Virus record (IMG/VR): IMGVR_UViG_2740892219_000011
Length of the DNA: 33,830 bases
DNA from: a virus
Taxonomy: Duplodnaviria; Heunggongvirae; Uroviricota; Caudoviricetes
Reading direction: 5' to 3' (one strand)
Part shown: positions 1-33,830 of the stretch, in pieces
How the letters are laid out: the number at the start of each line of letters is the position of its first letter
How positions within the stretch are numbered: the first letter of the stretch is position 1
Made by a program: the position numbers and the translations under genes
The notes under the pieces: model-generated
Seen by the model: the letters and a program-made list of their open reading frames with translations, nothing else
What the model was told of the DNA's origin: nothing
Database searches by the model: none

Positions 1-525
1 TTATACAGCTTTCTTTACATCGTTTTCTCTTACAGGGAAATTATGTTCTTTGCCTTCATACTGAGACAAAATCTCTCTCACTTTTTCCGGTGGTAATGCC
101 TGAAGAGTTTGCAGGGTTTTCTGTTGCTCCACAGTAATCCCTAATGCCTCTAATGCCTTATCTTTACTGACAATTGTAGGCATAAGTCCTTTAATCCCTG
201 CTACACGAATGATCTCCACTGCTGCGGCCTGCTCATCTGGTGTTAAGAAACTCATTGCATAAATTAGCCTCTCATCAACTGTATGGACGATTGATGTATG
301 CACTGGTTTATCAGAAAGTGAGGCTCCTTTAATGGCCCTGCGTGTTTCTTCTGGCAGACTGTTGATGTGATACTCATAAGCGACACCTTTCCCACCGTGA
401 CGCTGACGTTTTACCCAATCTTCCGCCACAGCTTTCCTGGTAATGTTAGTCGCCAACTTTGGTACACCAGGCATCCCTTCCAGCTCTTTCGCATTAAACC
501 ATTCTTTGATTTCAAAAGACATCAT
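1..525 (-). CDS. c: Mu-family immunity repressor, 174 aa; stop codon is at window positions 1-3
   Basis: Complete ORF divergent from ner across a 185-bp AT-rich control region. C-terminal segment LQALPPEKVREILSQYEG...VKKAV resembles the Mu Repc C-terminus as I recall it; N-terminus differs from Mu (D108-like immunity?). Confidence 0.8.
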   Translation of the reverse strand: MMSFEIKEWFNAKELEGMPGVPKLATNITRKAVAEDWVKRQRHGGKGVAYEYHINSLPEETRRAIKGASLSDKPVHTSIVHTVDERLIYAMSFLTPDEQAAAVEIIRVAGIKGLMPTIVSKDKALEALGITVEQQKTLQTLQALPPEKVREILSQYEGKEHNFPVRENDVKKAV

Positions 526-710
526 TTAAAATCCTAGTGATTTCAATAGAGACAAAATAAATTCATATAAAAATCATGCTGTTATATGAAATCATGATAA
601 ATCCTTTCAAATCACTATTGATTTAAAAATGATTCCACACTACATTGCACGATATGCCGTGAGCTACTTTATAGCGTAGCTCACGGGGGAATCTGAAAGG
701 ATTACATGAA
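526..710. promoter_or_regulatory. Divergent c/ner operator-promoter region (early promoter, repressor promoter, repressor and Ner operators; transposition enhancer expected here in Mu-type phages)
   Basis: AT-rich intergenic region between divergent c and ner. Contains several copies of TGATTTC/GAAATCA (e.g. near 541-551, 583-598, 608-635) and the dyad AAATCACTATTGATTT. Confidence 0.7.
657..686. promoter_or_regulatory. Perfect 11-bp inverted repeat CCGTGAGCTAC-N8-GTAGCTCACGG; candidate Ner operator
   Basis: Dyad read directly from the sequence, about 25 bp upstream of the ner ATG. Matches my recollection of the D108 Ner site (two 11-bp inverted repeats separated by 8 AT-rich bp). Confidence 0.6.
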
Positions 711-932
711 ATGCATATGAATAAAAGAACTAACCGCCAAGATTGGCACAGAGCTGACATCGTTGCAGAGCTACGAAAACGCAATATGTCACTAGCTGAA
801 TTGGGAAGATCTAATCATCTTTCGTCTTCAACATTAAAAAATGCTTTGGATAAGAGATATCCGAAAGCGGAGAAAATCATTGCAGATGCACTGGGAATGA
901 CACCGCAAGATATTTGGCCGTCTCGATACTAG
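711..932 (+). CDS. ner: Ner-type DNA-binding early regulator, 73 aa
   Basis: Small ORF immediately upstream of transposase A; DWHRADI...IWPSRY motifs typical of the Ner family; D108-like rather than Mu-like N-terminus. Confidence 0.85.
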
Positions 933-939
933 GTGCGCT

Positions 940-2928
940 ATGAAAGAATGGTATACAGCAAAAGAGTTGCTCGGTTTGGCAGGTTTACCAAAGCAAGCCA
1001 CTAACATTACACGTAAGGCACAAAGAGAAGGCTGGGAGTTCAGGCAGGTTGCAGGGACTAAAGGTGTATCATTTGAATTCAATATCAAATCATTCCCTGT
1101 CGCATTACGTGCTGAAATTCTGTTGCAACAAGGGAGAATTGAAACAAGTCAGGGGTATTTTGAAATCGCCCGCCCCACGCTGGAAGCCCATGATTATGAT
1201 CGTGAGGCACTGTGGAGCAAATGGGATAACGCCAGCGATTCCCAGCGCAGACTTGCTGAAAAATGGTTGCCTGCGGTTCAGGCTGCAGACGAAATGCTGA
1301 ACCAGGGGATTTCAACGAAAACGGCTTTTGCGACCGTTGCAGGGCATTACCAGGTCAGCGCATCCACTTTGCGGGACAAGTATTACCAGGTACAGAAGTT
1401 TGCGAAGCCTGACTGGGCGGCTGCACTTGTTGATGGACGTGGAGCATCCCGTCGCAATGTTCACAAAAGTGAATTTGACGAGGATGCCTGGCAGTTTCTG
1501 ATTGCAGATTATCTGCGACCGGAAAAACCCGCCTTCCGCAAATGTTATGAGCGTCTGGAACTGGCAGCCCGCGAGCATGGCTGGAGTATTCCCTCCCGTG
1601 CCACGGCCTTTCGCCGGATTCAGCAACTGGACGAGGCAATGGTTGTTGCCTGTCGTGAAGGTGAACATGCACTGATGCATCTGATACCGGCACAGCAGCG
1701 AACTGTGGAACACCTGGACGCCATGCAGTGGATCAACGGCGACGGTTATCTGCATAACGTCTTTGTACGCTGGTTTAACGGTGATGTGATCCGTCCGAAA
1801 ACATGGTTCTGGCAGGATGTGAAAACCCGAAAAATTCTGGGCTGGCGCTGCGATGTGAGCGAGAACATTGATTCAATTCGCCTCTCGTTCATGGATGTTG
1901 TGACTCGCTACGGTATCCCGGAGGATTTTCACATCACCATTGATAACACCCGTGGTGCTGCGAATAAATGGCTGACGGGAGGCGCGCCCAATCGCTACCG
2001 CTTTAAGGTAAAAGAGGACGATCCAAAAGGACTGTTTTTACTGATGGGGGCGAAAATGCACTGGACAAGCGTTGTTGCCGGTAAAGGCTGGGGCCAGGCA
2101 AAACCTGTTGAACGTGCTTTCGGTGTTGGTGGGCTTGAGGAATACGTTGATAAGCATCCGGCACTGGCTGGCGCATATACGGGGCCTAATCCGCAGGCAA
2201 AACCTGATAACTATGGCGACCGCGCTGTTGATGCAGAGCTGTTTCTGAAAACCCTTGCCGAAGGTGTGGCGATGTTCAATGCCAGAACAGGCCGTGAAAC
2301 AGAAATGTGCGGAGGCAAACTTTCGTTTGATGACGTTTTTGAGCGTGAATACGCCAGAACGATTGTGCGTAAGCCTACCGAAGAGCAAAAACGGATGCTG
2401 TTACTGCCTGCCGAGGCAGTGAACGTTTCACGTAAAGGCGAGTTCGCGCTTAAAGTTGGTGGCTCCCTTAAAGGTGCGAAAAACGTTTATTACAACATGG
2501 CGTTAATGAATGCCGGAGTAAAAAAAGTTGTGGTCAGATTTGATCCACAGCAGTTACACAGCACGGTTTATTGCTACACCCTTGACGGTCGGTTTATCTG
2601 TGAAGCGGAATGTCTGGCACCTGTTGCGTTTAATGATGCTGCGGCAGGCCGTGAATATCGCCGCCGCCAGAAACAACTGAAATCTGCGACGAAAGCAGCA
2701 ATTAAGGCACAGAAACAAATGGATGCACTGGAAGTGGCAGAGCTGCTGCCGCAGATAGCCGAACCTGAAGCACCAGAATCACGAATTGTCGGCATTTTCC
2801 GGCCTTCCGGTAATACGGAACGAGTGAAGAATCAGGAGCGTGATGATGAATACGAAACTGAGCGTGATGAATATCTGAATCATTCGCTGGATATTCTGGA
2901 ACAGAACAGACGTAAAAAAGCCATTTAA
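940..2928 (+). CDS. A: Transposase MuA (DDE transposase), 662 aa
   Basis: Length, position after ner, and long stretches (e.g. [38 protein letters not shown]..., [19 protein letters not shown]) recognisable as MuA; N-terminal about 60 aa diverge, as expected for a different enhancer/operator specificity. Confidence 0.95.
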
Positions 2929-2966
2929 TTAACGTTTAAACAAAATTTAATTACGAGGTTATTCAG

Positions 2967-3905
2967 ATGAATATTTCCGATATTCGCGCAGGACTGCGCA
3001 CGCTTGTAGAAAATGAAGAAACCACCTTTAAACAAATTGCTCTTGAGAGCGGACTTTCTACCGGAACTATCAGTAGTTTTATCAATGATAAGTACAACGG
3101 GGATAACGAGCGTGTTTCACAAATGCTGCAACGCTGGCTGGAAAAATATCATGCAGTTGCAGAACTACCTGAACCGCCCCGCTTTGTGGAAACGCAGACG
3201 GTAAAACAAATCTGGACAAGTATGCGTTTTGCCAGCCTGACTGAAAGTATTGCTGTTGTATGTGGCAATCCTGGTGTGGGCAAAACCGAAGCGGCCCGTG
3301 AATATCGCCGCACCAATAACAATGTCTGGATGATCACCATTACGCCATCCTGTGCCAGCGTTCTGGAATGTCTTACTGAACTGGCGTTTGAGCTGGGAAT
3401 GAATGACGCACCACGCCGTAAAGGGCCGCTCTCCCGCGCCCTGCGACGTCGCCTTGAAGGTACACAGGGGCTGGTTATCATCGACGAAGCTGATCATCTT
3501 GGTGCCGAAGTTCTGGAAGAACTCCGCCTGTTACAGGAATCAACCCGTATTGGCCTTGTGCTGATGGGAAATCACCGGGTTTATTCAAATATGACGGGGG
3601 GTAACAGAACGGTTGAATTTGCCCGTCTGTTTTCCCGTATTGCAAAGCGCACTGCAATTAATAAAACCAAAAAAGCCGATGTAAAAGCTATTGCGGATGC
3701 CTGGCAGATTAACGGCGAAAAAGAACTGGAGTTATTACAGCAGATTGCGCAGAAACCAGGTGCGCTTCGCATTCTGAATCATTCACTTCGCCTTGCCGCC
3801 ATGACGGCTCACGGTAAAGGTGAGCGTGTTAACGAAGATTATCTGCGTCAGGCTTTCCGTGAATTAGACCTGGACGTTGATATTTCAACGCTGCTGCGTA
3901 ATTAA
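2967..3905 (+). CDS. B: MuB ATP-dependent target DNA activator, 312 aa
   Basis: Walker A GNPGVGKT and Walker B LVIIDEADHL visible; size and position downstream of A match MuB. Confidence 0.9.
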   Translation: MNISDIRAGLRTLVENEETTFKQIALESGLSTGTISSFINDKYNGDNERVSQMLQRWLEKYHAVAELPEPPRFVETQTVKQIWTSMRFASLTESIAVVCGNPGVGKTEAAREYRRTNNNVWMITITPSCASVLECLTELAFELGMNDAPRRKGPLSRALRRRLEGTQGLVIIDEADHLGAEVLEELRLLQESTRIGLVLMGNHRVYSNMTGGNRTVEFARLFSRIAKRTAINKTKKADVKAIADAWQINGEKELELLQQIAQKPGALRILNHSLRLAAMTAHGKGERVNEDYLRQAFRELDLDVDISTLLRN

Positions 3906-3920
3906 GAAGGAGAAGAAATT

Positions 3921-4148
3921 ATGATGGCCCGAAATATAAAAATGGCAACGGATGCGCAGAACTGGTTACAGGCGCGCGGGAGTCATGTAAATGAATCATA
4001 TCTCGGCGTGGCGCGTCCGATTCTTGAAATCACTTACCCACCGGTGGAACTGGTAAAAAACGCGGTCAGAATTATGGAGCATAAGTCCGGGGTGGCCCGT
4101 TCTGTATGGACGGCCCGTCTTAATGGTTGCCAGATTATCTGGAGATAA
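3921..4148 (+). CDS. kil: Small early protein, Kil-like (host killing / cell-division inhibition), 75 aa
   Basis: First gene after B with RBS AAGGAGAAGAAATT; position and size match Mu kil as I recall. Function not verifiable from sequence alone. Confidence 0.6.
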
Positions 4149-4150
4149 CG

Positions 4151-4381
4151 ATGTGTATTAAAGCTGAAAAATATATTGAATGGGTTAAACACTGTCAGTG
4201 CCACGGGTTGCCGCTGACGACATATAAATGCCCCGGATGTGGTGAACAGATTATGACGCAATGCTCACCCGAAAAGGAAATTCGGGATTCCCTGACATGT
4301 TGTCCGTGGTGCAGCGCGGTTTTCTTTAAGCAGGTAAAAGGCGCGAAGGTAAAAGCCAGCGCAGTTATTCAGAATCAATAA
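4151..4381 (+). CDS. Cys-rich small early protein (putative zinc-binding), 76 aa
   Basis: ORF with RBS GGAGATAA 6 nt upstream of ATG 4151; multiple Cys pairs (CQCH, CPGCG, CCPWC). The upstream start at 4127 lacks an RBS. Confidence 0.6.
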   Translation: MCIKAEKYIEWVKHCQCHGLPLTTYKCPGCGEQIMTQCSPEKEIRDSLTCCPWCSAVFFKQVKGAKVKASAVIQNQ

Positions 4382-4392
4382 GGAGAAACAAA

Positions 4393-4662
4393 ATGGCAAA
4401 GGTTATCTTTGAGTTTACATGGCTGGAAAGTAGTGACGGTTGCAATGGGCGCAGAGAAGTTCTGGATGCAAAAGCATGTCTTGCAGATATCTCGCCAACG
4501 GAAAATACCGGGCCTCATGATTTACTGGCAAATATCGTCCTGACTATGGCTCCTGAAATTATTAAAAAGGCCAAAGATGAGATGCTGACCACTATGAAGA
4601 AAGTGGGTATGGAAGCTGAATGTGATTTAGTACCACATCCGGTGAATGCGGTTAAACATTAA
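4393..4662 (+). CDS. Hypothetical early protein, 89 aa
   Basis: ORF preceded by strong RBS AAGGAGAAA; tight spacing in the early operon. Confidence 0.65.
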   Translation: MAKVIFEFTWLESSDGCNGRREVLDAKACLADISPTENTGPHDLLANIVLTMAPEIIKKAKDEMLTTMKKVGMEAECDLVPHPVNAVKH

Positions 4663-4682
4663 TTCGCAAAGGAACGCTGACA

Positions 4683-5102
4683 ATGAACGTCAAAATCCGA
4701 AATGAAATTCAGGCATTAATCCGAATTCAGGAACGCAATAACAACGGTGGTGAATTACGCGAGTTTATTTGCGCCAGGAAAGTTGATGATTGTGGTGAAA
4801 AGACGTACCTGATTGCTTTCGACCATTACAGCATCTGTGCGCGTTATTGCGGCGAAAGCATATCCCGCGCCATTGCATTTGGAGGTGCGTTCAACGTGGA
4901 TTTATGGGAGTACGTCATGGACCGGGAATACATCTGCGCATCAGACCCTGAAGCCCGTGAAATGTGGCAGCGTATCTGGCGCGATTACCGGTTAATGGCA
5001 AAAGGCTGGGCGCGCTGCTGTTATTCCTCGCTTGCCCTGAAAGCGGTTCAGTTATCGCTGCGACATATTCCGGCACCACTGCGCGAGCCTCTGCTGTACT
5101 GA
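4683..5102 (+). CDS. Hypothetical early protein, 139 aa
   Basis: ORF with RBS AAAGGAACG; co-oriented in the early operon. Confidence 0.6.
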   Translation: MNVKIRNEIQALIRIQERNNNGGELREFICARKVDDCGEKTYLIAFDHYSICARYCGESISRAIAFGGAFNVDLWEYVMDREYICASDPEAREMWQRIWRDYRLMAKGWARCCYSSLALKAVQLSLRHIPAPLREPLLY

Positions 5103-5402
5103 ATGGTGGCTGACATGAAGTGTAATCGTAAGCGCTGGTCACGCGAAGACCGGGAATTTATCGAAGCCAACGTCGGGAAAATGACCGTTGAAGAAATGGC
5201 GGAAAAACTGAAAGTCGCCACAACCGCCCTCCGGGCACATGCCAGAAGGCACGGAATATCATTGTGTGTATACCGAATCAGTGAGCACGACAAATATTTG
5301 TGTCGTGAACTTTATAAAGAAGGGCTGGATATTCATGTCATTGCCCGAAAGATGGAATTAAGCAATCGGGCTGTATCCAGCATTGTATACAGCGGATATT
5401 AA
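5103..5402 (+). CDS. Hypothetical early protein, 99 aa, possible helix-turn-helix
   Basis: ATG overlaps the preceding stop (TGAATG). Segment MTVEEMAEKLKVATTALRAHARRHG looks HTH-like. An alternative start at 5115 is possible. Confidence 0.55.
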   Translation: MVADMKCNRKRWSREDREFIEANVGKMTVEEMAEKLKVATTALRAHARRHGISLCVYRISEHDKYLCRELYKEGLDIHVIARKMELSNRAVSSIVYSGY

Positions 5403-5421
5403 TTAACAGGAGCTTTAATTT

Positions 5422-5946
5422 ATGGCTAAACCAGCAAAACGTATCAAAAGTGCCGCAGCGGCTTATGTGCCACAAAACCGCGATGCGGTGATTACCGATA
5501 TTAAACGCATCGGGGATTTACAGCGCGAAGCATCACGTCTGGAAACGGAAATGAATGATGCCATCGCGGAAATTACGGAGAAATTTGCAGCCCGGATTGC
5601 ACCGATTAAAACCGATATTGAAACCCTTTCAAAAGGTGTTCAGGGATGGTGTGAAGCGAACCGCGACGAACTGACAAACGGCGGCAAAGTGAAGACGGCG
5701 AATCTTGTCACCGGTGATGTATCGTGGCGGGTCCGTCCACCCTCAGTAAGTATTCGTGGTATGGATGCAGTGATGGAAACGCTGGAGCGTCTTGGCCTGC
5801 AACGCTTTATTCGCACGAAGCAGGAAATCAACAAGGAAGCGATTTTACTGGAACCGAAAGCGGTCGCAAGTGTTGCCGGAATTACAGTTAAATCGGGAAT
5901 TGAAGATTTTTCCATTATTCCGTTTGAACAGGAAGCCGGTATTTAA
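5422..5946 (+). CDS. gam: Gam host-nuclease inhibitor (Ku-like DNA-end-binding protein), 174 aa
   Basis: Sequence MAKPAKRIKSAAAAYVPQNRDAVITDIKRIGDLQREASRLE... is recognisable as Mu Gam, near-identical as far as I can recall. Confidence 0.92.
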   Translation: MAKPAKRIKSAAAAYVPQNRDAVITDIKRIGDLQREASRLETEMNDAIAEITEKFAARIAPIKTDIETLSKGVQGWCEANRDELTNGGKVKTANLVTGDVSWRVRPPSVSIRGMDAVMETLERLGLQRFIRTKQEINKEAILLEPKAVASVAGITVKSGIEDFSIIPFEQEAGI

Positions 5947-6044
5947 TACCACCATTAATATTTAATTAATTCACATTCTTTTAATTATGGCGCGATGCGT
6001 CAGGGGATTGCTCGCGCCTGAAACAGATTACTGAGGAATAAAAC

Positions 6045-6575
6045 ATGGTTGATGCAAAAATTCTGAATGGTGTCAGCACATTATTACGGGCTTACGGACG
6101 CCTGACCTGCGGAGTTCTGGCTGAAAAAATGAATATGCTGCCCTCGTCAATGGTGTATTTCCTGCGTGATGCAGTTGATGCCGGAGTGCTCACCGAATGC
6201 AACGGATTTTATGACGTTCCGCGCCCGCGTCCGACGCCGCCTGTAAGACGAAACGTAACTGAGCAGCCTGCTGTTGATGATGCGGTGTGGTGCAACTGGC
6301 GTCGCTCATTACCCTGGGTGGAAGGTAATACCATCCCCGCGCTGGCAAAAGAGTTTGCGACGGGCGTACTGACCTGTGAATCCGTTCACATCGTTGCAGA
6401 AGTGGACAACAGCATGTGCGAACAGGGTATGCCCCGTTTTGTGATGGCTTATATCGATATCCGGCTTGGGCGTTTTATTTGCAGTTCAAGCGCCTGGAAT
6501 ATCACCGACCATGTACTGCGTTATCTCATTCTTGATTGTTCTCCGGTTCCCGCAGCGGTGCAGGAGGTGGCGTGA
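6045..6575 (+). CDS. Hypothetical early protein, 176 aa
   Basis: ORF with RBS GAGGAATAAAAC upstream of the ATG. Confidence 0.6.
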   Translation: MVDAKILNGVSTLLRAYGRLTCGVLAEKMNMLPSSMVYFLRDAVDAGVLTECNGFYDVPRPRPTPPVRRNVTEQPAVDDAVWCNWRRSLPWVEGNTIPALAKEFATGVLTCESVHIVAEVDNSMCEQGMPRFVMAYIDIRLGRFICSSSAWNITDHVLRYLILDCSPVPAAVQEVA

Positions 6576-7105
6576 TGTTTTTTAAAACGTCAAATTCCGC
6601 AGCACTGCTGGCATGGGACCAGTTTATGGCGGACTGCCTGAAACTACGCGAAGAAGCCCGCCATCTTGATAAGGTTCTGGGCTGTGGTTGCCGGTCAGTA
6701 TTCAGCACAGGTATTGGTGGGCGTCATTTTCATGGCGTGAATTTTCCGGGGAATGAGCGCCCCTTCTCGCGGGAGCTGTGGACCGTACAACGGCCCGCAT
6801 CAGGTAACAGTTGCAGGCCCAGAACTTCACGGATACCTGCTCATCTCAGGGAGCAGGCAAGAGAGCTGGCGAAAATATGGCAGGAGAATATTCCGGTCAC
6901 TTACGCCCGCACAGACGCTCTTTTACCCGCACTGGGACTGGATTTCAGCGCAACAATATTCGGGCCGCTCCAGTGGTTCCGTGTTGGTGATGTGATTTAC
7001 GTCATGACGGGGATGACACCCGCACAAGGCCGCATGACTGAAATCCTTTCTGACGAATTTATCCGGGCGCAAAAACAGGCGGAGGTAAACAATGGAAAAC
7101 AATGA
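6575..7105 (+). CDS. Hypothetical early protein, 176 aa
   Basis: Internal ATG at 6575 preceded by AGGAGG and overlapping the upstream stop (GTGATG); the longer ORF from 6536 lacks an RBS. Confidence 0.55.
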   Translation: MFFKTSNSAALLAWDQFMADCLKLREEARHLDKVLGCGCRSVFSTGIGGRHFHGVNFPGNERPFSRELWTVQRPASGNSCRPRTSRIPAHLREQARELAKIWQENIPVTYARTDALLPALGLDFSATIFGPLQWFRVGDVIYVMTGMTPAQGRMTEILSDEFIRAQKQAEVNNGKQ

Positions 7106-7284
7106 AAAACAATGAAACATCGTATTCGTGGCTGGGGAAATTTACCACGGTGAAACAGGAATGCCCGACCTGCGGTAATGAATCTCCTGAATATCTGAAA
7201 GAGTGCCCTCATTGTGGCGGGCAGAAATGCAACCACTGCGATATGGGCGATGACACGGCGTGCATGAATTGTGAAGGTGAATAA
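7102..7284 (+). CDS. Zinc-ribbon protein, 60 aa, four CxxC motifs
   Basis: CPTCG...CPHCGG...CNHCD...CMNCEG. Start overlaps the upstream stop (ATGA) inside a decamer tandem repeat. Confidence 0.6.
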   Translation: MKNNETSYSWLGKFTTVKQECPTCGNESPEYLKECPHCGGQKCNHCDMGDDTACMNCEGE

Positions 7285-7285
7285 T

Positions 7286-7576
7286 ATGAATAATGAAACT
7301 AAATTTACGCCTAAAGACCTGGATGAAGAACTGGTGAAAGCTAAGATGCTTGAGCGTATGCGCGATGTTATTGAGACTGCAATCAGTAAAGGCTTTTCTG
7401 CGAGAGAGGCCCTTGAAATTATGACACGGGAAATTCATCTCATACGCGACGAAGTTTTGTTGCATAACAAAAAAGCCCACAACAATATTGTTTGTCGTGA
7501 GCTTGGCGTTGATGATTCAGCGGTTATTCCACAGCGTCAGTATCTGTGTGCTCTGATGAGAGGTTCCCGGCATTAA
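7286..7576 (+). CDS. Hypothetical early protein, about 96 aa
   Basis: ATG 7286 preceded by GAAGGTGA. Its 3' end overlaps the convergent minus-strand ORF by about 53 nt, so one of the two calls may be wrong. Confidence 0.45.
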   Translation: MNNETKFTPKDLDEELVKAKMLERMRDVIETAISKGFSAREALEIMTREIHLIRDEVLLHNKKAHNNIVCRELGVDDSAVIPQRQYLCALMRGSRH

Positions 7577-7883
7577 CAATATCCTGCCTTGAAGCCCAGA
7601 GCTTATTGAGCAGCAGATCAACATACTCATCGGCCTCAAAATCCAGTTCTTCGAACGTTTTTCGGTTCTTATAGCTGGCCTGTGTATTTCTGATGATGTC
7701 ATAAGCATCGTGCATGTTGATAACACCGTTTTCAATCAGCTTAATCATCAGATTACCGACCAGCATAAAACCGGTTATACCAAAGAATTTATCCTGGTTA
7801 TTAACAGGGGTGTCTTTCTGGTTTGTTTCGAAATCTGGGTTTTGTTCATCATCCGACACCGTATGTTGTTCTTGTTCAGCCAT
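7524..7883 (-). CDS. Reverse-oriented, highly acidic hypothetical protein, 119 aa
   Basis: Minus-strand ORF with RBS AAGGAAAT 5-7 nt upstream of its ATG. Hand count gives about 24 Asp/Glu versus about 9 Lys/Arg; composition is protein-like. It is the only clearly protein-like frame across 7577-7952 and sits in an AT-richer stretch. Confidence 0.55.
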   Translation of the reverse strand: MAEQEQHTVSDDEQNPDFETNQKDTPVNNQDKFFGITGFMLVGNLMIKLIENGVINMHDAYDIIRNTQASYKNRKTFEELDFEADEYVDLLLNKLWASRQDIVNAGNLSSEHTDTDAVE

Positions 7884-7952
7884 AATATTTCCTTTTATGT
7901 TATTACTGAATATGGCGGTGTTGCAGCACCGCCTCTTTCCGGAGGTACGATC

Positions 7953-8504
7953 ATGAGTCGCACATCCCTGATTAAATTAATCCATGTCGCCCGTCGGGAG
8001 CTACAACTCGACGACGACACTTACCGCGCTTTTCTGATGCAGAAAACGGGCAAAATCAGTTGCCGCGAGCTTACGGTTACGCAACTGGAACAGGTGCTCG
8101 ATGCCATGAAAGAACGCGGCTTTAAGAAGCTGAATAAATACCCCCGTCGCCGCTTTAAGGAACATGTCACACCCCGCGAGAAGGTGTATAAAATCTGGCA
8201 GCAGATGGCAGAAGACGGTTTTATTACCGATGGCGGTGATGTGGCGCTGGACAGATATGTTCAACGCCTGACCGCGAAACGCAACGGCGGACAGGGTGTT
8301 TCCACACTGGCGTGGTGTCATGGCGACACGCTGCTGACAGTCCTCGAAACACTCAAACAGTGGCACATCCGCTGTATTCGTGAAGCCTTTTCCCGTCACG
8401 GGCTTCCATTGCCGGTCAGTCCGTCCGGTCGTGAACTGCGCGGCTATGATGCCATGACGGCGGCTTATGCCCATGCCAGAAAGACACAGAGGATGGCACA
8501 ATGA
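7953..8504 (+). CDS. gemA: GemA-like early protein, 183 aa
   Basis: ATG 7953 preceded by GGAGG at 7941-7945; position directly upstream of mor. The long ORF from 7710 is an artefactual upstream extension. Confidence 0.75.
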   Translation: MSRTSLIKLIHVARRELQLDDDTYRAFLMQKTGKISCRELTVTQLEQVLDAMKERGFKKLNKYPRRRFKEHVTPREKVYKIWQQMAEDGFITDGGDVALDRYVQRLTAKRNGGQGVSTLAWCHGDTLLTVLETLKQWHIRCIREAFSRHGLPLPVSPSGRELRGYDAMTAAYAHARKTQRMAQ

Positions 8505-8890
8505 CGGAAGATTTATTTGGTGATTTGCAGGATGACACCATCCTGGCACATCTTGACAATCCCGCAGAGGATACGTCACGCTTTCCGGCACTGCTGGCGG
8601 AGCTGAACGATTTACTACGCGGGGAATTGTCCCGACTGGGTGTTGATCCTGCCCATTCACTGGAGATTGTTGTGGCTATCTGTAAGCATCTGGGCGGCGG
8701 TCAGGTCTACATTCCACGCGGTCAGGTTCTGGACTCGCTGATTCGGGATTTGCGTATCTGGAATGATTTTAACGGTCGCAACGTCAGCGAACTGACCACC
8801 CGTTATGGTGTCACTTTCAATACGGTTTACAAGGCCATTCGCCGGATGCGACGGCTGAAATACCGCCAGTACCAGCCCTCACTTCTGTAA
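8501..8890 (+). CDS. mor: Mor middle-operon transcriptional activator, 129 aa
   Basis: Paralogous to the downstream C ORF (LGGGQVYIPRG / FNGRNVSELTTRYG versus LGGRQFYIPCG / FNGRNMEELRRQYR); last gene of the early operon, followed by a terminator. Confidence 0.9.
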   Translation: MTEDLFGDLQDDTILAHLDNPAEDTSRFPALLAELNDLLRGELSRLGVDPAHSLEIVVAICKHLGGGQVYIPRGQVLDSLIRDLRIWNDFNGRNVSELTTRYGVTFNTVYKAIRRMRRLKYRQYQPSLL

Positions 8891-8895
8891 ACAGT

Positions 8896-8920
8896 AAAGC
8901 CGGTTAATCCGGCTTTTTTT
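8896..8920 (+). terminator. Intrinsic terminator ending the early transcript
   Basis: Hairpin AAGCCGG-TTAAT-CCGGCTT followed by a 7-T run, immediately after the mor stop. Confidence 0.8.
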
Positions 8921-8967
8921 ACGTCCTCAATATCCTGTGATGAATAACCGTACCGGGGGAAATCATC

Positions 8968-9186
8968 ATGGGTAAAGGCTGGAATGCATCCTTTCATCTT
9001 GGCAGACGTGAGCGGCTGCGTCAGGAGGTTTTGCACCGTGTCGCCGGTGGGCCACGTCCTGCGCCCCGCGACTATACCGGTCATGATGGCACCCACGGCA
9101 GTTATTACATGAAAGGCTGGCAGTCAGTTGATATGCCGGAAATTCTTCATCATTGCCTGCTTTACAGGGAGAAACATTATGTCTGA
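8968..9186 (+). CDS. Hypothetical protein, 72 aa, first ORF of the presumed middle operon
   Basis: ORF with RBS GGGGGAAA. The Mor-dependent middle promoter is expected in the roughly 50 bp between the terminator and this start; not positioned. Confidence 0.45.
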   Translation: MGKGWNASFHLGRRERLRQEVLHRVAGGPRPAPRDYTGHDGTHGSYYMKGWQSVDMPEILHHCLLYREKHYV

Positions 9187-9541
9187 GCGTTCTGCTCGTC
9201 AGTGGCCTGATTTTTTATCGGTGGTGTTACTGGCGCTGTTATTGTGGATAAGTCTGTTTTGTGGCTGGCGCGCGCTGATGTTTTGCTGTGCCTCGGTTTT
9301 CAGTGTTGCTTTATGTGTTGCCGGTGATTGCCTGGATGCGCTGATAATGAGCTGCCGGGTGCCTGAACATTTTGCCCGGTTCGTCTGGCCTCTGACCTGG
9401 CTGGGGAGTCTGTCCGGGCTGGGATTAGCCGTGATGGCCACGTCTCAACTGAAAACGGGTCCTGAGCATGTCATCTGGGCGCTGGCCGGATTGCTGACGT
9501 TCTGGATCTCCTTTCGTTTTCGCGCTCGTCTGTTCGGGTAA
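9179..9541 (+). CDS. Cys-rich integral membrane protein, 120 aa
   Basis: RBS AGGGAGAAA; several hydrophobic helices (VVLLALLLWISLF, LGLAVMA, ALAGLLTFWI). Confidence 0.6.
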   Translation: MSERSARQWPDFLSVVLLALLLWISLFCGWRALMFCCASVFSVALCVAGDCLDALIMSCRVPEHFARFVWPLTWLGSLSGLGLAVMATSQLKTGPEHVIWALAGLLTFWISFRFRARLFG

Positions 9542-9550
9542 AGGGGCACC

Positions 9551-9670
9551 ATGTACAGAAAATTCAGTGATGAATGTTTCGGGCCGTCCACGCTGATTAG
9601 TGCGATAAAAGTGATTGCCCTTGTGGTTCTGATAACCATCAGTGCCGTGGTGTATCTTTCTGTCTGTTAA
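9551..9670 (+). CDS. Small hydrophobic peptide, 39 aa, single predicted TM helix
   Basis: Hand-translated: MYRKFSDECFGPSTLISAIKVIALVVLITISAVVYLSVC, RBS AAGGGG; below the ORF-track size cut-off. Confidence 0.4.
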   Translation: MYRKFSDECFGPSTLISAIKVIALVVLITISAVVYLSVC

Positions 9671-9682
9671 CCGGGGGAAAAT

Positions 9683-10105
9683 ATGCAGCATGATTTATTT
9701 GAACACGATCCGGCAATTCGCCAGTTAATCGGACATATTGATAACATCCCGGCCCCGGAACTGGAATCACGCTGGCCCCGTTCGGTGGTTGATCTGATTG
9801 ATGTTCTGGAAAACGAACTGAAACGCCAGAACGTCAGCAATCCCCGTGAACTTGCCCGTAAACAGGCCGTTGCCCTGTCATGTTTTCTGGGTGGACGGCA
9901 GTTTTACATCCCCTGCGGCGATACGATCCTGACCGCGTTACGCGACGATTTGCTTTACTGCCAGTTTAATGGTCGTAACATGGAAGAACTGCGTCGCCAG
10001 TACCGCCTGTCCCAGCCGCAGATCTACCAGATTATTGCCCGCCAGAGAAAGCTGCATACACGACGTCATCAGCCTGATCTGTTCTCACCTGAAAGCCCAA
10101 AATAA
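9683..10105 (+). CDS. C: C late-gene transcriptional activator (Mor/C family), 140 aa
   Basis: Paralog of mor (shared C-terminal DNA-binding region); located just upstream of the lysis and late genes. Confidence 0.9.
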   Translation: MQHDLFEHDPAIRQLIGHIDNIPAPELESRWPRSVVDLIDVLENELKRQNVSNPRELARKQAVALSCFLGGRQFYIPCGDTILTALRDDLLYCQFNGRNMEELRRQYRLSQPQIYQIIARQRKLHTRRHQPDLFSPESPK

Positions 10106-10126
10106 CCGGCATCCTGCCGGTTATTT
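10104..10126 (+). terminator. Hairpin, probable terminator of the middle transcript
   Basis: AACCGGCA-TCC-TGCCGGTT stem-loop overlapping the C stop, followed by TTATTT (weak U-tract). Confidence 0.5.
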
Positions 10127-10196
10127 CCTGTCACCATAATCCCGCATCTGCCACCTGATTTTTTAGACTGCCATCAGAGCATTTTTTCAGGGAAGC
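10127..10196 (+). promoter_or_regulatory. Candidate C-dependent late promoter upstream of lys
   Basis: Contains CATAATCCCGC...TTTTTT at 10134-10165, similar to motifs upstream of I and of the tape-measure gene. Confidence 0.5.
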
Positions 10197-10715
10197 ATGA
10201 TGGCGGGGATACCAAAAAAACTGAAAGCCACACTGCTGGCTGTAACGATTGCCGGTGGCGGTGTGGGTGGTTATCAGGAAATGACCCGTCAGTCTCTGAT
10301 CCATCTGGAAAATATCGCTTATATGCCTTACCGCGATATTGCCGGTGTGCTTACGGTCTGTGTGGGACATACCGGGCCGGATATCGAAATGCGCCGTTAC
10401 AGCCATGCGGAGTGTATGGCTCTCCTCGACAGTGATTTAAAACCGGTTTATGCGGCAATCGATCGTCTTGTCAGGGTGCCGCTGACGCCATATCAGAAAA
10501 CGGCGCTGGCAACGTTTATTTTCAACACTGGTGTTACCGCATTCAGTAAATCAACGCTGCTGAAAAAACTCAATGCCGGTGATTACGCCGGAGCGCGTGA
10601 CCAGATGGCCCGCTGGGTGTTTGCCGCAGGCCATAAATGGAAAGGACTGATGAACCGTCGCGAAGTGGAAATGGCAATCTGGAATATCAGGGGGGCGGAT
10701 GACCTTCGCAAGTAA
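10197..10715 (+). CDS. lys: Endolysin, T4-lysozyme-like with N-terminal signal-anchor-release (SAR) domain, 172 aa
   Basis: Catalytic spacing E-8aa-D-5aa-T in ENIAYMPYRDIAGVLT; N-terminal weakly hydrophobic Gly/Ala-rich segment KATLLAVTIAGGGVGG typical of SAR endolysins. Confidence 0.85.
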   Translation: MMAGIPKKLKATLLAVTIAGGGVGGYQEMTRQSLIHLENIAYMPYRDIAGVLTVCVGHTGPDIEMRRYSHAECMALLDSDLKPVYAAIDRLVRVPLTPYQKTALATFIFNTGVTAFSKSTLLKKLNAGDYAGARDQMARWVFAAGHKWKGLMNRREVEMAIWNIRGADDLRK

Positions 10716-11085
10716 AAGTTTACTGCTGGCAGCCGTGTTTGCCGCCGTTCTGTCCGGTGTGTTGTGGCACAGGCTGGGCAGCACCCGCCACGATAACCAG
10801 ACGCTGCGCCGTGAATTACAGACGGAGCAACAGGCCCGCCACACGGCTGAATGGTTGTTACACGGTCAGGAGCAAACGATGCAGGTATTTTCCGCTATCC
10901 GTGCCGCAAATCGTGCCGCGCGGCTGGCAGACGAGACAGAACATCATGATGCAAAACAAAAAATTACAACCGCCATTACCGGTGACAATTGCAGCACTCG
11001 TCCTGTGCCTGCCGGTGCTGCTGACAGGTTGCGGGAACTCGAAAAACGCACCCGTGCCATCGGTGGTGCTCCTGCCCGAAACTGA
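10699..11085 (+). CDS. Rz-like inner-membrane spanin (i-spanin), 128 aa
   Basis: N-terminal TM helix (LLLAAVFAAVLSGVLW) followed by a charged, Gln/Arg-rich helical periplasmic domain; directly downstream of the endolysin. Confidence 0.7.
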   Translation: MTFASKSLLLAAVFAAVLSGVLWHRLGSTRHDNQTLRRELQTEQQARHTAEWLLHGQEQTMQVFSAIRAANRAARLADETEHHDAKQKITTAITGDNCSTRPVPAGAADRLRELEKRTRAIGGAPARN

Positions 11086-11287
11086 TGCAGAACTGACGGA
11101 AGCAACACCCGTTCCGCCCATGCCACAGCCCCTGACGTGGGGAGCATCCCTTCTCTGGAATGCTGACCTGTTGATGGCGCTCGGGCAGTGCAACCGCGAC
11201 AAGGCATCAGTCCGGGAACAGGAGACCCGGAGGAAAGAAATTTATGAACGAAGACCAGAACCGGGCGGTGGTGCTGCTGCTCGCTGA
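10946..11287 (+). CDS. Candidate outer-membrane lipoprotein spanin (o-spanin), overlapping the i-spanin in another frame
   Basis: Internal start MMQNKKLQPPLPVTIAALVLCLPVLLTGC with lipobox LTGC and a Pro-rich mature region; start and true end uncertain. Confidence 0.5.
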   Translation: MMQNKKLQPPLPVTIAALVLCLPVLLTGCGNSKNAPVPSVVLLPETDAELTEATPVPPMPQPLTWGASLLWNADLLMALGQCNRDKASVREQETRRKEIYERRPEPGGGAAAR

Positions 11288-11438
11288 ACTCTGGCAGGGG
11301 GATACCCGTGATATTCCCCGCCCGGCGGCGTATGACCCGCCTGTATTGTGTGCCGGTTGCGGTCGTGAGCTGCGGCCTGATGTGCTGAGACAGCAGCCGA
11401 TGGCGAACTACTGCCACTGGTGCCGTGGAGCAGAATAA
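11244..11438 (+). CDS. Small zinc-finger protein, 64 aa
   Basis: RBS GGAGGAAAG; CAGCG...CHWC motifs. Confidence 0.6.
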   Translation: MNEDQNRAVVLLLAELWQGDTRDIPRPAAYDPPVLCAGCGRELRPDVLRQQPMANYCHWCRGAE

Positions 11439-11737
11439 TGGATTTGATTTCAGTTTTAGCGTTATGGCCTTACCTGTTGCCTGTTGTGGCCGGTGGGGCC
11501 GTCTGGGCGATGCGTCGTAGTTTTGCCAGCACCGAGCGTGTGGAGCGTCTTGAAAACCGGATGACCGAAATGGAAACCCGCTACGCCAGCATCCCAGGCA
11601 CAGAAGATGTACACGAAATGCGCCTGCGTATTGCAGAGCTGTCCGGCGATATCCGGGTGCTGTCCCAGCGGGTGCAGTCATTTTCCCATCAACTGGAGCT
11701 GCTGCTTGAAAACGCAGTAAACCGGAGTAATTCATGA
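11438..11737 (+). CDS. Membrane-anchored coiled-coil protein, 99 aa; possible lysis accessory (releasin-like)
   Basis: ATG overlaps the upstream stop (TAATG); N-terminal TM helix LISVLALWPYLLPVVAGGAVWA followed by a helical charged domain. Functional assignment is by position only. Confidence 0.55.
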   Translation: MDLISVLALWPYLLPVVAGGAVWAMRRSFASTERVERLENRMTEMETRYASIPGTEDVHEMRLRIAELSGDIRVLSQRVQSFSHQLELLLENAVNRSNS

Positions 11738-12024
11738 TTAACGATATTCTGACTGAAGACCGTCGTCTGGTCATCCTGCGTTCCCTGATGGACTGCAATA
11801 ACGAAGCCAACGAATCCATCCTTCAGGACTGTCTGGATGCATACGGACACAACGTTTCCCGCGATGTGGTTCGCGGCCAGATTGACTGGCTGGCAGAGCA
11901 GCAACTGGTCACCGTGGAAAACCTGCGCGGCTTTTATGTCGTAACGCTGACCTCCCGAGGTCAGGATGTGGCGGAAGGCCGCGCCCGCGTTGCCGGTGTC
12001 AAGCGTCCGCGTCCCCGTGCATGA
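11734..12024 (+). CDS. Hypothetical protein, 96 aa
   Basis: ORF translationally coupled (ATGA overlap) to the previous gene; immediately upstream of the terminase small subunit. Confidence 0.6.
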   Translation: MINDILTEDRRLVILRSLMDCNNEANESILQDCLDAYGHNVSRDVVRGQIDWLAEQQLVTVENLRGFYVVTLTSRGQDVAEGRARVAGVKRPRPRA

Positions 12025-12035
12025 CAGGAGGCGTG

Positions 12036-12611
12036 ATGGACAGGAAAACACGGGGCCGGGCTTCAAAAGTGGATTTACTGCCGGAAAACGTACGTAAAAC
12101 GCTGCATGAAATGCTGCGTGATAAGGCGATCCCACAGGCCCGCATTCTGGAAGAAATTAACGCACTGATTGAAGACGCTGGCCTGCCGGATGAGATGAAA
12201 CTCTCCCGTTCCGGTCTGAACCGTTACGCGACGAACGTCGAGCAAGTAGGCCATAACCTGCGACAGATGCGTGAAATGACGTCAGCACTGACCGCAGAAC
12301 TTGGCGACAAGCCAATGGGAGAAACCACAAAGCTGATTCTGGAAATGGCCCGCAGCCAGCTTTTTAAGGCCATGATGCGGCAAATCGAAAACCCGGAATC
12401 TGACGTGGATATTGACCTGCTGAAAAATGCCATGCTGGCGGCACAGCGTCTGGAATCCACGGCAATGTCCAGCCACCGGCGCGAGAAAGAAATCCGCCAG
12501 GCATTCGCAGAAGAAGCGGCAAACGCCGTCAGTGAAGAACTGCGCGGGCAGGATGGCATCAGCGAAGAGCTGGAGCAGCGTATCCGTGATGTGCTGCTGG
12601 GTAAGGCATGA
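12036..12611 (+). CDS. D: Terminase small subunit (DNA-recognition), about 191 aa
   Basis: AGGAGG upstream of ATG 12036 (ATG 12021 also possible); position directly upstream of the large terminase. Confidence 0.7.
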   Translation: MDRKTRGRASKVDLLPENVRKTLHEMLRDKAIPQARILEEINALIEDAGLPDEMKLSRSGLNRYATNVEQVGHNLRQMREMTSALTAELGDKPMGETTKLILEMARSQLFKAMMRQIENPESDVDIDLLKNAMLAAQRLESTAMSSHRREKEIRQAFAEEAANAVSEELRGQDGISEELEQRIRDVLLGKA

Positions 12612-12618
12612 GAGGGTT

Positions 12619-14274
12619 ATGAACACCAGAGAAAACAACCTTAAAGCCCTTCATGCCCCCCGAAAAATCAACCTGCGTGAGGAAGCCGAACTGCTCGGCG
12701 TGCATATCGTGACCGATATCGGGGAAGCACAGCCCCGCAATGAACCGGTTTTTCTGGGCTATCAGCGCCGCTGGTTTGAGGATGAAAGCCAGATTTGCAT
12801 CGCTGAAAAATCCCGTCGTACCGGTCTGACATGGGCCGAAGCGGGCCGCAATGTCATGACGGCAGCAAAGCCGCGCCGCCGTGGCGGTCGCAACGTCTTT
12901 TATGTGGGTTCCCGTCAGGAAATGGCGCTGGAATATATCGCCGCCTGTGCCCTGTTTGCCCGCGCCTTTAACCAGCTGGCAAAGGCTGATGTCTGGGAGC
13001 AGACCTTCTGGGACAGCGACAAAAAAGAAGAAATCCTCACTTATATGATCCGTTTCCCTAACAGCGGATTTAAGGTGCAGGCGCTGTCAAGCCGTCCGTC
13101 TAACCTGCGTGGTTTGCAGGGGGACGTGGTGATTGATGAGGCGGCATTTCATGAAGCCCTGGACGAACTCCTGAAAGCGGCCTTTGCTCTCACCATGTGG
13201 GGTGCCCGCGTGCGGATCATATCGACACATAACGGCGTCGATAACCTGTTTAACCAGTACATTCAGGATGCGCGCGAGGGGCGCAAGGATTACAGCGTTC
13301 ACCGCATCACGCTGGATGATGCCATCGCTGACGGGTTGTACCGACGTATCTGTTACGTCACGAATCAGCCGTGGTCGCCGGAAGCGGAAAAAGCCTGGCG
13401 TGATGGCCTGTACCGGAATGCGCCGAATAAAGAGAGTGCCGACGAGGAATACGGCTGCATTCCTAAAAAATCCGGGGGCGCTTATCTGTCACGCGTGCTG
13501 ATTGAAGCCGCCATGACGCCAGCGCGGGATATCCCGATTCTGCGTTTTGAAGCCCCGGACGATTTTGAATCGCTGACACCACAAATGCGCCACGGCATCG
13601 TTCAGGACTGGTGTGAACAGGAGCTGCTCCCGTTGCTCGATGCGCTGTCGCCGCTCAATAAACACGTACTGGGCGAAGACTTTGCACGCCGTGGCGACCT
13701 GACGGTGTTTGTTCCGCTTGCCATCACTCCTGACTTACGCAAACGCGAATGTTTCCGCGTGGAGCTGCGTAATGTGACCTATGACCAGCAGCGACAAATC
13801 CTTTTATTCATTCTGTCCCGTTTGCCCCGTTTTACCGGCGCTGCATTTGATGCCACCGGTAACGGCGGTTATCTGGCAGAAGCCGCCCGTCTGATTTATG
13901 GCCCGGAGATGATCGACTGCATCAGTCTGACCGCCGCCTGGTATCAGGAGTGGATGCCGAAACTGAAAGGCGAGTTTGAAGCGCAGAACATCACGATTGC
14001 CCGGCATCAGACCACACTCGATGACCTGCTTCATATCAAGGTGGACAAAGGTATTCCGCAGATTGATAAGGGGCGCACAAAAGATGAAAGCGGTAAAGGC
14101 CGACGACATGGTGACTTTGCCGTGGCGCTCTGTATGGCTGTCAGGGCGTCTTATATGAATGGTTTTGTTATCGACGAGGACAGCATACAGGCGCTGCCAC
14201 CACGCCACCGTGGTGATGATGTTGATAACGATGATTTTGATGATTATCACCAGTTTGAACGAGGGGGCTGGTAA
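12619..14274 (+). CDS. E: Terminase large subunit, 551 aa
   Basis: In-frame ATG at 12619 after the D stop; size and position upstream of portal. The longer ORF from 12427 overlaps D and lacks an RBS. Confidence 0.8.
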   Translation: MNTRENNLKALHAPRKINLREEAELLGVHIVTDIGEAQPRNEPVFLGYQRRWFEDESQICIAEKSRRTGLTWAEAGRNVMTAAKPRRRGGRNVFYVGSRQEMALEYIAACALFARAFNQLAKADVWEQTFWDSDKKEEILTYMIRFPNSGFKVQALSSRPSNLRGLQGDVVIDEAAFHEALDELLKAAFALTMWGARVRIISTHNGVDNLFNQYIQDAREGRKDYSVHRITLDDAIADGLYRRICYVTNQPWSPEAEKAWRDGLYRNAPNKESADEEYGCIPKKSGGAYLSRVLIEAAMTPARDIPILRFEAPDDFESLTPQMRHGIVQDWCEQELLPLLDALSPLNKHVLGEDFARRGDLTVFVPLAITPDLRKRECFRVELRNVTYDQQRQILLFILSRLPRFTGAAFDATGNGGYLAEAARLIYGPEMIDCISLTAAWYQEWMPKLKGEFEAQNITIARHQTTLDDLLHIKVDKGIPQIDKGRTKDESGKGRRHGDFAVALCMAVRASYMNGFVIDEDSIQALPPRHRGDDVDNDDFDDYHQFERGGW

Positions 14275-15812
14275 TGGGCCGTATTCTGGATATTTCCGGG
14301 CAGCCGTTTGATTTTGACGATGAAATGCAGACCCGCAGCGATGAGCTGGCAATGGTCATGAAGCGCACGCAGGAGCATCCTTCCAGTGGTGTGACGCCGA
14401 ACCGGGCCGCGCAGATGCTGCGTGATGCCGAACGCGGTGATCTGACAGCACAGGCTGACCTGGCCTTTGATATGGAAGAAAAGGACACCCACCTTTTTTC
14501 CGAACTGAGCAAGCGCCGCCTTGCCATTCAGGCGCTGGAATGGCGCATCGCTCCGGCACGTGATGCCAGCGCACAGGAGAAAAAAGACGCCGACATGCTG
14601 AATGAATATCTGCATGATGCGGCGTGGTTTGAAGATGCCCTGTTTGATGCCGGTGATGCCATTCTCAAGGGTTATTCCATGCAGGAGATTGAATGGGGCT
14701 GGCTGGGCAAAATGCGCGTGCCGGTGGCGCTGCATCATCGCGATCCGGCGCTGTTCTGCGCGAACCCCGATAATCTGAACGAATTACGTCTGCGTGATAC
14801 GTCTTATCACGGGCTGGAGCTGCAACCGTTCGGCTGGTTTATGCACCGGGCCAAATCCCGCACCGGGTATGTCGGCACCAATGGCCTTGTGCGCACGCTT
14901 ATCTGGCCTTTTATTTTTAAAAACTATTCCGTGCGTGATTTTGCAGAGTTTCTGGAAATTTACGGACTCCCCATGCGCGTCGGTAAATATCCGACCGGCT
15001 CCACGAACCGCGAGAAAGCCACGCTGATGCAGGCCGTGATGGATATCGGGCGACGTGCCGGTGGCATTATTCCGATGGGGATGACGCTGGATTTTCAGAG
15101 CGCCGCAGATGGTCAGTCAGACCCCTTTATGGCGATGATTGGCTGGGCAGAAAAAGCGATTTCAAAAGCCATTCTGGGCGGCACCCTGACCACAGAGGCT
15201 GGCGATAAAGGTGCACGGTCGCTGGGTGAAGTGCATGATGAGGTTCGCCGGGAAATCCGTAACGCGGATGTGGGCCAGCTTGCCCGCAGTATTAACCGTG
15301 ACCTGATTTATCCCCTGCTGGCACTGAACAGTGACAGCACCATTGATATTAACCGCCTGCCGGGCATTGTATTTGATACCAGTGAAGCGGGTGATATTAC
15401 GGCACTGTCTGACGCCATTCCGAAACTGGCGGCGGGAATGCGTATTCCGGTCTCATGGATACAGGAAAAACTCCATATTCCACAGCCGGTCGGTGATGAA
15501 GCCGTGTTTACTGCTCAACCGGTCGTCATGGATAACGGTCCGCAGAAAGAGGCCGCATTATCCGCTGAAGATATCCCGCAGGAGGATGATATCGACCGGA
15601 TGGGCGTCTCACCGGAAGACTGGCAGCGTTCGGTTGATCCCCTGCTGAAACCAGTCATTCTTTCTGTGCTGAAAGATGGCCCGGAAGCCGCCATGAACAA
15701 AGCCGCTTCATTATATCCGCAGATGGATGATGCAGAACTTATCGACATGCTGACCCGTGCCATTTTTGTTGCCGATATATGGGGGCGTCTGGATGCCGCA
15801 GCAGACCATTGA
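14274..15812 (+). CDS. H: Portal protein, 512 aa
   Basis: Size and order (terminase-portal-F); overlaps the terminase stop. Confidence 0.85.
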   Translation: MGRILDISGQPFDFDDEMQTRSDELAMVMKRTQEHPSSGVTPNRAAQMLRDAERGDLTAQADLAFDMEEKDTHLFSELSKRRLAIQALEWRIAPARDASAQEKKDADMLNEYLHDAAWFEDALFDAGDAILKGYSMQEIEWGWLGKMRVPVALHHRDPALFCANPDNLNELRLRDTSYHGLELQPFGWFMHRAKSRTGYVGTNGLVRTLIWPFIFKNYSVRDFAEFLEIYGLPMRVGKYPTGSTNREKATLMQAVMDIGRRAGGIIPMGMTLDFQSAADGQSDPFMAMIGWAEKAISKAILGGTLTTEAGDKGARSLGEVHDEVRREIRNADVGQLARSINRDLIYPLLALNSDSTIDINRLPGIVFDTSEAGDITALSDAIPKLAAGMRIPVSWIQEKLHIPQPVGDEAVFTAQPVVMDNGPQKEAALSAEDIPQEDDIDRMGVSPEDWQRSVDPLLKPVILSVLKDGPEAAMNKAASLYPQMDDAELIDMLTRAIFVADIWGRLDAAADH

Positions 15813-17112
15813 TCTGGCGTATGCCGCACGCCTCCCGCCAAAGGAGGCTGTCGCGTATTTCCGCGCCAAAGGTTACAACATCACCTGGAACTGGTACGAA
15901 CAACTGGCAGACGCGCACGCCTGCGCCTTTACCGTTGCCAAAGCCACCCGGATGGATGTACTGACCACAATCCGTGAGGAAGTGGAGCGGGCTGTCAGTG
16001 AAGGCATCACCCGTGAGGAATTTACCCGCACACTTGCCCCCCGGCTGCAAAAACTCGGATGGTGGGGAAAACAAATCATCGTGGATGCAGACGGAAACGC
16101 AAAGGTAATCGAGCTGGGCAGTCCGCGTCGTCTGGCAACCATTTATAACGTCAATACCCGTACGGCGTATGGGGCAGGACGTTATGCGCAGATGATGAAT
16201 ACCGCCGATTTGTACCCGTACTGGCAGTACGTTGCCGTTATGGATGGCAGAACACGCCCGGAACATGCGCGGCTGCACAATATGGTTTTCCGGTATGACG
16301 ACATTTTCTGGCAGACGCATTACCCGCCCAATGGCTGGAACTGCCGCTGTCGCGTCCGGGCGCTGTCTGCGGCCCGCATGAAAGAACTGGGGCTACAGGT
16401 CAGTTATGGTACGTCATTCATGAATACCCGCGAAGTGGATGCCGGTACGGATGAAAGCACCGGAGAGATTTTCCGCACATCGTCAACCACGTTTGACAAC
16501 GGTCGGGTAAAAATGACGCCAGATGTGGGCTGGTCATATAACCCCGGTTCGGCGGCATTTGGTACGGATCAGGCACTGATTCGAAAACTGGTGGAAGTTC
16601 GTGACGCGCAGCTGCGTGAGCAGGTTGTTCAGACGCTGAATAACAGCCGGGAGCGTCAGCTTGCTTTTTCCCTCTGGTTTAAACGTCTGGCGAAATCACG
16701 CCGGGCCGGACATGAGGTCCGTACGCTGGGTTTTATGACGGGATCCGTGGCGGAGGCCGTATATCAGCGCACCGGGAATATGCCAGCCCGTCTGCTTGTG
16801 ATGAACGGGAAAAGTCTGGCGACCACTGCTGATGCCGCCCTGAAACCGGAGGATTTACAGCGTCTGCCGTCGCTGATGGCAAAACCACAGGCGGTATTGT
16901 GGGACAGGGAGAACCACCAGTTGCTGTATGTTGTGGCAACCCGCGACGGCACTGCAAAAGTTGTGGTCAGAACATCGCAGGCTGTCAGCAAACAGAATGA
17001 CCGGGCGGATGTGCTGGTCAGTATCAGCCGCGTATCTGCACAGTCGCTTGAAGCCGCGATTGCTGACGGGATGATTGACATACTGGAGGGGCATGTGGAG
17101 GTGAATAAGTGA
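15793..17112 (+). CDS. F: Mu F-like head morphogenesis / minor capsid protein, about 439 aa
   Basis: Follows portal; first ATG at 15793 (the track ORF begins at GTG 15757). Confidence 0.8.
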   Translation: MPQQTIDLAYAARLPPKEAVAYFRAKGYNITWNWYEQLADAHACAFTVAKATRMDVLTTIREEVERAVSEGITREEFTRTLAPRLQKLGWWGKQIIVDADGNAKVIELGSPRRLATIYNVNTRTAYGAGRYAQMMNTADLYPYWQYVAVMDGRTRPEHARLHNMVFRYDDIFWQTHYPPNGWNCRCRVRALSAARMKELGLQVSYGTSFMNTREVDAGTDESTGEIFRTSSTTFDNGRVKMTPDVGWSYNPGSAAFGTDQALIRKLVEVRDAQLREQVVQTLNNSRERQLAFSLWFKRLAKSRRAGHEVRTLGFMTGSVAEAVYQRTGNMPARLLVMNGKSLATTADAALKPEDLQRLPSLMAKPQAVLWDRENHQLLYVVATRDGTAKVVVRTSQAVSKQNDRADVLVSISRVSAQSLEAAIADGMIDILEGHVEVNK

Positions 17113-17579
17113 GTCTTGATATGAACGTTGCCGTGGATGTGCGACGTATTCAGCTTGCACTGGATGAACTGGGAACCGTTACACGTGACCGCGCCATTCC
17201 CCGTGTGATGGCTGCGGCGCTGCTGTCATCCACGGAACAGGCATTTGAACGGCAGGCAGACCCGGATACAGGGAAAGGCTGGGAAGCGTGGAGCGATTCG
17301 TGGCAGGCATGGCGTCAGGATCATGGTTTTGTTCCGGGCAGTATCCTTACCCTGCATGGCGATCTGGCACGCAGCATTACCACCGATTATGGACAGGATT
17401 ATGCCCTTATTGGTTCGCCAAAAATTTATGCTGCCATTCATCAGTGGGGCGGTACACCCGATATGGCACCCCGCCCGGCAGGCGTTCCTGCGCGTCCTTA
17501 TATGGGGCTGGATAAGACCGGGGAACAGGAAATTTTTGATGCCATCAGAAAACGCGTCAGCGCCGCTCTGAGGCAATAA
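17109..17579 (+). CDS. G: Virion morphogenesis protein G, 156 aa
   Basis: Size and position between F and the protease gene; ATGA start overlap. Confidence 0.8.
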   Translation: MSLDMNVAVDVRRIQLALDELGTVTRDRAIPRVMAAALLSSTEQAFERQADPDTGKGWEAWSDSWQAWRQDHGFVPGSILTLHGDLARSITTDYGQDYALIGSPKIYAAIHQWGGTPDMAPRPAGVPARPYMGLDKTGEQEIFDAIRKRVSAALRQ

Positions 17580-17775
17580 ACTGAATCAGACATGAAATCA
17601 GCCGCACAGATTTTTTAAAACGCGCCACGGGATTTTTAAACCGGTATTTAACGGTGTATGAATCCCGTTTTATCTTCCTTCCACTTTCTTTCTCCATTAC
17701 TCAAATAGCATAACCCCAGATTTTCCCGCACCTCCCGCAAACTGACTGCTCACAAACCATGATGAGCAGCAGGAC
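17580..17775 (+). promoter_or_regulatory. Long G-I intergenic region: candidate C-dependent late promoter and possible central strong gyrase site
   Basis: 196-bp non-coding gap in an otherwise tightly packed operon; contains CATAACCCCAGATTTTCCCGC at 17709-17729; lies roughly at the genome centre. Confidence 0.5.
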
Positions 17776-18861
17776 ATGAAAAAACACGCGATTGGCATTG
17801 CCGCACTGAGTGCGCTGTCCATTGACGATGACGGCTGGTGCCAGCTATTGCCTGCCGGTCATTTCAGTGCCCGTGATGGTCGTCCGTTTGATGTGACAGA
17901 CGGTCAGGGGTGGTTCATCGACGGTGAGATTGCCGGGCGTCTGGTTGAAGGCGTTCGCGCGCTCAACCAGGACGTGCTGATTGATTACGAGCATAACCAG
18001 CTACGTAAGGACAAAGGATTACCCCCGGAACAACTCGTCGCGGCTGGCTGGTTTAACGCCGATGAAATGCAGTGGCGTGAAGGTGAAGGGTTATTTATCC
18101 ACCCACGCTGGACGGCGGCGGCCCAGCAGCGCATCGATGACGGCGAATTTGGTTATCTCTCTGCGGTTTTTCCGTATGACACCGCCACCGGTGCAGTGCT
18201 GCAAATCCGCCTTGCTGCGCTGACCAATGACCCCGGTGCCACCGGCATGAAAAAGCTGACCGCACTGGCGGCAGACCTTCCCAACATCCTTCAACAGGAG
18301 AACAAACCCATGAATGAAACGCTGCGCAAGCTGCTTGCGCGTCTTGGGGTGACGGTCCCCGAAAATGCAGACATCACCGATGAACAGGCCAGCGCGGCCC
18401 TGAGTGCGCTTGATGCGCTCGAAACAGATGCCGGAAAAGTGGCGGCGTTGTCTGCCGAACTGGAAAAGGCACAGAAAGCCGCCGTTGACCTGACGAAATA
18501 CGTCCCGGTGGAAAGCTACAACGCCCTGCGTGATGAACTGGCACAGGCGACTGCACAAAGCGCCACAGCAAGCCTGAGCGCCGTTCTGGACAAGGCGGAA
18601 CAGGAAGGCCGCATTTTCAAAAGCGAACGTACCTATCTGGAACAGCTTGGCGGTCAGATTGGCGTGGCGGCACTGTCGGCACAGCTTGAGAAAAAACAGC
18701 CTATCGCTGCGTTATCTGCCATGCAGACCACCACAGCGAAAATCCCGTCGCAGGAAAAAACGGCGGTGGCGGTGCTGTCTGCTGATGAACAGGCAGCAGT
18801 GAAGGCGCTCGGCATTACAGAGGCTGAGTATCTGAAAATGAAACAGGAACAAGAAAAATGA
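17776..18861 (+). CDS. I: Head maturation protease / scaffold fusion protein, 361 aa
   Basis: Position between G and the major capsid gene; Ala/Gln/Glu-rich helical C-terminal half typical of scaffold domains. Confidence 0.85.
   Translation: MKKHAIGIAALSALSIDDDGWCQLLPAGHFSARDGRPFDVTDGQGWFIDGEIAGRLVEGVRALNQDVLIDYEHNQLRKDKGLPPEQLVAAGWFNADEMQWREGEGLFIHPRWTAAAQQRIDDGEFGYLSAVFPYDTATGAVLQIRLAALTNDPGATGMKKLTALAADLPNILQQENKPMNETLRKLLARLGVTVPENADITDEQASAALSALDALETDAGKVAALSAELEKAQKAAVDLTKYVPVESYNALRDELAQATAQSATASLSAVLDKAEQEGRIFKSERTYLEQLGGQIGVAALSAQLEKKQPIAALSAMQTTTAKIPSQEKTAVAVLSADEQAAVKALGITEAEYLKMKQEQEK
18310..18861 (+). CDS. Z: Candidate nested scaffold protein from an in-frame internal start within I
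   Basis: Internal ATG at 18310 preceded by AGGAGAA with suitable spacing; Mu is known to express Z from within I. Start not verified. Confidence 0.4.
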   Translation: MNETLRKLLARLGVTVPENADITDEQASAALSALDALETDAGKVAALSAELEKAQKAAVDLTKYVPVESYNALRDELAQATAQSATASLSAVLDKAEQEGRIFKSERTYLEQLGGQIGVAALSAQLEKKQPIAALSAMQTTTAKIPSQEKTAVAVLSADEQAAVKALGITEAEYLKMKQEQEK

Positions 18862-19775
18862 TTGTCACCCCGGCATCCATTAAAGCCCTGATGACCTCCT
18901 GGCGTAAGGATTTTCAGGGCGGTCTTGAAGACGCCCCGTCGCAGTACAACAAAATTGCAATGGTGGTGAACTCTTCCACCCGCAGTAATACCTATGGCTG
19001 GCTGGGTAAATTCCCGACCCTGAAAGAATGGGTGGGTAAGCGAACCATTCAGCAAATGGAAGCGCATGGCTACTCCATCGCCAATAAAACGTTTGAAGGC
19101 ACCGTGGGTATTTCCCGTGATGACTTCGAGGATGACAATCTGGGTATTTATGCGCCGATTTTTCAGGAGATGGGCCGTTCTGCGGCAGTTCAGCCGGATG
19201 AGCTGATTTTTAAACTTCTGAAAGATGGCTTTACCCAGCCGTGCTATGACGGTCAGAACTTCTTCGACAAGGAGCATCCGGTATATCCGAATGTGGACGG
19301 CACGGGCAGCGCGGTTAATACCTCCAACATCGTTGAGCAGGACAGCTTCAGCGGTCTGCCGTTCTATCTGCTGGACTGCTCCCGCGCAGTCAAACCGCTG
19401 ATTTTCCAGGAGCGCCGCAAACCGGAGCTGGTCGCACGTACCCGTATCGATGACGACCACGTTTTTATGGATAACGAGTTCCTGTTTGGTGCCAGCGCCC
19501 GCCGTGCTGCCGGTTACGGCTTCTGGCAGATGGCTGTCGCGATAAAAGGCGATCTGACGCTGGATAACCTCTGGAAGGGCTGGCAACTGATGCGCTCTTT
19601 TGAAGGTGATGGCGGTAAGAAGCTGGGCCTGAAGCCGACGCATATCGTTGTACCGGTCGGACTGGAAAAAGCCGCAGAGCAACTGCTTAACCGTGAACTG
19701 TTCGCGGATGGCAATACCACCGTCTCCAACGAGATGAAGGGCAAGCTGCAACTGGTTGTCGCTGACTACCTGTAA
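18858..19775 (+). CDS. T: Major capsid protein, 305 aa
   Basis: Size and position after protease/scaffold; followed by a strong hairpin. Confidence 0.9.
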   Translation: MIVTPASIKALMTSWRKDFQGGLEDAPSQYNKIAMVVNSSTRSNTYGWLGKFPTLKEWVGKRTIQQMEAHGYSIANKTFEGTVGISRDDFEDDNLGIYAPIFQEMGRSAAVQPDELIFKLLKDGFTQPCYDGQNFFDKEHPVYPNVDGTGSAVNTSNIVEQDSFSGLPFYLLDCSRAVKPLIFQERRKPELVARTRIDDDHVFMDNEFLFGASARRAAGYGFWQMAVAIKGDLTLDNLWKGWQLMRSFEGDGGKKLGLKPTHIVVPVGLEKAAEQLLNRELFADGNTTVSNEMKGKLQLVVADYL

Positions 19776-19783
19776 CCGTCGTT

Positions 19784-19807
19784 AAAAGGCGGTTCAGGCC
19801 GCCTTTT
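19784..19807 (+). terminator. Hairpin after the capsid gene (terminator or attenuator)
   Basis: AAAAGGCGG-TTCAGG-CCGCCTTTT perfect stem immediately after the T stop. Confidence 0.5.
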
Positions 19808-19841
19808 AACCTGATTTAAAGGAAAAGGAGGAGCATGTGTT

Positions 19842-20252
19842 ATGTCAGGCACTTCGCTTAATTCACAACGGCTGGACACTTCTCGCATCACTTGCACGGC
19901 GATTATTAAATGCCTTCGTCCGGTCTACCGCCGCGCCGGAATCGCCTTTACACGTGGTGAAAACACCGTGGAAGTCACCGAAGAACAACTGGCGATCATT
20001 CGTGCCGACAGCGTGCTGTCTGTGGTATCTGCATCGTCAGCAGAAACGCTCGCTGAGGCTGGGGGGCTGGACGTTCTGGGTGTGGGCGATCTGAATACCC
20101 GTATCCGTGCGACCGTTGCCGGTCTGGATAAGGCAAACCCGGAGCACTTTACCGCAGGGGGAGAACCCAAAGTGAAAGCCGTCAGTGCGGCGCTGGGGGA
20201 ACCGGTGAGCAGTGCGCAAATCAAAGCGGCGCTGGCTGAGGCGGATGCATGA
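19842..20252 (+). CDS. Hypothetical head-associated protein, 136 aa
   Basis: ATG 19842 about 10 nt downstream of AAGGAGGAG. Confidence 0.65.
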   Translation: MSGTSLNSQRLDTSRITCTAIIKCLRPVYRRAGIAFTRGENTVEVTEEQLAIIRADSVLSVVSASSAETLAEAGGLDVLGVGDLNTRIRATVAGLDKANPEHFTAGGEPKVKAVSAALGEPVSSAQIKAALAEADA

Positions 20253-20674
20253 ATTACGCGACGGTAAATGACCTGTGCGCCCGCTATACACGTACGCGGC
20301 TGGATATTCTCACCCGCCCTAAAACAGCGGACGGGCAGCCGGATGATGCCGTGGCAGAACAGGCACTGGCAGATGCCTCGGCCTTTATTGATGGCTATCT
20401 CGCCGCGCGCTTTGTTCTGCCGCTTACCGTCGTCCCCTCACTGCTGAAACGGCAGTGTTGCGTGGTGGCCTGGTTTTATCTGAATGAATCACAACCCACC
20501 GAGCAGATCACCGCTGCCTACAGGGACACAGTGCGCTGGCTGGAACAGGTGCGCGATGGCAAAACAGATCCCGGCGTGGAAAGCAGGACGGCAGCCTCGC
20601 CGGATGGTGAAAACCTTGTGCAGGTGCAGTCTGACGCGCCGGTCTTCTCACGAAAACAGAAGGGGTTTATCTGA
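20249..20674 (+). CDS. J: Head-tail connector / head completion protein, 141 aa
   Basis: Position and size in the Mu late operon order; ATGA overlap with the upstream gene. Confidence 0.7.
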   Translation: MNYATVNDLCARYTRTRLDILTRPKTADGQPDDAVAEQALADASAFIDGYLAARFVLPLTVVPSLLKRQCCVVAWFYLNESQPTEQITAAYRDTVRWLEQVRDGKTDPGVESRTAASPDGENLVQVQSDAPVFSRKQKGFI

Positions 20675-21222
20675 TGCTGGAAGAAACCGAAGCCGCACTG
20701 CTGGCGCGCGTTCGTGAGTTGTTTGGGGCAACCCTGCGGCAGGTGGAACCCCTTACCGGCACATGGACTAACGAGGATGTGCACCGTCTCTTTCTGGCCC
20801 CGCCATCGGTATTTCTGGCATGGATGGGCTGTGGTGAGGGGCGTACGCGTCGGGAAGTTGAAAGTCGCTGGGCATTTTTTGTCGTGGCGGAGTTGCTGAA
20901 CGGGGAACAGGTAAACCGGCCCGGTATTTATCAGATTGTGGAGCGACTGATTGCCGGTGTTAACGGTCAGACGTTTGGCCCGACCACCGGGATGAGACTG
21001 ACGCAGGTCAGAAATCTTTGTGACGACAACCGTATCAATGCCGGTGTGGTGCTTTACGGCGTTCTGTTCAGTGGCACTACCCCGCTGCCGTCCGTGGTGG
21101 ACATGGATTCGCTGGATGATTACGAGCGTCACTGGCAGACCTGGAAATTCCCGGACGAAACCCCGGAATTTGCCGCACATATCAATGTGAATCAGGAAAA
21201 GGATCATGATGCTGAAAATTAA
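20674..21222 (+). CDS. K: Tail terminator / tail completion protein, 182 aa
   Basis: Position immediately upstream of the sheath cluster; translationally coupled. Confidence 0.65.
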   Translation: MLEETEAALLARVRELFGATLRQVEPLTGTWTNEDVHRLFLAPPSVFLAWMGCGEGRTRREVESRWAFFVVAELLNGEQVNRPGIYQIVERLIAGVNGQTFGPTTGMRLTQVRNLCDDNRINAGVVLYGVLFSGTTPLPSVVDMDSLDDYERHWQTWKFPDETPEFAAHINVNQEKDHDAEN

Positions 21223-21412
21223 ACCCGCAGCGGGAAAAGCCATCCGTGACCCGCTCACGATGAAATTACTGGCTCCGGAGGGAGAAGAAAAGCCCCGTAA
21301 CAGTTTCTGGATACGTCGCCTTGCAGCCGGTGATGTGGTTGAAGTCGGGAACACCGAAAACACGGCGGATGATACCGACGCTGCGCCGAAAAAACGGAGT
21401 AAATCGAAATGA
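21206..21412 (+). CDS. Small hypothetical protein, 68 aa
   Basis: ORF between K and the sheath gene with overlapping start and stop. Confidence 0.55.
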
Positions 21413-22896
21413 GCGATATTTCATTTAACGCGATCCCGTCAGATGTTCGCGTTCCTCTGACGTATATCGAATTTGATAACAGTAATGCCGTCAGCGGAAC
21501 ACCGGCACCCCGTCAGCGCGTGCTGATGTTCGGGCAAAGCGGAAGTAAAGCCAGTGCGGCACCAAACGTGCCTGTCCGTATCCGTTCCGGCTCACAGGCC
21601 AGTGCGGCGTTTGGTCAGGGTTCCATGCTGGCACTGATGGCAGATGCATTCCTGAACGCTAACCGCGTGGCGGAGCTGTGGTGTATTCCGCAGGGGAACG
21701 GCACCGGTAATGCTGCTGTCGGTGAAATTTCACTGTCAGGAACGGCAGGCGAAAACGGCTCGCTTGTGACTTACATTGCCGGTCAGCGACTGGCGGTATC
21801 TGTCGCAGCAGGTGCAACGGGAGCGGCGCTGGCTGACCTGCTGGTTGCCCGAATCAAAGGCCAGCCGGATTTACCGGTGACGGCAGAAGTTCGCGCAGAC
21901 AGCGGAGATGATGACACCCATGCAGATGTGGTTCTGAGTGCAAAATTTACGGGTGCATTATCTGCCGTGGACGTGCGCTGGAACTATTACGCGGGTGAAA
22001 CCACCCCTTACGGGATTATCACGGCATTCAAAGCCGCCTCCGGGAAAAATGGCAACCCGGATATCAGCGCAAGTATCGCGGGAATGGGCGATCTGCAATA
22101 CAAATATATTGTGATGCCCTATACCGATGAACCGAACCTGAATCTGTTACGCACTGAATTGCAGGAACGCTGGGGACCGGTCAATCAGGCTGATGGTTTT
22201 GCCGTGACAGTGCTGTCCGGCACGTATGGGGATATTTCTACGTTTGGTGTCAGTCGTAATGACCATCTGATCTCCTGTATGGGGATTGCCGGTGCACCGG
22301 AACCGTCATATCTGTACGCCGCCACACTGTGTGCCGTTGCCAGCCAGGCGCTTTCCATCGACCCGGCGCGTCCGCTCCAGACGCTGACGTTGCCCGGAAG
22401 AATGCCGCCTGCGGTGGGGGATCGTTTTACCTGGTCAGAACGTAATGCGCTGCTGTTTGACGGCATCTCCACGTTTAACGTGAATGATGGTGGTGAAATG
22501 CAGATTGAACGCATGATCACGATGTACCGCACAAACAAGTACGGTGACAGTGATCCGTCTTATCTGAACGTGAATACCATCGCCACGCTGAGTTATCTGC
22601 GTTATTCGCTGCGAACCCGCATCACGCAGAAATTCCCGAACTACAAGCTGGCAAGTGATGGCACCCGCTTTGCCACCGGTCAGGCCGTGGTGACGCCATC
22701 CGTGATCAAAACGGAACTGCTGGCACTGTTTGAAGAATGGGAAAACGCCGGACTGGTCGAGGATTTCGACACGTTCAAAGAGGAGCTGTATGTGGCACGT
22801 AACAAGGACGACAAAGACCGTCTTGATGTGCTGTGCGGCCCGAATCTGATTAACCAGTTCCGCATTTTCGCGGCACAAGTTCAGTTCATTCTGTAA
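21409..22896 (+). CDS. L: Contractile tail sheath protein, 495 aa
   Basis: Size and position followed by a tail tube-sized gene; matches Mu L. Confidence 0.9.
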
Positions 22897-22905
22897 GGAG
22901 CATTT

Positions 22906-23262
22906 ATGGCTGGAAATCAGCGTCAGGGGGTGGCGTTCATCCGTGTCAATGGCATGGAGCTTGAAACGATGGAAGGGGCCTCCTTCACACCTTCCGGCAT
23001 CACCCGTGAAGAAGTGACCGGCTCGCGGGTTTATGGCTGGAAAGGTAAACCACGTGCCGCAAAGCTGGAATGCAAAATTCCGGGCGGTGGTGATATCGGT
23101 CTGGATGAAATCATCGGCTGGGAAAATATCACGGCAGAGTTTCAGGCAGACACCGGTGAAACCTGGATGATGGCGAATGCCTGGCAGGCAGATGAACCGA
23201 AAAACGACGGCGGCGAAATTTCGCTGGTACTGATGGCAAAACAAAGCAAACGCATTGCATAA
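22906..23262 (+). CDS. M: Tail tube protein, 118 aa
   Basis: Small gene directly after sheath; RBS AAGGAGCATTT. Confidence 0.85.
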   Translation: MAGNQRQGVAFIRVNGMELETMEGASFTPSGITREEVTGSRVYGWKGKPRAAKLECKIPGGGDIGLDEIIGWENITAEFQADTGETWMMANAWQADEPKNDGGEISLVLMAKQSKRIA

Positions 23263-23271
23263 GGGGAAACA

Positions 23272-23706
23272 ATGGACGAAATGAATTTAGGTCCTGAAGC
23301 ACAGGAACTGCATGACAGCATTGTGGCAGAAATTCAGTCCGGCGTGCTGAAACTGAAAGACGGCCTGCCGTTCGGCACCGGTGACGAGACTGAAATGCAG
23401 TATGACGTGACACTGCGTGAACTGACCGCAGGCGATATGATTGATGCACAGGCGGCTGCTGAAAAGCTGGTAATGAGCAAGGAAGGTCCGGTGCTGGTCA
23501 GTTCCCCGTCCCGGATGGGACTGGAAATGCTGCGCCGACAGATTGCCAGCGTGGGCTGCATCAAAGGCCCGTTGTCGATGGCGCTGATTCGTAAGCTGTC
23601 TGTCGATGACTTCCAGCGTCTGTCGCTGGCCACAGAAATGTACGACATGGCTGTGGCGGCATCGCTGACGCAAGAACGGGGGCGAGTGGCTGCGGTGCCG
23701 GAATGA
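23272..23706 (+). CDS. Y: Tail assembly chaperone (tape-measure chaperone), 144 aa
   Basis: Acidic protein located between the tube and tape-measure genes; an alternate frame is open from near its 3' end to the tape-measure start. Confidence 0.75.
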   Translation: MDEMNLGPEAQELHDSIVAEIQSGVLKLKDGLPFGTGDETEMQYDVTLRELTAGDMIDAQAAAEKLVMSKEGPVLVSSPSRMGLEMLRRQIASVGCIKGPLSMALIRKLSVDDFQRLSLATEMYDMAVAASLTQERGRVAAVPE

Positions 23707-23850
23707 TATTGAGAAAGCGGCGACAGCGATTGGCGTTATTCTGAAAAGTGGCCCGGAATGGGCCTTATCCCTTCCGCTGTCCCGCTTTTTCCGGCACTGC
23801 CAGCAGGCTAAAACCCTCTCTCAATATCACCGTTAAATCAGGAAATCTCT
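23707..23850 (+). promoter_or_regulatory. Y/tape-measure gap: candidate late promoter motif and candidate frameshift-extension region
   Basis: Contains CTTATCCC...TCCCGCTTTTT at 23764-23790; the +1 frame relative to Y is open across the whole gap. Confidence 0.4.
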
Positions 23851-25923
23851 ATGACCGGGAAACGCTTAAAGGCGTCTGTCATTATTGATCTTAATGGCAA
23901 TCTTTCCCGGCGTTCCCGCCAGTATTCGAACCAGATAAACGCCCTGTCCCGTAGCGGACAAAGTTCCCTTCGTGCCCTGCGTATGGAGGTTGTGCGCGTT
24001 TCTGGTGCCATTGACAGAATGGGTTCTCTGTCAACCCGTACATTCCGAATGCTGTCAGCCGGGGCGCTGGGTATCGCTGGCGTGGGTTACACCGCCAATA
24101 AACTGTTTATTGGTGCAGCCGCCCAGCGTGAGCAGCAGATCATCGCCATGAACTCGCTGTATCACGGCGATAAGGTCAGAGCGCAGGCCATGATGGCCTG
24201 GGCGAAGCAGAACGCGAAGGACACCACGTGGGGGCTGAGTGGTGTTCTTGATGAGATCCGTTCGTCGAAAGGCTTCGGCATGACGGATGAACAGACGAAA
24301 CAGTTCATCACCATGTTGCAGGATCAGGGGGCCATGCACGGCTGGGATTTACCAACTGCACAGGGTGCCTCACTGCAACTGAAACAGATGTTTGCCCGCC
24401 AGCAAATCACAGCGGCGGATGCCAACCTGCTGACCGGTTACGGTATTAACGTTTACCAGACGCTGGCGGATGCACTGGGTAAAGACGTTAAGGATATCCG
24501 CAAACAAGGTGAAAAAGGCAAGCTGGGTCTGAAATCCATTCTGACGGTATTCAGAACGCTGTCAGAACAGTCAAAAGGTGCACAGGCCAGTGCGATGAAC
24601 TCCTGGGACGGGATGTTCGCCCAGATGGAAGCTAACCTGCTTGAATTTCGCATAAAGGTGGCAAACAGCGGCCCCTTTGAAGAAATCAAGAACGAGATGC
24701 GCCGGGTGCTTAACTGGCACGACATGGCGGATAAATCCGGGGAACTTGACGCACTGGCAGAAAACATTGGTCAGAAATTTCTGACCACGTTCAGAACGGT
24801 AAAAATCGCGGCGCAGGAATTATGGCGCTGGCTGAAACCGGGTAAAGATGCGCTGGCATGGGTTGACCAGAATATTGTCAGCCTGAAAAAACTGGCTGCT
24901 GTTCTGGTGTCTGTCTGGCTTGCCAATAAAGCCCTGAGAGCAGGCTGGGCCGTGGCAAAACCCTCATGGCAGGTTGCCAGTTATCCGTTTAAAACCGGGC
25001 GTCGTATGTGGCGCTGGATGCGAAACCGCAAACGTGGGCAGGCAGGTCTGCCGGTCCCGGATGCCATGACGTCTGAGACGCTGTTGCAGGGTATCGGCAT
25101 TCAGCGTGTGTTTGTCATCAACTGGCCCCGTGGATTTGGTGGCTACGGGAGTGGCGGCGGTCGTCGCGGACGGAGCGGCGGAAGAATGGCCCCGCTGTTA
25201 CCCCGCCAGCCGTTATTGCTGTCCGGGCCACAGCCGCTGGCATTACCTGCACCACGCCCTGTACTGGCATTACCCCCACCCGGCGTACCGGTAACAGCAC
25301 GGCCTGCACCATTACCTTTACCCGGTAAATCCGGTCTTCTGAGCAGGCTTGCAGGCAGTGCTGCCGGGCAACTGGTTACGGGAACGGTCGGAAAGCTGGC
25401 TGATGCCGGGCGTGCTGTTGGCGGGTGGTTTTCCGGTATCGGAAACAAACTTGCAGGCAGTGCGATCGGTCGGGTTGTGACAAAAGGTGCCGGGGCGCTG
25501 GGCTGGATGGGGAAAGGTGCCGGTCGTGCGTTGTCACGTCTGGGTGGCCCGGTAATGGGGGCACTCCAGCTTGCCCCCGTCCTGATGGATGAGCAGGCGT
25601 CAACCCATGAAAAAGCAGGTGCAATTGGCAGTACAGCCGGTGCATGGCTCGGCGGTGCCGTTGGCAGCCTTGCCGGACCGCTGGGTACGGTTGCCGGTGC
25701 CACGCTGGGCAGTGTCGCCGGGGAGTATCTGGGCGGTTTTGTAACCGACCTGTATCAGAAATGGACGGCCCCGGATAAGGAACCGCAGGAACAAAAAGTG
25801 AATGCGGAAGCCTCGCTGCGCGTCGAACTTGGCGAGGGGTTACGTCTGGCCAGTTCCCGTGTCACCGAGGATGGTATGGGGCTGAATATTTACGCGGGCG
25901 ATAACTACATTACAGGCTGGTAA
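23851..25923 (+). CDS. Tail tape measure protein, 690 aa
   Basis: Largest tail ORF, downstream of sheath/tube/chaperone; helical N-terminal part and a Gly/Pro/Ala-rich low-complexity C-terminal third. Confidence 0.85.
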
Positions 25924-25927
25924 AACC

Positions 25928-27415
25928 ATGTTTGAAGATGCTTTAAATGCCGTTAATGCTGTCCGGGATAAAATCAGCGGTGGTAAGAAAACAACCGGCA
26001 AAGGCACGTTCCGTAACGTGCCGTTTCTCGTCATCGAGGAGCAAAAACAGGCTGGCGGACGTCGCCTGGTTAAACGCGAGTACCCGTTACGTGATACCGG
26101 CGGCGTCAATGACCTGGGGAAAAAGCTTCGCTCCCGTACATTCAGCGCCTGCATTCTGAACAGCAACGCAGAAACAGCCAGAGATGAAGCGGGTGCGCTG
26201 ATGGATGCTCTTGATGCTCCGGGTAGCGGTGAGCTGGTACATCCTGATTTCGGCACTGTGGACGTCATGGTGGATTCATGGGAATGCCGCACTAAAGCGG
26301 ATGAACTGAATTATTACGCGTTCACCGTTACCGTTTATCCGTCGTTGCAGGATACTGCCCCGGACGCAGAGACAGACACCAGTGCAGCCGTACCTGCACA
26401 GGCCGTTGCTGTAACCGGTTCTCTGGGAGATACGCTGTCCTCTGTCTGGCAAACCGTAAAAGATGGCACTGCGGCGGCAACCGCCGTGATGGAAGCTGTA
26501 ACCGGTGTCATCGATGATATCAGTGATGCGGTGGACAATCTGGGGGTTACGCAGACTGTCAGCGGTCTGATGGGATCGCTTTCTGCGATGAAAGGCTCTG
26601 TGACCAGCCTGATTAACCAGCCTGCCATGCTGGCCTCCTCGCTGATGGGGGCGCTGTCCGGCGTTTCATCGTTATGCGATACCCGGACAGCATTTTCCAC
26701 ATGGAACCGTCTGGCGCAGCGATTCGAACCTCGCCATGCCGCCACCGCAGGCAGACAGGGGACAATCACAACCTCGTACAACAGTCCGGTTGCAGAAAAA
26801 AATATTGCCACACTGAACTACGTCATGCTGGCAGCGGCGCAGACATACCGGGCAGAAGCTGCCAGTCAGGCACTGACTGCGGCACTGGATTTCAGTCGCC
26901 GGATGGATAATGCCGCCCGTGCACCTGTACTGGATGCCCCGTCCACCACAACCGGCACAGCCAGCGGGGCCAGCAGCACATCTGCTACTGTCACACAGGG
27001 ACAGTTACAGTTAACTGCCATAACCCCGGACGGCGGCTTTTCACAGGTATCCTTTTCAGACAGTGGTACAGCCACGCCCCCGGTATTTGAAAGTGTGTCC
27101 GATATCGGAAAAACAGCCGCCATGCTGGGGGCTGCACTGGATACCGTCATTCTGACGGCATCTGAGCAGGGCTTTTCGACAGACAGCGTTCAGCTTACGC
27201 AACTGCGTCTGCTGGTTGTTGCCGACCTGGAAAAACGCGGGCTGCAACTGGCGGGCAGTGAAACGCACCGCCTGCCGGAGACGATGCCTGCAATGGTGGC
27301 CCTGTACCGTTACACAGGAAACAGCCGGAACTGGCAACGGCTGGCCCGCAGGAACGGTATCAGCAACCCGTTGTTTGTTCCCGGTGGCGTCAGTATTGAG
27401 GTGATTAATGAGTAA
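25928..27415 (+). CDS. N: DNA circularization protein N-like tail protein, 495 aa
   Basis: Position after the tape measure; size consistent with Mu N as I recall. Confidence 0.65.
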
Positions 27416-28547
27416 TACCGTCACGCTGCGAACGGATGGCAGGCTTTTTACCGGCTGGACGTCAGTCTCTGTCACCCGCTCGATTGAATCCGTAGCCGGA
27501 TATTTTGAGCTGGGGGTGAACGTGCCACCGGGCACGGATTTATCCGGGCTGGCACCGGGGAAGAAGTTCACGCTCGAAATCGAGGGGCAGATTGTCTGCA
27601 CCGGTTATATCGATTCACGGCGACGCCAGATGACCGCTGACAGTATGAAAATCACTGTCGCCGGACGTGACAAAACGGCTGACCTGATTGACTGTGCTGC
27701 CGTTTACAGTGGCGGGCAGTGGAAAAACCGCACACTGGAACAGATTGCGCGTGACCTGTGCGCTCCTTATGGCGTTACCGTTCGCTGGGAGCTTTCCGAT
27801 AAGGAAAGTTCGGCAGCTTTTCCCGGCTTCACGCTGGACCATTCAGAAACCGTTTATGAGGCGCTGGTGCGTGCCTCCCGCGCACGCGGTGTACTGATGA
27901 CCAGCAATGCCGCAGGAGAGCTGGTATTCAGCCGGGCTGCCAGCACAGCCACTGATGAGCTGGTTCTCGGAGAAAATCTGCTGACACTGGATTTTGAGGA
28001 AGACTTCCGCGACCGGTTCAGCGAATACACCGTCAAGGGGTATGCCCGCGCAAACGGTGCTGAGGGTGATGATATTGATGCGAAAAGTATCGTCTCCCGG
28101 AAAGGGACCGCCACTGACAGTAATGTGACCCGTTACAGACCGATGATCATCATTGCCGACAGCAAAATTACGGCGAAGGATGCACAGGCCCGCGCCCTGC
28201 GTGAGCAACGCCGCAGACTGGCAAAATCCATCACCTTTGAGGCAGAAATTGACGGATGGACACGCAAGGACGGGCAACTCTGGATGCCGAACCTGCTGGT
28301 CACTATTGATGCATCGAAATATGCCATCAAAACCACAGAATTACTGGTCAGCAAAGTCACCCTGATACTGAATGACCAGGACGGGCTGAAAACCCGCGTC
28401 AGCCTTGCACCACGCGAAGGCTTTCTGGTGCCGGTTGAAAGCGACCGTAAAAACAGGAAAGGCGACGACAGTAACGGCGGTATTGATGCGCTGGTTGAAG
28501 ATTATTATCGCAGACACCCGGAGAAAACGCCGCCGTGGAAAGAGTAA
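27408..28547 (+). CDS. P: Baseplate hub protein, 379 aa
   Basis: Order and size in the Mu baseplate cluster. Confidence 0.65.
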
Positions 28548-29128
28548 ATGATTCCGCCCTGAACCGCCTGCTGATGCCGCTGATGCGTCGTGTGCGCCTG
28601 ATGCTTGCGCGCGCTGTTGTTAACGTGATTAACGACGGGCGAAAGGTTCAGAACCTGCAGGTCGGCCTGCTGGATGATGAGGAATCTGATGAAGTGGAGC
28701 GCCTGCAAAATTACGGGCATTTCAGCGTTCCCCTGCCGGGAGCAGAGGCGCTGATTGCCTGTGTGGGCGCACAACGTGATCAGGGGATTGCTGTTGTGGT
28801 GGAAGACCGCCGCTACCGCCCGACAAATCTTGAACCGGGTGATGCAGGCATTTACCACCACGAGGGGCATCGTATCAGGCTGACAAAGGACGGACGCTGC
28901 ATCATTACCTGTAAAACGGTTGAGGTTTACGCTGATGAAAGTATGACAGTTGACACACCCAGAACCACGTTTACCGGCGACGTTGAGATCCAGAAAGGTC
29001 TGGGCGTTAAAGGTAAAAGCCAGTTCGACAGCAATATTACTGCCCCGGATGCCATCATCAATGGCAAATCGACGGATAAGCATATCCACCGTGGCGACAG
29101 CGGCGGAACCACGGGGCCAATGCAATGA
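28535..29128 (+). CDS. Baseplate central spike protein (gpV-like), 197 aa
   Basis: Probable GTG start at 28535 with GGAGAAAA upstream; position in the baseplate cluster. Confidence 0.6.
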   Translation: MERVNDSALNRLLMPLMRRVRLMLARAVVNVINDGRKVQNLQVGLLDDEESDEVERLQNYGHFSVPLPGAEALIACVGAQRDQGIAVVVEDRRYRPTNLEPGDAGIYHHEGHRIRLTKDGRCIITCKTVEVYADESMTVDTPRTTFTGDVEIQKGLGVKGKSQFDSNITAPDAIINGKSTDKHIHRGDSGGTTGPMQ

Positions 29129-29562
29129 CCGATTTAGCCATTATCTGGACGAACGGACGCGGCGATATTGCACAGGATGGCATTGATATGCTGACCGACG
29201 ACAGCCTGACAACCGATGTGACAATCTCCCTGTTTACCGACCGGCGCGCGCTGGATTCTGACACGCTGCCGGATGGTTCAGATGATCGCCGTGGATGGTG
29301 GGGTGACAGTTACCGCGACCGCCCCATCGGTTCGCGGTTGTGGCTGTTATCACGTGAAAAAGCCACACCGGATACGCTGGAACGCGCCAGAGGGTATGCC
29401 GAAGAGGCGCTGGAATGGCTGAAAACAGCGGGCCGGGTAAGTGCGATTAACGTCAGAGTGGAACAGTTACATCAGGGCTGGTTATACCTCTACATTGCAC
29501 TGACATTACCGGATGGTTCCGTTATTCCTTATGAGTTTAAAGCAGCATTTAACGGGGTTTAA
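29125..29562 (+). CDS. Baseplate wedge protein (gp25/GPW-like), 145 aa
   Basis: Size and position; translationally coupled. Confidence 0.6.
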   Translation: MTDLAIIWTNGRGDIAQDGIDMLTDDSLTTDVTISLFTDRRALDSDTLPDGSDDRRGWWGDSYRDRPIGSRLWLLSREKATPDTLERARGYAEEALEWLKTAGRVSAINVRVEQLHQGWLYLYIALTLPDGSVIPYEFKAAFNGV

Positions 29563-30645
29563 ATGGCTTATTCACCACCGACATTATCATCGCTGATTGC
29601 CCGTACAGAACAGAATATTGAACAGCGCCTGCCGGGTAGCTGGCCTCAGGCCCGTGAAAAAACGCTGAGTGCCATTGCTTATGCTCAGGCAGGCCTTGCT
29701 GCCGGTTGTCACGAGCATATTTCATGGGTTGGACGGCAGATTATCCCGTCGACAGCAGATGAAGATGAGTTGCTGGAGCACTGCCGGTTCTGGGGCGTGC
29801 GCCGCAAACAGGCGACAGCCGCCAGCGGCCCGCTGACTGTCACCACATCGGCAGCGACCACCATTCCTGCCGGTACACGCTGGCAGCGTGCTGATGGTGT
29901 GGTTTACAGCCTGGCTGATGCCATTGTGATTGACCGTGCAGGAACGACGGAAATTACCGTTACCGCACTGGCTGCCGGTGAAGCAGGAAATACCGGTGAG
30001 AATACCCTTTTAACGTTGATCACCCCGGTTGCCTGTGTTGTTTCCGATGCCATCACTGTAAAAGGGTTTTCCGGTGGGGCAGATATTGAGAGTGCAGCGG
30101 AGCTGCTGTCACGGCTGGAATATCGTGTCCAGTATCCTCCGTTCGGCGGTAATCAGTTTGATTACGTCCGCTGGGCACGTGAAGTCAGCGGCGTTACCCG
30201 TGCCTGGTGTTTTCCGACATGGAAAGGCGGTGGCACAGTCGGGGTGACGTTTGTTATGGATAACCGGATCAATATTTTTCCACAACCGGCAGATGTGGAA
30301 CGTGTGGCGGATTATATCGCCGGTCATACTGACCCGATAACCGGCCTGATTGTCGGGCAGCCTGATGGTGTAAATGTCACGGTATTTGCGCCAAAGGCAA
30401 AGCCGGTAAATCCACGGATTTATATATCACCGAAGACAGCCGAACTGAAACAGGCTATTACTCACGCCATTAATACCATGTTTTTTAATGAGGTGACGCC
30501 GGGCGGCGCACTTGCCCCCTCCCGTATTATCCGTGCGGTGGCAGGTGTTACCGGTCTGGATGATTTTGAAGTGCGTTTCCCGACAGAGATCCAGCGTTCG
30601 GAGAATACGGAACTGTTAACACCGGGGACAATTGAATGGCTGTAA
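29563..30645 (+). CDS. Baseplate wedge protein (J-like), 360 aa
   Basis: Size and position between the small wedge protein and the tail-fibre-proximal gene. Confidence 0.65.
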   Translation: MAYSPPTLSSLIARTEQNIEQRLPGSWPQAREKTLSAIAYAQAGLAAGCHEHISWVGRQIIPSTADEDELLEHCRFWGVRRKQATAASGPLTVTTSAATTIPAGTRWQRADGVVYSLADAIVIDRAGTTEITVTALAAGEAGNTGENTLLTLITPVACVVSDAITVKGFSGGADIESAAELLSRLEYRVQYPPFGGNQFDYVRWAREVSGVTRAWCFPTWKGGGTVGVTFVMDNRINIFPQPADVERVADYIAGHTDPITGLIVGQPDGVNVTVFAPKAKPVNPRIYISPKTAELKQAITHAINTMFFNEVTPGGALAPSRIIRAVAGVTGLDDFEVRFPTEIQRSENTELLTPGTIEWL

Positions 30646-31178
30646 CACCCTATCAGACGGCCTTTCTGCAATTACTGCCGTCAGGGCTTGCCTGGAATAA
30701 AAGCCCCGACAGCAAATTATCTGCGCTGGCGCAGGCCATCAGCGACGTGATTGCCACTGCGGCGGATGATGCGCGGCAAATGCTGCGGGAGCGTTTCCCG
30801 TCCACATCCCGCTGGTATCTGGGGGAGTGGGAATCATTTCTGGGGTTGCCGGACTGTACCAGCGAAAACGGCACCCTGTCCGAACGCCAGCGGGCTGCCG
30901 CGAATAAAATGCGTATGACCGGCAATCTGAGTCGGCGCTTTTATGAATGGCTGGCTGCGCAGTACGGTTTTACCGTCAGGCTGACGGATTCCACAGAAGG
31001 CCAGTGGGTTACGCAGGTCAATATTTACGGTATTAAAAATTATCGCAACGCAACGGTGCTGGATAATGTTCTGACGCCGTTACGTGTTTATGAATCGGGT
31101 GCGCTGGAATGTTTACTGGAGAAATATAAACCCGCACATCAGATTTATAAATTTGTTTACCATGACGGAGATAACTAA
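30636..31178 (+). CDS. Baseplate / tail-fibre attachment protein (gpI-like), 180 aa
   Basis: Last baseplate gene before tail fibre S. Confidence 0.6.
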   Translation: MAVTPYQTAFLQLLPSGLAWNKSPDSKLSALAQAISDVIATAADDARQMLRERFPSTSRWYLGEWESFLGLPDCTSENGTLSERQRAAANKMRMTGNLSRRFYEWLAAQYGFTVRLTDSTEGQWVTQVNIYGIKNYRNATVLDNVLTPLRVYESGALECLLEKYKPAHQIYKFVYHDGDN

Positions 31179-32299
31179 TGTTTTATATTGATAACGACAG
31201 CGGCGTAACCGTCATGCCGCCCGTATCCGCCCAGCGTAGTGCTATCGTTCGCTGGTTTTCAGAAGGTGACGGGAATAATGTTATCACATGGCCCGGCATG
31301 GACTGGTTTAATATTGTGCAGGCGGAGTTATTAAACACGCTGGAAGAAGCCGGTATTCAACCGGATAAAACAAAATTAAACCAGCTTGCACTGTCCATTA
31401 AAGCCATTATGAGCAATAACGCGCTGCTGATAAAAAATAACCTCAGCGAAATTAAAACTGCCGGGGCATCAGCACAGCGTACAGCACGTGAAAATCTGGA
31501 TATCTGGGATGCCAGCCTGAACAAAAAAGGACTCGTTCAGCTAACCAGTGCCACTGACAGCCCCAGTGAAACGCTGGCAGCCACCGCAAAAGCGGTGAAA
31601 ATTGCGATGGATAAAAACCTCGGTTTACAGGAAACTGTAAAATTAGCTTCGGAAGCGTTATCAACATATGGCGGGGTGGTTAACGGTGATGTGATTATCA
31701 AGGGCATTCTCTCGTTAATTGGGAATGAATTACTTATTGAAAAAGATAATGGCTTTTCTGGTATTCACATCAGAAACAAGAGCACGGTTGCAGGAAGTGC
31801 AAATGGAGTCGATTTCTCATTTGGCGGAGCGATTATGTCATCGCTCATTTGCGGAATAATGGAAAATGGCGCGAACTACATAGATGTTGCATTGTCTCCG
31901 GCAGGCAATATTTCTGACCGCCGCAAGGTTGCATTTACTTTGGATGGAAATATCAGGCAGTTAATTCCCCAGAATGGATGGAGCATTCAGGGGTATACAA
32001 AAAACAGTGATTTTACCCAGGCGATGGCCGATGCTGGCTGGGTACGTTTTCCAAATGGCATCATTTTTCAATGGTGTTGGGGAAATACTGATGCCAGTGG
32101 CTGGGCATCTGCCCCGTTTCCTGTTGGTTGGCCTGTTCGTTGCTTTGGTTTGTTAGCCTGTAACGTTGCTGGTGACTCGATAGCAAGTGCAATTGCGGGT
32201 GTTAAAAGATTAAATGATCGCGATATGCAGGTCACGTTAATGGAAAGGTCTGGGGTTGCTGTTTCTAAACCATTCTTCTGTATTGGTGTGGGGTGTTAA
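31178..32299 (+). CDS. S: Tail fibre protein S, with constant part and G-segment variable part, 373 aa
   Basis: Followed by a tail-fibre assembly gene and by inverted U'-S' on the minus strand; a gix-like recombination site lies inside the ORF. Confidence 0.8.
   Translation: MFYIDNDSGVTVMPPVSAQRSAIVRWFSEGDGNNVITWPGMDWFNIVQAELLNTLEEAGIQPDKTKLNQLALSIKAIMSNNALLIKNNLSEIKTAGASAQRTARENLDIWDASLNKKGLVQLTSATDSPSETLAATAKAVKIAMDKNLGLQETVKLASEALSTYGGVVNGDVIIKGILSLIGNELLIEKDNGFSGIHIRNKSTVAGSANGVDFSFGGAIMSSLICGIMENGANYIDVALSPAGNISDRRKVAFTLDGNIRQLIPQNGWSIQGYTKNSDFTQAMADAGWVRFPNGIIFQWCWGNTDASGWASAPFPVGWPVRCFGLLACNVAGDSIASAIAGVKRLNDRDMQVTLMERSGVAVSKPFFCIGVGC
31609..31634. other. gix-like DNA-invertase crossover site (left boundary of the invertible G segment) inside S
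   Basis: Reverse complement reads TTCCTGTAAACCGAGGTTTTTATCC, closely resembling the Gin/Hin recombination site consensus as I recall it. Confidence 0.6.
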
Positions 32300-32301
32300 T
32301 C

Positions 32302-32778
32302 ATGTCCAGTAAAATATTCTATAGTGCCAGGAATAATACGTTTTTCTTTGAATCCATGAAACCGGACTATGAAAAATCAGGCGCATGGCCTGACGATTTG
32401 GTGGCAGTCACAAACGATATGTATGAAGAGTTTACGGGAAGACCGCCAGAGGGAAAAAAGAGAGGCCGTGATGAATCTGGTTTCCCTACATGGATTGATG
32501 TATCAGAACCAACAACAGAGCAGTTAATCGCATTAAAAGAGCAGAAGAAAAAGGATTTAGCCGAGATTGCGAACACAGAAATTGCCTGGCGGCAGGATGC
32601 TGTTGACGCAGGGATGGCGACAGAAGCAGAAATCACTGTACTGGCTGAATGGAAAAAATATCGTGTGCTGCTTATGCGTATTGATACATCAACCGCGACG
32701 GATATTGAGTGGCCCGCTGTTCCAGACGAACAAAGCGGCAAAGAGAGCAGCGCAGAGGATGTGAAAACGACGCTATAA
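32302..32778 (+). CDS. U: Tail fibre assembly protein, 158 aa
   Basis: ATG 32302 just after the S stop (the track ORF begins at GTG 32293); small acidic protein downstream of the fibre gene. Confidence 0.75.
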   Translation: MSSKIFYSARNNTFFFESMKPDYEKSGAWPDDLVAVTNDMYEEFTGRPPEGKKRGRDESGFPTWIDVSEPTTEQLIALKEQKKKDLAEIANTEIAWRQDAVDAGMATEAEITVLAEWKKYRVLLMRIDTSTATDIEWPAVPDEQSGKESSAEDVKTTL

Positions 32779-32882
32779 TACCAGCACAATTATTATCATT
32801 TTTGTTATTTTGTATTTCCTTGCTTTCCGCAGTCATGTGGATATGGAAAAGCCTGGATGGCCACAAAAGCCTGAGTAAAATT

Positions 32883-32902
32883 AAGGCCCGATAACGGGCC
32901 TT
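32883..32902. terminator. Hairpin between convergent U and U' (probable terminator)
   Basis: AAGGCCCG-ATAA-CGGGCCTT perfect stem immediately 3' of the U' stop on the minus strand, flanked by A/T runs. Confidence 0.55.
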
Positions 32903-32904
32903 TC

Positions 32905-33438
32905 TCATTCTGGTTGTTCGGGGAATGTTACCGGCAGGCTGGAGGTGTCTGTGGATTCGACTTTCTGCGCATAGAGCATCCACTCGGTTAATTTCTGTTT
33001 ATTCTCATCGGAAATGATGCCCAGCCGTAGCTGTGAGTCCCATAGCTGGGTTTTATCCCTGACAAGTTGCAACAGGCTTTGTTTTTCATTCTCTGCCTGC
33101 TGCCTCTGCTCTTCCCCGGTATAAGTTCGCTTTATCACCGCACCATCTTTGAACATCCATTTACCCGAAATATCAGCCCGGCGATTTGCTGTAATATCAG
33201 GTAATTCAACGACGCTTGCGCCTTCTGGATTAATTGCTGAAACATCCTTTTCAATACAAATAATAACGCCGTTATGGTCATAGACCATTTTCAACGTATC
33301 AGACTGGAAATTCTTTTGTTCCTCATACCAGTTTTTTCCATCCTCTGTATAAAGCCATTTGATGTTAAATTGCTTTGTTAGCTGATATTGCTCTTTTGTT
33401 TTAGGATTGCCAGCAGTAATGTTTTTTAAGTGCATCAT
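32905..33438 (-). CDS. U': Alternative tail fibre assembly protein, 177 aa
   Basis: Minus-strand ORF inside the G segment, typical Tfa-like protein, convergent with U. Confidence 0.8.
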   Translation of the reverse strand: MMHLKNITAGNPKTKEQYQLTKQFNIKWLYTEDGKNWYEEQKNFQSDTLKMVYDHNGVIICIEKDVSAINPEGASVVELPDITANRRADISGKWMFKDGAVIKRTYTGEEQRQQAENEKQSLLQLVRDKTQLWDSQLRLGIISDENKQKLTEWMLYAQKVESTDTSSLPVTFPEQPE

Positions 33439-33440
33439 CG

Positions 33441-33830
33441 TTAAATACTCCCCGCGTTATACCACGTCCCATTAATGCAATACTGAATTGGCCTTGCCTG
33501 AGTTGTATCAATTAATTCGTCACGGTTTCCGTTAACTGAACCTGTAACGACATAACCTGACTTATCAGACCAACCAGGCCCATTCCATGTTTGAACAGAT
33601 GACAGTCCTCCTAAACGGACACCTGTAATAAATCGTGAATTACATTCCGCTTTAGTATATGCACCAACATCTCCTGCTGAAGGTTTTCTGGTGGTGGTGT
33701 AAAATTCGGACCAGTCGGCTTCAAAACCATAACCATCACGGGCTGAACGATAAAAGATACCGCCGTTCTTATAATTCACGCGGAACTGTACTGCCGGACA
33801 ACTACCCGTATTCATATTGAAATGAAGAAT
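33441..33830 (-). CDS. S': Alternative tail fibre variable C-terminal part, partial; 5' end lies beyond the window
   Basis: Minus-strand ORF ending at 33441; the frame stays open to the window edge. Gly/Asn/Thr-rich receptor-binding-like C-terminus, unrelated to the C-terminus of S. Confidence 0.7.
   Translation of the reverse strand: MLHFNMNTGSCPAVQFRVNYKNGGIFYRSARDGYGFEADWSEFYTTTRKPSAGDVGAYTKAECNSRFITGVRLGGLSSVQTWNGPGWSDKSGYVVTGSVNGNRDELIDTTQARPIQYCINGTWYNAGSI

Follow-up and report, generated by a model that had tools for sequence, protein, structure and literature searches.

Ner operators of Mu, D108 and related phages

In phage Mu, the Ner protein binds two 12-bp sites of the form ANPyTAPuCTAAGT with 6 bp between them, and the third repressor operator of this phage overlaps the Ner site. 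The consensus, ANYTARCTAAGT, has only two matches in the Mu genome, at 1029-1040 on the plus strand and at 1047-1058 on the minus strand; these lie 6 bp apart, directly follow the annotated early promoter Pe (Mu 991-1028), and occupy positions +2 to +31 of Pe. For phage D108, footprinting in the DuBow laboratory, by Tolias and DuBow in 1985 and by Kukolj and colleagues in 1989 (EMBO J 8:3141), reportedly found that Ner protects a pair of perfect 11-bp inverted repeats on either side of an 8-bp A+T-rich spacer. A D108 Ner operator within a D108-type immunity region is already known, and the locus described below is nothing new in kind. The GenBank record of D108 (GQ357916) is without annotation of a Ner site, and a full-text literature search for the arm sequence returned unrelated papers only.

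Other members of the group have been compared at the protein level. In Shigella phage SfMu, c and Ner are 89% and 98% identical to their D108 counterparts, versus 24% and 47% to those of Mu (PMC4406740). The N-termini of repressor c and transposase A are similar, as already stated in the title of a 1986 paper by Mizuuchi et al. (cited in PMC3820752). Crystals of EnrR on DNA have been obtained, and Ner shares many of the residues through which EnrR contacts the DNA (PMC9023278).

The stretch of DNA analysed here, referred to as the window, consists of 33,830 nucleotides from a Caudoviricetes virus (IMG/VR record IMGVR_UViG_2740892219_000011). It begins with the repressor gene, c, which is followed by an intergenic control region, ner, and the gene for transposase A, in the same order and with the same spacing as in D108.

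Comparison of the immunity region with D108 and Mu

Sequence comparison places the left end of the window very close to D108. Positions 1-3300 differ from GQ357916 by two mismatches, at 378 and 2664, and the intergenic region 526-710 is identical in the two phages, including both arms of the inverted repeat discussed below and its spacer. A megablast search with positions 1-3000 aligned them to 'Escherichia virus Mu_3F6' (LR595867) at 100% and to D108 at 99.9%, and to Mu from position 1128 only, at 98%; a blastn search of window positions 1-1127 against Mu produced zero matches. When D108 and Mu were compared with each other by blastn, the unmatched part of D108 was 361-1466, which corresponds to 22-1127 of the window. 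This block, which includes c, the operators, ner, and the first 62 or so codons of A, has one mismatch to D108 and no DNA homology to Mu, and on these comparisons it is a classical heteroimmunity cassette.

The proteins agree with the DNA. Repressor c (1-525, minus strand, 174 aa; Pfam HTH_Tnp_Mu_1, E=3e-52) is identical to D108 c at 173 of 174 residues, with 31% identity to Mu c. The one difference, due to base 378, is Y50 in the window versus N50 in the D108 reference. Residue 50, which lies inside the DNA-binding domain, is Y also in 27 of 28 relatives and N in the D108 GenBank reference only; the reference sequence may have come from a laboratory mutant, maybe a thermo-inducible one. Ner (711-932, plus strand, 73 aa; Pfam HTH_35, E=1.2e-28) matches D108 Ner at 73 of 73 residues and Mu Ner at 49%, and its matches among solved structures are Mu Ner (1NER/1NEQ) and EnrR (7F9H). 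Transposase A (940-2928, plus strand, 662 aa; Pfam HTH_Tnp_Mu_1, HTH_Tnp_Mu_2, DDE_2 and Mu-transpos_C) is the same as D108 A over all 662 residues; compared with Mu A, it has 23 identities in the first 60 residues and is about 100% identical thereafter. Codons 1-62 (940-1127) are D108-specific and the remainder is common to Mu, so that the switch to Mu homology falls near codon 63, with the DNA breakpoint at 1128. The N-termini of c and A are identical to each other at 36 of 72 positions, and their coding DNA forms an imperfect 54-nt inverted repeat (entry I1 of the repeat search). The boundary of the cassette may lie inside A because the operator-binding domain of the transposase must travel with the operators.

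A D108-type immunity region, which the original prediction had proposed from an inverted repeat upstream of ner together with non-Mu N-termini of c, Ner and A, is thereby supported by c, by the intergenic DNA and by the A N-terminus. For c the proposal was too narrow, as the gene is non-Mu in DNA over its whole length and not just at the N-terminus. An immunity region 100% identical to that of the window is also carried by a prophage of E. coli 2020C08-115 (NZ_CM132302), where the insertion is in ygfK; this gene is annotated there as a truncated pseudogene, a typical outcome when a Mu-like phage transposes into a gene of its host.

The inverted repeat upstream of ner

At 657-686, two 11-bp arms that are 100% complementary form a perfect inverted repeat around 8 bp, seen on direct reading and returned by the repeat search (entry I9), in agreement with what had been noticed originally. 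On the plus strand, the left arm is CCGTGAGCTAC (657-667), the right arm is GTAGCTCACGG (676-686), and the A+T-rich spacer between them is TTTATAGC (668-675, with A or T at six of eight positions). The dyad does lie just upstream of ner, as proposed: 24 nt separate its end at 686 from the ATG at 711, and a likely ribosome-binding site of ner, AAAGGA (696-701, plus strand), can be read 9 nt before the ATG. From its position, its conservation and its identity to D108, we consider this dyad very probably to be the site at which Ner acts as a repressor in a transposable phage of D108 immunity, in other words the Ner operator.

Such a structure is rare in this DNA. The 30-nt pattern is found in a single copy in the window, even with up to three mismatches, and the full dyad pattern occurs in none of 100 dinucleotide-preserving shuffles. 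Perfect inverted repeats with arms of at least 11 and a spacer of 3-20 number three in the 33.8-kb window, whereas 30 block shuffles had 0.17 on average. The other two, at 10100-10126 and 19781-19810, lie about 5-20 nt from the places expected for the D108 terminators after genes C and T, as judged by coordinate conversion and not by base-by-base alignment. Additional Ner half-sites were also sought; four further matches with two mismatches bring the total to six, against 6.3 expected, which is the level of chance. A partial 8-bp half-site within ner itself (768-775, repeat I21) was likewise judged to be a chance occurrence.

The exact dyad is present in D108 at 996-1025 and absent from Mu, and we take it to be the same operator that the DuBow laboratory reportedly footprinted. 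A search of the window for a Mu-type Ner site, with at most one mismatch allowed, gave zero matches. The Mu operator, AGCTAGCTAAGT-N6-ACTTAGTTAAAT (Mu 1029-1058), nevertheless resembles the dyad in its design: each consists of two inverted half-sites with TAGCT, placed before ner and just past the early promoter, which is annotated in Mu and predicted in the window, and each phage has an HTH_35 protein of about 75 aa, here predicted to be the one that binds. The half-site centres are 18 bp apart in Mu and 19 bp apart in the window. The two operators differ in arm sequence, in arm length (12 versus 11) and in spacer (6 versus 8), and their Ner proteins are 49% identical.

Predicted early promoter and repeats in the c-ner control region

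To the left of the dyad, a predicted early promoter Pe occupies 618-646 on the plus strand, with TTGATT (618-623) as the -35 element, a 17-bp spacer, and TACATT (641-646) as the -10 element. The transcript is predicted to start at about 652-654. The assignment was made by eye and by conservation, as both hexamers are invariant in six aligned sequences (alignment A1, below), and the corresponding place in Vibrio phage martha reads TTGATT-17-TATTCT. A sigma-70 scan of 400-1000 called zero promoters; TTGATT-17-TACATT has 8 of 12 consensus matches, which is below the scan threshold. A leftward promoter for c, Pc, was sought to the right of the dyad, where the sole candidate is weak (TGTAAT at 706-701).

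Further to the left, between 507 and 636, there are about six TGATTTCAA-like repeats in both orientations, comprising the direct and inverted repeat families D1, D3, I2, I7, I13, I14 and I19. By analogy with Mu, repressor c and the N-terminal domain of A, which is homologous to it, probably bind here, so that the repeats would be putative operators and a putative transposition enhancer.

Conservation of the dyad in relatives

Alignment A1 includes the window, D108, E24377A, RIVM_C019217, SfMu and RM13745. The arms are unchanged in all of them. In SfMu and E. coli RM13745, none of the 22 arm positions has changed, as compared to three of the eight spacer positions, which turn TTTATAGC into TTTGCAGA and keep the spacer length (p ~0.014 by hypergeometric count). 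In these two, the left portion of the intergenic operator region has diverged considerably, and c is 89-90% identical to that of the window. Among complete E. coli genomes, 45 of 5426 have the immunity region, at 86.6-100% identity; SfMu and the approximately 45 E. coli prophages share the same dyad arms and the same architecture, with Ner proteins that are 98-100% identical. Such conservation of the operator-like type, together with the exact match in D108 and the adjacent cognate ner, supports the reading of the dyad as a Ner operator that had been suggested originally.

The core of the dyad can be followed further. There are 13 exact matches to TGAGCTAC-N8-GTAGCTCA in 2.9 million viral contigs, nine of which sit between homologues of c and ner, about 27 nt from ner; the remaining four are without ner, and one of these resembles a tRNA-type GTAGCTCAGTGG. 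With up to one mismatch allowed per half, AGCTAC-N8-GTAGCT was found 21-33 nt from the ner start in 13 of 60 distinct upstream regions of Ner homologues, all of them with Ner at least 70% identical, and a control search yielded six matches in 109 kb from the same loci. The motif stands 21-33 nt upstream of ner in the relatives L033, L055 and L013 and in Vibrio phage martha 12B12, where Ner is 65-81% identical; the core is kept even in martha (Ner 65%) and in contig L013 (Ner 66%). More distant Ner homologues have different dyads, some of them Mu-like (TAGCTAGC in L035).

Seven distinct dyads could be aligned without gaps. The spacer is 8 bp long in all seven and variable in sequence, and the inner six pairs of the arms never vary. 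In the outer arm, four pairs have changed on both sides, in a total of seven cells, as in L013, where CCG...CGG has become TTA...TAA; 93.5% of cells are still complementary. Perfect symmetry is not obligatory, since three IMG/VR contigs (L024, L025 and L028) have a right arm that reads GTAGCTCGCGG, with A changed to G at the equivalent of 683, next to a Ner that is 100% identical.

A constant core half-site, a fixed spacer length and position, and symmetric drift that goes with the divergence of Ner are what a two-fold protein operator predicts. We favour the view that AGCTAC-N8-GTAGCT represents a Ner-operator class of transposable phages of Escherichia, Shigella and Vibrio, in which the outer arm bases would co-evolve with Ner.

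Alternative readings of the dyad

Instead of being a protein operator, the dyad could act mainly as RNA: as a 5'-terminal stem-loop of the early transcript, or as its complement in the c transcript, that sets mRNA stability or the translation of ner. It would be transcribed if Pe starts near 652, and the fold energy of the leader (650-725) is -24.2 kcal/mol (z = -4.9, equalled by none of 200 shuffles). Fold energy is not independent evidence, however, because any palindrome folds well. There is covariation at the outer positions of the stem, and an RNA hairpin would predict such symmetric change just as an operator does; some of the one-sided changes make G.U pairs, and the natural A-to-G variant retains a U.G pair. 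The nine asymmetric cells nonetheless divide into four wobbles and five mismatches, which is near the chance proportion reasoned for transitions and does not discriminate between RNA and DNA. What argues against the stem-loop is that the half-site core is constant in sequence, beyond the demands of pairing alone, that three outer pairs are lost in Vibrio phage martha, that the whole window has zero Rfam matches, and that Mu has at the same place a different dyad, which fits the known consensus of its own Ner. In addition, D108 Ner has reportedly been footprinted on this very DNA. A mainly RNA function is, on balance, very unlikely. A double function, in which the dyad is the Ner operator and besides this adds a stable 5' stem-loop to the early transcript, with its complement doing likewise in the c transcript, seems to us unlikely too, if less so; if it were true, one sequence would set both transcription, via Ner, and either mRNA stability or ner translation.

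The dyad is located within the c-ner control region, and, given the overlap of the third repressor operator with the Ner site in Mu, it might be a site for the c repressor, similar to O3, and not for Ner. This reading is highly improbable, because the dyad lacks the TGATTTCAA-type motif that occurs about six times at 507-636, and because the core follows Ner across the relatives and does not follow c. Thus, L033 keeps the core with a c that is 62% identical and a Ner that is 81% identical, and martha keeps it too; the repressor CDS of that phage is annotated with 666 nt and is thus longer than c here, which has 525 nt.

An intrinsic terminator, an attenuator or a chance palindrome can be practically dismissed: the stem is G+C-rich and 11 bp long, and the two other perfect repeats as large as this in the window seem to correspond to annotated terminators of D108, but no T-run follows position 686 (GGGAATCTGAAAGG), the terminator scan made no call at the dyad, the dyad precedes the first gene of the operon, its occurrence by chance is at odds with the shuffling results given above, and it is conserved across genera.

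Nothing in the analysis contradicted the explanation of the dyad as the Ner operator.

Relationship to Mu_3F6 and mosaic structure of the phage

The closest deposited phage is Mu_3F6 (LR595867), to which the window is 99.98% identical over 1-31614 (six mismatches) and 99.95% identical over the remainder; their immunity regions are identical. The two differ in that the G segment has the opposite orientation, and in that 66 nt of gene S beside the inversion site are missing from the window. A literature search for 'Mu_3F6' found zero papers.

Overall, the window is 98.3% identical to D108 (local blastn). Outside the immunity region it diverges from D108 in patches (4001-5000, 6001-6500, 8001-8500 and 16501-17000, at 88-95% identity), and the first three of these are nearer to Mu over the aligned part; in particular, 4001-5000 and 6001-6500 are about 89% identical to D108, versus 95-98% to Mu over the aligned part. 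The variable part of the tail fibre is different as well. The phage is therefore a further mosaic of Mu and D108 and not D108 itself. The D108-like mosaic relative of Mu envisaged by the original prediction agrees with this picture, and so does its description of Gam and the late genes as Mu-like, since these have 97-99% identity to their counterparts in Mu and in D108 alike.

Two other regions of the phage may be mentioned. In the early operon, a 119-aa open reading frame is antisense to its surroundings (7524-7883, minus strand) and matches phrog_38610, a family of unknown function; the segment that contains it, 7312-7913, is common to D108 and Mu_3F6 and absent from Mu. In the tail-fibre gene S (31178-32299), 66 nt, or 22 codons in frame, are missing at 31613/31614 compared to Mu, D108 and Mu_3F6. 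They belong to the constant part of S, immediately to the left of the G-segment inversion site, and with their loss the left G-inversion half-site lacks its outer half, so that TTATCCAAAACC reads TGGATAAAAACC. With the left half-site altered in this way, Gin might no longer invert the G segment. No record among the 5426 complete E. coli genomes searched spans this junction, and it is absent also from Mu, D108 and Mu_3F6; the gap may be either a genuine deletion or an artefact of assembly. The rest of the window, 31614-33830, ends inside the G segment. Neither D108 nor Mu matches the expressed variable part of S (31615-32829), which among deposited phages is found only in Mu_3F6.

Proposed role of the Ner operator

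That Ner binds the dyad, where the promoters start and which phages the prophage is immune to are all matters that we infer from sequence, and the following model is to be taken in that sense. Two molecules of Ner, a small helix-turn-helix protein encoded directly downstream, would bind the two 11-bp arms, with 19 bp from the centre of one arm to that of the other. With a transcript start near 652-654, the operator would extend from about +4 to about +34 of the predicted Pe, and Ner on the dyad would obstruct RNA polymerase at this promoter. Leftward transcription from the promoter of c probably also has to pass the dyad, and bound Ner would, by analogy with Mu, obstruct that promoter too. Ner at the dyad would therefore turn down both early transcription (ner, A, B and the downstream genes) and transcription of c. 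As in Mu, this repression would set in once the lytic cycle has begun.

The Ner operator would be one part of a cassette of about 1.1 kb, together with c, the operators of c, ner, and the operator-binding N-terminal domain of A. This cassette is of D108 type and is unrelated in DNA to that of Mu, from which one would expect a prophage with immunity to D108 but none to Mu.

The main value of these results is in correct annotation, that is, in the prediction of a D108-immune rather than a Mu-immune prophage. Assignment to the D108 type predicts the superinfection immunity of the prophage as well as the repressor that would control its induction. There is also a small comparative addition, namely that the half-site core, a fixed spacer of 8 bp, and the placement with respect to ner are kept out to a Vibrio phage, with symmetric change in the outer arms, a pattern that supports the textbook model of an operator from sequence alone.

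Follow-up and report, generated by a model that had tools for sequence, protein, structure and literature searches.

Layout and identity of the kil–gp9 block

Five co-oriented open reading frames (ORFs) on the plus strand fill positions 3921–5402 of the window (the whole 33,830-nucleotide stretch of viral DNA that was analysed), as given by the ORF list. The block is flanked on the left by the gene for the MuB transposition ATPase (2967–3905, plus strand, 312 aa; Pfam Phage-MuB_C, E 4.9e-34, together with AAA_22; 100% identity to Mu B) and on the right by gam (5422–5946, plus strand, 174 aa; Pfam Phage_Mu_Gam, E 4.6e-42; 99.4% identity to Mu Gam), both of which lie outside it. From left to right the five genes are kil, the ortholog of Mup05 (3921–4148, 75 aa); gp6, the counterpart of Mup06, formerly E5 (4151–4381, 76 aa; a TTG-extended version starts at 4127); gp7, in the slot of Mup07/E6/gnarl2 (4393–4662, 89 aa); gp8, the counterpart of Mup08, formerly E7 (4683–5102, 139 aa); and gp9, the counterpart of Mup09, formerly E8 (5103–5402, 99 aa as in the Mu RefSeq record). 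The genes are tightly packed, with 1449 of the 1482 nucleotides of the block coding and intergenic gaps of 0–20 nt.

When positions 3800–5500 were compared with phage records by megablast, Escherichia virus Mu_3F6 (LR595867.1) matched at 100% identity, two Mu-like phages of Yersinia at 96.9% and D108 at 93%. Identity to Mu was 97.8%, over only 84% of the query and in two pieces. The gene order B, kil, gp6, gp7, gp8, gp9, gam is common to the annotated LR595867, Mu and D108 records, and the Mu and D108 blocks (NC_000929, Mup05–Mup09; NC_013594, gp05–gp09) share the spacing and flanks of the window as well. The window differs from both in pairing a Mu-like gp6 with a third gp7 sub-lineage. At the protein level, identity to Mu is 99% for Kil, 99% for gp6, 25% (global) for gp7, 95% for gp8 and 99% for gp9; the corresponding values against D108 are 100%, 92%, 40%, 99% and 100%. 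With a probability of about 0.9, the window is to be identified as Escherichia virus Mu_3F6, a Muvirus whose c and ner genes are of the D108 type, and the block comprises kil, gp6, gp7, gp8 and gp9 of its semi-essential (SE) early region. The block is already known: its members are catalogued Mu/D108 early genes and its sequence is in GenBank. The first-pass annotation had recognized a semi-essential region of a Mu-type phage with host-directed functions, and this agrees with the position of the block at the start of the SE region and with the literature on kil, SE deletion and Gnarl2. Its description of the block as an uncharacterised reservoir overstates the novelty, given the identity to a deposited phage and the earlier screening of Mu gp6 to gp8.

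Selection was estimated from 46 related IMG/VR loci together with Mu and D108. The dN/dS ratios (kil 0.09, gp6 0.27, gp7 0.29, gp8 0.17, gp9 0.28) indicate purifying selection on all five, which argues that they are real genes rather than chance ORFs; with the coordinates, they bear out the initial description of five co-oriented small ORFs (75–139 aa) between B and gam. Clear Shine-Dalgarno (SD) sequences precede four of the five (kil AAGGAG, gp6 GGAG, gp7 AAGGAG, gp8 AAGGAA). The proposal of a ribosome-binding site on each ORF thus holds for these four and fails at ATG 5103, the first start considered for gp9. None of the five proteins has a hydrophobic stretch resembling a transmembrane segment, and the prediction for each is a small, soluble protein of the cytoplasm. 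Between 3500 and 6200, promoter-like and terminator-like sites show no excess above chance and neither strand matches an Rfam family. Both results fit expression from the long early transcript that has been described for the early genes of Mu (PMC3325207). The kil to gp9 genes are most likely the first five SE cistrons and would follow A and B immediately on the long early (Pe) transcript. They would be translated as closely packed cistrons from their own SD sequences, with gp9 relying on a weak SD or on translational coupling to gp8.

Kil, gp6, gp8 and gp9

kil is the first gene after B, starting 15 nt past the B stop codon. Its ATG-ATG start and its AAGGAG SD, 8 nt upstream, are kept in related loci. 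The product is basic (pI 10.2) and matches phrog_2743 over its full length (E 2.8e-43). The first ORF had been called Kil-like; judged by its near identity to the Mu protein and its complete identity to that of D108, it is Kil itself, the ortholog of the genetically defined Mu kil product, a classical host-killing gene. Cells that express Mu kil become spherical and die (Waggoner 1989, cited in PMC3961180). The name and the host-killing phenotype are common to lambda Kil and Rac KilR, which are inhibitors of FtsZ or division. Mu Kil, however, has no sequence similarity to either, and its expression gives spherical cells, not filaments (PMC3961180). The PHROG label of the family, 'Kil protein for bacterial septation inhibition', is therefore regarded as a name transfer. 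A PDB sequence search with Kil returned nothing significant. Within the literature library searched, nothing on Mu Kil postdates 1989, and the kil to gp9 genes are outside the subject of a 2026 paper on the Mu beta-clamp.

The gp6 protein matches phrog_3786 (E 5.5e-40). The early remark that ORF 4151–4381 is Cys-rich is confirmed: nine of its 76 residues are Cys, and five of these (C27, C30, C50, C51 and C54) are invariant among four divergent alleles with identities down to about 76%. The invariant residues form two CxxC-type knuckles, C27-x2-C30 and C50/C51-x2-C54. No named zinc-ribbon family of Pfam or NCBIfam is matched above its curated cut-off, the matches below it being Zn_ribbon_ACC (15 bits against 24.5), TIGR02605 (18.6 against 31.3) and NF047912 (16.8 against 37). 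The Mu protein was annotated as 'Zn finger' by Silas et al. (PMC12373910). From the Cys pattern alone, we infer that gp6 is a zinc-binding protein of the zinc-ribbon type. The slot itself is variable: among 48 loci it holds the zinc-ribbon gene or an unrelated 70-aa gene (phrog_3375), or it is empty.

For gp8 the AlphaFold2 model failed (pLDDT 48, pTM 0.33); it was built on a shallow alignment of 11 sequences that are at least 71% identical. The protein matches phrog_3690 (E 1.2e-96) and has no Pfam, NCBIfam, PADLOC or PDB match. An exhaustive HMMER search of 1.84 billion representative proteins yielded only 10 matches. P0115, considered as a distant relative, was rejected as a frameshifted copy. 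By these searches gp8 is a lineage-restricted orphan.

Two starts have to be weighed for gp9. ATG 5103 directly adjoins the stop codon of gp8 (TGAATG) and lacks an SD, whereas ATG 5115 is kept in nearly all related loci. The codon equivalent to 5103 is ATG in most of these loci, GTG in many and a non-start in a few; in the last group this codon falls within an AAGGAG-like SD of the later ATG. LR595867 annotates gp9 from 5115 (95 aa), as against 99 aa in the Mu RefSeq record. The lack of an SD at 5103 and the conservation of ATG 5115 suggest that gp9 probably starts at 5115 and has 95 aa.

gp9 is small and basic, with two HTH-like segments. The HTH-like segment first proposed for 5103–5402 gains support from a match to phrog_323 (E 6.9e-29, residues 5–98 on profile positions 142–244 of 319), the name of which, 'transcriptional regulator, D5-like', is an annotation. 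Support from curated families falls short, as no Pfam or NCBIfam HTH family is matched above its cut-off: HTH_Tnp_1 reached 19.8 bits against 24.1 and RWP-RK 19.7 against 29.3, with Sigma70_r4_2 and GerE lower. The sole PDB match of the gp9 profile, a weak one, is to the tandem-HTH protein 2lvs_A (E 0.0036). gp9 is plausibly a small tandem-HTH regulator that binds DNA. The LR595867 label of gp9, 'COG1209: dTDP-glucose pyrophosphorylase', is unsupported by Pfam or NCBIfam.

A replacement cassette at the gp7 slot

The gp7 gene encodes an acidic protein, VUD37869.1 (pI 5.2), behind an AAGGAG SD. In 30-nt sliding comparisons, nucleotide identity of the window to Mu and D108 is about 97–100% up to about position 4400, falls to 20–60% as far as the gp7 stop codon at 4662, and returns to 87–100% from 4664. 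The interval of reduced identity, 4400–4663 (no strand assigned), has its 5' boundary just past the codons of the shared N-terminus, and its 3' boundary at the gp7 stop. gp7 is a discrete, gene-sized cassette that has been replaced by recombination. This replaced cassette, sequence-unrelated to Mu Gnarl2, is the most informative feature of the block and was absent from the first-pass annotation.

Two classes of gp7 occupy the slot in the 48 loci: F2, of 89 aa, the type of D108 and the window (phrog_2230), and F3, of 87 aa, the type of Mu (phrog_10252). Mu gp7 and D108 gp7 are 20% identical. Searches with both classes returned 91 cluster representatives, all from Enterobacteriaceae. Every combination of the states of the gp6 slot with both gp7 classes was seen in the 48 loci, which indicates independent assortment of the two slots. 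Within F2, identity between members falls as low as 35%, and there are many sub-alleles. The window protein matches phrog_2230 over residues 1–89 of 89 (E 6.1e-36) and aligns with D108 gp7 in BLASTP without gaps over 89 aa (E 2e-24, 40% identity); it also carries the motifs MAKVIFEF, SP..GPHD and M..EII that are invariant in the D108 class. By sequence it is a D108-class allele of a distinct sub-lineage. The other members of this sub-lineage (P0001–P0005 and P0049) are 65–94% identical to window gp7, whereas identity to every other F2 member is about 40%. The sub-lineage occurs in E. coli, Yersinia and Cronobacter. Of 5426 complete genomes of E. coli, 90 contain gp8–gp9, and the gp7 alleles of these include the window type in 19, the Mu type in 20 and the D108 type in 13. 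gp7 also has the highest amino-acid divergence of the five genes (mean pN 0.22 in the 46 IMG/VR loci with Mu and D108).

An AlphaFold2 model of window gp7 (pLDDT 77.6, pTM 0.64) has a long beta-hairpin (residues 3–31), a kinked helix (41–70) and a short strand (77–81). Sequence variability is concentrated in residues 9–33, where it is 1.74 bits, as against 0.03 bits in residues 1–8, and the differences between window gp7 and other F2 members likewise cluster in this part of the hairpin. A PDB sequence search returned nothing significant, and a fold search with the model found no informative structural relative. In BFVD the model retrieved only an 82-aa protein (TM 0.68/0.73, 19% identity) and no recognisable Mu gp7. 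The hypervariable beta-hairpin (9–33) may be a specificity surface, with the conserved SP..GPHD..MAPEII helix region serving as a scaffold.

Gnarl2 and the role of the early block

Mu gp7 (E6/Mup07, NP_050611.1) is the product of gnarl2 (orf63, UDP0063; Silas et al., bioRxiv 10.1101/2023.04.06.535777; Nat Commun 2025, PMC12373910). Gnarl2 alone shifts the O-antigen bands of ECOR1 and ECOR22 downward and raises T5 infection of wild E. coli 10^5–10^6-fold, and gnarl2 is among the conditionally lethal accessory genes (Silas et al., PMC12373910). The library used in that work included Mu gp7, with gp7 alleles of the D108 and window types absent (PMC12373910). Within the literature library searched, gnarl2 had no follow-up.

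The similarity between Gnarl2 and window gp7 has two sides. Both lie between gp6 and gp8, are of nearly the same length (87 and 89 aa), are acidic and soluble, and share the first eight residues and a terminal His. The remaining approximately 80 residues have no detectable homology, and the two proteins belong to different PHROG families, phrog_10252 and phrog_2230 respectively. In BLASTP, window gp7 and Mu gp7 gave no alignment at E <= 100. Profile comparison gave weak signals: full-length hhalign of the window gp7 class against the Mu class reached a probability of 36–40% (E 3e-4), and Mu gp7 matches phrog_2230 at E 0.009. After removal of the first eight residues, hhalign scored 11.1, where shuffling of the columns gave a null of 10.2 +/- 2.1 and 61 of 200 shuffles reached the observed score. 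The weak signals thus came entirely from the shared N-terminal octapeptide, and homology between F2 and F3 was rejected as unsupported, since the signal is gone once the octapeptide is trimmed and the octapeptide lies in the conserved recombination flank. By sequence, window gp7 is the positional counterpart of Gnarl2 and not a member of its family.

It has to be asked whether window gp7 is, nonetheless, a true and very divergent homolog of Gnarl2 and its functional equivalent, an O-antigen/LPS modifier with allelic classes that track host O-antigen or biosynthetic-enzyme types. The common slot, size, charge, solubility and terminal residues and the full-length profile scores are in keeping with such a relationship, and the presence of several gp7 alleles at similar frequencies is expected for a target-matching polymorphism. 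Against it stand the BLASTP result, the fall of the trimmed profile score to the shuffle null, the location of the octapeptide in a recombination flank and the failure of the viral fold search to return a recognisable Mu gp7. Moreover, classical lysogenic seroconversion is not expected from a gene in a lytic early operon. On this balance, equivalence to Gnarl2 is possible and rather doubtful. Since no homology to Gnarl2 is detectable past residue 8, an envelope target for window gp7 is a guess, and an envelope-directed role by analogy is put forward tentatively. In such a role, gp7, a small acidic protein, would bind a host factor that varies, most plausibly one in envelope or surface-polysaccharide synthesis, on the positional analogy with Gnarl2.

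For the block as a whole, the inferred roles of window Kil, gp6, gp8 and gp9 derive from orthology and that of gp7 from position only. Deletion of the SE region raises host viability after MuBam infection from about 20% to 100% (PMC3325207); in this literature, loss of the entire SE region takes away the toxicity of non-replicating Mu. The 200-gene accessory-gene screen of Silas et al. included Mu gp6 (UDP0137), gp7 and gp8 (UDP0119) (PMC12373910), and of these three the texts (bioRxiv and PMC12373910) report gp7 alone as a hit. Mu gp6 and gp8 were part of the screen, and neither text names them among its hits; a role of theirs in host takeover is experimentally unsupported.

gp6, gp8 and gp9 may instead serve the phage's own programme, by tuning early transcription or assisting replicative transposition, like 'arm'-type functions. 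The resemblance of gp9 to a small DNA-binding regulator is in line with this, as are the positions of gp8 and gp9, the most invariant of the genes, beside gam in 46 of 46 loci; stimulation of Mu replication by non-essential early functions is also on record (Goosen et al. 1982, cited second-hand). Nothing, however, maps such a function to these three genes, and gp6 is dispensable in many natural relatives; this explanation is rather unlikely. According to the first-pass annotation, at least one of gp6, gp7, gp8 and gp9 would be a new inhibitor of intracellular anti-phage defence or a host shut-off factor, which we consider improbable. In its favour, the genes are accessory, non-essential and early, the gp6 and gp7 slots show the mosaicism and independent assortment that are common at arms-race loci, gp7 is the most divergent, and Mup06–08 were chosen by Silas et al. 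as good accessory-gene candidates. Against it, neither Mu gp6 nor Mu gp8 (99% and 95% identical to those of the window) is reported as a counter-defence or trigger hit from the screen in wild E. coli hosts; gp8 and gp9 show strong conservation and no diversification; every gene of the block has a dN/dS under 1; and there is no PADLOC or named-family match. Comparison with known anti-defence families, proposed at the outset, gave nothing: the PADLOC models had no match for kil, gp6, gp7 or gp8, and for gp9 only noise at E about 0.01.

Returning to the allelic cassette at the gp7 slot, a broader proposal is that unrelated small effectors are kept there as a balanced polymorphism, each fitted to its own variant of a host envelope or surface-polysaccharide pathway. 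The window allele would then be 'Gnarl-like', with a new fold and target, and would join Kil, as a blocker of cell elongation, in a module of the lytic programme that targets the envelope early on. We regard this proposal as quite unlikely.

The residual value of the locus is narrow but concrete: an uncharacterised gp7 allele at a known accessory hot spot. The gnarl2 slot of Mu is polymorphic: E. coli prophages carry, at similar frequencies, at least two classes that are unrelated in sequence, with many sub-alleles, and tests have so far covered a single allele. Should other gp7 alleles also act on surface polysaccharides, they would provide a natural series for finding the target of Gnarl2, and would reveal how O-antigen is remodelled by small phage proteins without recourse to enzymes. 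Should their action lie elsewhere, the slot would be a compact source of new host-directed effectors.

Database labels of gp9 and Kil

Two products of the block between MuB and gam carry labels that deserve comment. In LR595867.1, gp9 (5603-5890; window 5115-5402) is labelled "COG1209: dTDP-glucose pyrophosphorylase". This function is unsupported, as the protein has 95 aa and its matches are HTH-like only; the label looks like a propagated mis-annotation. Mu Kil (window 3921-4148) is labelled "Kil protein for bacterial septation inhibition" by both PHROGs and RefSeq. The label is at odds with the literature, where Mu kil is associated with spherical cells and is without similarity to the Kil proteins of lambda or Rac (PMC3961180).

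Structural and sequence neighbours of gp7 and gp8

The model of gp7 has a single structural neighbour with a meaningful score, the viral protein A0A6G5Y6I4 (BFVD, 82 aa; probability 1.00, TM 0.68/0.73, 19% identity). This protein might be a member of the Mu-type (F3) class of gp7 or an otherwise related cassette protein. The protein P0115, considered as a distant relative of gp8 (43-44% identity), was rejected: it is a frameshifted copy, with identical blocks interrupted by sequence that is unrelated. A gp7-like segment is also contained in P0007, a Salmonella protein that is partial and bears the name "glutamine amidotransferase"; its contig has 255 nt, and the entry is probably an artefact of annotation.

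Variation at the gp6 slot

Polymorphism in the related phages is also present at the gp6 slot itself, which is occupied by the zinc-ribbon gene or by an unrelated gene of 70 aa (phrog_3375, labelled function unknown), or is empty. Each of these states combines freely with either class of gp7 in the related loci. Loci representing the polymorphism are L012 (986-1198), L020 (2485-2697) and L030 (2499-2711), together with L031-L033 and L036-L046, where the gap from kil to gp7 is 314-326 nt. The window's gp6 contains a hairpin resembling a terminator, with a T-run after it (CCGTGGTGCAGCGCGG TTTTCTTTAA; 4304-4327, + strand); the number of terminator-like sites in the region is no higher than expected from shuffled sequence.

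Mosaicism beyond the block

A second mosaic hot spot of the semi-essential region is found at window 7286-7883. Here gp14 (7286-7576, + strand) is 33% identical to Mu gp14, and gp15 (7524-7883, - strand) encodes 119 aa vs. 88 aa in Mu, with an identity of 12%, which indicates that the two gp15 proteins are unrelated. For the neighbouring gp11, gp12, gp13, gemA and mor, identity is 95-99%. Mu gp13-15 were among the accessory-gene candidates picked by Silas et al. (PMC12373910).

On the other side of the block, some relatives (L004, L009, L031-L036, L038, L040 and L047) combine a near-identical segment from kil to gam with a MuB that is only 40-44% identical to that of the window. The recombination mosaic thus reaches into the transposition genes.

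Follow-up and report, generated by a model that had tools for sequence, protein, structure and literature searches.

Bacteriophage Mu is a reference phage, and most of its semi-essential early region has no assigned function. Morons, in the concept of Hendrix and Juhala, are extra genes with their own promoter and terminator between the backbone genes of a phage; they are often deviant in base composition and expressed by the prophage. In Mu (AF083977, 7471-8232; E14, E15, Mup15), the order at the distal end of the semi-essential early region is gp13, gp14, a reverse ORF, a dyad and gemA. The reverse ORF was once annotated as 'putative F-134' (M64097), and the current record carries a 55-aa plus-strand ORF, Mu_54, antisense to it. 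In D108 (NC_013594, 7431-8281), RefSeq leaves a 376-bp gap before gemA unannotated, and the reverse gene is missing from the annotation. Overlapping genes on opposite strands are also found in the early/regulatory region of the Mu-like Pseudomonas phage Fc02, where they comprise olg1, olg2 and gene 10 (PMC9936078). In that phage, the lysogen expresses one gene set and the early lytic promoter drives the other, in connection with superinfection exclusion (PMC9936078).

The window, by which we mean the whole stretch of 33,830 nucleotides that was analysed, is from a Mu-like phage. A preliminary description had pointed to positions 7085-7952 as an AT-rich accessory insertion. Across this interval the window is 100% identical to Escherichia virus Mu_3F6 (LR595867) and about 98-99% identical to D108, whose genes 13 and 14 and gap before gemA are the same DNA in the same order; at the gene 12/13 junction, the window and Mu_3F6 have one 10-nt repeat copy more than D108. 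The interval makes up the distal end of the semi-essential early region of the Mu type (E14, E15 and the region upstream of gemA) in its D108 allelic form. All the elements that had been listed there, namely the decamer repeat, the four-CxxC ORF, a small plus-strand ORF, the reverse acidic ORF and the dyad before gemA, were indeed found. The features are as follows.

6575-7105, plus strand: gene 12, homologue of Mu gp12/E13, left backbone (phrog_2314, E 1.9e-79; annotated in Mu, D108 and Mu_3F6)
7087-7117, no strand: decamer tandem repeat AAACAATGAA, 3.1 copies, from TRF and a repeat search, covering the stop codon of gene 12 and the start codon of gene 13
7102-7284, plus strand: gene 13 (Mu E14), 60 aa, with four CxxC motifs (phrog_5584, E 5e-44); conserved, outside the cassette
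7286-7576, plus strand: gene 14 (Mu E15), D108-type allele, 96 aa (phrog_6075, E 1e-46)
7312-7913, no strand: variable AT-rich cassette, without nucleotide homology to Mu, SfMu and the Yersinia Mu-like phages (YpM), common to D108, Mu_3F6 and a few prophages and viral contigs
7463-7504, minus strand: intrinsic-terminator-like hairpin plus T-run, from a terminator scan, within gene 14 codons (KKAHNNIVCRELG)
7524-7883, minus strand: rev, 119 aa, pI 4.28, net charge -15 (phrog_38610, E 8e-83; phrog_32893, E 5e-7)
7890-7894, minus strand: Shine-Dalgarno motif AAGGA of rev, 6 nt upstream of its ATG, read from the sequence
7914-7933, plus strand: dyad GGCGGTG-TTGCAG-CACCGCC, then TCTTTCC; right border of the cassette, 7 nt before the gemA ribosome-binding site
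7953-8504, plus strand: gemA, right backbone (Pfam PF06252 GemA, E 5e-31; 97% identical to Mu GemA)
8501-8890, plus strand: mor, following gemA

The low GC content noted earlier from hand counts of 35-42% is real, albeit slightly underestimated: the computed value is 42.9% at 7085-7952 as compared with 52.4% for the whole window, and consecutive 60-nt blocks in the interval range from 30% to 60%. Equally low 868-nt windows (2.2% of all, and 0.6% of those in the early region) are found only at the genome ends and where they overlap 7085-7952. The flanking gp11, gp12, gemA and mor lie at 52-54% GC (gene 12 at 52.9%) and the late region at 55.5%, while GC3 is 39% in gene 14 and 47% in the reverse ORF versus 52-58% in their neighbors. 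The boundaries of the interval had been drawn too wide, however. By blastn against Mu, SfMu and YpM, homology is lost early in gene 14, with a breakpoint at 7295-7311, and is regained exactly at the dyad (7914); with Mu there is no nucleotide homology over 7312-7913, and 7085-7311 together with 7914-7952 are conserved backbone. The compositional and variable unit is 7312-7913, with about 41% GC (41.1% computed for 7296-7913), rather than 7085-7952. All the cassette alleles are AT-richer than their flanks (41-48% versus 50-56% GC). A search of Rfam gave no family above threshold.

The decamer and the zinc-ribbon gene had been counted as cargo of the island, but the variable unit does not include them and both are part of the conserved backbone, with nucleotide homology to Mu, SfMu and YpM continuing through gene 13. 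Two decamer copies are present in all other relatives, the third being private to the window phage and Mu_3F6. This extra copy leaves the gene 12 stop unaltered, moves the start of gene 13 from ATG 7092 to ATG 7102, so that stop and start now overlap as ATGA, and changes residue 2 of gene 13 from E to K. We rejected the decamer as a phase-variable slippage site that would fuse gp12 and gp13, since the 2- and 3-copy arrangements both keep both genes; the gp13-containing fusion proteins of L019-type phages derive from another upstream gene. The window gp13 and its Mu counterpart are nearly identical. With CxxC motifs at residues 21-24, 35-38, 43-46 and 54-57, gp13 is a probable zinc ribbon, and its Pfam zinc-ribbon matches (DnaJ_CXXCXGXG, Zn_ribbon_LapB, DZR) are all under the gathering score. 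A 'Lar' match of gp13 (E 0.029) was treated as noise. At the right-hand side, the gemA ribosome-binding site GGAGG occupies 7941-7945, ahead of the ATG at 7953.

Together, gp13 and gp14 fall into the same PHROG families, and occupy the same position between gp12 and gemA, as E14 and E15 of Mu and D108. The window gp14 is 99% identical to that of D108 and 33-36% identical to Mu gp14, which is in the same PHROG (BLASTP 36%, E 8e-20), as against 97% for GemA. Its AF2 model (mean pLDDT 79) is all-helical with four helices, and a Foldseek comparison of this model with the PDB gave no fold match (best E 0.78). Pfam, NCBIfam, PADLOC and a PDB sequence-profile search likewise returned no family match for gp14.

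The rev ORF overlaps the 3' end of gene 14 with its own 3' end by 53 nt and is annotated by PGAP and in Mu_3F6. A full HMMER search identified homologues of 60-91 aa, and phmmer gave matches to P0002 and P0004-P0007 with E values of 1e-13 to 1e-5. The homologues have in common the core motif DFDxAGFLLxGNxMxxLVEKGVIDMxxAxxII, and the family comprises phrog_38610, phrog_32893, phrog_8747 and the 88-aa reverse ORF of Mu. The latter is a distant homologue (hhalign probability 69%, E 4.6e-5), and its terminator hairpin has the corresponding position. Both the window rev and the Mu ORF match phrog_32893; the window rev is linked less strongly to the Mu type than to the 60-91 aa group. An extra acidic N-terminus of 24 residues distinguishes the D108-type rev from that of Mu. 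In all loci where it was seen, rev adjoins gemA in divergent orientation, and even in distant prophages this position and orientation are kept, with a rev-gemA spacer of 66-71 nt and the convergent 3' overlap. Shine-Dalgarno-like motifs are found 5-10 nt before the ATG in the other rev alleles that we read. Between Mu-type and L044-type alleles (90 nt differ, 34% nucleotide divergence) the ORF is intact with a dN/dS of about 0.37, a value that signifies only moderate constraint. Because of the PHROG families, the HMMER homologues, the conserved position and orientation, the Shine-Dalgarno-like motifs and the intact ORF at this dN/dS, rev is a genuine protein gene on the opposite strand. The protein is predicted to have a disordered acidic N-terminus followed by three helices; the AF2 model is of low confidence (mean pLDDT 59), and Foldseek found nothing in the PDB with this poor model. 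No family match for rev was obtained in Pfam, NCBIfam, PADLOC or a PDB sequence-profile search, and GatB/cohesin matches (E 0.06-0.16) were treated as noise. A simple consensus scan of the minus strand at 7800-9400, which would miss weak or activator-dependent promoters, gave no sigma-70-like promoter for rev, and on reading the alleles we saw no conserved -10/-35 elements.

Twenty nt past the rev stop begins the hairpin with its T-run (7463-7472) and a 13-bp stem (7473-7504), with a folding energy of -18.3 kcal/mol (z = -3.0). It was found in all the allele types examined. In an alignment of 6 alleles, 93.6% of the cells pair, as opposed to 37-54% with the partners slid, and 5 pairs show compensatory changes, a score that 0 of 500 shuffles matched; with 10 alleles, 4 compensatory pairs are seen. 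On the plus strand no T-run follows the hairpin. We conclude that rev has its own predicted one-directional intrinsic terminator, embedded in the codons of gene 14.

The dyad at the right border had also been taken for cargo; it turns out to be the invariant, GC-rich edge of the cassette, on the 5' side of rev. It is separated from the gemA ATG by 19 nt; its stem has 7 perfect pairs (8 if a G-U pair is included) and a folding energy of -17.4 kcal/mol. In 870 nt, a dyad of 7 bp may well arise by chance. We take this dyad to be real because it is conserved, being found at every locus with the reverse gene. Even in alleles with a GemA of only 41-80% identity to that of the window, the arms of the dyad do not vary, while the loop does (TTGCAG, TTGCCG, CTGTCA, CTGCAA, CTGTAA). 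Among 80 loci, those with GemA and without gene 14 and rev have no dyad, save for deletion remnants, and in 2.9 million viral contigs the exact matches adjoin gemA in 27 of 28 cases. The plus-strand tail is T-rich in some alleles (TCTTTTTTGG in L012; TCTTTTTCGG); in the window there is the short U-tract TCTTTCC, of which the terminator scan makes no terminator call. The most likely role of the dyad is one in RNA or transcription of the early strand, where it would be a leaky terminator, an insulator or a 5' stem-loop before gemA-mor. Invariant arms without compensatory changes would suit a sequence-specific protein site as well as an RNA hairpin. The dyad was also considered as a Mor/C-type site and rejected, as it bears no resemblance to the Pm dyad.

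In Mu-like phages and prophages, Mu included, gene 14, rev and the dyad are found together as at least nine very divergent allele types; 80 loci were examined for this co-occurrence. Gene 14 and rev overlap physically, and their co-occurrence may reflect no more than this. The window rev is about 19% identical to Mu rev where GemA is 97% identical; the closest rev, that of L012, is 41% identical, yet the L012 GemA is also only 41% identical. Recombination joints are located at the gene 14 start, the rev terminator and the dyad, and in the L022 type a D108-like gene 14 is joined to a different rev. Gene content at the site is variable among Mu-like phages, as the preliminary description had anticipated. 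The plaque-forming phage vB_YpM_3 is without rev, and in it, as in L037, gene 14 is followed directly by the dyad and gemA; the prophage variants L010 and L023 are without gene 14 and rev, so that gp13 is followed by the dyad and gemA; and PhiR68_1 has entirely different genes at the site. The cassette is therefore dispensable. The site before gemA is a fixed hot spot at which small genes of high divergence are exchanged among Mu-like phages, and such hot spots are the usual place of prophage functions in host modification, exclusion and counter-defence.

In the best explanation of the whole, to which we give a probability of about 0.55, the interval is the D108 allelic form of the distal semi-essential early region with rev as a moron-like accessory gene. 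Like a moron, rev is a dispensable extra gene between genes that are adjacent in relatives, has its own terminator and a lower GC content (cassette 41% versus flanks 52-54%), and is oriented independently of the operon. The earlier proposal of a moron holds for the opposite orientation, the ribosome-binding site, the terminator and the composition of the reverse gene; as to a promoter, the simple minus-strand consensus scans gave no match for rev. The cassette also differs from a moron in being no simple add-on, since rev partly overlaps gene 14 and many alleles occupy a fixed site. As a moron-like gene, rev would be transcribed leftward, independently of the early promoter Pe, and most plausibly when the early operon is repressed, i.e., in the lysogen. 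Upon induction, strong rightward early transcription running antisense through rev would shut it off by convergent transcription and RNA pairing, and the gene 14 product would be confined to lytic growth. When rev is expressed is something we infer purely from the sequence. As for prophage expression in the neighborhood, the gem operon is cited as constitutively expressed in lysogens (PMC3820752), and a 'semi-early promoter' in the Mu record covers the rev start and the dyad. The products may act in host/phage conflict rather than in core Mu development, as suggested by the extreme allelic diversity against near-identical flanks. The arrangement resembles that of Fc02 in that a Mu-like phage has overlapping opposite-strand genes in its early region; the Fc02 site lies by the repressor and ner, not gemA, the proteins are unrelated, and expression and function were demonstrated there, whereas those proposed for the window cassette are putative.

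Several other readings have to be set against this one. A recent foreign insertion over 7085-7952, specific to the phage lineage and of the moron or anti-defence kind, would fit the low GC, the rarity of the allele (of 5426 complete E. coli genomes, 1 carries the D108-type cassette, as do the IMG/VR loci L027 and L031) and the missing nucleotide similarity to Mu, but is quite improbable: homologues of these genes follow one another in unchanged order in Mu, SfMu, the Yersinia phages and distant Mu-like prophages, and in Mu and all close relatives their orientation is unchanged too, by which an insertion peculiar to this phage is largely refuted, and both ends of the interval are backbone. Nor did PADLOC, Pfam, NCBIfam, PDB sequences or Foldseek give any homology to defence or anti-defence proteins. 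Since homologous genes stand in the same order in Mu and its relatives, allelic replacement and not insertion is indicated, and the cassette is the D108 allele. This allele is rare; its region was known and sequenced before, and the element is of no new type. By the refuting condition that the preliminary description had named, synteny and sequence are kept with D108 and not with Mu; its accessory-insertion interpretation is partly supported. That rev is not a gene at all, with the reverse ORF a by-product and the hairpins serving only the processing or stability of the early mRNA, would agree with the failure of the promoter scans, the unannotated stretch in RefSeq D108 and the presence of Mu_54 in the Mu record instead. 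We hold this to be highly improbable, as the ORF, its start, the Shine-Dalgarno motif and the core peptide motif are retained across alleles of 19-50% identity, the terminator T-run is on the minus strand only, and Mu_54 has no PHROG match and loses its ATG and stop in L044.

Two further readings make the cassette a device with a defined partner. The dyad could be an attenuator or operator, with rev, as a protein or an antisense RNA of about 400 nt, tuning the early or 'semi-early' transcription that reaches mor and thereby the timing of the middle phase. The invariance of the dyad 7 nt from the gemA ribosome-binding site, its T-rich plus-strand tail in several alleles and the conserved divergent rev/gemA pair with its 66-71 nt spacer speak for such control of gemA-mor. 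The next Mu early terminator is likewise a dyad, just upstream of the mor-activated middle promoter, and overlaps the Mor-binding site. In addition, the Mu GenBank record has, at Mu 8151-8217, a rightward 'semi-early promoter' that extends across the start of rev and the dyad (the record cites PMID 9454718). However, phages with 80-96% identical GemA do without dyad, rev and gene 14, gemA standing head-to-tail behind other genes, so gemA-mor expression can do without the device. Moreover, an acidic and hypervariable protein such as rev does not look like a DNA-binding regulator that recognizes an invariant site, and phages without rev are viable; we therefore regard control of gemA-mor as possible but on the whole unlikely. 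Alternatively, gene 14 and rev might form a two-component conflict system (toxin-antitoxin-like, exclusion or abortive infection) on opposite strands with mutually exclusive states. Their co-occurrence and convergent overlap in every allele, the hypervariability of both proteins, their deletion as a unit in L010 and L023 and the exclusion activity of the overlapping opposite-strand early-region genes of the Mu-like Pseudomonas phage (PMC9936078) would be in line with this. The pair is uncoupled, though, in L022, with its D108-like gene 14 and other rev, and in YpM_3, where gene 14 stands without rev; similarity to toxin-antitoxin or defence families was not seen; and the co-occurrence is accounted for by the rev terminator sitting inside gene 14, so that a conflict pair seems improbable to us.

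A more elaborate version of the moron-like reading, which we offer as speculative and distinctly doubtful, is that gene 14, rev and the dyad form a two-state cassette of many Mu-like phages. Here a promoter within the rev-gemA spacer would drive rev exclusively in the lysogen, where the product would serve superinfection exclusion or defence, or else restrain gemA-mor; on induction, convergent early transcription and gene 14 would turn rev off, with the invariant dyad as a shared control element. If the two-state cassette were true, Mu would have a prophage-expressed gene family that had been overlooked, and its reference annotation (Mu_54/Mup15) would refer to the wrong strand.

Irrespective of the two-state cassette, the stretch before gemA holds a conserved opposite-strand gene with its terminator in the codons of gene 14, which suggests that the current Mu reference annotation may carry a gene on the wrong strand. 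A dN/dS of 0.45 in the Mup15 frame versus 0.26 in the rev frame is not decisive against Mup15 as a gene. For functional work, rev, gp14 and the dyad make up a short, well-defined candidate set. Lastly, when species-representative genomes were scanned with the rev profile, a single locus was detected, in a Klebsiella plasmid record.

Over positions 6500-8600, the window shares 100% identity with Escherichia virus Mu_3F6 (LR595867) and 97.8% with phage D108; Mu, SfMu and several Mu-like phages of Yersinia and Escherichia match it in the flanks of the interval only. In the interval itself, the window carries the D108 allele of an already sequenced and partly annotated region. The gene order was taken from deposited annotations:

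5422-5946, gam
6045-6575, gene 11
6575-7105, gene 12
7102-7284, gene 13
7286-7576, gene 14
7883-7524, minus strand, reverse ORF, here named rev
7953-8504, gemA
8501-8890, mor

This order confirms the guess of the preliminary description that the interval lies at the distal end of the semi-essential early region known from Mu. After mor, at 8896-8916, lies a strong plus-strand terminator hairpin (AAAGCCGGTTAATCCGGCTTT, then a T-run), the counterpart of the early-operon terminator inside the middle-promoter region annotated in the Mu record.

The preliminary description proposed an AT-richer accessory insertion at 7085-7952. Indeed, this interval has 42.9% GC against 52.4% for the window, with 52-54% in genes 11, 12, gemA and mor and 55.5% in the late region, and third-position GC is 39% in gene 14 and 47% in rev, compared with 52-58% in the adjoining genes. 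Equally AT-rich 868-nt windows either overlap this interval or lie at the two genome ends. The end stretches, 1-1000 and 31000-33830 (37-46% GC), correspond to the repressor/ner end and the tail-fibre/gin/mom end on Mu maps. All the listed features, including the decamer repeat, an ORF with four CxxC motifs, the reverse acidic ORF and the dyad, are present.

The proposed boundaries, on the other hand, did not hold when breakpoints were mapped by blastn in comparison with eight relatives. Gene 12, the decamer, gene 13 and roughly nine codons at the start of gene 14 are all homologous to Mu, SfMu and the YpM phages; this homology ends at 7295-7311 and restarts at precisely 7914, where the dyad begins. 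The replaceable unit thus spans 7312-7913 (~41% GC; 41.1% computed over 7296-7913). The decamer belongs to no island, and gp13, a 60-aa protein of phrog_5584, is backbone. Alternative cassettes at the site are all AT-richer than their own flanks (41-48% versus 50-56%). Apart from D108 and Mu_3F6, the D108-type allele was found only in a few viral contigs and in strain JCKP02, a single genome among 5426 complete ones of E. coli.

The reverse ORF (119 aa, pI 4.28, net charge -15) is a real, conserved gene; all sources list it as hypothetical. It matches phrog_38610 fully and phrog_32893 weakly, is annotated by PGAP in E. coli W and JCKP02, and has SD-like motifs before its ATG in the alleles read. 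A word-indexed search with rev returned the near-identical D108-type cluster only, and a full HMMER scan of 1.84 billion representatives added five homologues of 60-91 aa, which share with it the core DFDxAGFLLxGNxMxxLVEKGVIDMxxAxxII. All five lie directly upstream of gemA in divergent orientation, in otherwise diverged Mu-like prophages, with a rev-gemA spacer of 66-71 nt and a 3' end that convergently overlaps that of the gene 14 homologue. The sole species-representative genome match for the D108-like subfamily was a 774-kb replicon of Klebsiella sp. WOUb02, labelled a large plasmid (record title plasmid unnamed6), on which gene 14, rev, the dyad and gemA are arranged as in the window.

Mu itself carries a reverse ORF at the corresponding site, antisense to an annotated gene (coordinates in our Mu locus, L002, and in AF083977):

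2518-2784, about 7896-8162 in AF083977, minus strand, 88-aa reverse ORF, phrog_8747, not annotated in the Mu reference
2582-2749, about 7960-8127 in AF083977, plus strand, Mu_54/Mup15, 55 aa, annotated in the Mu reference

The 88-aa ORF also matches phrog_32893, and profile comparison with rev gave an E of 4.6e-5. It has a Shine-Dalgarno site, a terminator and conservation across alleles; 90 of 264 nt differ between the Mu-type and L044-type versions, with the 88-codon frame intact and a dN/dS of ~0.37. RefSeq annotates its counterpart in SfMu and PGAP the one in E. coli W, and the 1991 Mu record (M64097) lists its frame as 'putative F-134', so the reverse ORF has been on record as putative since then. 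Mup15 had no PHROG match, and dN/dS is 0.45 in its frame versus 0.26 in the rev frame, a difference that alone is not decisive on strand. Mu_54 is probably annotated on the wrong strand.

The rev gene also has a terminator of its own, lying within gene 14. It begins 20 nt past the rev stop on the minus strand as a 13-bp hairpin (7504-7473; -18.3 kcal/mol, z = -3.0), and TTTTGTTATG follows. Every other allele has a strong hairpin and T-run at the corresponding place, despite differing sequences. Across six alleles, 93.6% of cells in the stem pair, against 37-54% with the partners slid, and five pairs show compensatory double changes, a covariation matched by 0 of 500 shuffles; across ten alleles, compensatory changes occur in four pairs. 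The hairpin falls where gene 14 codes for the motif K-A-[HR]...R-x-L-G, and one set of bases therefore has two roles. Since the plus strand lacks a T-run after it, the hairpin should leave early transcription running.

The dyad (arms GGCGGTG and CACCGCC, loop TTGCAG) is present at 7914-7933, but as the edge of conserved sequence rather than within an island. Among 80 loci collected through GemA similarity, reference phages and rev-homologue contexts, all those bearing rev also carry the dyad and gene 14. Where other genes precede gemA the dyad is absent, even with a GemA 80-96% identical (PhiR68_1 and the L019, L040 and L046 types). Deletion remnants form the exceptions. Two of these (L008, L037) retain gene 14 and the dyad and have lost rev, two (L010, L023) keep the dyad and 5' stubs of gene 14 and rev, and L055 keeps the dyad alone. 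In L010 (an E. coli FDAARGOS_1058 prophage; 1400-1540) and L023, a natural deletion joins codons 1-6 of gene 14 to the opening codons of rev, leaving the dyad and gemA intact. The exact pattern had 28 matches in 2.9 million viral contigs, 27 of them adjoining gemA. Its arms are invariant and its loop variable, even in loci whose GemA shares only 41% identity with that of the window; the dyad would thus be either an RNA hairpin under strong selection or a site bound sequence-specifically. Some alleles have a T-rich plus-strand tail after it (L012: TCTTTTTTGG); that of the window, TCTTTCC, was not scored as a terminator.

The cassette is also mosaic. Identity between the window and Mu is 33% for gp14 and 19% for rev, versus 97% for GemA. 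The closest relative of the window rev is that of L012 (41%), yet the L012 GemA is only 41% identical. L022-type phages are 88% identical to the window in nucleotides over 7094-7478, as far as the terminator hairpin, and from there to the dyad have a different rev. This breakpoint and the other homology limits thus indicate recombination joints at the gene 14 start, the rev terminator and the dyad, and gene 14 and rev alleles can be uncoupled. The cassette is dispensable: rev is missing from the isolated phage vB_YpM_3, both genes are missing from some prophages, and PhiR68_1 lacks genes 13, 14 and rev.

We rate the unit as a moron-like accessory cassette that occupies a recombination hot spot of phages, and its hypervariability beside flanks that are nearly identical suggests an accessory role of the conflict type. 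The rev gene may be an autonomous leftward transcription unit, antisense within the early operon, most plausibly expressed while the early promoter Pe is repressed; on induction, convergent early transcription would silence it, and the gene 14 product would be made in the lytic phase only. Counting against this reading, promoter scans found no rev promoter, and no functional homology was found for rev or gp14.

Other explanations were weighed. A lineage-specific foreign insertion, the view of the preliminary description, is largely refuted by synteny. We also considered a regulatory device for gemA-mor, and here the Mu GenBank record annotates a 'semi-early promoter' over the rev start and the dyad (reference PMID 9454718). 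The remaining candidates were a two-component conflict pair and a non-coding by-product.

We know of no earlier report that a covarying terminator sits within gene 14, that the invariant dyad is strictly linked to gene 14 and rev, that the cassette forms an allele series, or that Mu_54/Mup15 is likely assigned to the wrong strand.

In another class of Mu-like phages, represented by L019 (1054-1470, minus strand), L039, L041, L042, L047 and L061, a second, unrelated reverse gene (138 aa, no Pfam family) abuts gemA, only ~27 nt from its ATG, with a small dyad, TCTCAT...ATGAGA, in between. The position immediately before gemA thus seems to be a recurrent target for opposite-strand accessory genes.

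As for the neighbouring products, gp14 belongs to phrog_6075 together with Mu gp14, at only 36% identity by BLASTP, and the D108-Mu difference in gene 14 was also remarked in the SfMu paper (PMC4406740). Its AF2 model is helical (pLDDT 79), and neither the model nor family searches yielded a relative. The zinc-ribbon character of gp13 rests on its four CxxC motifs, with sub-threshold Pfam matches; a faint match of gp13 (7102-7284) to the NCBIfam 'Lar family restriction alleviation protein' (E 0.029, 14.7 bits, cut-off 39.6) is probably just cysteine-motif noise. The gp13 protein also aligns to the C-terminal end (positions 175-231) of the 231-position phrog_6418 profile, and in L019-type phages its sequence forms the C-terminal domain of a 252-aa ORF (L019 21-779, plus strand), with no separate 60-aa gene.

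Lastly, at 7087-7117 the window carries 3.1 copies of the decamer AAACAATGAA. Every relative has two; the third is a 10-nt tandem duplication private to this phage and Mu_3F6. This extra copy is harmless: it leaves the gene 12 stop unaltered, shifts the gene 13 start to the next ATG, and reduces the 14-nt overlap of genes 12 and 13 to ATGA, with residue 2 of gp13 changed from E to K.

Follow-up and report, generated by a model that had tools for sequence, protein, structure and literature searches.

Three tandem copies of the decamer AACAATGRAA lie across the boundary between two early genes of a Mu-type phage, which raises the question of whether they form an element that controls the expression of these genes or are the product of an ordinary mutation in a region constrained by overlapping coding sequences. 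We addressed this question in a window of 33,830 nt, by which we mean the whole stretch of DNA that was analysed. The initial annotation of this sequence considered the array to be a possible phase-variable or translational-coupling element, in which slippage would change the initiating frame or fuse the two open reading frames (ORFs).

The window matches Escherichia virus Mu_3F6 (LR595867.1) with 100% identity over 25 kb and an offset of 488, and the gene order Gam (5422-5946), gp11 (6045-6575), gp12, gp13, gp14 (7286-7576), GemA (7950-8504) and Mor (8501-8890) is that of the Mu early region. The gene upstream of the junction, gp12 (old Mu name E13; 6575-7105, + strand), encodes a 176-aa protein of the Phage_Mu_Gp12 family that ends in ...AEVNNGKQ*, with the stop codon TGA at 7103-7105; it matches phrog_2314 (E = 1.9e-79), its position equals that of Mu_12 in AF083977, and PF26885 was detected on the identical gp12 gene of two other loci that are discussed below (L100 and L101). 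The downstream gene, gp13 (old Mu name E14; 7102-7284, + strand), encodes a 60-aa, zinc-ribbon-like protein with four CxxC motifs that begins MKNNETSYSW... and matches phrog_5584 over its full length (E = 5e-44); its Pfam matches, to DnaJ_CXXCXGXG and zinc-ribbon families, are weak and all below the cut-offs. In Mu_3F6, the corresponding coding sequence (VUD37875.1) is annotated from the second ATG of the array. A Shine-Dalgarno (SD) sequence, GGAGGT, is located at 7081-7086 (+ strand) and is annotated in AF083977 as the ribosome-binding site of Mu_13; its duplex with the 3' end of 16S rRNA has an energy of -10.8 kcal/mol. Overlapping junctions are found elsewhere in this operon, namely TGATG at gp11/gp12 and ATGA at GemA/Mor. 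PADLOC and NCBIfam yielded no match for gp12, gp13, gp14 or the reverse ORF downstream of them, and a literature search returned no mention of Mu_3F6 and nothing relevant on Mu gp13 or the semi-essential early region.

The reverse ORF (7524-7883, - strand; 119 aa, phrog_38610) is convergent with gp14, overlaps the 3' end of gp14 and sits before gemA; it has no Pfam match. In the same slot, canonical Mu has a longer gp14 and Mu_54 (+ strand), and relatives have reverse ORFs of 138 aa (L100 and L020) or 88 aa (E. coli A21); from these sequences, the gp14-gemA interval looks like a variable accessory-gene slot. Just upstream of gemA, at 7838-7946 (+ strand) of the window, there is a sub-threshold match to the Rfam NLPC-P60 RNA (22.9 bits, compared to a gathering threshold of 53.7; E = 0.35), which is most likely due to chance.

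The decamers occupy positions 7088-7097 (AACAATGGAA), 7098-7107 (AACAATGAAA) and 7108-7117 (AACAATGAAA) of the + strand, and the surrounding segment, 7081-7122, reads GGAGGTAAACAATGGAAAACAATGAAAAACAATGAAACATCG. Tandem Repeats Finder reports the array at 7087-7117 (period 10, 3.1 copies, 95% matches), with a score of 55 that is the highest among all arrays of the window. AACAATGRAA has three matches in the window, whereas 0.27 would be expected and 100 shuffles always gave fewer than three; the count exceeds chance because a unit present once in the relatives was recently duplicated exactly, giving copies 2 and 3. The arrangement described in the initial annotation, with three tandem copies within 7085-7120 that contain three ATG codons 10 nt apart in three frames and extend across the stop of the 6575-7105 ORF and the start of the zinc-ribbon ORF, was confirmed: the 3 x 10 nt tract spans exactly 7088-7117, covering both the gp12 stop and the gp13 start, and the three codons are at 7092, 7102 and 7112 (hereafter ATG1, ATG2 and ATG3), one per frame. 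Copy 1 holds ATG1 (7092-7094), which is the gp13 start in all two-copy relatives; in copy 2, ATG2 (7102-7104) and the gp12 stop TGA (7103-7105) together form ATGA; and copy 3 holds ATG3 (7112-7114) and faces a 10-nt gap in the alignment with Mu. Copies 2 and 3 are identical and the new unit of the two is not definable; together, they hold the 10 nt that are missing in relatives. A similar sequence recurs at the start of gp14 (7286-7299), where ATGAATAATGAAAC (MNNET) echoes both the gp13 N-terminus, M(E/K)NNET, and the decamer sequence AACAATGAAAC; with 4 occurrences in the window compared to 1.5 expected, the motif is not significantly enriched.

The comparison of copy number among related prophages, which the initial annotation had proposed, revealed a difference, with three copies here versus two in essentially all relatives, and indicates that two copies are the ancestral, nearly universal state to which the window adds one unit by a 10-bp tandem duplication. 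Two copies were found in about 60 related loci from Mu, D108, SfMu, Mu-like phages of Yersinia, E. coli genomes, IMG/VR and metagenomes. For D108, SfMu and five Yersinia Mu-like phages, this state was evident either from a match 10 nt shorter or from the sequence read directly; in complete E. coli genomes, 30 of 30 full-length matches were 10 nt shorter than the query, and RMDEC465 was also two-copy; 18 IMG/VR loci have two copies as well. Mu itself (E13/E14 in AF083977) has the same genes, order and junction and, with the 10-nt indel set aside, shows 96% identity to the window over 401 nt, but its junction consists of AACAATGGAA followed by AACAATAAAA, with TAA as the gp12 stop and ATA replacing the second ATG, and its gp13 starts at ATG1 and reads MENNKT..., unlike MKNNET... 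in the window.

The pattern GGTAAACAATG-(0-30 nt)-AAACATCGTATTCGTGG, which covers one to four copies, matched contigs from viruses (15) and metagenomes (5), and in each of them the spacer was 10 nt, which corresponds to two copies; a more degenerate junction pattern added 13 matches, all of them two-copy; with these two patterns, no allele with one copy or with four or more copies was found in viral and metagenome contigs. A scan of genome contigs with the exact junction pattern gave no match, and the matches to the gp13 protein in Bacteroidales MAGs that were obtained in the genome contig search are spurious, being limited to a 25-residue CxxC segment. A loose three-copy DNA pattern matched only two contigs in IMG/VR, from giant-virus MAGs, each with about six tandem copies of AACAATGAAA (L106, 6960-7020, - strand; L107, 5765-5835, + strand); these arrays are AT-rich, apparently intergenic and unrelated to Mu, and are probably a low-complexity coincidence. 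Three copies were read as DNA only in the window (that is, Mu_3F6), in L100 (GCA_024629355.1) and in L101 (ENA metagenome ERZ28604339), so that in the approximately 65 loci read as DNA there are two states only, with either 2 or 3 copies.

The sole protein change in the three-copy allele is E2K in gp13 (MKNNET...). The exact K2 protein (P0002) was identified on 32 contigs from NCBI, JGI, ENA and Logan (Salmonella Montevideo, E. albertii and E. coli), compared to at least 1000 contigs for each of three two-copy products, namely P0001 (E2), P0004 (the MENSET variant) and P0031 (Mu gp13), where the figure of 32 is to be read with the caveat that a four-copy allele would encode an identical gp13 and that the DNA was read at 3 of these loci. 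A collection of 15 billion proteins contains none of nine hypothetical proteins in which K2 is combined with other gp13 alleles. L100 and L101, which were fetched via the K2 protein, carry identical three-copy DNA, and 20 further contigs or places resemble L100, which indicates that the three-copy allele is stably inherited.

Comparison of the flanking sequences shows that L101 differs from the window at 2 positions in about 3.2 kb. L100 and the window, in contrast, differ at 361 sites over about 3.2 kb, including a different module of gp14 and the reverse ORF, whereas L100 differs from a two-copy locus (L008) at only 26 sites over about 3.2 kb and the window differs from the two-copy E. coli JCKP02 at 20 sites. 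Given that each of the two backgrounds has a much closer two-copy relative, the duplication probably arose twice, on two phage backgrounds, by slippage. Alternatively, a single origin could have been followed by transfer of a recombination tract of about 155 bp or less, the differences between L100 and the window that are closest to the repeat on its two sides being at 7027 and 7182; there are mosaic breakpoints in the vicinity, as in L012, but two slippage events are favoured.

We consider it likely that the array represents an allele of the gp12/gp13 junction in which 10 bp were duplicated in tandem, most probably by replication slippage. The inserted unit is identical to its neighbour, and the two-copy alleles already repeat AAACAATG at 10-nt spacing. 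The ancestral pair, AACAATGGAA and AACAATGAAA, would itself be a by-product of the overlapping codings of ...VNNGKQ* at the end of gp12 and MENNET at the beginning of gp13, which would create an 8-nt (plus 2-nt) direct repeat at 10-nt spacing and thereby a substrate for slippage. The repeat looks like such a by-product, rather than a selected element, because the second ATG varies, with ATA at this position in Mu and GTG in several loci, whereas all relatives compared have retained ATG1 as the start as well as a stop codon for gp12, either TGA or TAA. The junction module is retained even where the 3' end of the upstream gene is of a different sequence type. Slippage on this substrate would add the third unit, which would be tolerated since the unit brings its own ATG. 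With known short slippage indels, the allele shares an insert that is an exact copy of its neighbour, a prior direct repeat and outgroups that fix the ancestral state at two copies. It differs in its consequences: a 10-nt insertion in overlapping coding sequences normally causes a frameshift, whereas here both ORFs survive the non-triplet insertion because a start codon is supplied by the unit and the insertion lies downstream of the gp12 stop.

In two-copy alleles, gp13 starts at ATG1, with GGAGG ending 6 nt upstream (the coding sequence and the ribosome-binding site are annotated accordingly in AF083977), and its N-terminus is MENNET... in most relatives and MENNKT... in Mu; the gp12 stop is in copy 2, 11 nt beyond ATG1. 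In the three-copy allele, the gp12 stop TGA in copy 2 is unchanged, and the in-frame start of gp13 is ATG2, 16 nt after GGAGG, overlapping the gp12 stop as ATGA. ATG1, proximal to the SD sequence, now opens a 7-codon ORF, MENNEKQ* (7092-7115, + strand), whose stop TGA (7113-7115) overlaps ATG3; this ORF exists in the three-copy allele only and accordingly shows none of the conservation of a leader or upstream ORF. From ATG3, a 13-codon out-of-frame ORF, MKHRIRGWGNLPR*, extends over 7112-7153 (+ strand), and its start is not conserved (ATA in Mu, GTG in others). When alleles with 2, 3 and 4 copies were generated by script, copy 2 invariably contained the end of gp12, and gp13 started at the ATG of the last-but-one copy, at 6, 16 and 26 nt from GGAGG, respectively. 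Adding copies can therefore neither silence gp13 nor join the two ORFs, because the stop and an in-frame ATG are kept at any number of copies from two upwards.

The junction has the geometry of a coupled pair, that is, co-directional genes with a 4-nt ATGA overlap (7102-7105) and an SD sequence inside the 3' end of the upstream gene. In E. coli, ATGA overlaps are typically coupled, with 4 of 5 tested pairs coupled and three of them strongly (PMC6728339); coupling requires an overlap or a very short distance, and the 4-nt overlap is the commonest coupled arrangement and is enriched among subunits of complexes (PMC10666635). The SD-to-start aligned spacing has a narrow optimum near a DtoStart of 14, with native sites at 13-14 (PMC9841429). 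By this metric, in our own arithmetic, DtoStart is about 14 for ATG1 and about 24 for ATG2, which suggests that SD-directed initiation should favour the 7-codon ORF over gp13; the 16 nt between the SD sequence and ATG2 lie beyond the spacer range tested in that study, and a weak GGAA is located 5 nt before ATG2. Thus, ATG1 stands at a near-optimal distance from GGAGG in two-copy phages, and in the three-copy phage it opens a 7-codon dead-end ORF.

Translational coupling at the gp12/gp13 junction, the other role raised in the initial annotation, is plausible. Given that ATG2 overlaps the gp12 stop by 4 nt, as in the commonest coupled arrangement, most gp13 of the three-copy allele would be expected to come from ribosomes that have finished translating gp12, or the mini-ORF, and then reinitiate at ATG2; ribosomes that end the mini-ORF 9 nt downstream might add to gp13 synthesis, and the level of gp13 would probably be somewhat different from that in two-copy phages. 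Because the repeat is rich in A and has no predicted base pairing, ATG2 might also initiate alone, without coupling; for naked RNA, part of the SD sequence is predicted to be base-paired, a fragment-level prediction to which we assign low weight. Initiation at an in-frame GTG at 7150 could yield a shorter gp13 that resembles distant homologues, whose N-termini are short. Compared to typical coupled pairs, the ATGA here arose secondarily, through the duplication: in the common allele, the genes overlap by 14 nt and gp13 has a well-spaced SD sequence, whereas in the window the SD sequence sits 16 nt from the gp13 start and primes the 7-codon ORF. Programmed -1 frameshifting was considered as well and rejected, as the sequence lacks a slippery heptamer (A runs reach at most 5 nt, in GAAAAAC) and about 10 nt after the repeat are predicted to be unpaired.

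The claim that slippage would change the initiating frame or fuse the ORFs thus holds in part. The added unit does move the gp13 start from ATG1 to ATG2, and contraction to one copy (GGAGGTAAACAATGAAACATCG) would, as derived from the sequence, fuse gp12 and gp13 in frame into a 229-aa protein that reads ...AEVNN-ETSYSW... across the junction. Expansion, however, keeps both ORFs, and neither the one-copy allele nor a fusion protein was found: a search with the predicted fusion among cluster representatives of 5.8 billion proteins yielded no gp12-gp13 fusion of about 229 aa in 56 significant matches, and returned gp12 relatives of 171-176 aa. Fusions of other kinds involve these genes. A 212-aa protein from Logan/ENA (P0083) joins part of gp12 (PF26885) to a Mor domain (PF08765) and presumably reflects a deletion that fused gp12 to mor in a degraded prophage. 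In some Mu-like prophages (L018-L022; for example, L020 at approximately 976-1671), the gp13 zinc ribbon forms the C-terminal part of a 231-271-aa protein that replaces gp12 and gp13; zinc-ribbon fusion proteins of this kind include P0003, P0009, P0015 and P0086, and phrog_6418 represents the fused form. The natural 231-aa zinc-ribbon fusion was rejected as a product of repeat contraction, since its N-terminal domain is unrelated to gp12 (BLASTP E = 13).

Under the slippage scenario, the three-copy allele would be neutral or slightly harmful and would have no regulatory role. Selection for the duplication itself, through a reduction of gp13 translation or its strict dependence on the translation of gp12, is an alternative that we regard as unlikely. 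Under that alternative, a 14-nt overlap with an SD-driven start of its own would have been exchanged for the 4-nt ATGA overlap and a decoy mini-ORF. The distance of 16 nt between GGAGG and ATG2, as well as the prevalence of the 4-nt overlap among coupled genes and subunits of complexes noted above, are compatible with such retuning, and so is the apparent occurrence of the event on two occasions with persistence of both lineages, including the 20 places that resemble L100. Yet the allele is rare, at about 1% or less, is absent from 31 complete E. coli genomes and shows no sign of spread past the two lineages.

Two related proposals assign a function not to the three-copy allele but to the variation in copy number. 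Under the first, the decamer pair is a low-rate mutational 'rheostat', in which recurrent slippage from 2 to 3 copies, as seen on the two backgrounds, toggles gp13 between SD-driven initiation and strictly gp12-coupled initiation downstream of a decoy mini-ORF; we consider this very doubtful, but if it were true, Mu-type phages would sample gp12:gp13 stoichiometries or architectures (a single copy being the fusion) at the population level. Under the second, which appears less probable still, the array is a phase-variable contingency element, such that frequent slippage switches gp13 expression or the gp12/gp13 architecture in the phage population. Close relatives do differ in copy number, with the three-copy state on two backgrounds, the one-copy state would give the in-frame fusion derived above, and zinc-ribbon proteins naturally fused to other N-terminal domains do exist. 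However, only two states were seen in the loci read as DNA, the three-copy product is far less frequent than each of the three two-copy products, and neither the nine other hypothetical K2 variants nor the fusion were found in the protein collections; moreover, both ORFs are intact at two or more copies, hence there is no on/off state. The proposal of phase variation in the initial annotation is accordingly not borne out. Known contingency loci, for example those with tetra- and pentanucleotide tracts in Haemophilus and Neisseria, have tracts far longer than two or three 10-nt units. The junction shares with them a tandem repeat at the 5' end of a gene and a copy number that varies between strains, but its tract comprises 2-3 units only, its variant is rare and stable, and the gene is never out of frame.

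Even less can be said for a DNA-level element, in which helically phased decamers with A-tracts would constitute a protein-binding site or bent DNA and which we consider extremely improbable: the 10-bp period does fit the helical repeat, with A4, A5 and A3 tracts in phase, but the array lies inside a tightly packed operon, the third copy is missing in nearly all relatives, and the variation among relatives follows coding constraints, with the gp12 stop and the gp13 start kept and the second ATG free. No promoter-like or terminator-like site and no Rfam match were detected at the gp12/gp13 junction. A sequencing or assembly artefact, for which one could invoke that the window equals a single database record, Mu_3F6, is ruled out for practical purposes by the same three-copy sequence in the independent assemblies GCA_024629355.1 and ERZ28604339 and by the 32 contigs overall.

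The array is, then, an ordinary, rare and probably recurrent duplication polymorphism of the known slippage type. For the annotation of such phages, this means that a well-placed SD sequence points at a 7-codon ORF, whereas the real gp13 begins 10 nt later, at the ATGA overlap. The allele is a natural example of a non-triplet, 10-nt insertion that is tolerated in overlapping genes via a start codon inside the inserted unit. Isogenic two-copy and three-copy alleles differ only in the SD-to-start distance and the length of the overlap, and thus form a natural pair for the comparison of SD-driven initiation with termination-reinitiation.

Follow-up and report, generated by a model that had tools for sequence, protein, structure and literature searches.

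A leftward gene between gp14 and gemA of a D108-type Mu phage: a probable allele of Mu gp15 and candidate accessory gene

The leftward gene and its terminator

We analysed a 33,830-nt stretch of viral DNA (IMG/VR record IMGVR_UViG_2740892219_000011, hereafter the window) that extends from the repressor gene to the tail-fibre region of a Mu-like phage (window position 7000 corresponds to position 7488 of Escherichia virus Mu_3F6, in which the repressor CDS starts at 489). Positions 7000-8600 are 99.9% identical to Mu_3F6 and 97.4% identical to phage D108, while phage Mu aligns to only 62% of this interval, in two pieces. Given the near-identity to Mu_3F6 and D108 and the partial alignment to Mu, the window comes from a D108-type Muvirus.

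The early region of this phage contains a 119-codon reading frame on the minus strand, located between gp14 and gemA and preceded by a Shine-Dalgarno (SD) sequence of its own (Table 1). The initial annotation had singled it out as a lone reversed gene with its own ribosome-binding site, and both descriptions hold: in the Mu_3F6 record it is the sole sizeable leftward CDS from ner to the tail-fibre genes, the only other being a call of 46 aa, and the SD sequence lies 6 nt from the ATG. The overlap with a convergent + strand ORF, also pointed out there, is an overlap with gp14, whose final 53 nt are shared with the 3' end of the reverse gene. On the other side of gp14, gp13 (7102-7284, +) encodes a 60-aa protein with four CxxC motifs (a zinc ribbon), and its Pfam matches are all sub-threshold (DnaJ_CXXCXGXG, 1.4e-3; Lar restriction-alleviation, 0.31).

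Table 1. Coordinates of features at the gp14-gemA locus and of a second reverse ORF in related prophages.
Feature	Position	Strand	Remarks
gp14, 96 aa, convergent partner of the reverse gene	7286-7576	+	ORF call
Mosaic cassette (most of gp14, reverse gene and its leader)	7312-7913		Mu and D108-type differ
Candidate intrinsic terminator of the reverse gene	7463-7504	-	Scan, folding, covariation
CDS of the 119-aa protein, putative D108-type allele of Mu gp15	7524-7883	-	ATG start, TAA stop
Shine-Dalgarno sequence AAGGA	7890-7894	-	6 nt 5' of the ATG
G+C-rich dyad/hairpin GGCGGTG-N6-CACCGCC (GGCGGTGTTGCAGCACCGCC)	7914-7933	.	Conserved in all alleles
Shine-Dalgarno sequence of gemA	7941-7945		
Second reverse ORF, gemA-mor (locus L007)	4950-5378	reverse	
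Second reverse ORF, gemA-mor (locus L008)	4981-5385	reverse	
Second reverse ORF, gemA-mor (loci L009/L010)	4964-5386	reverse	

Public records disagree about this locus, since D108 (NC_013594/GQ357916) is annotated with gp14 and not the reverse gene, and Mu_3F6 (LR595867) with the opposite choice. The identical ORF is present in both, unannotated in D108 and listed as a 'hypothetical protein' in Mu_3F6, and it also occurs in one of 5426 complete E. coli genomes. This protein is the founding member of phrog_38610. With it as the single query, a word-indexed search recovered one cluster only; exhaustive HMMER searching contributed five further small proteins that are true homologues and one false positive due to composition, and together with a profile search it yielded about 15 homologue clusters of 80-119 aa at 36-64% identity, from Mu-like prophages of E. 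coli, Klebsiella, Citrobacter and Salmonella. On the sequences collected, the gene belongs to a small family that is restricted to transposable Mu-like phages and prophages in Enterobacteriaceae. We rejected one apparent member, P0003, a 606-aa Sushi/CCP-repeat protein whose match (E 3e-11, in seven stretches) is a compositional or repeat artefact ('ENGIVN...').

At every locus examined, the homologue is reversed and lies between a gp14-like gene of 96-101 aa and gemA, with its 3' end overlapping the gp14-like gene convergently by 39-71 nt. A purine-rich SD sequence is found at equal distance from the start in all alleles (AAGGAA, AGAGGA, AAGGAG, GGAGA or AGAGGAA). The coding sequence gives a dN/dS of 0.37 against the closest homologue (E. 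coli, 64% identical) and of 0.17-0.20 against Klebsiella homologues, values to be read with synonymous sites near or at saturation across the comparisons. Substitutions in the core of the protein fall 13/10/21 on the three codon positions, an excess at the third, while those in the N-terminal tail fall 9/9/10 and show no bias. These patterns indicate that the reverse gene is under purifying selection.

Downstream of the reverse gene, a scan of the minus strand identified a hairpin that begins 20 nt past the stop codon and lies inside gp14, at about codons 63-73. It consists of a 13-bp stem closed by a 6-nt loop (7504-7473) and followed by UUUUGUUAUG (7472-7463), with a folding energy of -18.8 kcal/mol and a z score of -2.9. 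The hairpin and its T tail are in register in 12 of 12 alleles inspected, including the nucleotide-unrelated cassette of Mu. When ten alleles were aligned without gaps, 92% of the cells were paired, compared with 31-53% in slid controls; compensatory changes affect five of the 13 pairs, and none of 500 shuffles reached the observed covariation score. The structure also has a direction: 120 of 130 positions pair on the strand of the reverse gene versus 105 of 130 on the early strand (G·U pairs), and the T tract is found on the reverse-gene strand only. An Rfam search of window positions 7000-8600 returned nothing near a gathering score. The conserved pairing, the covariation and the strand bias make a good case that the reverse gene has an intrinsic terminator dedicated to it, and hence that it is a self-contained leftward unit.

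We considered whether 7524-7883 might be a spurious antisense frame and no gene at all. No promoter was found for it (see below), the D108 records leave it unannotated, and long spurious frames do occur nearby; in fact, minus-strand ORFs of 112 and 219 aa adjoin it, so that the length of the frame is not in itself evidence of a gene. What raises this ORF above chance is the combination of a dN/dS well below 1, a third-position excess in the core, strict synteny maintained down to 36-64% identity in the E. coli, Klebsiella, Citrobacter and Salmonella relatives, and a terminator that covaries. In addition, the SD sequence is conserved, and the 376-nt gap between gp14 and gemA holds no alternative + strand ORF to fill it. 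We therefore give a spurious frame next to no probability and regard 7524-7883 as a genuine protein-coding gene.

Relation to Mu gp15 and distribution of the cassette

Mu and SfMu are annotated with a leftward gene, gp15 (Mup15, 88 aa), in the same slot and likewise overlapping gp14. Mu gp15 (NP_050619.1; phrog_8747) is uncharacterised; like the gene in the window it is reversed between gp14 and gemA, overlaps gp14 convergently (by 62 nt in Mu and 53 nt in the window), and is accompanied by the conserved upstream hairpin and by a downstream terminator hairpin with a T tail. At the nucleotide level, in contrast, the two cassettes are unrelated. Homology between Mu and the window breaks off at 7311, shortly after the start of gp14, and picks up again at 7914; the gp14 proteins encoded by the two phages are 36% identical.

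Pairwise BLASTP between the window protein and Mu gp15 gave no significant similarity, although both proteins match phrog_32893. Mu gp15 was of no use as a query for building a profile, since it found relatives at 94% identity or above only; the comparison of profiles needed intermediate alleles, of a 79-aa type and a diverged 88-aa type, which came from the IMG/VR census upstream of gemA. The D108-type family profile matched the single Mu gp15 sequence at 69% (E 4.6e-5); once the intermediates were included, an hhalign comparison of the D108-type family with the Mu-type group gave a probability of 95.2% (E 2.8e-8) over 41 columns. The homology is confined to an N-terminal core of two helices, and the C-terminal halves fail to align. 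The window protein further differs from Mu gp15 in having a 28-residue acidic N-terminal extension and an acidic C-terminal tail, which leave it with a net charge of -15 versus -1 for Mu gp15.

We conclude that the 119-aa gene is the D108-type allele of Mu gp15. The initial annotation had allowed that a known Mu/D108 early gene on the opposite strand might explain the locus; a homologous early gene does exist, as just described, but it is encoded on the same (minus) strand. That the frame is a real gene and that it is an allele of Mu gp15 are, taken together, conclusions in which we place high confidence. The remaining relatives, in phrog_38610 and among unnamed 'hypothetical proteins' of 80-91 aa (P0002, P0007-P0012 and P0014), are 36-64% identical to the window protein, have identical synteny, and share with it the motif FDIAGFLLxGNxMxKLVEKGVIDMxDA...LW. 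P0002 and P0007-P0012 lack the N-terminal extension and are near neutral, the E. coli protein P0014 being the exception. We also considered whether the type of gp15 allele is tied to the immunity type of the phage and rejected this idea, as SfMu has a different repressor yet carries a Mu-type gp15.

The gp14-gp15 segment (7286-7883) has a G+C content of about 42%, whereas the window as a whole has 52% and the flanking genes gp11, gp12, gemA and mor have 52-54%. A census of the slot in 63 GemA-anchored viral loci from IMG/VR shows how closely its two genes are associated. Wherever the full-length reverse gene is present, gp14 accompanies it (19 of 19 loci) and the allele types of the two match; gp15 alone was never encountered, and one locus combines gp14 with a gp15 fragment. 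An unrelated reverse ORF of 134-138 aa (MKIDYDE...; weak DUF2513 match, E 0.017) is found in 11 of the 63 loci, and the rest have neither gp14-gp15 nor this ORF. The unrelated ORF lies about 30 nt upstream of gemA (L026-L028, L042, L043, L045, L046, L048, L049, L054 and L068). The census suggests that the site ahead of gemA acts as a hot spot for accessory genes in leftward orientation. The convergent gp14-gp15 pair itself moves between phages as a single cassette.

The reverse gene has been lost from phages that grow. In vB_YpM_3, a plaque-forming Yersinia Muvirus, a clean deletion flanked by short TGAT repeats (L005 1600-1613) has removed the SD sequence and the 5' two-thirds of a Mu-type gp15, leaving gp14 intact and the upstream dyad in place. 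Similar degenerate remnants of gp15, again with gp14 and the dyad kept, are seen at L030 and L044. Both vB_YpM_3 and PhiR68_1 grow without the gene and have gemA-mor. Because it has been cleanly deleted in a phage that forms plaques, the reverse gene is dispensable for plaque formation.

The close association of the two genes might point to a two-gene module, in which gp14 and gp15 bind or antagonise one another, or in which their overlapping transcripts regulate each other; gp15 could, for example, be a prophage-state inhibitor that is removed once Pe fires. Such a module would account for the perfect co-occurrence and matched allele types, for the parallel divergence between Mu and D108 (gp14 at 36% identity, gp15 recognisable by profile only), and for the conservation of both the convergent 39-71-nt overlap and the placement of the gp15 terminator within gp14 codons in all alleles. 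However, the overlap alone forces the genes to be inherited together, and the strict co-occurrence with gp14 may simply reflect this physical overlap. Moreover, vB_YpM_3 forms plaques with an intact gp14 and without gp15, so that lytic growth does not depend on gp15 to counteract gp14. We consider a module of this kind unlikely.

The predicted protein and the DNA-mimic reading

AlphaFold, run with the family alignment, predicts a helical core at residues 29-105 (helices 29-51, 57-73, 75-79 and 84-105) with disordered acidic tails at residues 1-28 and 106-119. Confidence in this model is moderate, with a mean pLDDT of 61 and values of about 80-85 in the first two helices; an 84-aa Klebsiella homologue is predicted to have the same topology, with a mean pLDDT of 70. 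A transmembrane protein can be set aside, as the Kyte-Doolittle maximum (window of 19) is only 1.3-1.5 and the most hydrophobic helix has charged residues within it (K and E, besides N). The model thus describes a small and probably soluble helical protein, with a core of about 75 aa and disordered tails.

Searches for relatives outside the family gave few leads. Foldseek found no match with E < 0.3 in PDB or BFVD, a sequence-profile search of PDB gave nothing below E 0.06, NCBIfam and PADLOC returned no match for the 119-aa protein, and a Pfam scan extended to E 1 produced only a sub-threshold match to CARD. Two Mu-type relatives match the SHOCT-like family (PF22746) below threshold, scoring 16 and 17.5 bits over 17-18 residues where the gathering cut-off is 27; the window protein itself gives no match to PF22746, and we treat this resemblance as a lead only.

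The acidity of the protein had led the initial annotation to propose a DNA mimic of the Ocr/ArdA type, that is, a protein whose acidic surface imitates B-DNA and titrates type I restriction-modification, BREX or similar systems. The composition on which this proposal was based is correct: the protein contains 24 Asp and Glu and 9 Lys and Arg, exactly as counted by hand, and has a pI of 4.28. With a net charge of -15 and an Ocr-like size, and with its gene in a variable accessory slot of the phage, it is easy to see why the proposal was attractive. The distribution of the charge, however, does not bear it out. The two tails that are predicted to be disordered account for 11 of the 15 net negative charges (-7 in residues 1-30 and -4 in residues 106-119), and the 75-residue core carries only -4. 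The Asp/Glu-rich termini noted in the initial annotation are therefore present, but they belong to predicted disordered segments, and the N-terminal one shows no codon-position bias in its substitutions and is non-acidic in the closest homologue. Net charges among the other homologues range from 0 to -7, and strongly acidic tails seem, from the alleles compared, to be peculiar to this one.

Thus, the window allele, but not its family, shares small size and low pI with Ocr (T7 gp0.3) and ArdA, and the likeness goes no further. Neither Pfam, NCBIfam nor PADLOC connects the protein with an anti-restriction or defence family, and the fold searches revealed no similarity to Ocr, ArdA or any other DNA mimic. 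The orientation of the gene also speaks against this function, because an anti-restriction protein is required when the DNA enters the cell and would be expected within the early transcript rather than against it. These computational comparisons largely refute the DNA-mimic reading, which we now regard as very improbable, and they remove a tempting but unsupported anti-restriction annotation from this gene.

The upstream dyad and models for expression

Between the leader of the reverse gene and the SD sequence of gemA lies a G+C-rich dyad (Table 1), which marks the right boundary of the cassette, the point at which homology between Mu and D108 resumes. It folds at -14.6 and -16.7 kcal/mol on the two strands, and at L020/L021 a compensatory change of two pairs (GGCGGCT...AGCCGCC) preserves the symmetry. 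At L007 and L009 its score is that of an intrinsic terminator of the early strand, placed immediately ahead of gemA. The hairpin of Mu and D108 is followed on this strand by a poor T tract (TCTTTCC). The dyad could attenuate or terminate early-strand transcription, form a stem at the 5' end of the reverse mRNA, or serve as a binding site for a protein. Inspection by hand for a sigma-54 promoter or a Mor/C-type activator site at the dyad gave a misfit in spacing. A consensus scan of the minus strand from 7000 to 10500 found no sigma-70 promoter, and a relaxed search for -10 and -35 elements in 11 alleles detected, in seven of them, a weak -10-like hexamer (4/6) beside the hairpin, without a -35.

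These features can be accommodated by a device that operates at the level of RNA or transcription, in which leftward transcription from 7883 to 7463, together with the hairpin at 7914-7933, gates read-through into gemA-mor and the peptide is secondary; a device of this type would time the early-to-middle switch. The presence of the dyad in all alleles, its early-strand terminator score before the gemA SD sequence at L007 and L009, and a convergent geometry with about 100 nt of RNA overlap with the gp14 mRNA are in keeping with this idea. On the other hand, purifying selection on the core of the protein is seen between highly diverged DNAs whose synonymous sites are saturated, the SD sequence and ATG are conserved, and the early-strand hairpin of Mu and D108 is followed by the poor T tract mentioned above. 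The growth of vB_YpM_3 and PhiR68_1, which keep gemA-mor without the gene, also argues against a gating role. We judge such a device to be distinctly improbable.

Phage morons are independent promoter-gene-terminator units that have been inserted between phage genes, as exemplified by HK97 gp15 and lambda rexAB/sieB. The gene in the window resembles them in being a single-gene unit with a terminator of its own and a deviant G+C content, in its presence/absence and allele polymorphism between near-identical phages, and in the lytic growth of phages that lack it. It departs from typical morons in overlapping its neighbour and in occupying one fixed slot across the whole phage group, and no sigma-70 consensus match corresponds to the promoter that a moron carries.

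On balance, and with modest confidence, we favour the view that the reverse gene encodes a moron-like accessory protein, small and helical, that is produced from a leftward unit apart from the early operon and probably in the lysogen. The gene forms a unit of its own, with SD sequence and terminator, lodged between gp14 and gemA. Since its direction is opposite to that of the Pe transcript and it has a terminator to itself, it could be expressed independently of the early operon; in other words, both its orientation and its terminator fit an expression that is uncoupled from early transcription. The most plausible setting for this would be the lysogen, with Pe under repression. Once the prophage is induced, head-on early transcription and pairing of the 3' 100 nt or so of the reverse transcript with gp14 mRNA may shut the gene off. 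As a moron-like accessory, its product would act by binding to other proteins, and would be neither an enzyme nor a DNA mimic. A search of the accessible literature (for Mu gp15, the semi-essential region, Mu prophage RNA-seq, the gem operon and genes of opposite orientation) found no transcript, protein or phenotype data for gp15.

A bolder proposal, and in our estimation an unlikely one, is that the gp14-gp15 cassette and the dyad constitute an unrecognised lysogeny-coupled module of Mu-like phages. If this were so, a fast-evolving helical protein would be made only while Pe is silent and would be turned off upon induction, when early transcription runs into it head-on. It could represent a new prophage-encoded exclusion, defence or host-modulating factor or, alternatively, a safety catch that holds back an early function, for example gp14 or GemA, and the slot before gemA would be a general hot spot for reverse accessory genes.

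Public records already contained this exact protein, labelled hypothetical, and Mu has an annotated gene in the slot; the homology to Mu gp15, the covarying terminator hidden within gp14 and the hot-spot census are mildly new. Mu is a paradigm phage, and gp15, the one gene of its early region that runs the wrong way, has never been assigned a function. The gene is thus a concrete and cheap experimental target in the study of possible prophage-state functions in transposable phages.

Distant Mu-like prophages contain a second reverse ORF, of 134-142 aa and without a Pfam assignment, which is located between gemA and mor (Table 1).

Follow-up and report, generated by a model that had tools for sequence, protein, structure and literature searches.

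Genes 18 and 19 of the bacteriophage Mu middle operon as probable relics of an ancestral Mu-like lysis cassette

Why does a Mu-type phage carry genes for small membrane proteins between its two paralogous transcription activators, immediately before the lysis genes? The question is raised by positions 8501-10105 of a caudoviral DNA of 33,830 nucleotides (IMG/VR record IMGVR_UViG_2740892219_000011; the whole stretch is called the window here). This region consists of Mu mor, the middle promoter Pm, which requires Mor, and the genes 18-19-20-C of the middle operon; it is 98.4% identical in nucleotide sequence to Mu and 99.9% identical to Mu_3F6, with matching annotation. All five open reading frames of the original prediction are present and had been identified correctly, as judged by their match to AF083977 (NC_000929), where they are Mu_17 to Mu_21 at a constant offset of 280 nt. 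The window shares genes, gene order, spacing, promoter and terminators with the reference Mu middle operon, and differs from it by a few substitutions, with two residues changed in gp19 and one in gp20. The Mu middle operon itself is already known and belongs to textbook Mu biology; what this analysis adds is a modestly useful comparative by-product, namely the adjacency of gp18 homologs to endolysin genes, the kinship of gp19 with a family of proteins with four transmembrane segments (4-TM) and the presence of a GH108 endolysin gene in sister phages. Taken as a whole, we consider it likely that the region represents the Mu middle-transcription module, that genes 18, 19 and 20 are non-essential passengers in it, and that 18 and 19 are remnants of an ancestral Mu-like lysis cassette. 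The features of the region are as follows.

8501-8890, plus strand: mor (Mu gene 17; Mu_17, "middle operon regulator"), 129 aa, Mor, activator of the middle promoter; PF08765, E 4e-33
8883-8953, plus strand: Pm, middle promoter, mapped from the AF083977 promoter feature 9163-9233
8896-8920, plus strand: predicted G+C-rich terminator hairpin, AAAGCCGG-TTAAT-CCGGCTTT followed by a T-run, just 3' of mor and overlapping the Mor-binding region of Pm; the AF083977 terminator 9179-9200 corresponds to 8899-8920
8968-9186, plus strand: gene 18 (E18), 72-aa soluble basic protein with three predicted helices; gp18 family, precomputed Pfam PF26867; phrog_2121
9179-9541, plus strand: gene 19 (E19), 120-aa polytopic inner-membrane protein; phrog_4975; 8-nt overlap (ATGTCTGA) between its start and the stop of gene 18
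9551-9670, plus strand: gene 20, 39-aa single-pass membrane peptide; phrog_19823
9683-10105, plus strand: C (gene 21; Mu_21), 140 aa, activator of the late genes and paralog of Mor; PF08765
10103-10123, plus strand: perfect 9-bp hairpin TAACCGGCA-tcc-TGCCGGTTA over the C stop codon, where the middle transcript is predicted to end; the AF083977 terminator 10383-10406 corresponds to 10103-10126
10123-10189, plus strand: Plys, C-dependent late promoter preceding the SAR endolysin gene (AF083977 promoter feature 10403-10469)
10200-10715, plus strand: lys, SAR endolysin gene; PF00959, E 1e-37

The paralogy of Mor and C, proposed on the basis of similar C-termini, is confirmed, and the likeness spans their full length including an N-terminal DLF motif. 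The two proteins are 37% identical over 134 residues (BLASTP, E 7e-24), the PF08765 profile matches both in full length (114 bits for Mor, 116 bits for C; gathering cutoff 24.9; E ∼1e-33), and phrog_532 ("late transcriptional activator") matches Mor with E 1e-45 and C with E 6e-50. Beta-clamp-binding motifs related to QL[SD]LF have been reported at the termini of the Mor/C family (Ho and Harshey, 2026; PMC12867686); the window Mor begins with MTEDLF, which contains such a DLF clamp-binding-like motif, and the translation of C has MQHDLF at its N-terminus and QPDLF near its C-terminus, both of them candidate clamp-binding motifs. The impression that the two activators bracket a membrane-protein operon is right in so far as both flank 18-19-20; however, mor closes the early transcript, Pm separates it from gene 18, and C forms the end of the middle operon (AF083977 annotation; PMC4390567), of which it is the sole essential product.

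As described in PMC4390567, PMC4287176 and a 2025 bioRxiv structure paper, Mor, the last product of early transcription, recognizes a dyad in Pm, a promoter without a −35 element, and brings in sigma-70 RNA polymerase. The Mor element of Pm comprises 16 bp, with two 5-bp inverted repeats and a 6-bp G/C spacer, and is centred at −43.5 (PMC4390567). Following this description rather than a footprint, we place the putative dyad AGTAA-AGCCGG-TTAAT at about 8893-8908, a putative −10 element TATCCT at 8931-8936 and +1 near 8944, with no −35 element; over this region the window has the same sequence as the annotated Pm of Mu. A generic sigma-70 scan called no promoter at Pm, as expected for an activator-dependent promoter that lacks a −35 element. 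The hairpin after mor does not vary among Mu, SfMu and the type B phages described below. An Rfam scan of 8300-10400 yielded nothing above threshold, the only hit being sroD (20 bits; gathering score 50). Downstream of Pm the genes are closely packed, with an overlap of 8 nt between 18 and 19, gaps of 9 nt between 19 and 20 and of 12 nt between 20 and C, and a Shine-Dalgarno sequence for each. Pm gives rise to a single compact, translationally coupled transcript 18-19-20-C, and C then switches on Plys and the remaining late promoters, as established in the literature.

Gene 18 of the window directly follows Pm and is not adjacent to an endolysin gene, lys being located about 1 kb downstream, beyond C. 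Among 83 Mu-like loci without the Mu/SfMu layout, the gp18-family gene stands directly after an endolysin gene in 82. When the IMG/VR and phage-record loci of types A and B without this layout are considered (72 loci, including four more distant phage records, three of which fit the adjacency), the distance between the end of a GH108 endolysin gene and the start of the gp18 homolog is no more than a few dozen nt, and usually 10 nt or less, in 71. In about 60 of these loci there is one Mor-type activator, and the gene order is GH108, gp18, 4-TM protein, 201-aa holin-like protein, (gp25), gp26, gp27; in 11 loci (type B) the order is Mor, Pm, GH108, gp18, (19), 20, C, Lys22. The same neighborhood is found in other genera (Vibrio, Shewanella, Aeromonas, Pseudoalteromonas, Rheinheimera and others), where, in each of 22 loci, the start of the gp18 homolog falls between −29 and +10 nt relative to the end of the gene upstream of it; this upstream gene is of the GH108 type in 11, DUF5675 in 9 and GH24 in 2, and a holin-like protein follows in 17.

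In SfMu, PhiR68_1 and Yersinia vB_YpM_3, mor, Pm and genes 18, 20 and C are near-identical to those of the window, but gene 19 is precisely absent and the GTG start of gene 20 overlaps the end of gene 18. The type B phages (Yersinia vB_YpM_5/6 and related E. coli prophages) resemble the window in Mor, the Pm core, 18, 20, C, Plys and the SAR endolysin, but differ in that an intact 186-aa endolysin with Glyco_hydro_108 and PG_binding_3 domains, absent from the window, comes first after Pm, its stop overlapping the start of gene 18. The Pm core is conserved upstream of this GH108 gene, which is intact in 11 of 11 loci and has a pN/pS of 0.02-0.05. The Klebsiella/Enterobacter-type Mu-like prophages (e.g., Klebsiella phage Kp4866-3) and the marine Mu-like phages (Shewanella MuM16-2, Pseudoalteromonas HS6, Vibrio martha 12B12) share the gp18-family gene and the same start/stop overlaps with the window, whereas their genes lie between the endolysin and a GTA_holin_3TM-like protein, a single Mor-type activator is present, and a C paralog, gene 20 and the SAR endolysin are lacking.

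In the enterobacterial Mu-like cassettes, the gp18-family gene is followed by a 4-TM protein that is homologous to gp19 at the profile level. The reading of gp19 as a 120-aa polytopic membrane protein is well supported, with four transmembrane segments and N-in/C-in topology in the curated Mu record (Phobius/TMHMM) and two strong hydrophobic segments in a Kyte-Doolittle scan. Its sequence relatives are few: searches of 5.8e9 and 1.84e9 proteins returned only its own narrow family, and phmmer against the 1.84e9 representatives retrieved this family and two spurious TPR proteins but not the 4-TM family. Profile against profile, gp19 and the 4-TM family (phrog_12596) align over 95 columns (hhalign Prob 90.7%, E 1.2e-6; reversed controls 0.3-0.7%; 73% with an earlier, shallower gp19 profile), a homology visible at this level only and of a kind in which membrane proteins can inflate the scores. 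Both genes start 7 nt upstream of the final base of the gp18 stop codon and encode proteins of 120-141 aa. PHROGs files gp19 (phrog_4975) apart from the 4-TM family. The description of gp19 as Cys-rich applies to the window copy, with 6 cysteines in 120 residues, but not to the diverged homologs (L022, P0096), in which C46 alone is kept, and conserved cysteines were therefore dropped as a clue to its function.

Because of the endolysin adjacency of gp18, the profile homology of gp19 with the 4-TM protein and the GH108 gene at the head of the Pm operon in sister phages, genes 18 and 19 are probably remnants of an ancestral lysis cassette that were left behind upstream of C. The ancestral order would have been endolysin, gp18-like protein, 4-TM protein, GTA-type holin-like protein, gp24-like protein and DUF2730, and genes 18 and 19 would be the rest of its endolysin-proximal half. 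In the Mu lineage, the holin-like gene may have been replaced by gene 20, C, Plys, the SAR endolysin and the spanins, which would have left 18-19-20 under Pm. The GH108 endolysin gene in front of gene 18 would have been kept in the sister phages and lost in Mu, D108 and SfMu, a direction (loss in Mu, not gain in type B) that is based on parsimony in a highly mosaic region. The mosaicism is apparent from dS between the window and locus L020, which is ∼1.1 for gene 18 and 0.02 for gene 19. This would explain why Mu, a phage without a holin, has orphan membrane-protein genes beside its lysis genes: they look like fossils of a cassette that depended on one. In some viable Mu relatives, for example Yersinia phage vB_YpM_5, each of two endolysins is controlled by a regulator of its own, and such phages might serve as natural material for studying the move of Mu from holin- to releasin-controlled lysis.

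The distribution of gene 19 fits the role of a passenger. It is precisely absent from the plaque-forming SfMu, from several Yersinia Mu-like phages and from about half of the E. coli Mu-type prophages, and present in 20 of 41 carriers among complete E. coli genomes; the phage collection holds 6 records with gp19 and 14 with gp20. Since SfMu-type phages without gene 19 form plaques, gp19 must be dispensable. Its dispensability and frequent loss would be explained by Mu lysis now running on the SAR endolysin and the gp25 releasin. Nevertheless, pN/pS is ∼0.35-0.45 both for gp19 and for the 4-TM family in intact cassettes, i.e., gp19 evolves no faster, and as it displays no additional sequence decay it may still do something. 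Gene 20 is found in all Mu, SfMu and type B loci and nowhere else. The 39-aa peptide has one strong transmembrane segment, as had been predicted (curated record and hydropathy), a pN/pS of ∼0.37-0.44 and no detectable relative outside Mu-type phages; the idea that it is a remnant of the holin-like protein whose position it takes was rejected, as hhalign revealed no similarity between the two.

Gene 18 is strongly constrained (dN/dS 0.04-0.17), and this strong purifying selection indicates that gp18 retains some function. The precomputed label PF26867 is attached to all 86 clusters of gp18 homologs, among them clusters with 93% identity to the gp18 of the window, and the N-terminal part of phrog_2121 matches gp18 with E 3e-36; the family stands out as conserved, uncharacterised and linked to lysis cassettes. 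Our own searches with gp18, gp19 and gp20 against Pfam, NCBIfam and PADLOC gave no significant family, and for gp18 neither Foldseek (AF2 model, pLDDT 87) nor a PDB sequence-profile search with the family (best E 0.69) gave a significant match. Resemblance to ribosome modulation factor (RMF) or to the RNA polymerase omega subunit was discarded (Foldseek E>1, TM 0.2-0.45; for E. coli RMF, hhalign Prob 0.3%). The phrog_2121 profile has 284 columns, of which gp18 covers 3-87 and the holin-like protein 88-284. A "Rosetta-stone" fusion of the two was not confirmed, as none of the 86 homolog clusters exceeds 106 aa, and the combined profile is probably a clustering artefact or a rare mis-annotation. 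It is tempting to speculate that gp18 (PF26867) is an unrecognised cytoplasmic component of lysis cassettes, encoded between the endolysin (GH108, GH24 or DUF5675) and the GTA-type holin-like protein. The Mor-dependent operon of the sister phages would then be a second lysis module, expressed earlier (GH108 + gp18 + gp20, with or without gp19), and the orphaned but still strongly constrained gp18 of Mu would modulate the holin-less SAR-endolysin/releasin pathway or the expression of C. We regard this proposal as tentative and, on balance, unlikely.

Alternatively, the products of genes 19 and 20 might be irrelevant, and what is selected might be continuous, coupled translation of a leader of ∼700 nt, which would spare C from Rho-dependent polarity and set the delay between Mor and C. 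The very tight spacing with Shine-Dalgarno sequences throughout would suit such a role, as would the exactness of the natural gene 19 deletion, which re-creates the start/stop overlap between 18 and 20, and the relaxed constraint on gp19 and gp20 (pN/pS 0.33-0.49) in comparison to Mor and C (0.03-0.13, the range also of dN/dS for C). But these pN/pS values are clearly below 1, gp19 homologs with an identity of only ∼38% preserve the transmembrane pattern and a GWRA-type motif, and gp18 is strongly constrained as a protein. Moreover, a frameshifted allele of gene 19 (L014/P0014) persists in 27 database members, so that unbroken translation of this gene is not strictly required. Selection on translation in place of the products is, in our view, quite improbable.

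Little credence is also given to the possibility that gp19, gp20 or both belong to the accessory, moron-like membrane proteins and serve superinfection exclusion, as had been considered for them, receptor masking or another change of the host membrane in lytic growth. Small membrane proteins of patchy, lineage-restricted occurrence would be in keeping with this, gp19 being confined to a subset of the Mu-type phages, and polymorphism of presence and absence is typical for accessory genes. However, neither a defence nor an exclusion family was matched (none below E 0.05 in PADLOC, none in NCBIfam and only sub-threshold noise in Pfam), the G+C content is genome-like rather than foreign, and position and profile homology favor ancestry in a lysis cassette. 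Exclusion genes usually act in lysogens. As Pm is absolutely Mor-dependent, according to PMC4287176 and PMC4390567, and active only in lytic growth, gp19 and gp20 are not expected in lysogens, which disfavors superinfection exclusion.

Finally, the membrane proteins had been suspected of influencing lysis timing as holin- or antiholin-like proteins, and a holin/antiholin role for gp19 and gp20 had in fact been proposed in print before (Samanta et al., 2021, cited by PMC9239132). [quoted passage not shown] The lysis-related intuition holds for the ancestry of genes 18 and 19, whose homologs sit inside the lysis cassettes of other Mu-like phages, but not for present function in Mu. According to PMC9239132, inactivation of 19 and 20 has no significant effect on lysis (Mathee and Howe, 1993, cited therein). 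Cells in which gp19, gp20 or both had been induced survived 2 mM DNP, in contrast to the lethality of lambda S105 and phage 21 S68. DNP delays Mu lysis rather than triggering it, and Mu was concluded to have no holin (Chamblee et al., 2022; PMC9239132). That gp19 and gp20 form a holin/antiholin pair or another lysis-timing device acting just before synthesis of the SAR endolysin is thus highly improbable and, for Mu, already largely refuted, even though they are encoded beside lysis genes, have homologs or positional equivalents in lysis cassettes elsewhere, and share their operon in sister phages with a selected cytoplasmic GH108 endolysin that would need a route through the membrane. Phages without gene 19 are viable and still lyse, and so does the construct pBAD18-Kan-Mu-gp22-gp25, listed with "genes 18-21 deleted" (PMC9239132).

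The middle operon proved to be that of phage Mu and is, as such, already known. Over its full length, window 8000-11000 is 99.9% identical to Escherichia virus Mu_3F6 and 98.4% identical to Mu itself (AF083977/NC_000929) by megablast, and the ORFs correspond one-to-one, at an offset of 280 nt, to genes of the curated Mu record, which bears out the small-ORF and mor/C gene calls of the original prediction.

Elements of the region, in window coordinates
8501-8890: mor (Mu_17; curated Mu record)
8883-8953 (Mu 9163-9233): Pm, the Mor-activated middle promoter (curated Mu record)
8896-8920: predicted terminator hairpin within Pm (terminator-like site scan)
8968-9186: gene 18 (E18; curated Mu record)
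9179-9541: gene 19 (E19), annotated with 4 TM segments, N-in/C-in
9551-9670: gene 20, 1 TM segment
9683-10105: C (Mu_21; curated Mu record)
10103-10123: terminator hairpin across the C stop codon (read from the sequence)
downstream of this hairpin: Plys, the C-dependent late promoter, then the SAR endolysin gene (curated Mu record)

An 8-nt overlap joins genes 18 and 19, gaps of 9 nt (19 to 20) and 12 nt (20 to C) follow, and a purine-rich Shine-Dalgarno sequence lies ahead of each gene. At 0.43-0.55, against a window mean of 0.52, the three small genes are unremarkable in G+C content, and an Rfam scan found no family in the region. The literature and the sequence identity together show that Mor activates Pm, that Pm drives an 18-19-20-C transcript and that C activates the late promoters. 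The two regulators do flank genes 18-20, but mor closes the early transcript whereas C itself belongs to the middle operon, as its last gene, and therefore the bracketing originally described is not symmetrical. Their paralogy stands (37% identity over 134 residues, E 7e-24), although not as a C-terminal similarity, since both match PF08765 over the full length. DLF-type motifs are visible in the translations of Mor (MTEDLF, 8501-8520) and C (MQHDLF, 9683-9700; QPDLF near the C-terminus, 10080-10095), and both proteins thus appear to keep the beta-sliding-clamp-binding motifs that were reported in 2026 as required for C function and C-dependent transcription (PMC12867686).

A role of the gene 19 and 20 products in superinfection exclusion is disfavoured, because their expression needs Mor and is confined to lytic growth. 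Published experiments, together with natural phages that lack gene 19, refute for Mu the holin or antiholin function that the original prediction considered for these membrane proteins and that Samanta et al. (2021, as cited in PMC9239132) proposed for gp19 and gp20 as a pair. Mathee & Howe (1993, as cited in PMC9239132) saw no significant change in lysis when these two genes were inactivated. Cells with arabinose-induced gp19, gp20 or both stay viable after DNP, those with lambda S105 or phage 21 S68 are killed, and Mu lysis is delayed rather than triggered by DNP (Chamblee et al., 2022, PMC9239132). Mu has no holin, its SAR endolysin being freed by the gp25 "releasin," and genes 18-21 are listed as deleted in the plasmid pBAD18-Kan-Mu-gp22-gp25, which causes lysis (PMC9239132). 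The literature and the sequence identity show genes 18-20 to be dispensable for growth and lysis in the laboratory.

Natural variation in gene 19 agrees with these lysis experiments. When the window, Mu and SfMu are aligned, SfMu, an inducible phage forming plaques, proves to lack exactly gene 19, and its gene 20 (GTG start) takes gene 19's place in overlapping the gene 18 end. In a phage collection gp19 occurs in 6 records, all Mu, D108 or Mu_3F6, gp20 in 14 and gp18 in 20, while the region is present in 41 of 5,426 complete E. coli genomes and gene 19 in 20 of these 41. A second natural kind of loss, beside the clean deletion, is a frameshifted, truncated allele in E. coli Mu-type prophages (locus L014:~3994-4280; protein cluster P0014, 95 aa, 27 members). 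The gp19 family is extremely lineage-restricted (6 clusters among 5.8 billion proteins), and an exhaustive HMMER search of 1.84 billion representatives retrieved nothing beyond this family, whose members include a variant, P0096, with 38% identity. The window copy is Cys-rich, as originally noted, with six cysteines, but C46 alone is conserved in homologs of ∼38% identity, and the cysteine richness is therefore probably incidental.

Gene 18 is, by comparison with gene 19, broadly conserved, with 86 clusters over Enterobacterales, Vibrio, Shewanella, Pseudoalteromonas and Aeromonas, all carrying PF26867 as a precomputed label (the local Pfam copy lacks this model). We compared its neighbourhood in 80 IMG/VR loci fetched with a gp18 profile, the window and five annotated phage records, typing neighbours by tblastn.

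Layouts of gp18-carrying loci
Type A (∼60 loci): GemA, Mor, GH108 endolysin, gp18, 4-TM (a membrane protein), 201-aa protein, (gp25-like), gp26, gp27
Type B (11 loci): Mor, GH108 endolysin, gp18, (gp19), gp20, C, SAR endolysin (Lys22) onward
Mu type: window and 8 loci
SfMu type (6 loci): without gene 19

Type A loci have a single Mor-type activator and neither C nor a SAR endolysin. The gene upstream of gp18 encodes Glyco_hydro_108 and PG_binding_3 domains (Pfam), and the 201-aa protein, like its marine counterparts, resembles GTA_holin_3TM (PF11351), strongly for HS6 gp36 and weakly for the others. A second, independent sample was drawn from other genera (22 species-representative genomes). 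At all 22 loci the distance between the end of the preceding gene and the start of the gp18 homolog is -29 to +10 nt, and a holin-like protein follows at 17. The upstream gene is of GH108 type in 11 and DUF5675 in 9, the latter taken as the martha endolysin by synteny (Chamblee et al., PMC9239132); it is a GH24 lysozyme in 2 Aeromonas loci, and 2 further loci have no assigned type. The PF26867 family lies directly after an endolysin gene in essentially every Mu-like phage without the Mu or SfMu layout (L004-L110), whatever the endolysin type (GH108, GH24 or DUF5675), usually with a GTA_holin_3TM-like protein next.

A confident AlphaFold2 model of gp18 (57 sequences, pLDDT 87) has three helices and no significant Foldseek match in PDB or BFVD; sequence searches gave none in PDB (profile), NCBIfam or PADLOC, and a weak lead to an RMF-like protein was tested and rejected. 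The 284 columns of phrog_2121 join a gp18-like part (3-87) to a ∼200-aa holin-like protein (88-284), but no fused protein exists among the 86 clusters, and this family is therefore probably chimeric, e.g., through a mis-called read-through ORF.

Directly after gp18, type A loci encode a four-TM protein of 127-141 aa, whose start overlaps the gp18 stop just as that of gene 19 does in Mu. Compared profile to profile, five gp19-family sequences and ten of these 4-TM proteins match with Prob 90.7% (E 1.2e-6, 95 aligned columns across all TM segments), against 0.3-0.7% with either side reversed. A shallower first profile had given 73%. It is thus probable that gp19 is a diverged lysis-cassette member; for gp20, no relationship to the holin-like protein at the replaced position was found. 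We infer that genes 18 and 19 would be stranded remnants of the leading half of an ancestral lysis cassette (endolysin, gp18, 4-TM, holin-like), in which the Mu lineage would have replaced the holin-like gene by gene 20, C, Plys, the SAR endolysin and the spanins. The GH108 endolysin, by then redundant, would have been lost from Mu, D108 and SfMu and kept in type B. The direction of these changes rests on parsimony in a mosaic region. The scenario fits the holin-less state of Mu and is a modest evolutionary footnote.

Type B phages keep the core of Pm (hairpin, T-run and the bases up to and including ATAT(C/T)CTGT) between mor and the GH108 gene, and divergence from Mu begins directly after the presumed -10. 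The GH108 gene is intact (186 aa) in 11/11 loci, is under strong purifying selection (pN/pS 0.02-0.05) and is, judged from its sequence, a working gene. As the first gene after Pm (L020:3448-4008; L024:3448-4008; L088:1274-1834) it occurs in an isolated phage of this layout, Yersinia phage vB_YpM_5 (L088), and in at least 6 complete E. coli genomes; the window lacks it (between 8937 and 8968). Certain close relatives of Mu hence carry two endolysins under two regulators, GH108 behind the Mor-dependent Pm and the C-dependent SAR endolysin. The vB_YpM_5 record labels the former only "hypothetical protein," and a text search of the paper describing those Yersinia phages found no mention of it. 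In prophage L022 a stretch of ∼41 bp with the Pm hairpin and the Mor-site region (GCCGGTTAATCCGG...TTTTTTTACGCCCTCAAT, present twice) is tandemly duplicated between mor and GH108 (2387-2540). This prophage may be degenerate, because its 142-aa SAR-endolysin-like ORF is truncated or diverged and spanin and gp24 genes were not detectable.

Nei-Gojobori dN/dS estimates are 0.04-0.17 for gp18, which is clearly under selection, 0.07-0.12 for Mor and 0.03-0.13 for C, against ∼0.33-0.49 for gp19 and 0.37-0.44 for gp20. Since the 4-TM family evolves equally fast in intact type A cassettes (0.33-0.44), the gp19 rate belongs to the family as a whole and does not point to decay; that gp19 is dispensable is visible in presence and absence, not in sequence. 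Between the window and L020, synonymous divergence is ∼1.1 in gene 18 vs 0.02 in gene 19, a sharp mosaic boundary that indicates recent recombination exactly at the overlapping stop and start.

Two further small ORFs were observed. In Klebsiella phage Kp4866-3 (L007:984-1316) a 110-aa ORF, high in Ile, Phe, Lys and Asn and with a number of hydrophobic segments, separates the Mor-like gene from the GH108 endolysin and looks like an inserted moron. At window 7102-7284, a 60-aa ORF (gp13/E14, annotated hypothetical in Mu) has four CxxC pairs (CPTC, CPHC, CNHC, CMNC) and looks like a small double zinc-ribbon.

Follow-up and report, generated by a model that had tools for sequence, protein, structure and literature searches.

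Genome context and features of the window

The window, which is the whole stretch of 33,830 nucleotides that was analysed, is closely related to known Mu-like phages. Its positions 1-31614 (31.6 kb) are 99.98% identical to Escherichia virus Mu_3F6, and the 1.2 kb around the elements under study share 100% identity with Mu_3F6 and 98.8% with phage Mu. Judged by these alignments, the window is a Muvirus, namely a bacteriophage Mu genome of Mu_3F6 type with about 98% identity to Mu. An earlier note on this DNA had correctly recognised a Mu-type phage with C-activated late promoters. From gene C to gene P, the Mu coordinate equals the window coordinate plus 280. The last 2.2 kb (31614-33830) match positions 34959-32743 of the Mu_3F6 record LR595867.1 in reverse, with 99.95% identity, and hence the invertible G segment is opposite in orientation to that in the record. 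The window ends within G, and gin, com, mom, and the promoter Pmom therefore lie beyond it. A segment at 7309-7913 is without counterpart in the Mu reference. It hosts a reverse-strand open reading frame of 119 residues (7524-7883), which matches PHROG 38610 (function unknown) with an E-value of 8e-83, is hypothetical in Mu_3F6, and gave no match in Pfam; it may be an accessory gene of the semi-essential early region.

The genes and regulatory features discussed below are collected in Table 1. Gene identities were checked by Pfam, and C, lys, I, gp41, the tape-measure gene, N, and P all fall in the expected families. The C gene is intact, and the cognate activator is encoded in the same genome as its boxes; at the protein level, C has 99.3% identity to its Mu counterpart and 100% to that of D108. 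The middle promoter Pm is located at 8883-8953 and is identical to that of Mu.

Phage Mu has four late transcription units, which are lys, I, P, and mom (PMC4461284, PMC2582627, PMC12867686). Its late promoters, four in number, have -10 hexamers but no -35 hexamers (PMC2582627). The C site, an imperfect dyad of 16 bp, has its centre at -43.5, and Plys needs bases -52 to -34 (PMC2582627). The consensus of the C site is given as TTAT-N5-6-ATAA (PMC12867686). S1 mapping and footprints, together with in vitro transcription, established C binding and C-dependent starts in Mu (PMC4461284, PMC2582627). The Mu transcript starts and footprint limits used here were taken from these two papers and from GenBank annotation.

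Table 1. Genes, promoters, and other features of the late region, in window coordinates
Feature	Coordinates	Strand	Basis
Gene C, late-gene activator, 140 aa, Mor/C family	9683..10105	+	Pfam PF08765 Mor, E 9e-34; orthologue Mu_21
Middle-transcript terminator hairpin	10100..10126	+	-16.1 kcal/mol, z -6.9; annotated Mu terminator 10383-10406
Plys, C-dependent late promoter	10123..10189	+	65/67 identical to Mu 10403-10469; exact motif match
lys, endolysin, first gene of lys transcript	10197..10715	+	Pfam Phage_lysozyme, E 1e-37; orthologue Mu_22
Terminator-like hairpin between G and I, upstream of PI	17627..17668	+	-19.8 kcal/mol, z -3.7; Mu terminator 17908-17953
PI, C-dependent late promoter	17697..17763	+	66/67 identical to Mu 17977-18043; exact motif match
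Gene I, head protease/scaffold	17776..18861	+	Pfam Mu-like_Pro, E 1e-97
Tail assembly chaperone gp41	zero frame 23272-23706; -2 extension about 23681-23836	+	Pfam Gp41_Mu, E 9e-35, and Phage_TAC_7; Mu_56 annotation
Site 3, coding, not a C box	23764..23790	+	-2 frame codons A-L-S-L-P-L-S-R-F-F
Tape-measure gene (gp42/Y)	23851..25923	+	Pfam TMP_3; orthologue Mu_42
PP, C-dependent late promoter inside gene N	27007..27073	+	67/67 identical to Mu 27287-27353; exact motif match
Gene P, baseplate hub, first full gene of P transcript	27408..28547	+	Pfam GpP-like and Gp44-like domains

Plys, PI, and PP share a box at a fixed distance from the -10 hexamer

The earlier note had described related elements in three regions, at 10134-10165 (site 1, upstream of lys), 17709-17729 (site 2, upstream of I), and 23764-23790 (site 3, upstream of the tape-measure gene), and had taken them for C-activated late promoters. 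The three strings that it quoted are all found in the sequence at the coordinates given, exactly for sites 2 and 3 and with a shift of one base for site 1, where CATAA begins at 10135 and not at 10134. The Mu record AF083977 has late promoters at 10403-10469, 17977-18043, 27287-27353, and 35693-35759, citing PMID 2522923. Sites 1 and 2 are the orthologues of the first two, Plys and PI, which are known Mu promoters and have been in the literature since 1989. The third promoter within the window is PP, and the fourth, Pmom, is located outside the window, at 35633 in Mu_3F6.

In Plys, the box core CATAATCCC spans 10135-10143, a T6 run spans 10159-10164, and the -10 hexamer TAGACT occupies 10164-10169, which would place the transcript start near 10176. 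PI has the box core CATAACCCC at 17709-17717 and the -10 hexamer CAAACT at 17738-17743. PP has the same core at 27019-27027 and TATCCT at 27048-27053, and its box lies 389 nt upstream of gene P. The -10 hexamers are TAnnnT-like, and each of the four, TAAGAT in Pmom included, starts exactly 29 nt past the first base of the 9-mer box. The boxes of Plys, PI, and PP show no variation among six Muvirus genomes. No full sigma-70 consensus promoter was called at any of the sites, which fits promoters that depend on an activator and have no -35 hexamer.

Compared with Mu, Plys has two single-base differences, one at 10147 and the other near +1, and PI has one at its upstream edge. Position 10147 is in the Plys spacer and is T in the window and Mu_3F6, and C in Mu, D108, SfMu, and YpM_3. 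This change falls within TCCCGCACCT, a 10-mer common to Mu Plys and PI. A 10-bp match between lys and I is mentioned in PMC4461284, and we take it to be TCCCGCACCT; the TCCCGC common to sites 1 and 2 probably belongs to that match. Upstream of Plys, the 3' arm and U-tract of the middle-transcript terminator hairpin overlap the upstream edge of the C site. The hairpin upstream of PI is followed by UUUUAUCUU.

The shared 9-mer, CATAAYCCC, is the right half of the C binding site together with the adjacent downstream bases; in the general form of the box, the half-site ATAA is flanked by YC(C/A)C. Searched on both strands, it occurs three times in the 33.8 kb against 0.53 expected, with first bases at 10135, 17709, and 27019 and all on the + strand. 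When one mismatch is allowed, the count rises to 14 against 13.5 expected, and none of these matches is at site 3. The composite pattern ATAAYC-N22-YANNNT, which adds the spacing, matches three times in the window against 0.68 expected, at the same three promoters; in Mu it finds the four known promoters plus one extra site. In the form (C/A)ATAAYC-N22-YANNNT, and with the + strand only, it returns exactly the four promoters in each of Mu_3F6, D108, SfMu, and YpM_3. Pmom is thus among the matches in Mu_3F6. A 50-column weight matrix trained on the four promoters is overfitted and serves only as a leave-one-out ranking argument, in which the true promoters rank 3, 11, and 42, whereas the highest-scoring position around site 3 comes 143rd to 1,283rd of 67,562.

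We considered whether the whole recurrence, sites 1 and 2 included, might be a chance match of short C-rich strings. The 9-mer is short and has one degenerate position, and two of 100 shuffles also contained three matches. Against this, the three matches all lie on the coding strand with the same spacing to a -10 hexamer, and they coincide with annotated Mu late promoters whose starts were mapped by S1 nuclease according to the cited literature. The boxes are also invariant in Muvirus and co-vary at orthologous positions in diverged relatives (see below). With S1 mapping, footprinting, and mutagenesis of Plys published (PMC2582627 and its references), chance is refuted for sites 1 and 2, and its probability is close to nil.

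The left half-sites of Plys, PI, and PP fit the published TTAT-N5-6-ATAA poorly, and none of the three promoters is recovered by a strict search. We thus define the box by the right half and the spacing, and the strict consensus was rejected as a detector because these left half-sites are degenerate. The strict search gave five matches, at 3079, 4072, 4135, 9239, and 31407, none of which is at a known promoter, as compared with 0.48 in shuffles and about 1.2 from local 4-mer frequencies. Several other palindromic 4-mers are enriched to a similar degree. The five matches are conserved in Mu and are not orthologous in the diverged loci L027 and L030. Most of them fall in the AT-rich regions at the two ends of the window, and chance probably accounts for the five. 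One of them, TTATCTGGAGATAA at 4135-4148, spans the kil stop and the E5 start, with TATATT 24 nt downstream. That this perfect TTAT-N6-ATAA dyad is an unrecognised fifth C target is much less likely.

The site upstream of the tape-measure gene is coding

The gp41 stop (23706) and the tape-measure start (23851) are 144 nt apart, and site 3 lies in the stretch between them. Simple ORF calling leaves this stretch as a gap, and CTTATCCC and TCCCGCTTTTT precede the tape-measure ATG by about 60-85 nt, an arrangement that could be read as a third C-activated promoter driving the tape-measure gene as a late transcription unit of its own. The 144 nt are, however, coding in the -2 frame. In AF083977, the tail assembly chaperone is annotated with a -2 frameshift product, recorded as verified (PMID 15469818), and this product maps to 23272-23836, so that the apparent gap is the frameshift extension. 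In the window, no stop interrupts the -2 frame up to 23836, 14 nt short of the tape-measure start, and 10 relatives keep the frame open too. The zero and -2 frames overlap at 23681-23706, where the G-run CGGGGGCGA is located at about 23684-23692, just upstream of the stop codon at 23704-23706. This overlap is presumably the place of the annotated -2 frameshift. The gene order M, gp41, Y is retained in all relatives. The description of all three regions as non-coding was thus mistaken for site 3.

The promoter elements of Plys and PI do not recur at site 3. Its best box, CTTATCCCT, departs from the 9-mer at three bases, and 1,256 positions of the window match it at that level; GGCACT stands where the -10 hexamer would belong, with no -10 hexamer at the right spacing. 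TCCCGC, which is present in Plys and PI as well and would therefore seem to speak for a third member, occurs 25 times in the window against 22 expected, that is, at chance frequency. There is no terminator upstream of site 3, nor any unusual structure at the site. Mu has other bases at window positions 23767, 23770, and 23773, which are all synonymous third-codon positions and all inside CTTATCCC. This string is CTTGTCTC in Mu and CTTGTCCC in SfMu and YpM_3. The motif bases are TTGTCT in Mu and TTGTCC in SfMu and YpM_3, and the TTATCCC of the window varies synonymously among relatives, even within Muvirus. Finally, AF083977 has no promoter at the orthologue of site 3, and published work recognises only four late promoters, none of them here (PMC12867686, PMC2582627). 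Taken with the position of the box in diverged relatives (see below), these observations make a promoter at site 3 very improbable.

A second reading is that site 3 and the neighbouring GGCCCGGAATGGGCC hairpin form an RNA element, such as a processing site or one that stimulates the -2 frameshift, and that this element underlies the DNA conservation. In relatives, 101-112 of 132 nt are identical here while the surrounding proteins share only about 55-60% amino acid identity, and a small hairpin can be drawn. The fold is unremarkable, however, with -15.8 kcal/mol and a z-score of -0.8, and 44 of 200 shuffles are as stable. The hairpin also lies at least about 58 nt downstream of the G-run at 23686-23692, which is too distant for a classical stimulator. 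Variation is mainly at third codon positions: the variable columns of the -2 frame number 1/0/6 at the first, second, and third positions among five Muvirus genomes, and 15/6/26 when six diverged relatives are added. What stays conserved is the peptide, GPEWALSLPLSR(F/L)FRHC, which is kept in those same relatives. We hence regard the RNA element as highly unlikely. Site 3 is predicted to encode the -2 extension of the tail assembly chaperone, with no promoter there.

The proposal of the earlier note therefore holds in part. Sites 1 and 2 resemble each other beyond chance and are Plys and PI orthologues, whereas site 3 fails in box, -10 hexamer, and coding status and is a false positive in coding sequence. 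The true third member of the set, at 27019-27027, belongs to PP, the real third promoter, which was missed. The three late units that had been put forward, starting at lys, I, and the tape-measure gene, do not stand as a set, as the third one in the window starts from PP inside gene N.

Box variation in diverged Mu-like relatives

C proteins in the phage collection have either at least 99% or less than 40% identity, with no intermediates. Intermediates came from IMG/VR, with C at 66-67% identity in L027-L029 and at 54% in L030 and L031. IMG/VR also provided seven syntenic G-I-T...L-M-gp41-Y-N-P loci with 45-75% amino acid identity, six of which were used in the box comparison. The lineage-specific box and the L073 sheath protein led to these diverged relatives; a search with the N protein yielded nothing more distant than relatives of 93-100% identity. 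The locus L073 (6883-8706 of IMGVR_UViG_2576861418_000006) is from the contig that also gave L028. There, a deletion has taken out the last part of the tape-measure gene, N, the PP region, and the beginning of P, and has joined roughly the first 426 residues of the tape-measure protein to a C-terminal portion of P. L073 was therefore of no use for PP, and it is likely a defective prophage.

The relatives use boxes of their own. The box is CAGATACCGGAATCCCC in L027/L108 and L029/L113, CAGATACCGGAATCACC in L109-L111 and L114, and CGTAATAAaCCCA in L112. In L030, the box after gene C is CATACCATAATCCCC, and the Mu type is kept. Across six prophages, the lineage boxes can be written as ACCGGAATCnC or CGTAATAAnCCC; that of the L027-type promoter is ACCGGAATCCCC, as compared with CATAAYCCC in Mu. 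In terms of half-sites, Mu has ATAAYC, one lineage has GGAATC in the near-palindrome GATACCGGAATC, and another has TAATAAnCCC. The boxes are positioned at 9449-9466 in L027, at 6153 and 15542 in L108, and at the equivalent places in L109-L113. The contigs of L027 and L029 contain the same 17-mer after gene C as well.

We scanned the PI-position 18-mer of each of the six relatives over its locus of about 20 kb on both strands. In six of six, gene N contains the best non-self match, which is on the + strand and 390-402 nt ahead of the P start, a position that corresponds to PP and marks its predicted orthologue. At the PP-like sites a clean TAnnnT follows the half-site by 22 nt, and at the PI-like sites an A-rich near-match takes its place; Mu has this geometry too. 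Lineages with full coverage show the switched box at each of the three positions, namely behind gene C, in the G-I interval, and within N. The six diverged relatives scanned have none of their own lineage's boxes before the tape-measure gene, and those with a GGAATC or TAATAA box carry it inside N instead. Co-variation of the box over orthologous late-promoter positions is an independent confirmation of Plys, PI, and PP, and it excludes site 3. A search for the motif over the window and its relatives, which the earlier note had suggested as a check, thus bore out Plys and PI and found the PP position in place of the tape-measure site.

A candidate for a GGAATC-type box was inspected beside site 3, where GGCCCGGAATGGGCC contains the 7-mer CCGGAAT. 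It was rejected, as the 7-mer is followed by G and not C and has no TAnnnT 22 nt downstream. The 7-mer is also present in Mu-type genomes with the ATAA box, where it encodes G-P-E-W.

The C proteins of the L027 lineage differ in the helix-turn-helix region by M100L, E102T, Q106E, Y107H, P112T, and Q116D. Gln116 of C was reported as a DNA-contact residue. L030 C has S110G, Q116K, and R120Q, yet its box is still of the Mu type, which argues against a simple recognition code. That the C box of uncultivated Mu-like prophages switched as a set together with changes in the recognition helix of C (e.g. Q116D), and so represents a natural swap of activator and promoter specificity, is in our estimate as probable as its opposite.

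Discussion

The window is very probably a Mu_3F6-type Mu genome in which Plys, PI, and PP are C-dependent promoters, sites 1 and 2 are C boxes, and site 3 is a chance resemblance without a promoter role. According to the literature on Mu, Mor would activate Pm to give the middle transcript encoding C, and C would then occupy its site ahead of the -10 region in each of Plys, PI, PP, and Pmom. Binding would be by a dimer, or by a tetramer according to the cryo-EM model, with its centre near -43.5, and open-complex formation by sigma-70 RNA polymerase would follow. In the cryo-EM complex on Pmom, C is a tetramer (bioRxiv 10.1101/2025.05.02.651988). The expected outcome is that the lysis/terminase/portal, head/tail, and baseplate/fibre transcripts are switched on, and the tape-measure gene would be read within the I transcript.

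Sites 1 and 2 and the box at 27019 are late promoters of Mu as described in 2015 (PMC4461284), with 65-67 of 67 bases identical and the same genes, order, box, and -10 spacing; the proposed third site is not among the Mu promoters, and Pmom is outside the window. The paralogous Pm/Mor system of Mu resembles the C promoters in having a dyad activator site, a missing -35 hexamer, and sigma-70 RNA polymerase. It differs from the late promoters in its activator (Mor is 38% identical to C), its box, and its timing, and it was outside the earlier set of motifs. At the tail locus, gp41 is like the frameshifted chaperones of the lambda G/GT type in being located between the tail tube and tape-measure genes and in overlapping an open frame. 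Its predicted frameshift does not differ from the -2 type of Mu gp41 (AF083977, PMID 15469818).

The resulting late transcription map would have starts at about 10176 (lys), about 17750 (I), and, within N, about 27060 (P); the mom unit lies beyond the window. No transcription unit begins at the tape-measure gene, and for Mu itself the map is nothing scientifically new. In the annotation, the frameshift extension of the chaperone should fill the apparent gap ahead of the tape-measure gene. The lineage-specific box switch accompanied by C substitutions may not have been described previously, and, if it is true, it could help to explain DNA recognition by the Mor/C family.

What the first reader, a model, noticed from the sequence alone, without database searches (positions are those of the whole stretch)
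10197..11737. Lysis cassette with SAR endolysin and overlapped spanin pair but no obvious canonical holin
The endolysin carries the E-8aa-D-5aa-T catalytic spacing and an N-terminal signal-anchor-release-like segment. It is followed by an i-spanin with an embedded lipobox-bearing o-spanin candidate, a zinc-finger protein and a membrane-anchored coiled-coil protein. No class I/II holin-like ORF is adjacent, so the membrane-anchored 99-aa protein (11438-11737) may act as the release or timing factor.
Basis: partly seen in the sequence, partly recalled or inferred. Interest (0 to 1): 0.4.

Follow-up and report, generated by a model that had tools for sequence, protein, structure and literature searches.

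The report
Phage Mu holin-less lysis cassette

Summary
Window 10197-11737 is the late lysis cassette of a Mu-type transposable phage. It is 98.5% identical in DNA to phage Mu, and the window is near-identical to Escherichia virus Mu_3F6.

The genes, in order:
- gp22, SAR endolysin (10200-10715; E37-x8-D46-x5-T52; K6, K7 and K9 present)
- gp23, i-spanin (10699-11085)
- gp23.1, o-spanin (10946-11287; lipobox LTGC, Cys29). It is overlapped with gp23, not embedded in it.
- gp24, a 64-aa Cys4 protein (11244-11438)
- gp25 (11438-11737), 100% identical in protein to the Mu releasin (DUF2730)

Chamblee et al. 2022 (mBio, PMC9239132) showed that Mu has no holin. They showed that gp25 is required to release gp22 from the inner membrane, that K6 and K7 of gp22 confer this dependence, and that gp19/gp20 are not holins.

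My additions are small:
- Relatives with about 65% releasin identity keep the lys-23-23.1-24-25-26 block but lack gp19/gp20.
- gp25 is predicted all-helical with heptad repeats and has no invariant serine, which weighs against the protease model.
- gp24 weakly resembles TraR/DksA zinc-finger proteins. This is a lead only.

Novelty: already known. Interest: low.

The parts
10103..10126 (+). Hairpin after gene C, annotated as a terminator in Mu. It marks the end of the middle operon.
   Evidence: Inverted repeat ATAACCGGCA...TGCCGGTTAT read. Mu annotation AF083977 10383-10406, offset 280.
10123..10189 (+). Plys, the C-activated late promoter that drives the lysis and head genes.
   Evidence: Mu annotation 10403-10469. 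There are two substitutions versus Mu in the intergenic region, at 10147 and 10180.
10200..10715 (+). gp22 (Lys): SAR endolysin, a T4-lysozyme-type muramidase. Catalytic residues E37, D46, T52. SAR domain about residues 10-26. K6 and K7 confer dependence on the releasin.
   Evidence: PF00959 E 1e-37. PHROG 7 endolysin E 3.7e-52. Two amino-acid differences from Mu gp22. Motif and hydropathy. Experiments in PMC9239132.
10699..11085 (+). gp23: i-spanin, the inner-membrane subunit, with an N-terminal transmembrane domain.
   Evidence: PHROG 214 Rz-like spanin E 4.4e-35. KD19 1.93 at residues 4-22. Mu annotation. Six amino-acid differences from Mu.
10946..11287 (+). gp23.1: o-spanin, an outer-membrane lipoprotein with lipobox LTGC and Cys29. 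It lies in the +1 frame, overlaps gp23 by 140 nt and extends 202 nt beyond it (overlapped architecture).
   Evidence: PF23793 LysC E 1.8e-14. PHROG 3001 E 2.4e-29. Lipobox found. Mu_55 annotation.
11244..11438 (+). gp24: 64-aa soluble Cys4 protein (CxxC-x17-CxxC) of unknown function, possibly with a TraR/DksA-like fold. It overlaps the o-spanin 3' end by 44 nt, and its stop codon overlaps the gp25 start (TAATG).
   Evidence: PHROG 3260, unknown function. Only three clusters of matching size among 1.84 billion representatives. The Cys4 motif is conserved in relatives. Fold and profile leads.
11438..11737 (+). gp25: releasin (DUF2730). A type I (N-out, C-in) membrane-tethered protein with a 73-aa cytoplasmic helical domain. 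It is required for release of gp22 from the inner membrane.
   Evidence: 100% identical to Mu gp25. PF10805 at 50.4 bits. Transmembrane domain and heptads. All-helical model. Experiments in PMC9239132.
9179..9541 (+). gp19: a middle-operon protein with four predicted transmembrane domains. It was once proposed as the holin. It is not part of the lysis mechanism and is listed for context.
   Evidence: Mu annotation. KD19 2.40. PHROG 4975, unknown function. Not lethal when triggered and dispensable. Absent from relatives L003 and L004.
9551..9670 (+). gp20: a 39-aa middle-operon protein with one transmembrane domain. It was once proposed as the antiholin. It is not part of the lysis mechanism and is listed for context.
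   Evidence: Mu annotation. KD19 2.77. PHROG 19823, unknown function.

Best explanation
The region is the late lysis cassette of a Mu-type transposable phage, transcribed from the C-activated promoter Plys. It works without a holin.

Shown for Mu (PMC9239132) and carried over here by identity:
- gp22 is exported by the Sec system and sits tethered and inactive in the inner membrane, held by its weakly hydrophobic N-terminal SAR helix.
- Two adjacent lysines (K6, K7) on the cytoplasmic side lock the helix in the bilayer, so it does not escape spontaneously at normal expression levels.
- gp25, the releasin, has a single transmembrane helix and a cytoplasmic helical domain. It enables the SAR helix to leave the membrane.
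- gp22 then refolds into an active muramidase and degrades the peptidoglycan.
- The gp23/gp23.1 spanin complex disrupts the outer membrane.

Inferred: how gp25 acts. I favour a non-covalent action at the cytoplasmic membrane face. The oligomeric coiled-coil protein has an invariant juxtamembrane stretch, RR-x-F-x3-ERVE-xx-E, which lies where the K6/K7 pair of gp22 sits. There it could shield or neutralise the basic N-terminus, or locally perturb the bilayer, so that the N-terminus can cross. I favour this over cutting gp22 or forming a lethal hole.

gp24 is co-transcribed but is not needed for release.
For: Identity:
- 98.5% DNA identity to Mu over 9600-12100.
- The window equals Mu_3F6 apart from six single-base differences over 1-31614 and an inverted G segment.
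- All five cassette ORFs have the same lengths as in Mu. gp25 is identical, and gp22 differs at A11T and Q171K only.
- The curated Mu annotation calls these genes SAR endolysin, i-spanin, o-spanin and releasin.
- Family matches: PF00959, PF23793, PF10805; PHROG endolysin and Rz-like spanin.

Experiments, from PMC9239132:
- No lethal DNP triggering of gp19, gp20 or gp25.
- 25::cam abolishes timely lysis.
- gp22 plus gp25 are sufficient for lysis.
- K6A or K7A removes the dependence on gp25.
- gp25 also helps heterologous SAR endolysins.

No holin here:
- Hydropathy scans.
- No holin family hit.
- Relatives at about 65% releasin identity keep lys-23-23.1-24-25-26 but have no gp18-20.

Mechanism lean:
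- The gp25 model is all-helical: H10-49 and H55-98 (low confidence, pLDDT 62.5).
- Heptad a/d positions are 35, 38, 42, 45, 49 and then 58 through 93.
- In family members down to 42% identity, the invariant residues cluster at R27, F29, E33-R34-V35-E36, E39, R41, T43 and E46. No serine is invariant, and D57 is not invariant.
Against: Nothing contradicts the identification.

On the mechanistic detail:
- The releasin mechanism is unresolved in the literature. The published options are a protease, an unknown partner or charge neutralisation, and a Tat-like channel.
- My structural model of gp25 has low confidence.
- The alignment used for conservation is shallow, with members at 42% identity or more (one truncated member at 36%).
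- The conserved charged residues fit the e/g positions of an ordinary coiled coil, so they may be purely structural.
- gp25 also assists SAR endolysins whose N-termini share no similarity with gp22. This argues against a specific binding site.
- DUF2730 proteins also occur beside endolysins that have no SAR domain. The family's general role may therefore be something other than SAR release.
Confidence: 0.96

Rival explanations
1. gp25 is itself an unusual single-TMD holin or pinholin. On this view it depolarises the membrane at a programmed time and so releases the SAR endolysin.
For: It is a small late-expressed membrane protein in the lysis cassette. gp22 can be released by a genuine pinholin, S21 68.
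Against: In Mu, induced gp25 is not lethal when the membrane is depolarised with DNP. DNP delays rather than advances Mu lysis, and gp25 alone has no effect on growth. The topology is N-out/C-in, with only about 4 periplasmic residues and a 73-aa soluble cytoplasmic domain. It has no holin family match.
Confidence: 0.02
2. The upstream membrane proteins gp19 (four TMDs) and gp20 (one TMD) are the holin-antiholin pair, and gp25 is unrelated to lysis.
For: Their topologies resemble those of holins. Samanta et al. proposed this pairing, as cited.
Against: They are middle-operon genes upstream of C, not late genes. Inactivating them does not affect lysis, and they are not lethal when triggered. 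The relatives L003 and L004 keep the whole lys-to-26 block but have no gp18-20. Neither protein matches a holin family.
Confidence: 0.01
3. The releasin is a membrane-tethered protease. It clips the basic N-terminal peptide, including K6 and K7, off gp22 and so frees the SAR helix.
For: This is one of the authors' models. The cytoplasmic domain is rich in Ser and acidic residues and has 2 His (counts reproduced). H84 is nearly invariant.
Against: The 73-aa domain is predicted to be two long helices with heptad repeats and no strand, which is unlike known serine-protease folds. No serine is invariant in the family: S31 becomes G or T, S28 is T in most members, and D57 is lost in one member. gp25 also acts on unrelated SAR endolysins, which the authors argue rules out a specific protease.
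Confidence: 0.05
4. The releasin recruits or mimics a host export machine such as Tat, or forms a transient substrate-gated channel. Through it the charged N-terminus of gp22 passes.
For: There is a twin-arginine motif, R26-R27 (R27 invariant, R26 in all but one member), at the junction of the transmembrane domain and the cytoplasm. The authors discuss this model. General activity on diverse SAR endolysins fits a non-specific conduit.
Against: The motif has the opposite orientation to a Tat signal, and basic residues at that position are expected from the positive-inside rule anyway. gp25 has no growth or energetic phenotype. There is no direct evidence.
Confidence: 0.2

Closest known systems
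Phage Mu lysis cassette: gp22 SAR endolysin, gp23/gp23.1 spanins, gp24, gp25 releasin (AF083977; Chamblee et al. 2022, PMC9239132)
   Same: Same genes, order, lengths and overlaps. DNA identity is 98.5%. gp25 is identical. gp22 keeps K6, K7, K9 and E37/D46/T52. The late promoter region is conserved.
   Different: There are a few substitutions: gp22 A11T (inside the SAR helix) and Q171K, six in gp23, seven in gp23.1, and one in gp24. The immunity end of the window is D108-type rather than Mu-type.
Pinholin plus SAR endolysin systems (phage 21 S21 68 / R21; P1 Lyz)
   Same: The endolysin is exported by Sec, tethered by a weakly hydrophobic SAR helix, and activated on release. Mu gp22 can be released by the phage 21 pinholin.
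   Different: No holin or pinholin is encoded. Release depends on a non-lethal cytoplasmic-domain protein, and depolarisation with DNP does not advance lysis.
P2 LysB/LysC and lambda Rz/Rz1 two-component spanins
   Same: An inner-membrane subunit with an N-terminal TMD plus an outer-membrane lipoprotein encoded in the +1 frame. The o-spanin matches Pfam LysC.
   Different: The architecture is overlapped, as in P2: the o-spanin extends 202 nt beyond the i-spanin. It is not fully embedded as in lambda.
TraR/DksA C4 zinc-finger proteins (F-plasmid TraR; the phage-encoded DksA/TraR gene of the Mu-like Burkholderia phage KS10). This comparison concerns gp24 only.
   Same: An N-terminal helix followed by CxxC-x17-CxxC. 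The top Foldseek hits are TraR bound to RNA polymerase and viral DksA/TraR proteins. The top PDB profile hit is the zinc finger of a DksA-family protein. KS10 has a dksA/traR gene at the equivalent place, between the endolysin and the small terminase subunit.
   Different: No hit is statistically significant (E 0.12-0.5). No Pfam zinc-finger DksA/TraR match appeared even at E up to 10. gp24 is shorter than TraR. No function has been tested.

Membership tests
SAR endolysin (T4-lysozyme-type muramidase with a signal-anchor-release domain) | Phage lysozyme catalytic domain with the E-x8-D-x5-T triad | tested here: met
   PF00959 E 1e-37. ENIAYMPYRDIAGVLT at residues 37-52.
SAR endolysin (T4-lysozyme-type muramidase with a signal-anchor-release domain) | N-terminal weakly hydrophobic, Gly/Ala-rich, uncharged helix preceded by basic residues | tested here: met
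   Residues 10-26 contain 5 Gly, 3 Ala and 2 Thr. KD19 is at most 0.96, against a threshold of 1.6 for a transmembrane domain. K6, K7 and K9 lie upstream.
SAR endolysin (T4-lysozyme-type muramidase with a signal-anchor-release domain) | Membrane-tethered inactive form that a pinholin or depolarisation can release | not testable with these tools
   Shown for Mu gp22 with S21 68 (PMC9239132). The protein here differs from Mu gp22 at 2 of 171 residues.
Two-component spanin | [quoted passage not shown] | tested here: met
   KD19 1.93 at residues 4-22. PHROG 214 E 4.4e-35.
Two-component spanin | o-spanin that is a small lipoprotein with a lipobox Cys, encoded in the +1 frame overlapping the i-spanin gene | tested here: met
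   LTGC with Cys29, 10 Pro in 85 mature residues, gene at 10946-11287. PF23793 E 1.8e-14.
Two-component spanin | Loss of function gives spherical cells that do not lyse | not testable with these tools
   Shown for Mu 23.1 amber, complemented by lambda RzRz1.
Releasin (DUF2730, type I) | Full-length match to PF10805 above the gathering score | tested here: met
   50.4 bits against 24.9, E 2.5e-13. 100% identical to Mu gp25.
Releasin (DUF2730, type I) | N-terminal TMD with N-out/C-in topology, and twin basic residues at the cytoplasmic boundary | tested here: met
   KD19 1.84 at residues 4-22. R27 is invariant; R26 is kept in 12 of 13 family members and is Lys in one. Topology is inferred from the positive-inside rule.
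Releasin (DUF2730, type I) | Encoded within five genes downstream of the endolysin in a transposable phage | tested here: met
   It is four genes downstream of gp22 (after gp23, gp23.1 and gp24). GemA, Mor, transposase and a Mu-type portal are in the window.
Releasin (DUF2730, type I) | Required for release of the cognate SAR endolysin | not testable with these tools
   Shown for the identical protein in Mu by 25::cam and by plasmid co-expression.
Holin (class I/II/III or pinholin) | Sequence membership of a known holin family | tested here: not met
   No holin family hit in PHROGs for gp19, gp20, gp23, gp24, gp25 or gp26, and none in Pfam.
Holin (class I/II/III or pinholin) | Lethal hole formation that can be triggered early by depolarisation | not testable with these tools
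   Published result for Mu gp19, gp20 and gp25: not lethal after DNP. DNP delays lysis of the lysogen.
DksA/TraR C4 zinc finger (gp24) | CxxC-x17-CxxC zinc-finger spacing after an N-terminal helix | tested here: met
   Cys36, 39, 57 and 60. Model shows helix 3-16 followed by a zinc-knuckle region, pLDDT 76.
DksA/TraR C4 zinc finger (gp24) | Significant sequence or structure match to the family | tested here: inconclusive
   No Pfam zinc-finger DksA/TraR hit at E up to 10. The PDB profile top hit is 2kq9 at E 0.51. Foldseek top hits are TraR 6n57_M at E 0.18 (probability 0.72) and a viral DksA/TraR protein at E 0.12.

The most novel reading that the evidence does not exclude
gp24 is the small Cys4 protein wedged between the spanin and releasin genes and apparently translationally coupled to both. 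It may be a miniature TraR/DksA-like protein that binds the secondary channel of host RNA polymerase late in infection. If so, Mu would couple a transcription modulator to its lysis cassette, and gp24 might tune late gene expression or lysis timing in a phage that has no holin clock. gp24 is not discussed in the main text of the releasin paper (no mention of gp24, 'gene 24' or zinc). Its family is confined to a handful of Mu-clade clusters.
Probability: 0.2. Interest if true: 0.4.

Novelty: already known. Interest (0 to 1): 0.1.

Why it matters
A holin-less lysis system with a releasin was a real surprise when it was reported for Mu in 2022. This window is simply another copy of that system, from a phage about 98% identical to Mu.

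Two questions remain open:
- How the releasin gets a positively charged N-terminus across the membrane.
- What gp24 does.

Neither question is specific to this window.

Tried and rejected
- I looked for a hidden holin with hydropathy scans of the annotated genes and of all ORFs of 40 aa or more, on both strands. Beyond the known gp19, gp20, gp23, gp23.1 and gp25, only shadow ORFs inside larger genes and internal hydrophobic stretches of the tail sheath and gp47 appeared. Rejected.
- Pfam and PHROGs gave no holin family for any nearby protein.
- The sigma-70 and terminator consensus scan of 8800-12700 found nothing above shuffled expectation. It missed the annotated Plys, which is C-activated and therefore not consensus-like.
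- The search for distant gp24 relatives, by word-index search and by a full HMMER scan of 1.84 billion representatives, found only three clusters of matching size. The other hits were short matches to long repetitive proteins.
- The gp25 AlphaFold model had low confidence (pLDDT 62.5), so I did not run a fold search on it.
- The third fetched locus, L005 (48% releasin hit), carries a frameshifted remnant and was not informative.
- The PNAS 2026 paper on MuC and the sliding clamp says nothing about gp24, gp25 or gp26.
Full report
**What is there**

The ORF list and the sequence show a tightly packed run of same-strand genes from 10197 to 12024. A megablast of 9600-12100 against phage records gave 100% identity to Escherichia virus Mu_3F6 (LR595867.1) and 98.5% to phage Mu (AF083977), with D108, SfMu and several Yersinia Mu-like phages close behind.

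Over 1-25000 the window also matches Mu_3F6 at a rounded 100%. A base-by-base comparison found six single-base differences in 1-31614, followed by a block that is the reverse complement of the record. The window is therefore a Mu-type phage genome. It runs from the repressor gene into the invertible G segment.

**The genes of the finding**

The curated Mu record annotates the homologous stretch as follows: C (late activator), a terminator, the C-dependent late promoter Plys, SAR endolysin gp22, i-spanin gp23, o-spanin gp23.1, hypothetical gp24, releasin gp25, and winged-helix gp26, followed by the terminase.

Translating the window's genes and comparing them with Mu gave identical lengths throughout:
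- gp22 has two substitutions, A11T and Q171K.
- gp23 has six substitutions.
- gp23.1 has seven.
- gp24 has one.
- gp25 and gp26 have none.

At the DNA level the spanin genes are the most diverged (95.9% and 97.1%). gp25 carries only two synonymous changes.

The catalytic spacing E-x8-D-x5-T is present, at E37, D46 and T52 in the 171-aa numbering.

The N-terminus of gp22 is MAGIPKKLKATLLAVTIAGGGVGGYQ. It has three lysines followed by an uncharged Gly/Ala/Thr-rich stretch. The 19-residue hydropathy of that stretch stays at or below 0.96. That is too weak for a stable transmembrane helix, which is the hallmark of a SAR domain.

gp23 has a strong N-terminal transmembrane segment and matches the Rz-like spanin PHROG.

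The o-spanin starts at 10946 in the +1 frame inside gp23. It has lipobox LTGC with Cys29, is proline-rich, and matches Pfam LysC. Because it extends 202 nt past the gp23 stop, the pair is 'overlapped' (P2-like) and not 'embedded' (lambda-like).

gp24 has four cysteines arranged CxxC-x17-CxxC.

gp25 has an N-terminal transmembrane segment. It also has two helices with regular heptad a/d hydrophobic positions: V35, L38, M42, M45, Y49, and then V58 through A93. It matches DUF2730 above the Pfam threshold.

**Is there a holin?**

Among annotated genes, only gp19, gp20, gp23, gp23.1 and gp25 have a strong hydrophobic segment in a small protein. The other two hits are internal stretches of the tail sheath and gp47. 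An all-ORF scan on both strands added only shadow ORFs inside larger genes. No protein near the cassette matches a holin family in Pfam or PHROGs.

Two relatives fetched through their DUF2730 proteins (about 65% identity) keep the whole block: lysozyme, i-spanin, overlapped o-spanin, Cys4 protein, DUF2730 and gp26, followed by the terminase. Neither has gp18-20. Instead, each has a signal-peptide protein between gemA and C. This is comparative support for the view that gp19/gp20 are not part of the lysis machinery.

**What is already published**

Chamblee et al. 2022 (mBio, PMC9239132) examined exactly this cassette in Mu. They reported the following:
- gp22 is a SAR endolysin that the phage 21 pinholin can release.
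- gp23/gp23.1 are the spanins. Amber mutants give spherical cells and are complemented by lambda RzRz1.
- gp19, gp20 and gp25 are not lethal when the membrane is depolarised with DNP, unlike lambda S105 and S21 68.
- DNP delays lysis of induced Mu lysogens rather than advancing it.
- A 25::cam prophage keeps growing past the normal 40-minute lysis time, although chloroform releases active gp22.
- gp22 and gp25 co-expressed from plasmids lyse cells, and neither does so alone.
- K6A or K7A in gp22, but not K9A, removes the need for gp25. Arginine substitutions keep it.
- gp25 also promotes release of three unrelated SAR endolysins.

They named gp25 the 'releasin' and concluded that Mu is holin-less. 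Later papers cite this as established.

The protein in this window is identical to Mu gp25, and its partner gp22 keeps K6, K7 and K9. The published mechanism therefore applies directly.

**How the releasin works**

This remains unresolved. The authors offer three models:
- proteolytic removal of the basic N-terminus of gp22
- neutralisation of the charge, either directly or through an unknown partner
- a transient, Tat-like channel

I added three small pieces of evidence.

First, an AlphaFold model built on 15 homologues is all-helical, with helices 10-49 and 55-98 separated at the conserved Pro53. Its confidence is low (pLDDT 62.5), but the heptad pattern read directly from the sequence agrees with it.

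Second, I aligned family members down to 42% identity. The invariant residues are R27, F29, E33, R34, V35, E36, E39, R41, T43, E46, P53, R62 and L63, with R26 kept in all but one member. They are concentrated in the segment directly after the membrane helix. No serine is invariant, and D57 is not invariant.

Third, R34, E39, R41 and E46 fall on the g and e positions of the heptads. This is what one expects for a parallel coiled-coil oligomer. That reading is my inference.

Together these points weigh against a serine-protease fold. They fit a membrane-proximal, oligomeric, charged helix acting at the cytoplasmic face, where the K6/K7 pair of gp22 sits. I therefore favour a non-covalent shielding or chaperone action, at roughly even odds. 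Second is a transient channel or host-factor route, and the protease model is least likely. None of this is shown.

**gp24**

The releasin paper's main text does not mention gp24, 'gene 24' or zinc. The plasmid result, in which gp22 plus gp25 suffices, means gp24 is not required for release.

Its family is tiny. A word-index search found five proteins. A full HMMER scan of 1.84 billion representatives found three clusters of matching size. The four cysteines, the N-terminal Glu/Asp-Asp pair (E3-D4 here) and His58 are conserved in the relatives.

Several weak results point to a TraR/DksA-like fold:
- A profile search of PDB sequences put the zinc finger of a DksA-family protein first, at E 0.51.
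- An AlphaFold model (pLDDT 76) gave TraR bound to RNA polymerase as the top PDB fold match, at E 0.18 and probability 0.72.
- YbiI and DksA appeared lower in the same list.
- The top viral fold matches were DksA/TraR C4 zinc-finger proteins, at E 0.12.
- The Mu-like Burkholderia phage KS10 has an annotated dksA/traR gene at the same position, between the endolysin and the small terminase subunit.

Against this, Pfam gave no DksA/TraR hit even at E up to 10, and no single result is significant. I record gp24 as a possible TraR-like protein. It is a lead, not a finding.

**Verdict**

The feature is real, intact and correctly interpreted. It is the textbook example of its kind, the phage Mu lysis cassette with its releasin, in a phage about 98% identical to Mu. 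Novelty: already known. Interest: low.

Noticed in passing
window 31614-33830: This stretch is the reverse complement of LR595867.1 32743-34959, while everything to its left is collinear. The invertible G segment (tail-fibre genes S/U versus S'/U', flipped by Gin) is therefore in the opposite orientation to the closest database record. This is a known Mu host-range switch.
   Followed up: partly
window 1-1127: The left end, including the repressor gene on the minus strand at 1-525, matches D108, SfMu and Mu_3F6 but not Mu AF083977, whose match starts at 1128. The phage carries a D108-type immunity region on an otherwise Mu-like genome.
   Followed up: no
window 11244-11438 (gp24): This 64-aa Cys4 protein has an N-terminal helix followed by CxxC-x17-CxxC. 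Its top but non-significant fold and profile matches are TraR and DksA zinc-finger proteins. Phage KS10 has a dksA/traR gene at the same position. The family is confined to a few Mu-clade clusters.
   Followed up: partly
L003 770-1144 and L004 828-1220 (relatives of the window): Mu-like relatives with about 65% releasin identity lack gp18, gp19 and gp20. Instead they carry a 124-130 aa protein with an N-terminal signal peptide between gemA and the C-like activator. No Mor-family gene was called between gemA and C in these loci.
   Followed up: no
L004 1765-2271 (endolysin of a relative): The N-terminus is MASKLPKTLSAS. It has Lys-Thr where Mu has the K6-K7 pair that confers releasin dependence, and an extra Lys further upstream. 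In Mu, K7A alone removes the need for gp25, yet this phage still carries a DUF2730 gene.
   Followed up: no
window 6467, 8488, 9439, 16678, 18283, 18570: These six single-base differences from LR595867.1 are the only ones in the 31.6 kb of collinear sequence. Position 9439 lies in gp19.
   Followed up: no
window 10699-11287: The spanin genes are the most diverged part of the cassette relative to Mu: 95.9% and 97.1% DNA identity, with 6 and 7 amino-acid changes. The releasin is invariant at the protein level.
   Followed up: no

Follow-up and report, generated by a model that had tools for sequence, protein, structure and literature searches.

A probable Mu-type strong gyrase site, late terminator and P_I promoter between genes G and I of a Mu/D108-type phage

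The non-coding gap between the late genes G and I, together with the 3' end of G, most probably carries three elements: the strong gyrase site (SGS), the hairpin terminator of the lys-to-G transcript and the C-activated late promoter P_I. Together these would form a central node, regulatory as well as topological, of a Mu/D108-type phage, a reading to which we assign a probability of about 0.93. Coordinates throughout are those of the window, that is, the whole stretch of 33,830 nucleotides that was analysed (IMG/VR record IMGVR_UViG_2740892219_000011). The G-I feature is already known, and so is the phage family to which it belongs. Recognition of the SGS here confirms the expected central element of a Mu/D108-type genome and brings nothing new to the field.

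Judged by its sequence, the window is a Mu/D108-type transposable phage. Its first 25 kb are scored as 100.0% identical to Escherichia virus Mu_3F6 (LR595867.1, from base 489 of that record), with identities of 98.2% to D108 and 98.0% to Mu over the same stretch. A base-by-base comparison with Mu_3F6 shows six mismatches outside the inverted G segment (6467, 8488, 9439, 16678, 18283, and 18570). Window positions 31615-33830 match Mu_3F6 34959 to 32743 in reverse with 99.96% identity: the invertible G segment is flipped with respect to the closest public record. The same G-I interval is found in 44 of 5,426 complete E. coli genomes.

An earlier note, made from the sequence alone, had drawn attention to the G-I gap as unusually long, and the gap is indeed real: the TAA stop codon of G occupies 17577-17579 and the ATG of I begins at 17776, leaving 196 bp (17580-17775) between them. 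The remaining late-gene junctions from lys to U either overlap or are at most 14 bp apart (a count that includes the embedded o-spanin and the frameshifted tail-assembly chaperone), with the exception of T-gp35, which measures 66 bp in the Mu and Mu_3F6 annotations. No other non-coding gap among the late genes is as long as G-I, and T-gp35 (19776-19841) comes second; the C-lys junction is 91 bp. A predicted terminator is annotated in the T-gp35 gap in the Mu record. The description of the G-I gap as lying near the genome centre is true of the phage. In Mu_3F6, it is 17,936 bp from the gyrase cut to attL and 19,040 bp to attR, which puts the cut at fraction 0.485 of the attL-attR length; the window itself contains neither phage end. 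The corresponding fraction in Mu is 0.487.

The earlier note had also placed the gap at the position of the Mu strong gyrase site. This placement is borne out by the comparison with Mu, in which 191 of the 196 gap bases are identical and in which a gyrase cut site is annotated at this location in GenBank. Published work on Mu likewise locates the SGS between these two genes. Alignment with the Mu SGS itself, which the note had proposed as a check, gives 146 identities in 150 positions (17533-17682). The gap and the site do not coincide: the SGS occupies the left part of the gap, but it begins approximately 45 bp inside G and ends approximately 100 bp into the gap, and the right 90 bp or so consist of promoter P_I and a ribosome-binding site. 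The length of the gap is largely explained by the operon boundary (terminator, P_I, and ribosome-binding site). The step from a long gap to an SGS succeeded because of the analogy with Mu; gap length alone is no indicator of a gyrase site. The features of the interval are collected in Table 1.

Table 1. Coordinates of known, predicted and likely features in and around the G-I interval of the window.
Feature	Position	Strand	Remarks
Gene G (virion morphogenesis / Neck1 protein)	17109..17579	+	ORF; named G in the Mu, D108 and Mu_3F6 records
Predicted SGS, whole	17533..17682	.	Approximately -65 to +85 around cleavage centre 17597.5; 150-bp anatomy of PMC6463007 placed through the Mu alignment
Predicted SGS left arm (-65..-26)	17533..17572	.	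Inside the 3' end of G; identical to Mu
Predicted SGS core / G-segment (-25..+25)	17573..17622	.	Three D108-type substitutions relative to Mu
Predicted 4-nt 5' overhang AATC	17596..17599	.	Cryo-EM Gyr-Mu217 (PMC11626157) matched to the sequence; by homology
Predicted SGS right arm (+26..+85)	17623..17682	.	Phased A/T tracts; 17681 is the sole difference from Mu
Likely intrinsic terminator of the lys-to-G late transcript	17627..17676	+	Hairpin 17627-17668 and U-rich run; RNA fold; overlaps the SGS right arm
Late promoter P_I, C activator-dependent	17697..17763	+	66/67 identical to Mu P_I (17977-18043, PMID 2522923)
Ribosome-binding region of I	17764..17775	+	Mu record site 18044-18046 is window 17764-17766
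Gene I (head maturation protease; internal start for scaffold Z)	17776..18861	+	First gene of the P_I transcript

In the published SGS layout, a gate segment of 50 bp is flanked by a left arm of 40 bp and a right arm of 60 bp, and the first 40 nt or so of the right arm are essential (PMC6463007). The anatomy used here was taken from secondary accounts, and the base numbering of PMC6463007 is not fully self-consistent; Mu record coordinates were converted to the window with an offset of 280. In the cryo-EM structure of gyrase on a 217-bp Mu SGS, the scissile phosphates lie between two A's and at 5'-T/GATTT-3' (PMC11626157). The matching scissile bonds in the window are predicted at 17595^17596 (A/A) on the plus strand and at 17599^17600 (5'-T/GATTT-3') on the minus strand. 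The sequence at 17594-17603, GAAATCAGCC, would yield the same AATC overhang as Mu, and the base 2 nt 5' of the plus-strand bond is G, where Mu has A. The 'gyrase cut site' of the GenBank record (Mu 17879/17880) corresponds to window 17599/17600, i.e. to the minus-strand bond. Topo-Seq was validated with a 133-bp 'Mu SGS' fragment (Sutormin 2018), which aligns to 17532-17664 with 129/133 identity and is centred on the cut.

A/T tracts are located at 17610-17620, 17632-17640, 17645-17651 and 17668-17673, with spacings that are multiples of approximately 10.5-11 bp; the first of these tracts is in the core, just to the left of the right arm. The 60-bp periodicity power at the SGS is in the top 1% or so of the window, and by Fourier analysis it is in the top 0.3-0.5% locally, as is also the case for the lineage of the E. 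coli SE11 prophage. A scan with the 133-bp gyrase consensus, by identity or by strong/weak pattern (G+C versus A+T) at every window position on both strands, placed the SGS at rank 2,400-5,100 (approximately) of 67,396. Such string matching is a poor proxy for a position matrix: the published Mu fragment itself matches at only 42 of 133 positions, and the score was dropped as uninformative.

The interval is strongly conserved to the right of the cut. In a set of 17 close relatives (IMG/VR contigs, Mu, and the window itself), 6 of the 181 sites in 17595-17775 are variable, a proportion of 0.033, versus 0.178 at the third codon positions of F, G and I (binomial p = 2e-9; this and similar p-values are rough, as variation was counted in columns and not as independent events). 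The variable columns are evenly divided between the right side of the SGS (17595-17682, 3/88) and P_I (3/93). These counts suggest that the right arm and P_I are under purifying selection. The 13-bp patch between the G stop codon and the cut (17582-17594) is hypervariable, with 6-7 variable columns that include a 1-bp insertion in one relative (L026). A variable left patch beside a constant right arm fits reports that the left side of the SGS can be replaced without loss of function and that the right arm cannot (PMC10052514, PMC6463007, PMC13284261).

The gap differs from that of Mu at 17582, 17590, 17594, 17681, and 17697. The first four of these differences fall within the SGS alignment, and D108 has all four. 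The window carries the D108-type bases in the core (17582 T, 17590 A, and 17594 G) as well as 17681 C in the distal right arm. The core substitutions are at -16, -8, and -4 from the cleavage centre, the last of them (17594 A>G) being 2 nt from the plus-strand scissile bond. Approximately half of the natural close relatives, including D108, have the same core substitutions as the window.

These substitutions bear on a simpler account of the locus, in which the gap is an operon boundary and nothing else (the lys-G terminator followed by P_I) and the D108-type bases have disabled the gyrase site. The terminator and P_I do span approximately 17627-17763, or most of the gap, and all three core substitutions are in the gate segment, with one so close to the scissile bond. 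We nevertheless consider this account very unlikely. The window agrees with Mu in the right arm and in the right half of the core, both of them strongly conserved (17595-17680 is identical to both Mu and D108), the left side of the site is the part reported to tolerate replacement (PMC10052514, PMC6463007, PMC13284261), and the substitutions also occur in roughly half of the close relatives, among them D108, which is a viable transposable phage.

If the site is functional, as we favour, the common D108-type substitutions beside the scissile bond may alter its strength. It is conceivable, though unlikely, that the D108-type allele tunes gyrase cleavage or processivity in the manner of the laboratory nuB 'up' mutations or, alternatively, that the lys-G hairpin, through its place within the right arm, links late transcription with the loading of gyrase. 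Were the allele tuning true, the 17582-17594 patch would be a site of adaptation of Mu-like phages to host gyrase. With respect to individual bases, the widely used pMP1000-derived 'Mu SGS' fragment departs from the wild type at one position only, 17601, reading C in place of the G of the window, Mu and D108; the C is possibly a nuB allele. Position 17601 is mirror-symmetric to the window's 17594 G about the two scissile bonds. An attempt to place nuB1 and nuB103 on the window was abandoned, as the description in PMC6463007 is internally inconsistent and silent on 17601 G>C. Three natural relatives differ at 17603, 4 nt 3' of the overhang, where they read T and not C.

The right arm of the SGS overlaps the likely terminator. 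The fold of RNA 17620-17685 gives a hairpin of -19.8 kcal/mol (z = -3.3) that is followed by UUUUAUCUU, and this hairpin is the terminator predicted by TransTermHP in Mu at 17908-17953 (window 17628-17673). A simple promoter and terminator pattern scan of 17400-17900 called nothing; the hairpin was missed because its loop is longer than 8 nt. Pattern scanning likewise found no sigma-70-like promoter in the gap, as is expected for a promoter such as P_I that depends on the C activator. A gene for this activator is annotated upstream in Mu_3F6 (10171-10593, approximately window 9683-10105).

P_I contains the conserved box CATAACCCC at 17709-17717, which it has in common with P_lys (10123-10189) and P_P (27007-27073). 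P_lys and P_P carry exact CCATAAYCCCG boxes at 10134-10144 and 27018-27028, respectively, and P_P is situated inside gene N. In a search of the whole window for CCATAAYCCCS with one mismatch allowed, three occurrences were found versus 2.2 expected, and the P_I box requires a looser pattern. The putative C box at P_I is supported by its position and by homology and not by enrichment.

The earlier note had further stated that the gap holds no ORF, which is correct in substance: the only ORFs of at least 30 amino acids (aa) that touch it are three short ones on the minus strand. Two public records do annotate a small coding sequence here, a 46-aa hypothetical protein on the minus strand in Mu_3F6 (window 17557..17697) and 'gp31.5' on the plus strand in D108, and the gap could on that basis be taken to encode a small protein. 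We regard this as extremely unlikely. The ATG of the 46-aa ORF depends on T at 17697, a position that is G in 16 of 19 close relatives. The gp31.5 frame (window 17585-17713) has no ATG, GTG or TTG at the annotated start, and its sole ATG in the window (17592) opens an ORF of eight codons. Neither ORF is annotated in the curated Mu record, and the sequence pattern of the gap is one of DNA-level signals. Both small coding sequences look spurious.

In the mechanism that we propose for the SGS, host DNA gyrase would bind with the gate segment centred at approximately 17597 and would cleave with the 4-nt stagger listed in Table 1. The right arm would wrap one GyrA C-terminal domain, with A/T tracts every 10.5-11 bp or so facing the protein through the minor groove, and this wrap would present the T-segment, leading to highly processive negative supercoiling. 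As the plectoneme grows, the SGS would be at its apex, since the site is midway between the phage ends, and attL and attR would be brought together for transpososome assembly. The prophage would be kept as a separate domain through the SGS. With regard to transcription, the hairpin and U run embedded in the right arm would end the P_lys transcript after G, while P_I and the ribosome-binding site would start C-activated expression of gene I.

The gyrase part of this mechanism follows published work on Mu. The Mu SGS binds gyrase very stably and supports processive supercoiling, and its right arm lies on one GyrA C-terminal domain with A/T minor grooves toward the protein and delivers the T-segment (PMC6463007, PMC13284261, PMC11626157). 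Strong quinolone-induced gyrase cleavage at the site occurs both in vitro and in vivo (PMC10052514, PMC6379681, PMC6463007); in vivo, the cleavage is at the expected bases, and the site is the top-scoring gyrase motif of the Mu genome (PMC6379681). When the SGS is deleted, replication starts late after induction and the phage ends fail to synapse efficiently; the central position is optimal (PMC10052514, PMC3820752). Formation of a separate domain by the Mu prophage is SGS-dependent (PMC3820752). In Mu, the delay in replication amounts to tens of minutes. Gyrase binding, cleavage and a role in replication are predicted for the window's D108-type allele by homology with this work.

The phased T-tracts might instead be bound by a nucleoid protein or by some other phage factor, or a structured RNA might be encoded in the gap, and in neither case would there be a gyrase wrap signal. 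A-tract arrays can attract IHF, Fis or H-NS as well. IHF, Fis and HU play a part in the prophage domain of Mu (PMC3820752). The probability of such a role in place of gyrase wrapping is close to nil: cryo-EM and footprinting accounts place the right arm on the GyrA C-terminal domain (PMC6463007, PMC11626157), deletion of the right arm reportedly abolishes preferential gyrase activity (PMC13284261), and a search of 17400-17950 against Rfam gave no match at E<=1, which argues against a structured RNA.

The natural alleles of the patch at the left of the core could provide a ready-made panel for the study of sequence effects on gyrase cleavage. To our knowledge, the Mu SGS is the strongest gyrase site known. 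It is the standard gyrase substrate in single-molecule and cryo-EM studies, and it accounts for the way in which a 37-kb transposable prophage brings its ends together.

More distant Mu-like lineages (an E. coli SE11 prophage, an Enterobacteriaceae MAG, a STEC Mu-like prophage, and Citrobacter and related contigs) have G proteins that are 54-84% identical to that of the window. When the true start of I is used, all of them keep a G-I gap of approximately 170-200 bp, including those in which G protein identity is only 54-69%. From approximately 30 bp past the G stop codon, they have T(3-6)GAA tracts with spacings of 20-21, 11, and 10 bp, and these tracts are followed by a hairpin and T run and then by a CnTAAMCCC / CGCAAACCC promoter box. 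In the most distant of these lineages the phasing is judged by the explicit tract spacing, as the generic Fourier signal at 10-11 bp is not outstanding there (rank 7-27%). Comparison across lineages shows that the phased T-tracts and the promoter box are conserved, and it shows what varies freely.

The core has diverged in the distant lineages, most of which have a hairpin where Mu has its cleavage site; Mu-type sequences are without such a hairpin. Stable hairpins (-8 to -19 kcal/mol) occur in the first 40 bp or so past the G stop codon in L009, L008, L010, L028, L030, L031 and L033. Their stems differ by lineage yet stay paired through lineage-specific compensating changes, and a T run follows some of them. 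In the STEC type, the block GATTTTCTAACCTGTATTTAACGGG matches the Mu right arm at 22 of 28 positions. L008, of the O157/STEC type, is a Mu-like phage inserted in the Stx2c-converting phage LC727881.1. Of 5,426 complete E. coli genomes, 228 contain its G-I interval, and many of these are STEC/O157:H7. A single genome holds up to four copies, and one copy is plasmid-borne. We take L008 to be probably of the Sp18 type, which has been reported as supporting Mu replication.

In comparison with known systems, the window is closest to Mu_3F6, from which its gap is indistinguishable, and to D108, from which the gap differs only at 17697 and 17724 and which has the same three core substitutions. The records of both phages lack annotation of the SGS, the terminator and P_I and carry the doubtful small coding sequences instead. 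The likeness to the Mu SGS extends to the G-I locus, the central position, the cleavage tetranucleotide, and the adjoining terminator and P_I; the window differs in three substitutions to the left of the cut and one (17681 C) at the far end of the right arm. The pSC101 and pBR322 plasmid sites and the chromosomal REP/BIME sites are also preferred for gyrase cleavage and have a high Topo-Seq motif score (PMC6379681), but they are unrelated in sequence to the window interval and reportedly do not substitute for the Mu SGS in replication (PMC10052514). The only heterologous site reported to support Mu replication is one from a Mu-like prophage of O157:H7 Sakai (PMC10052514).
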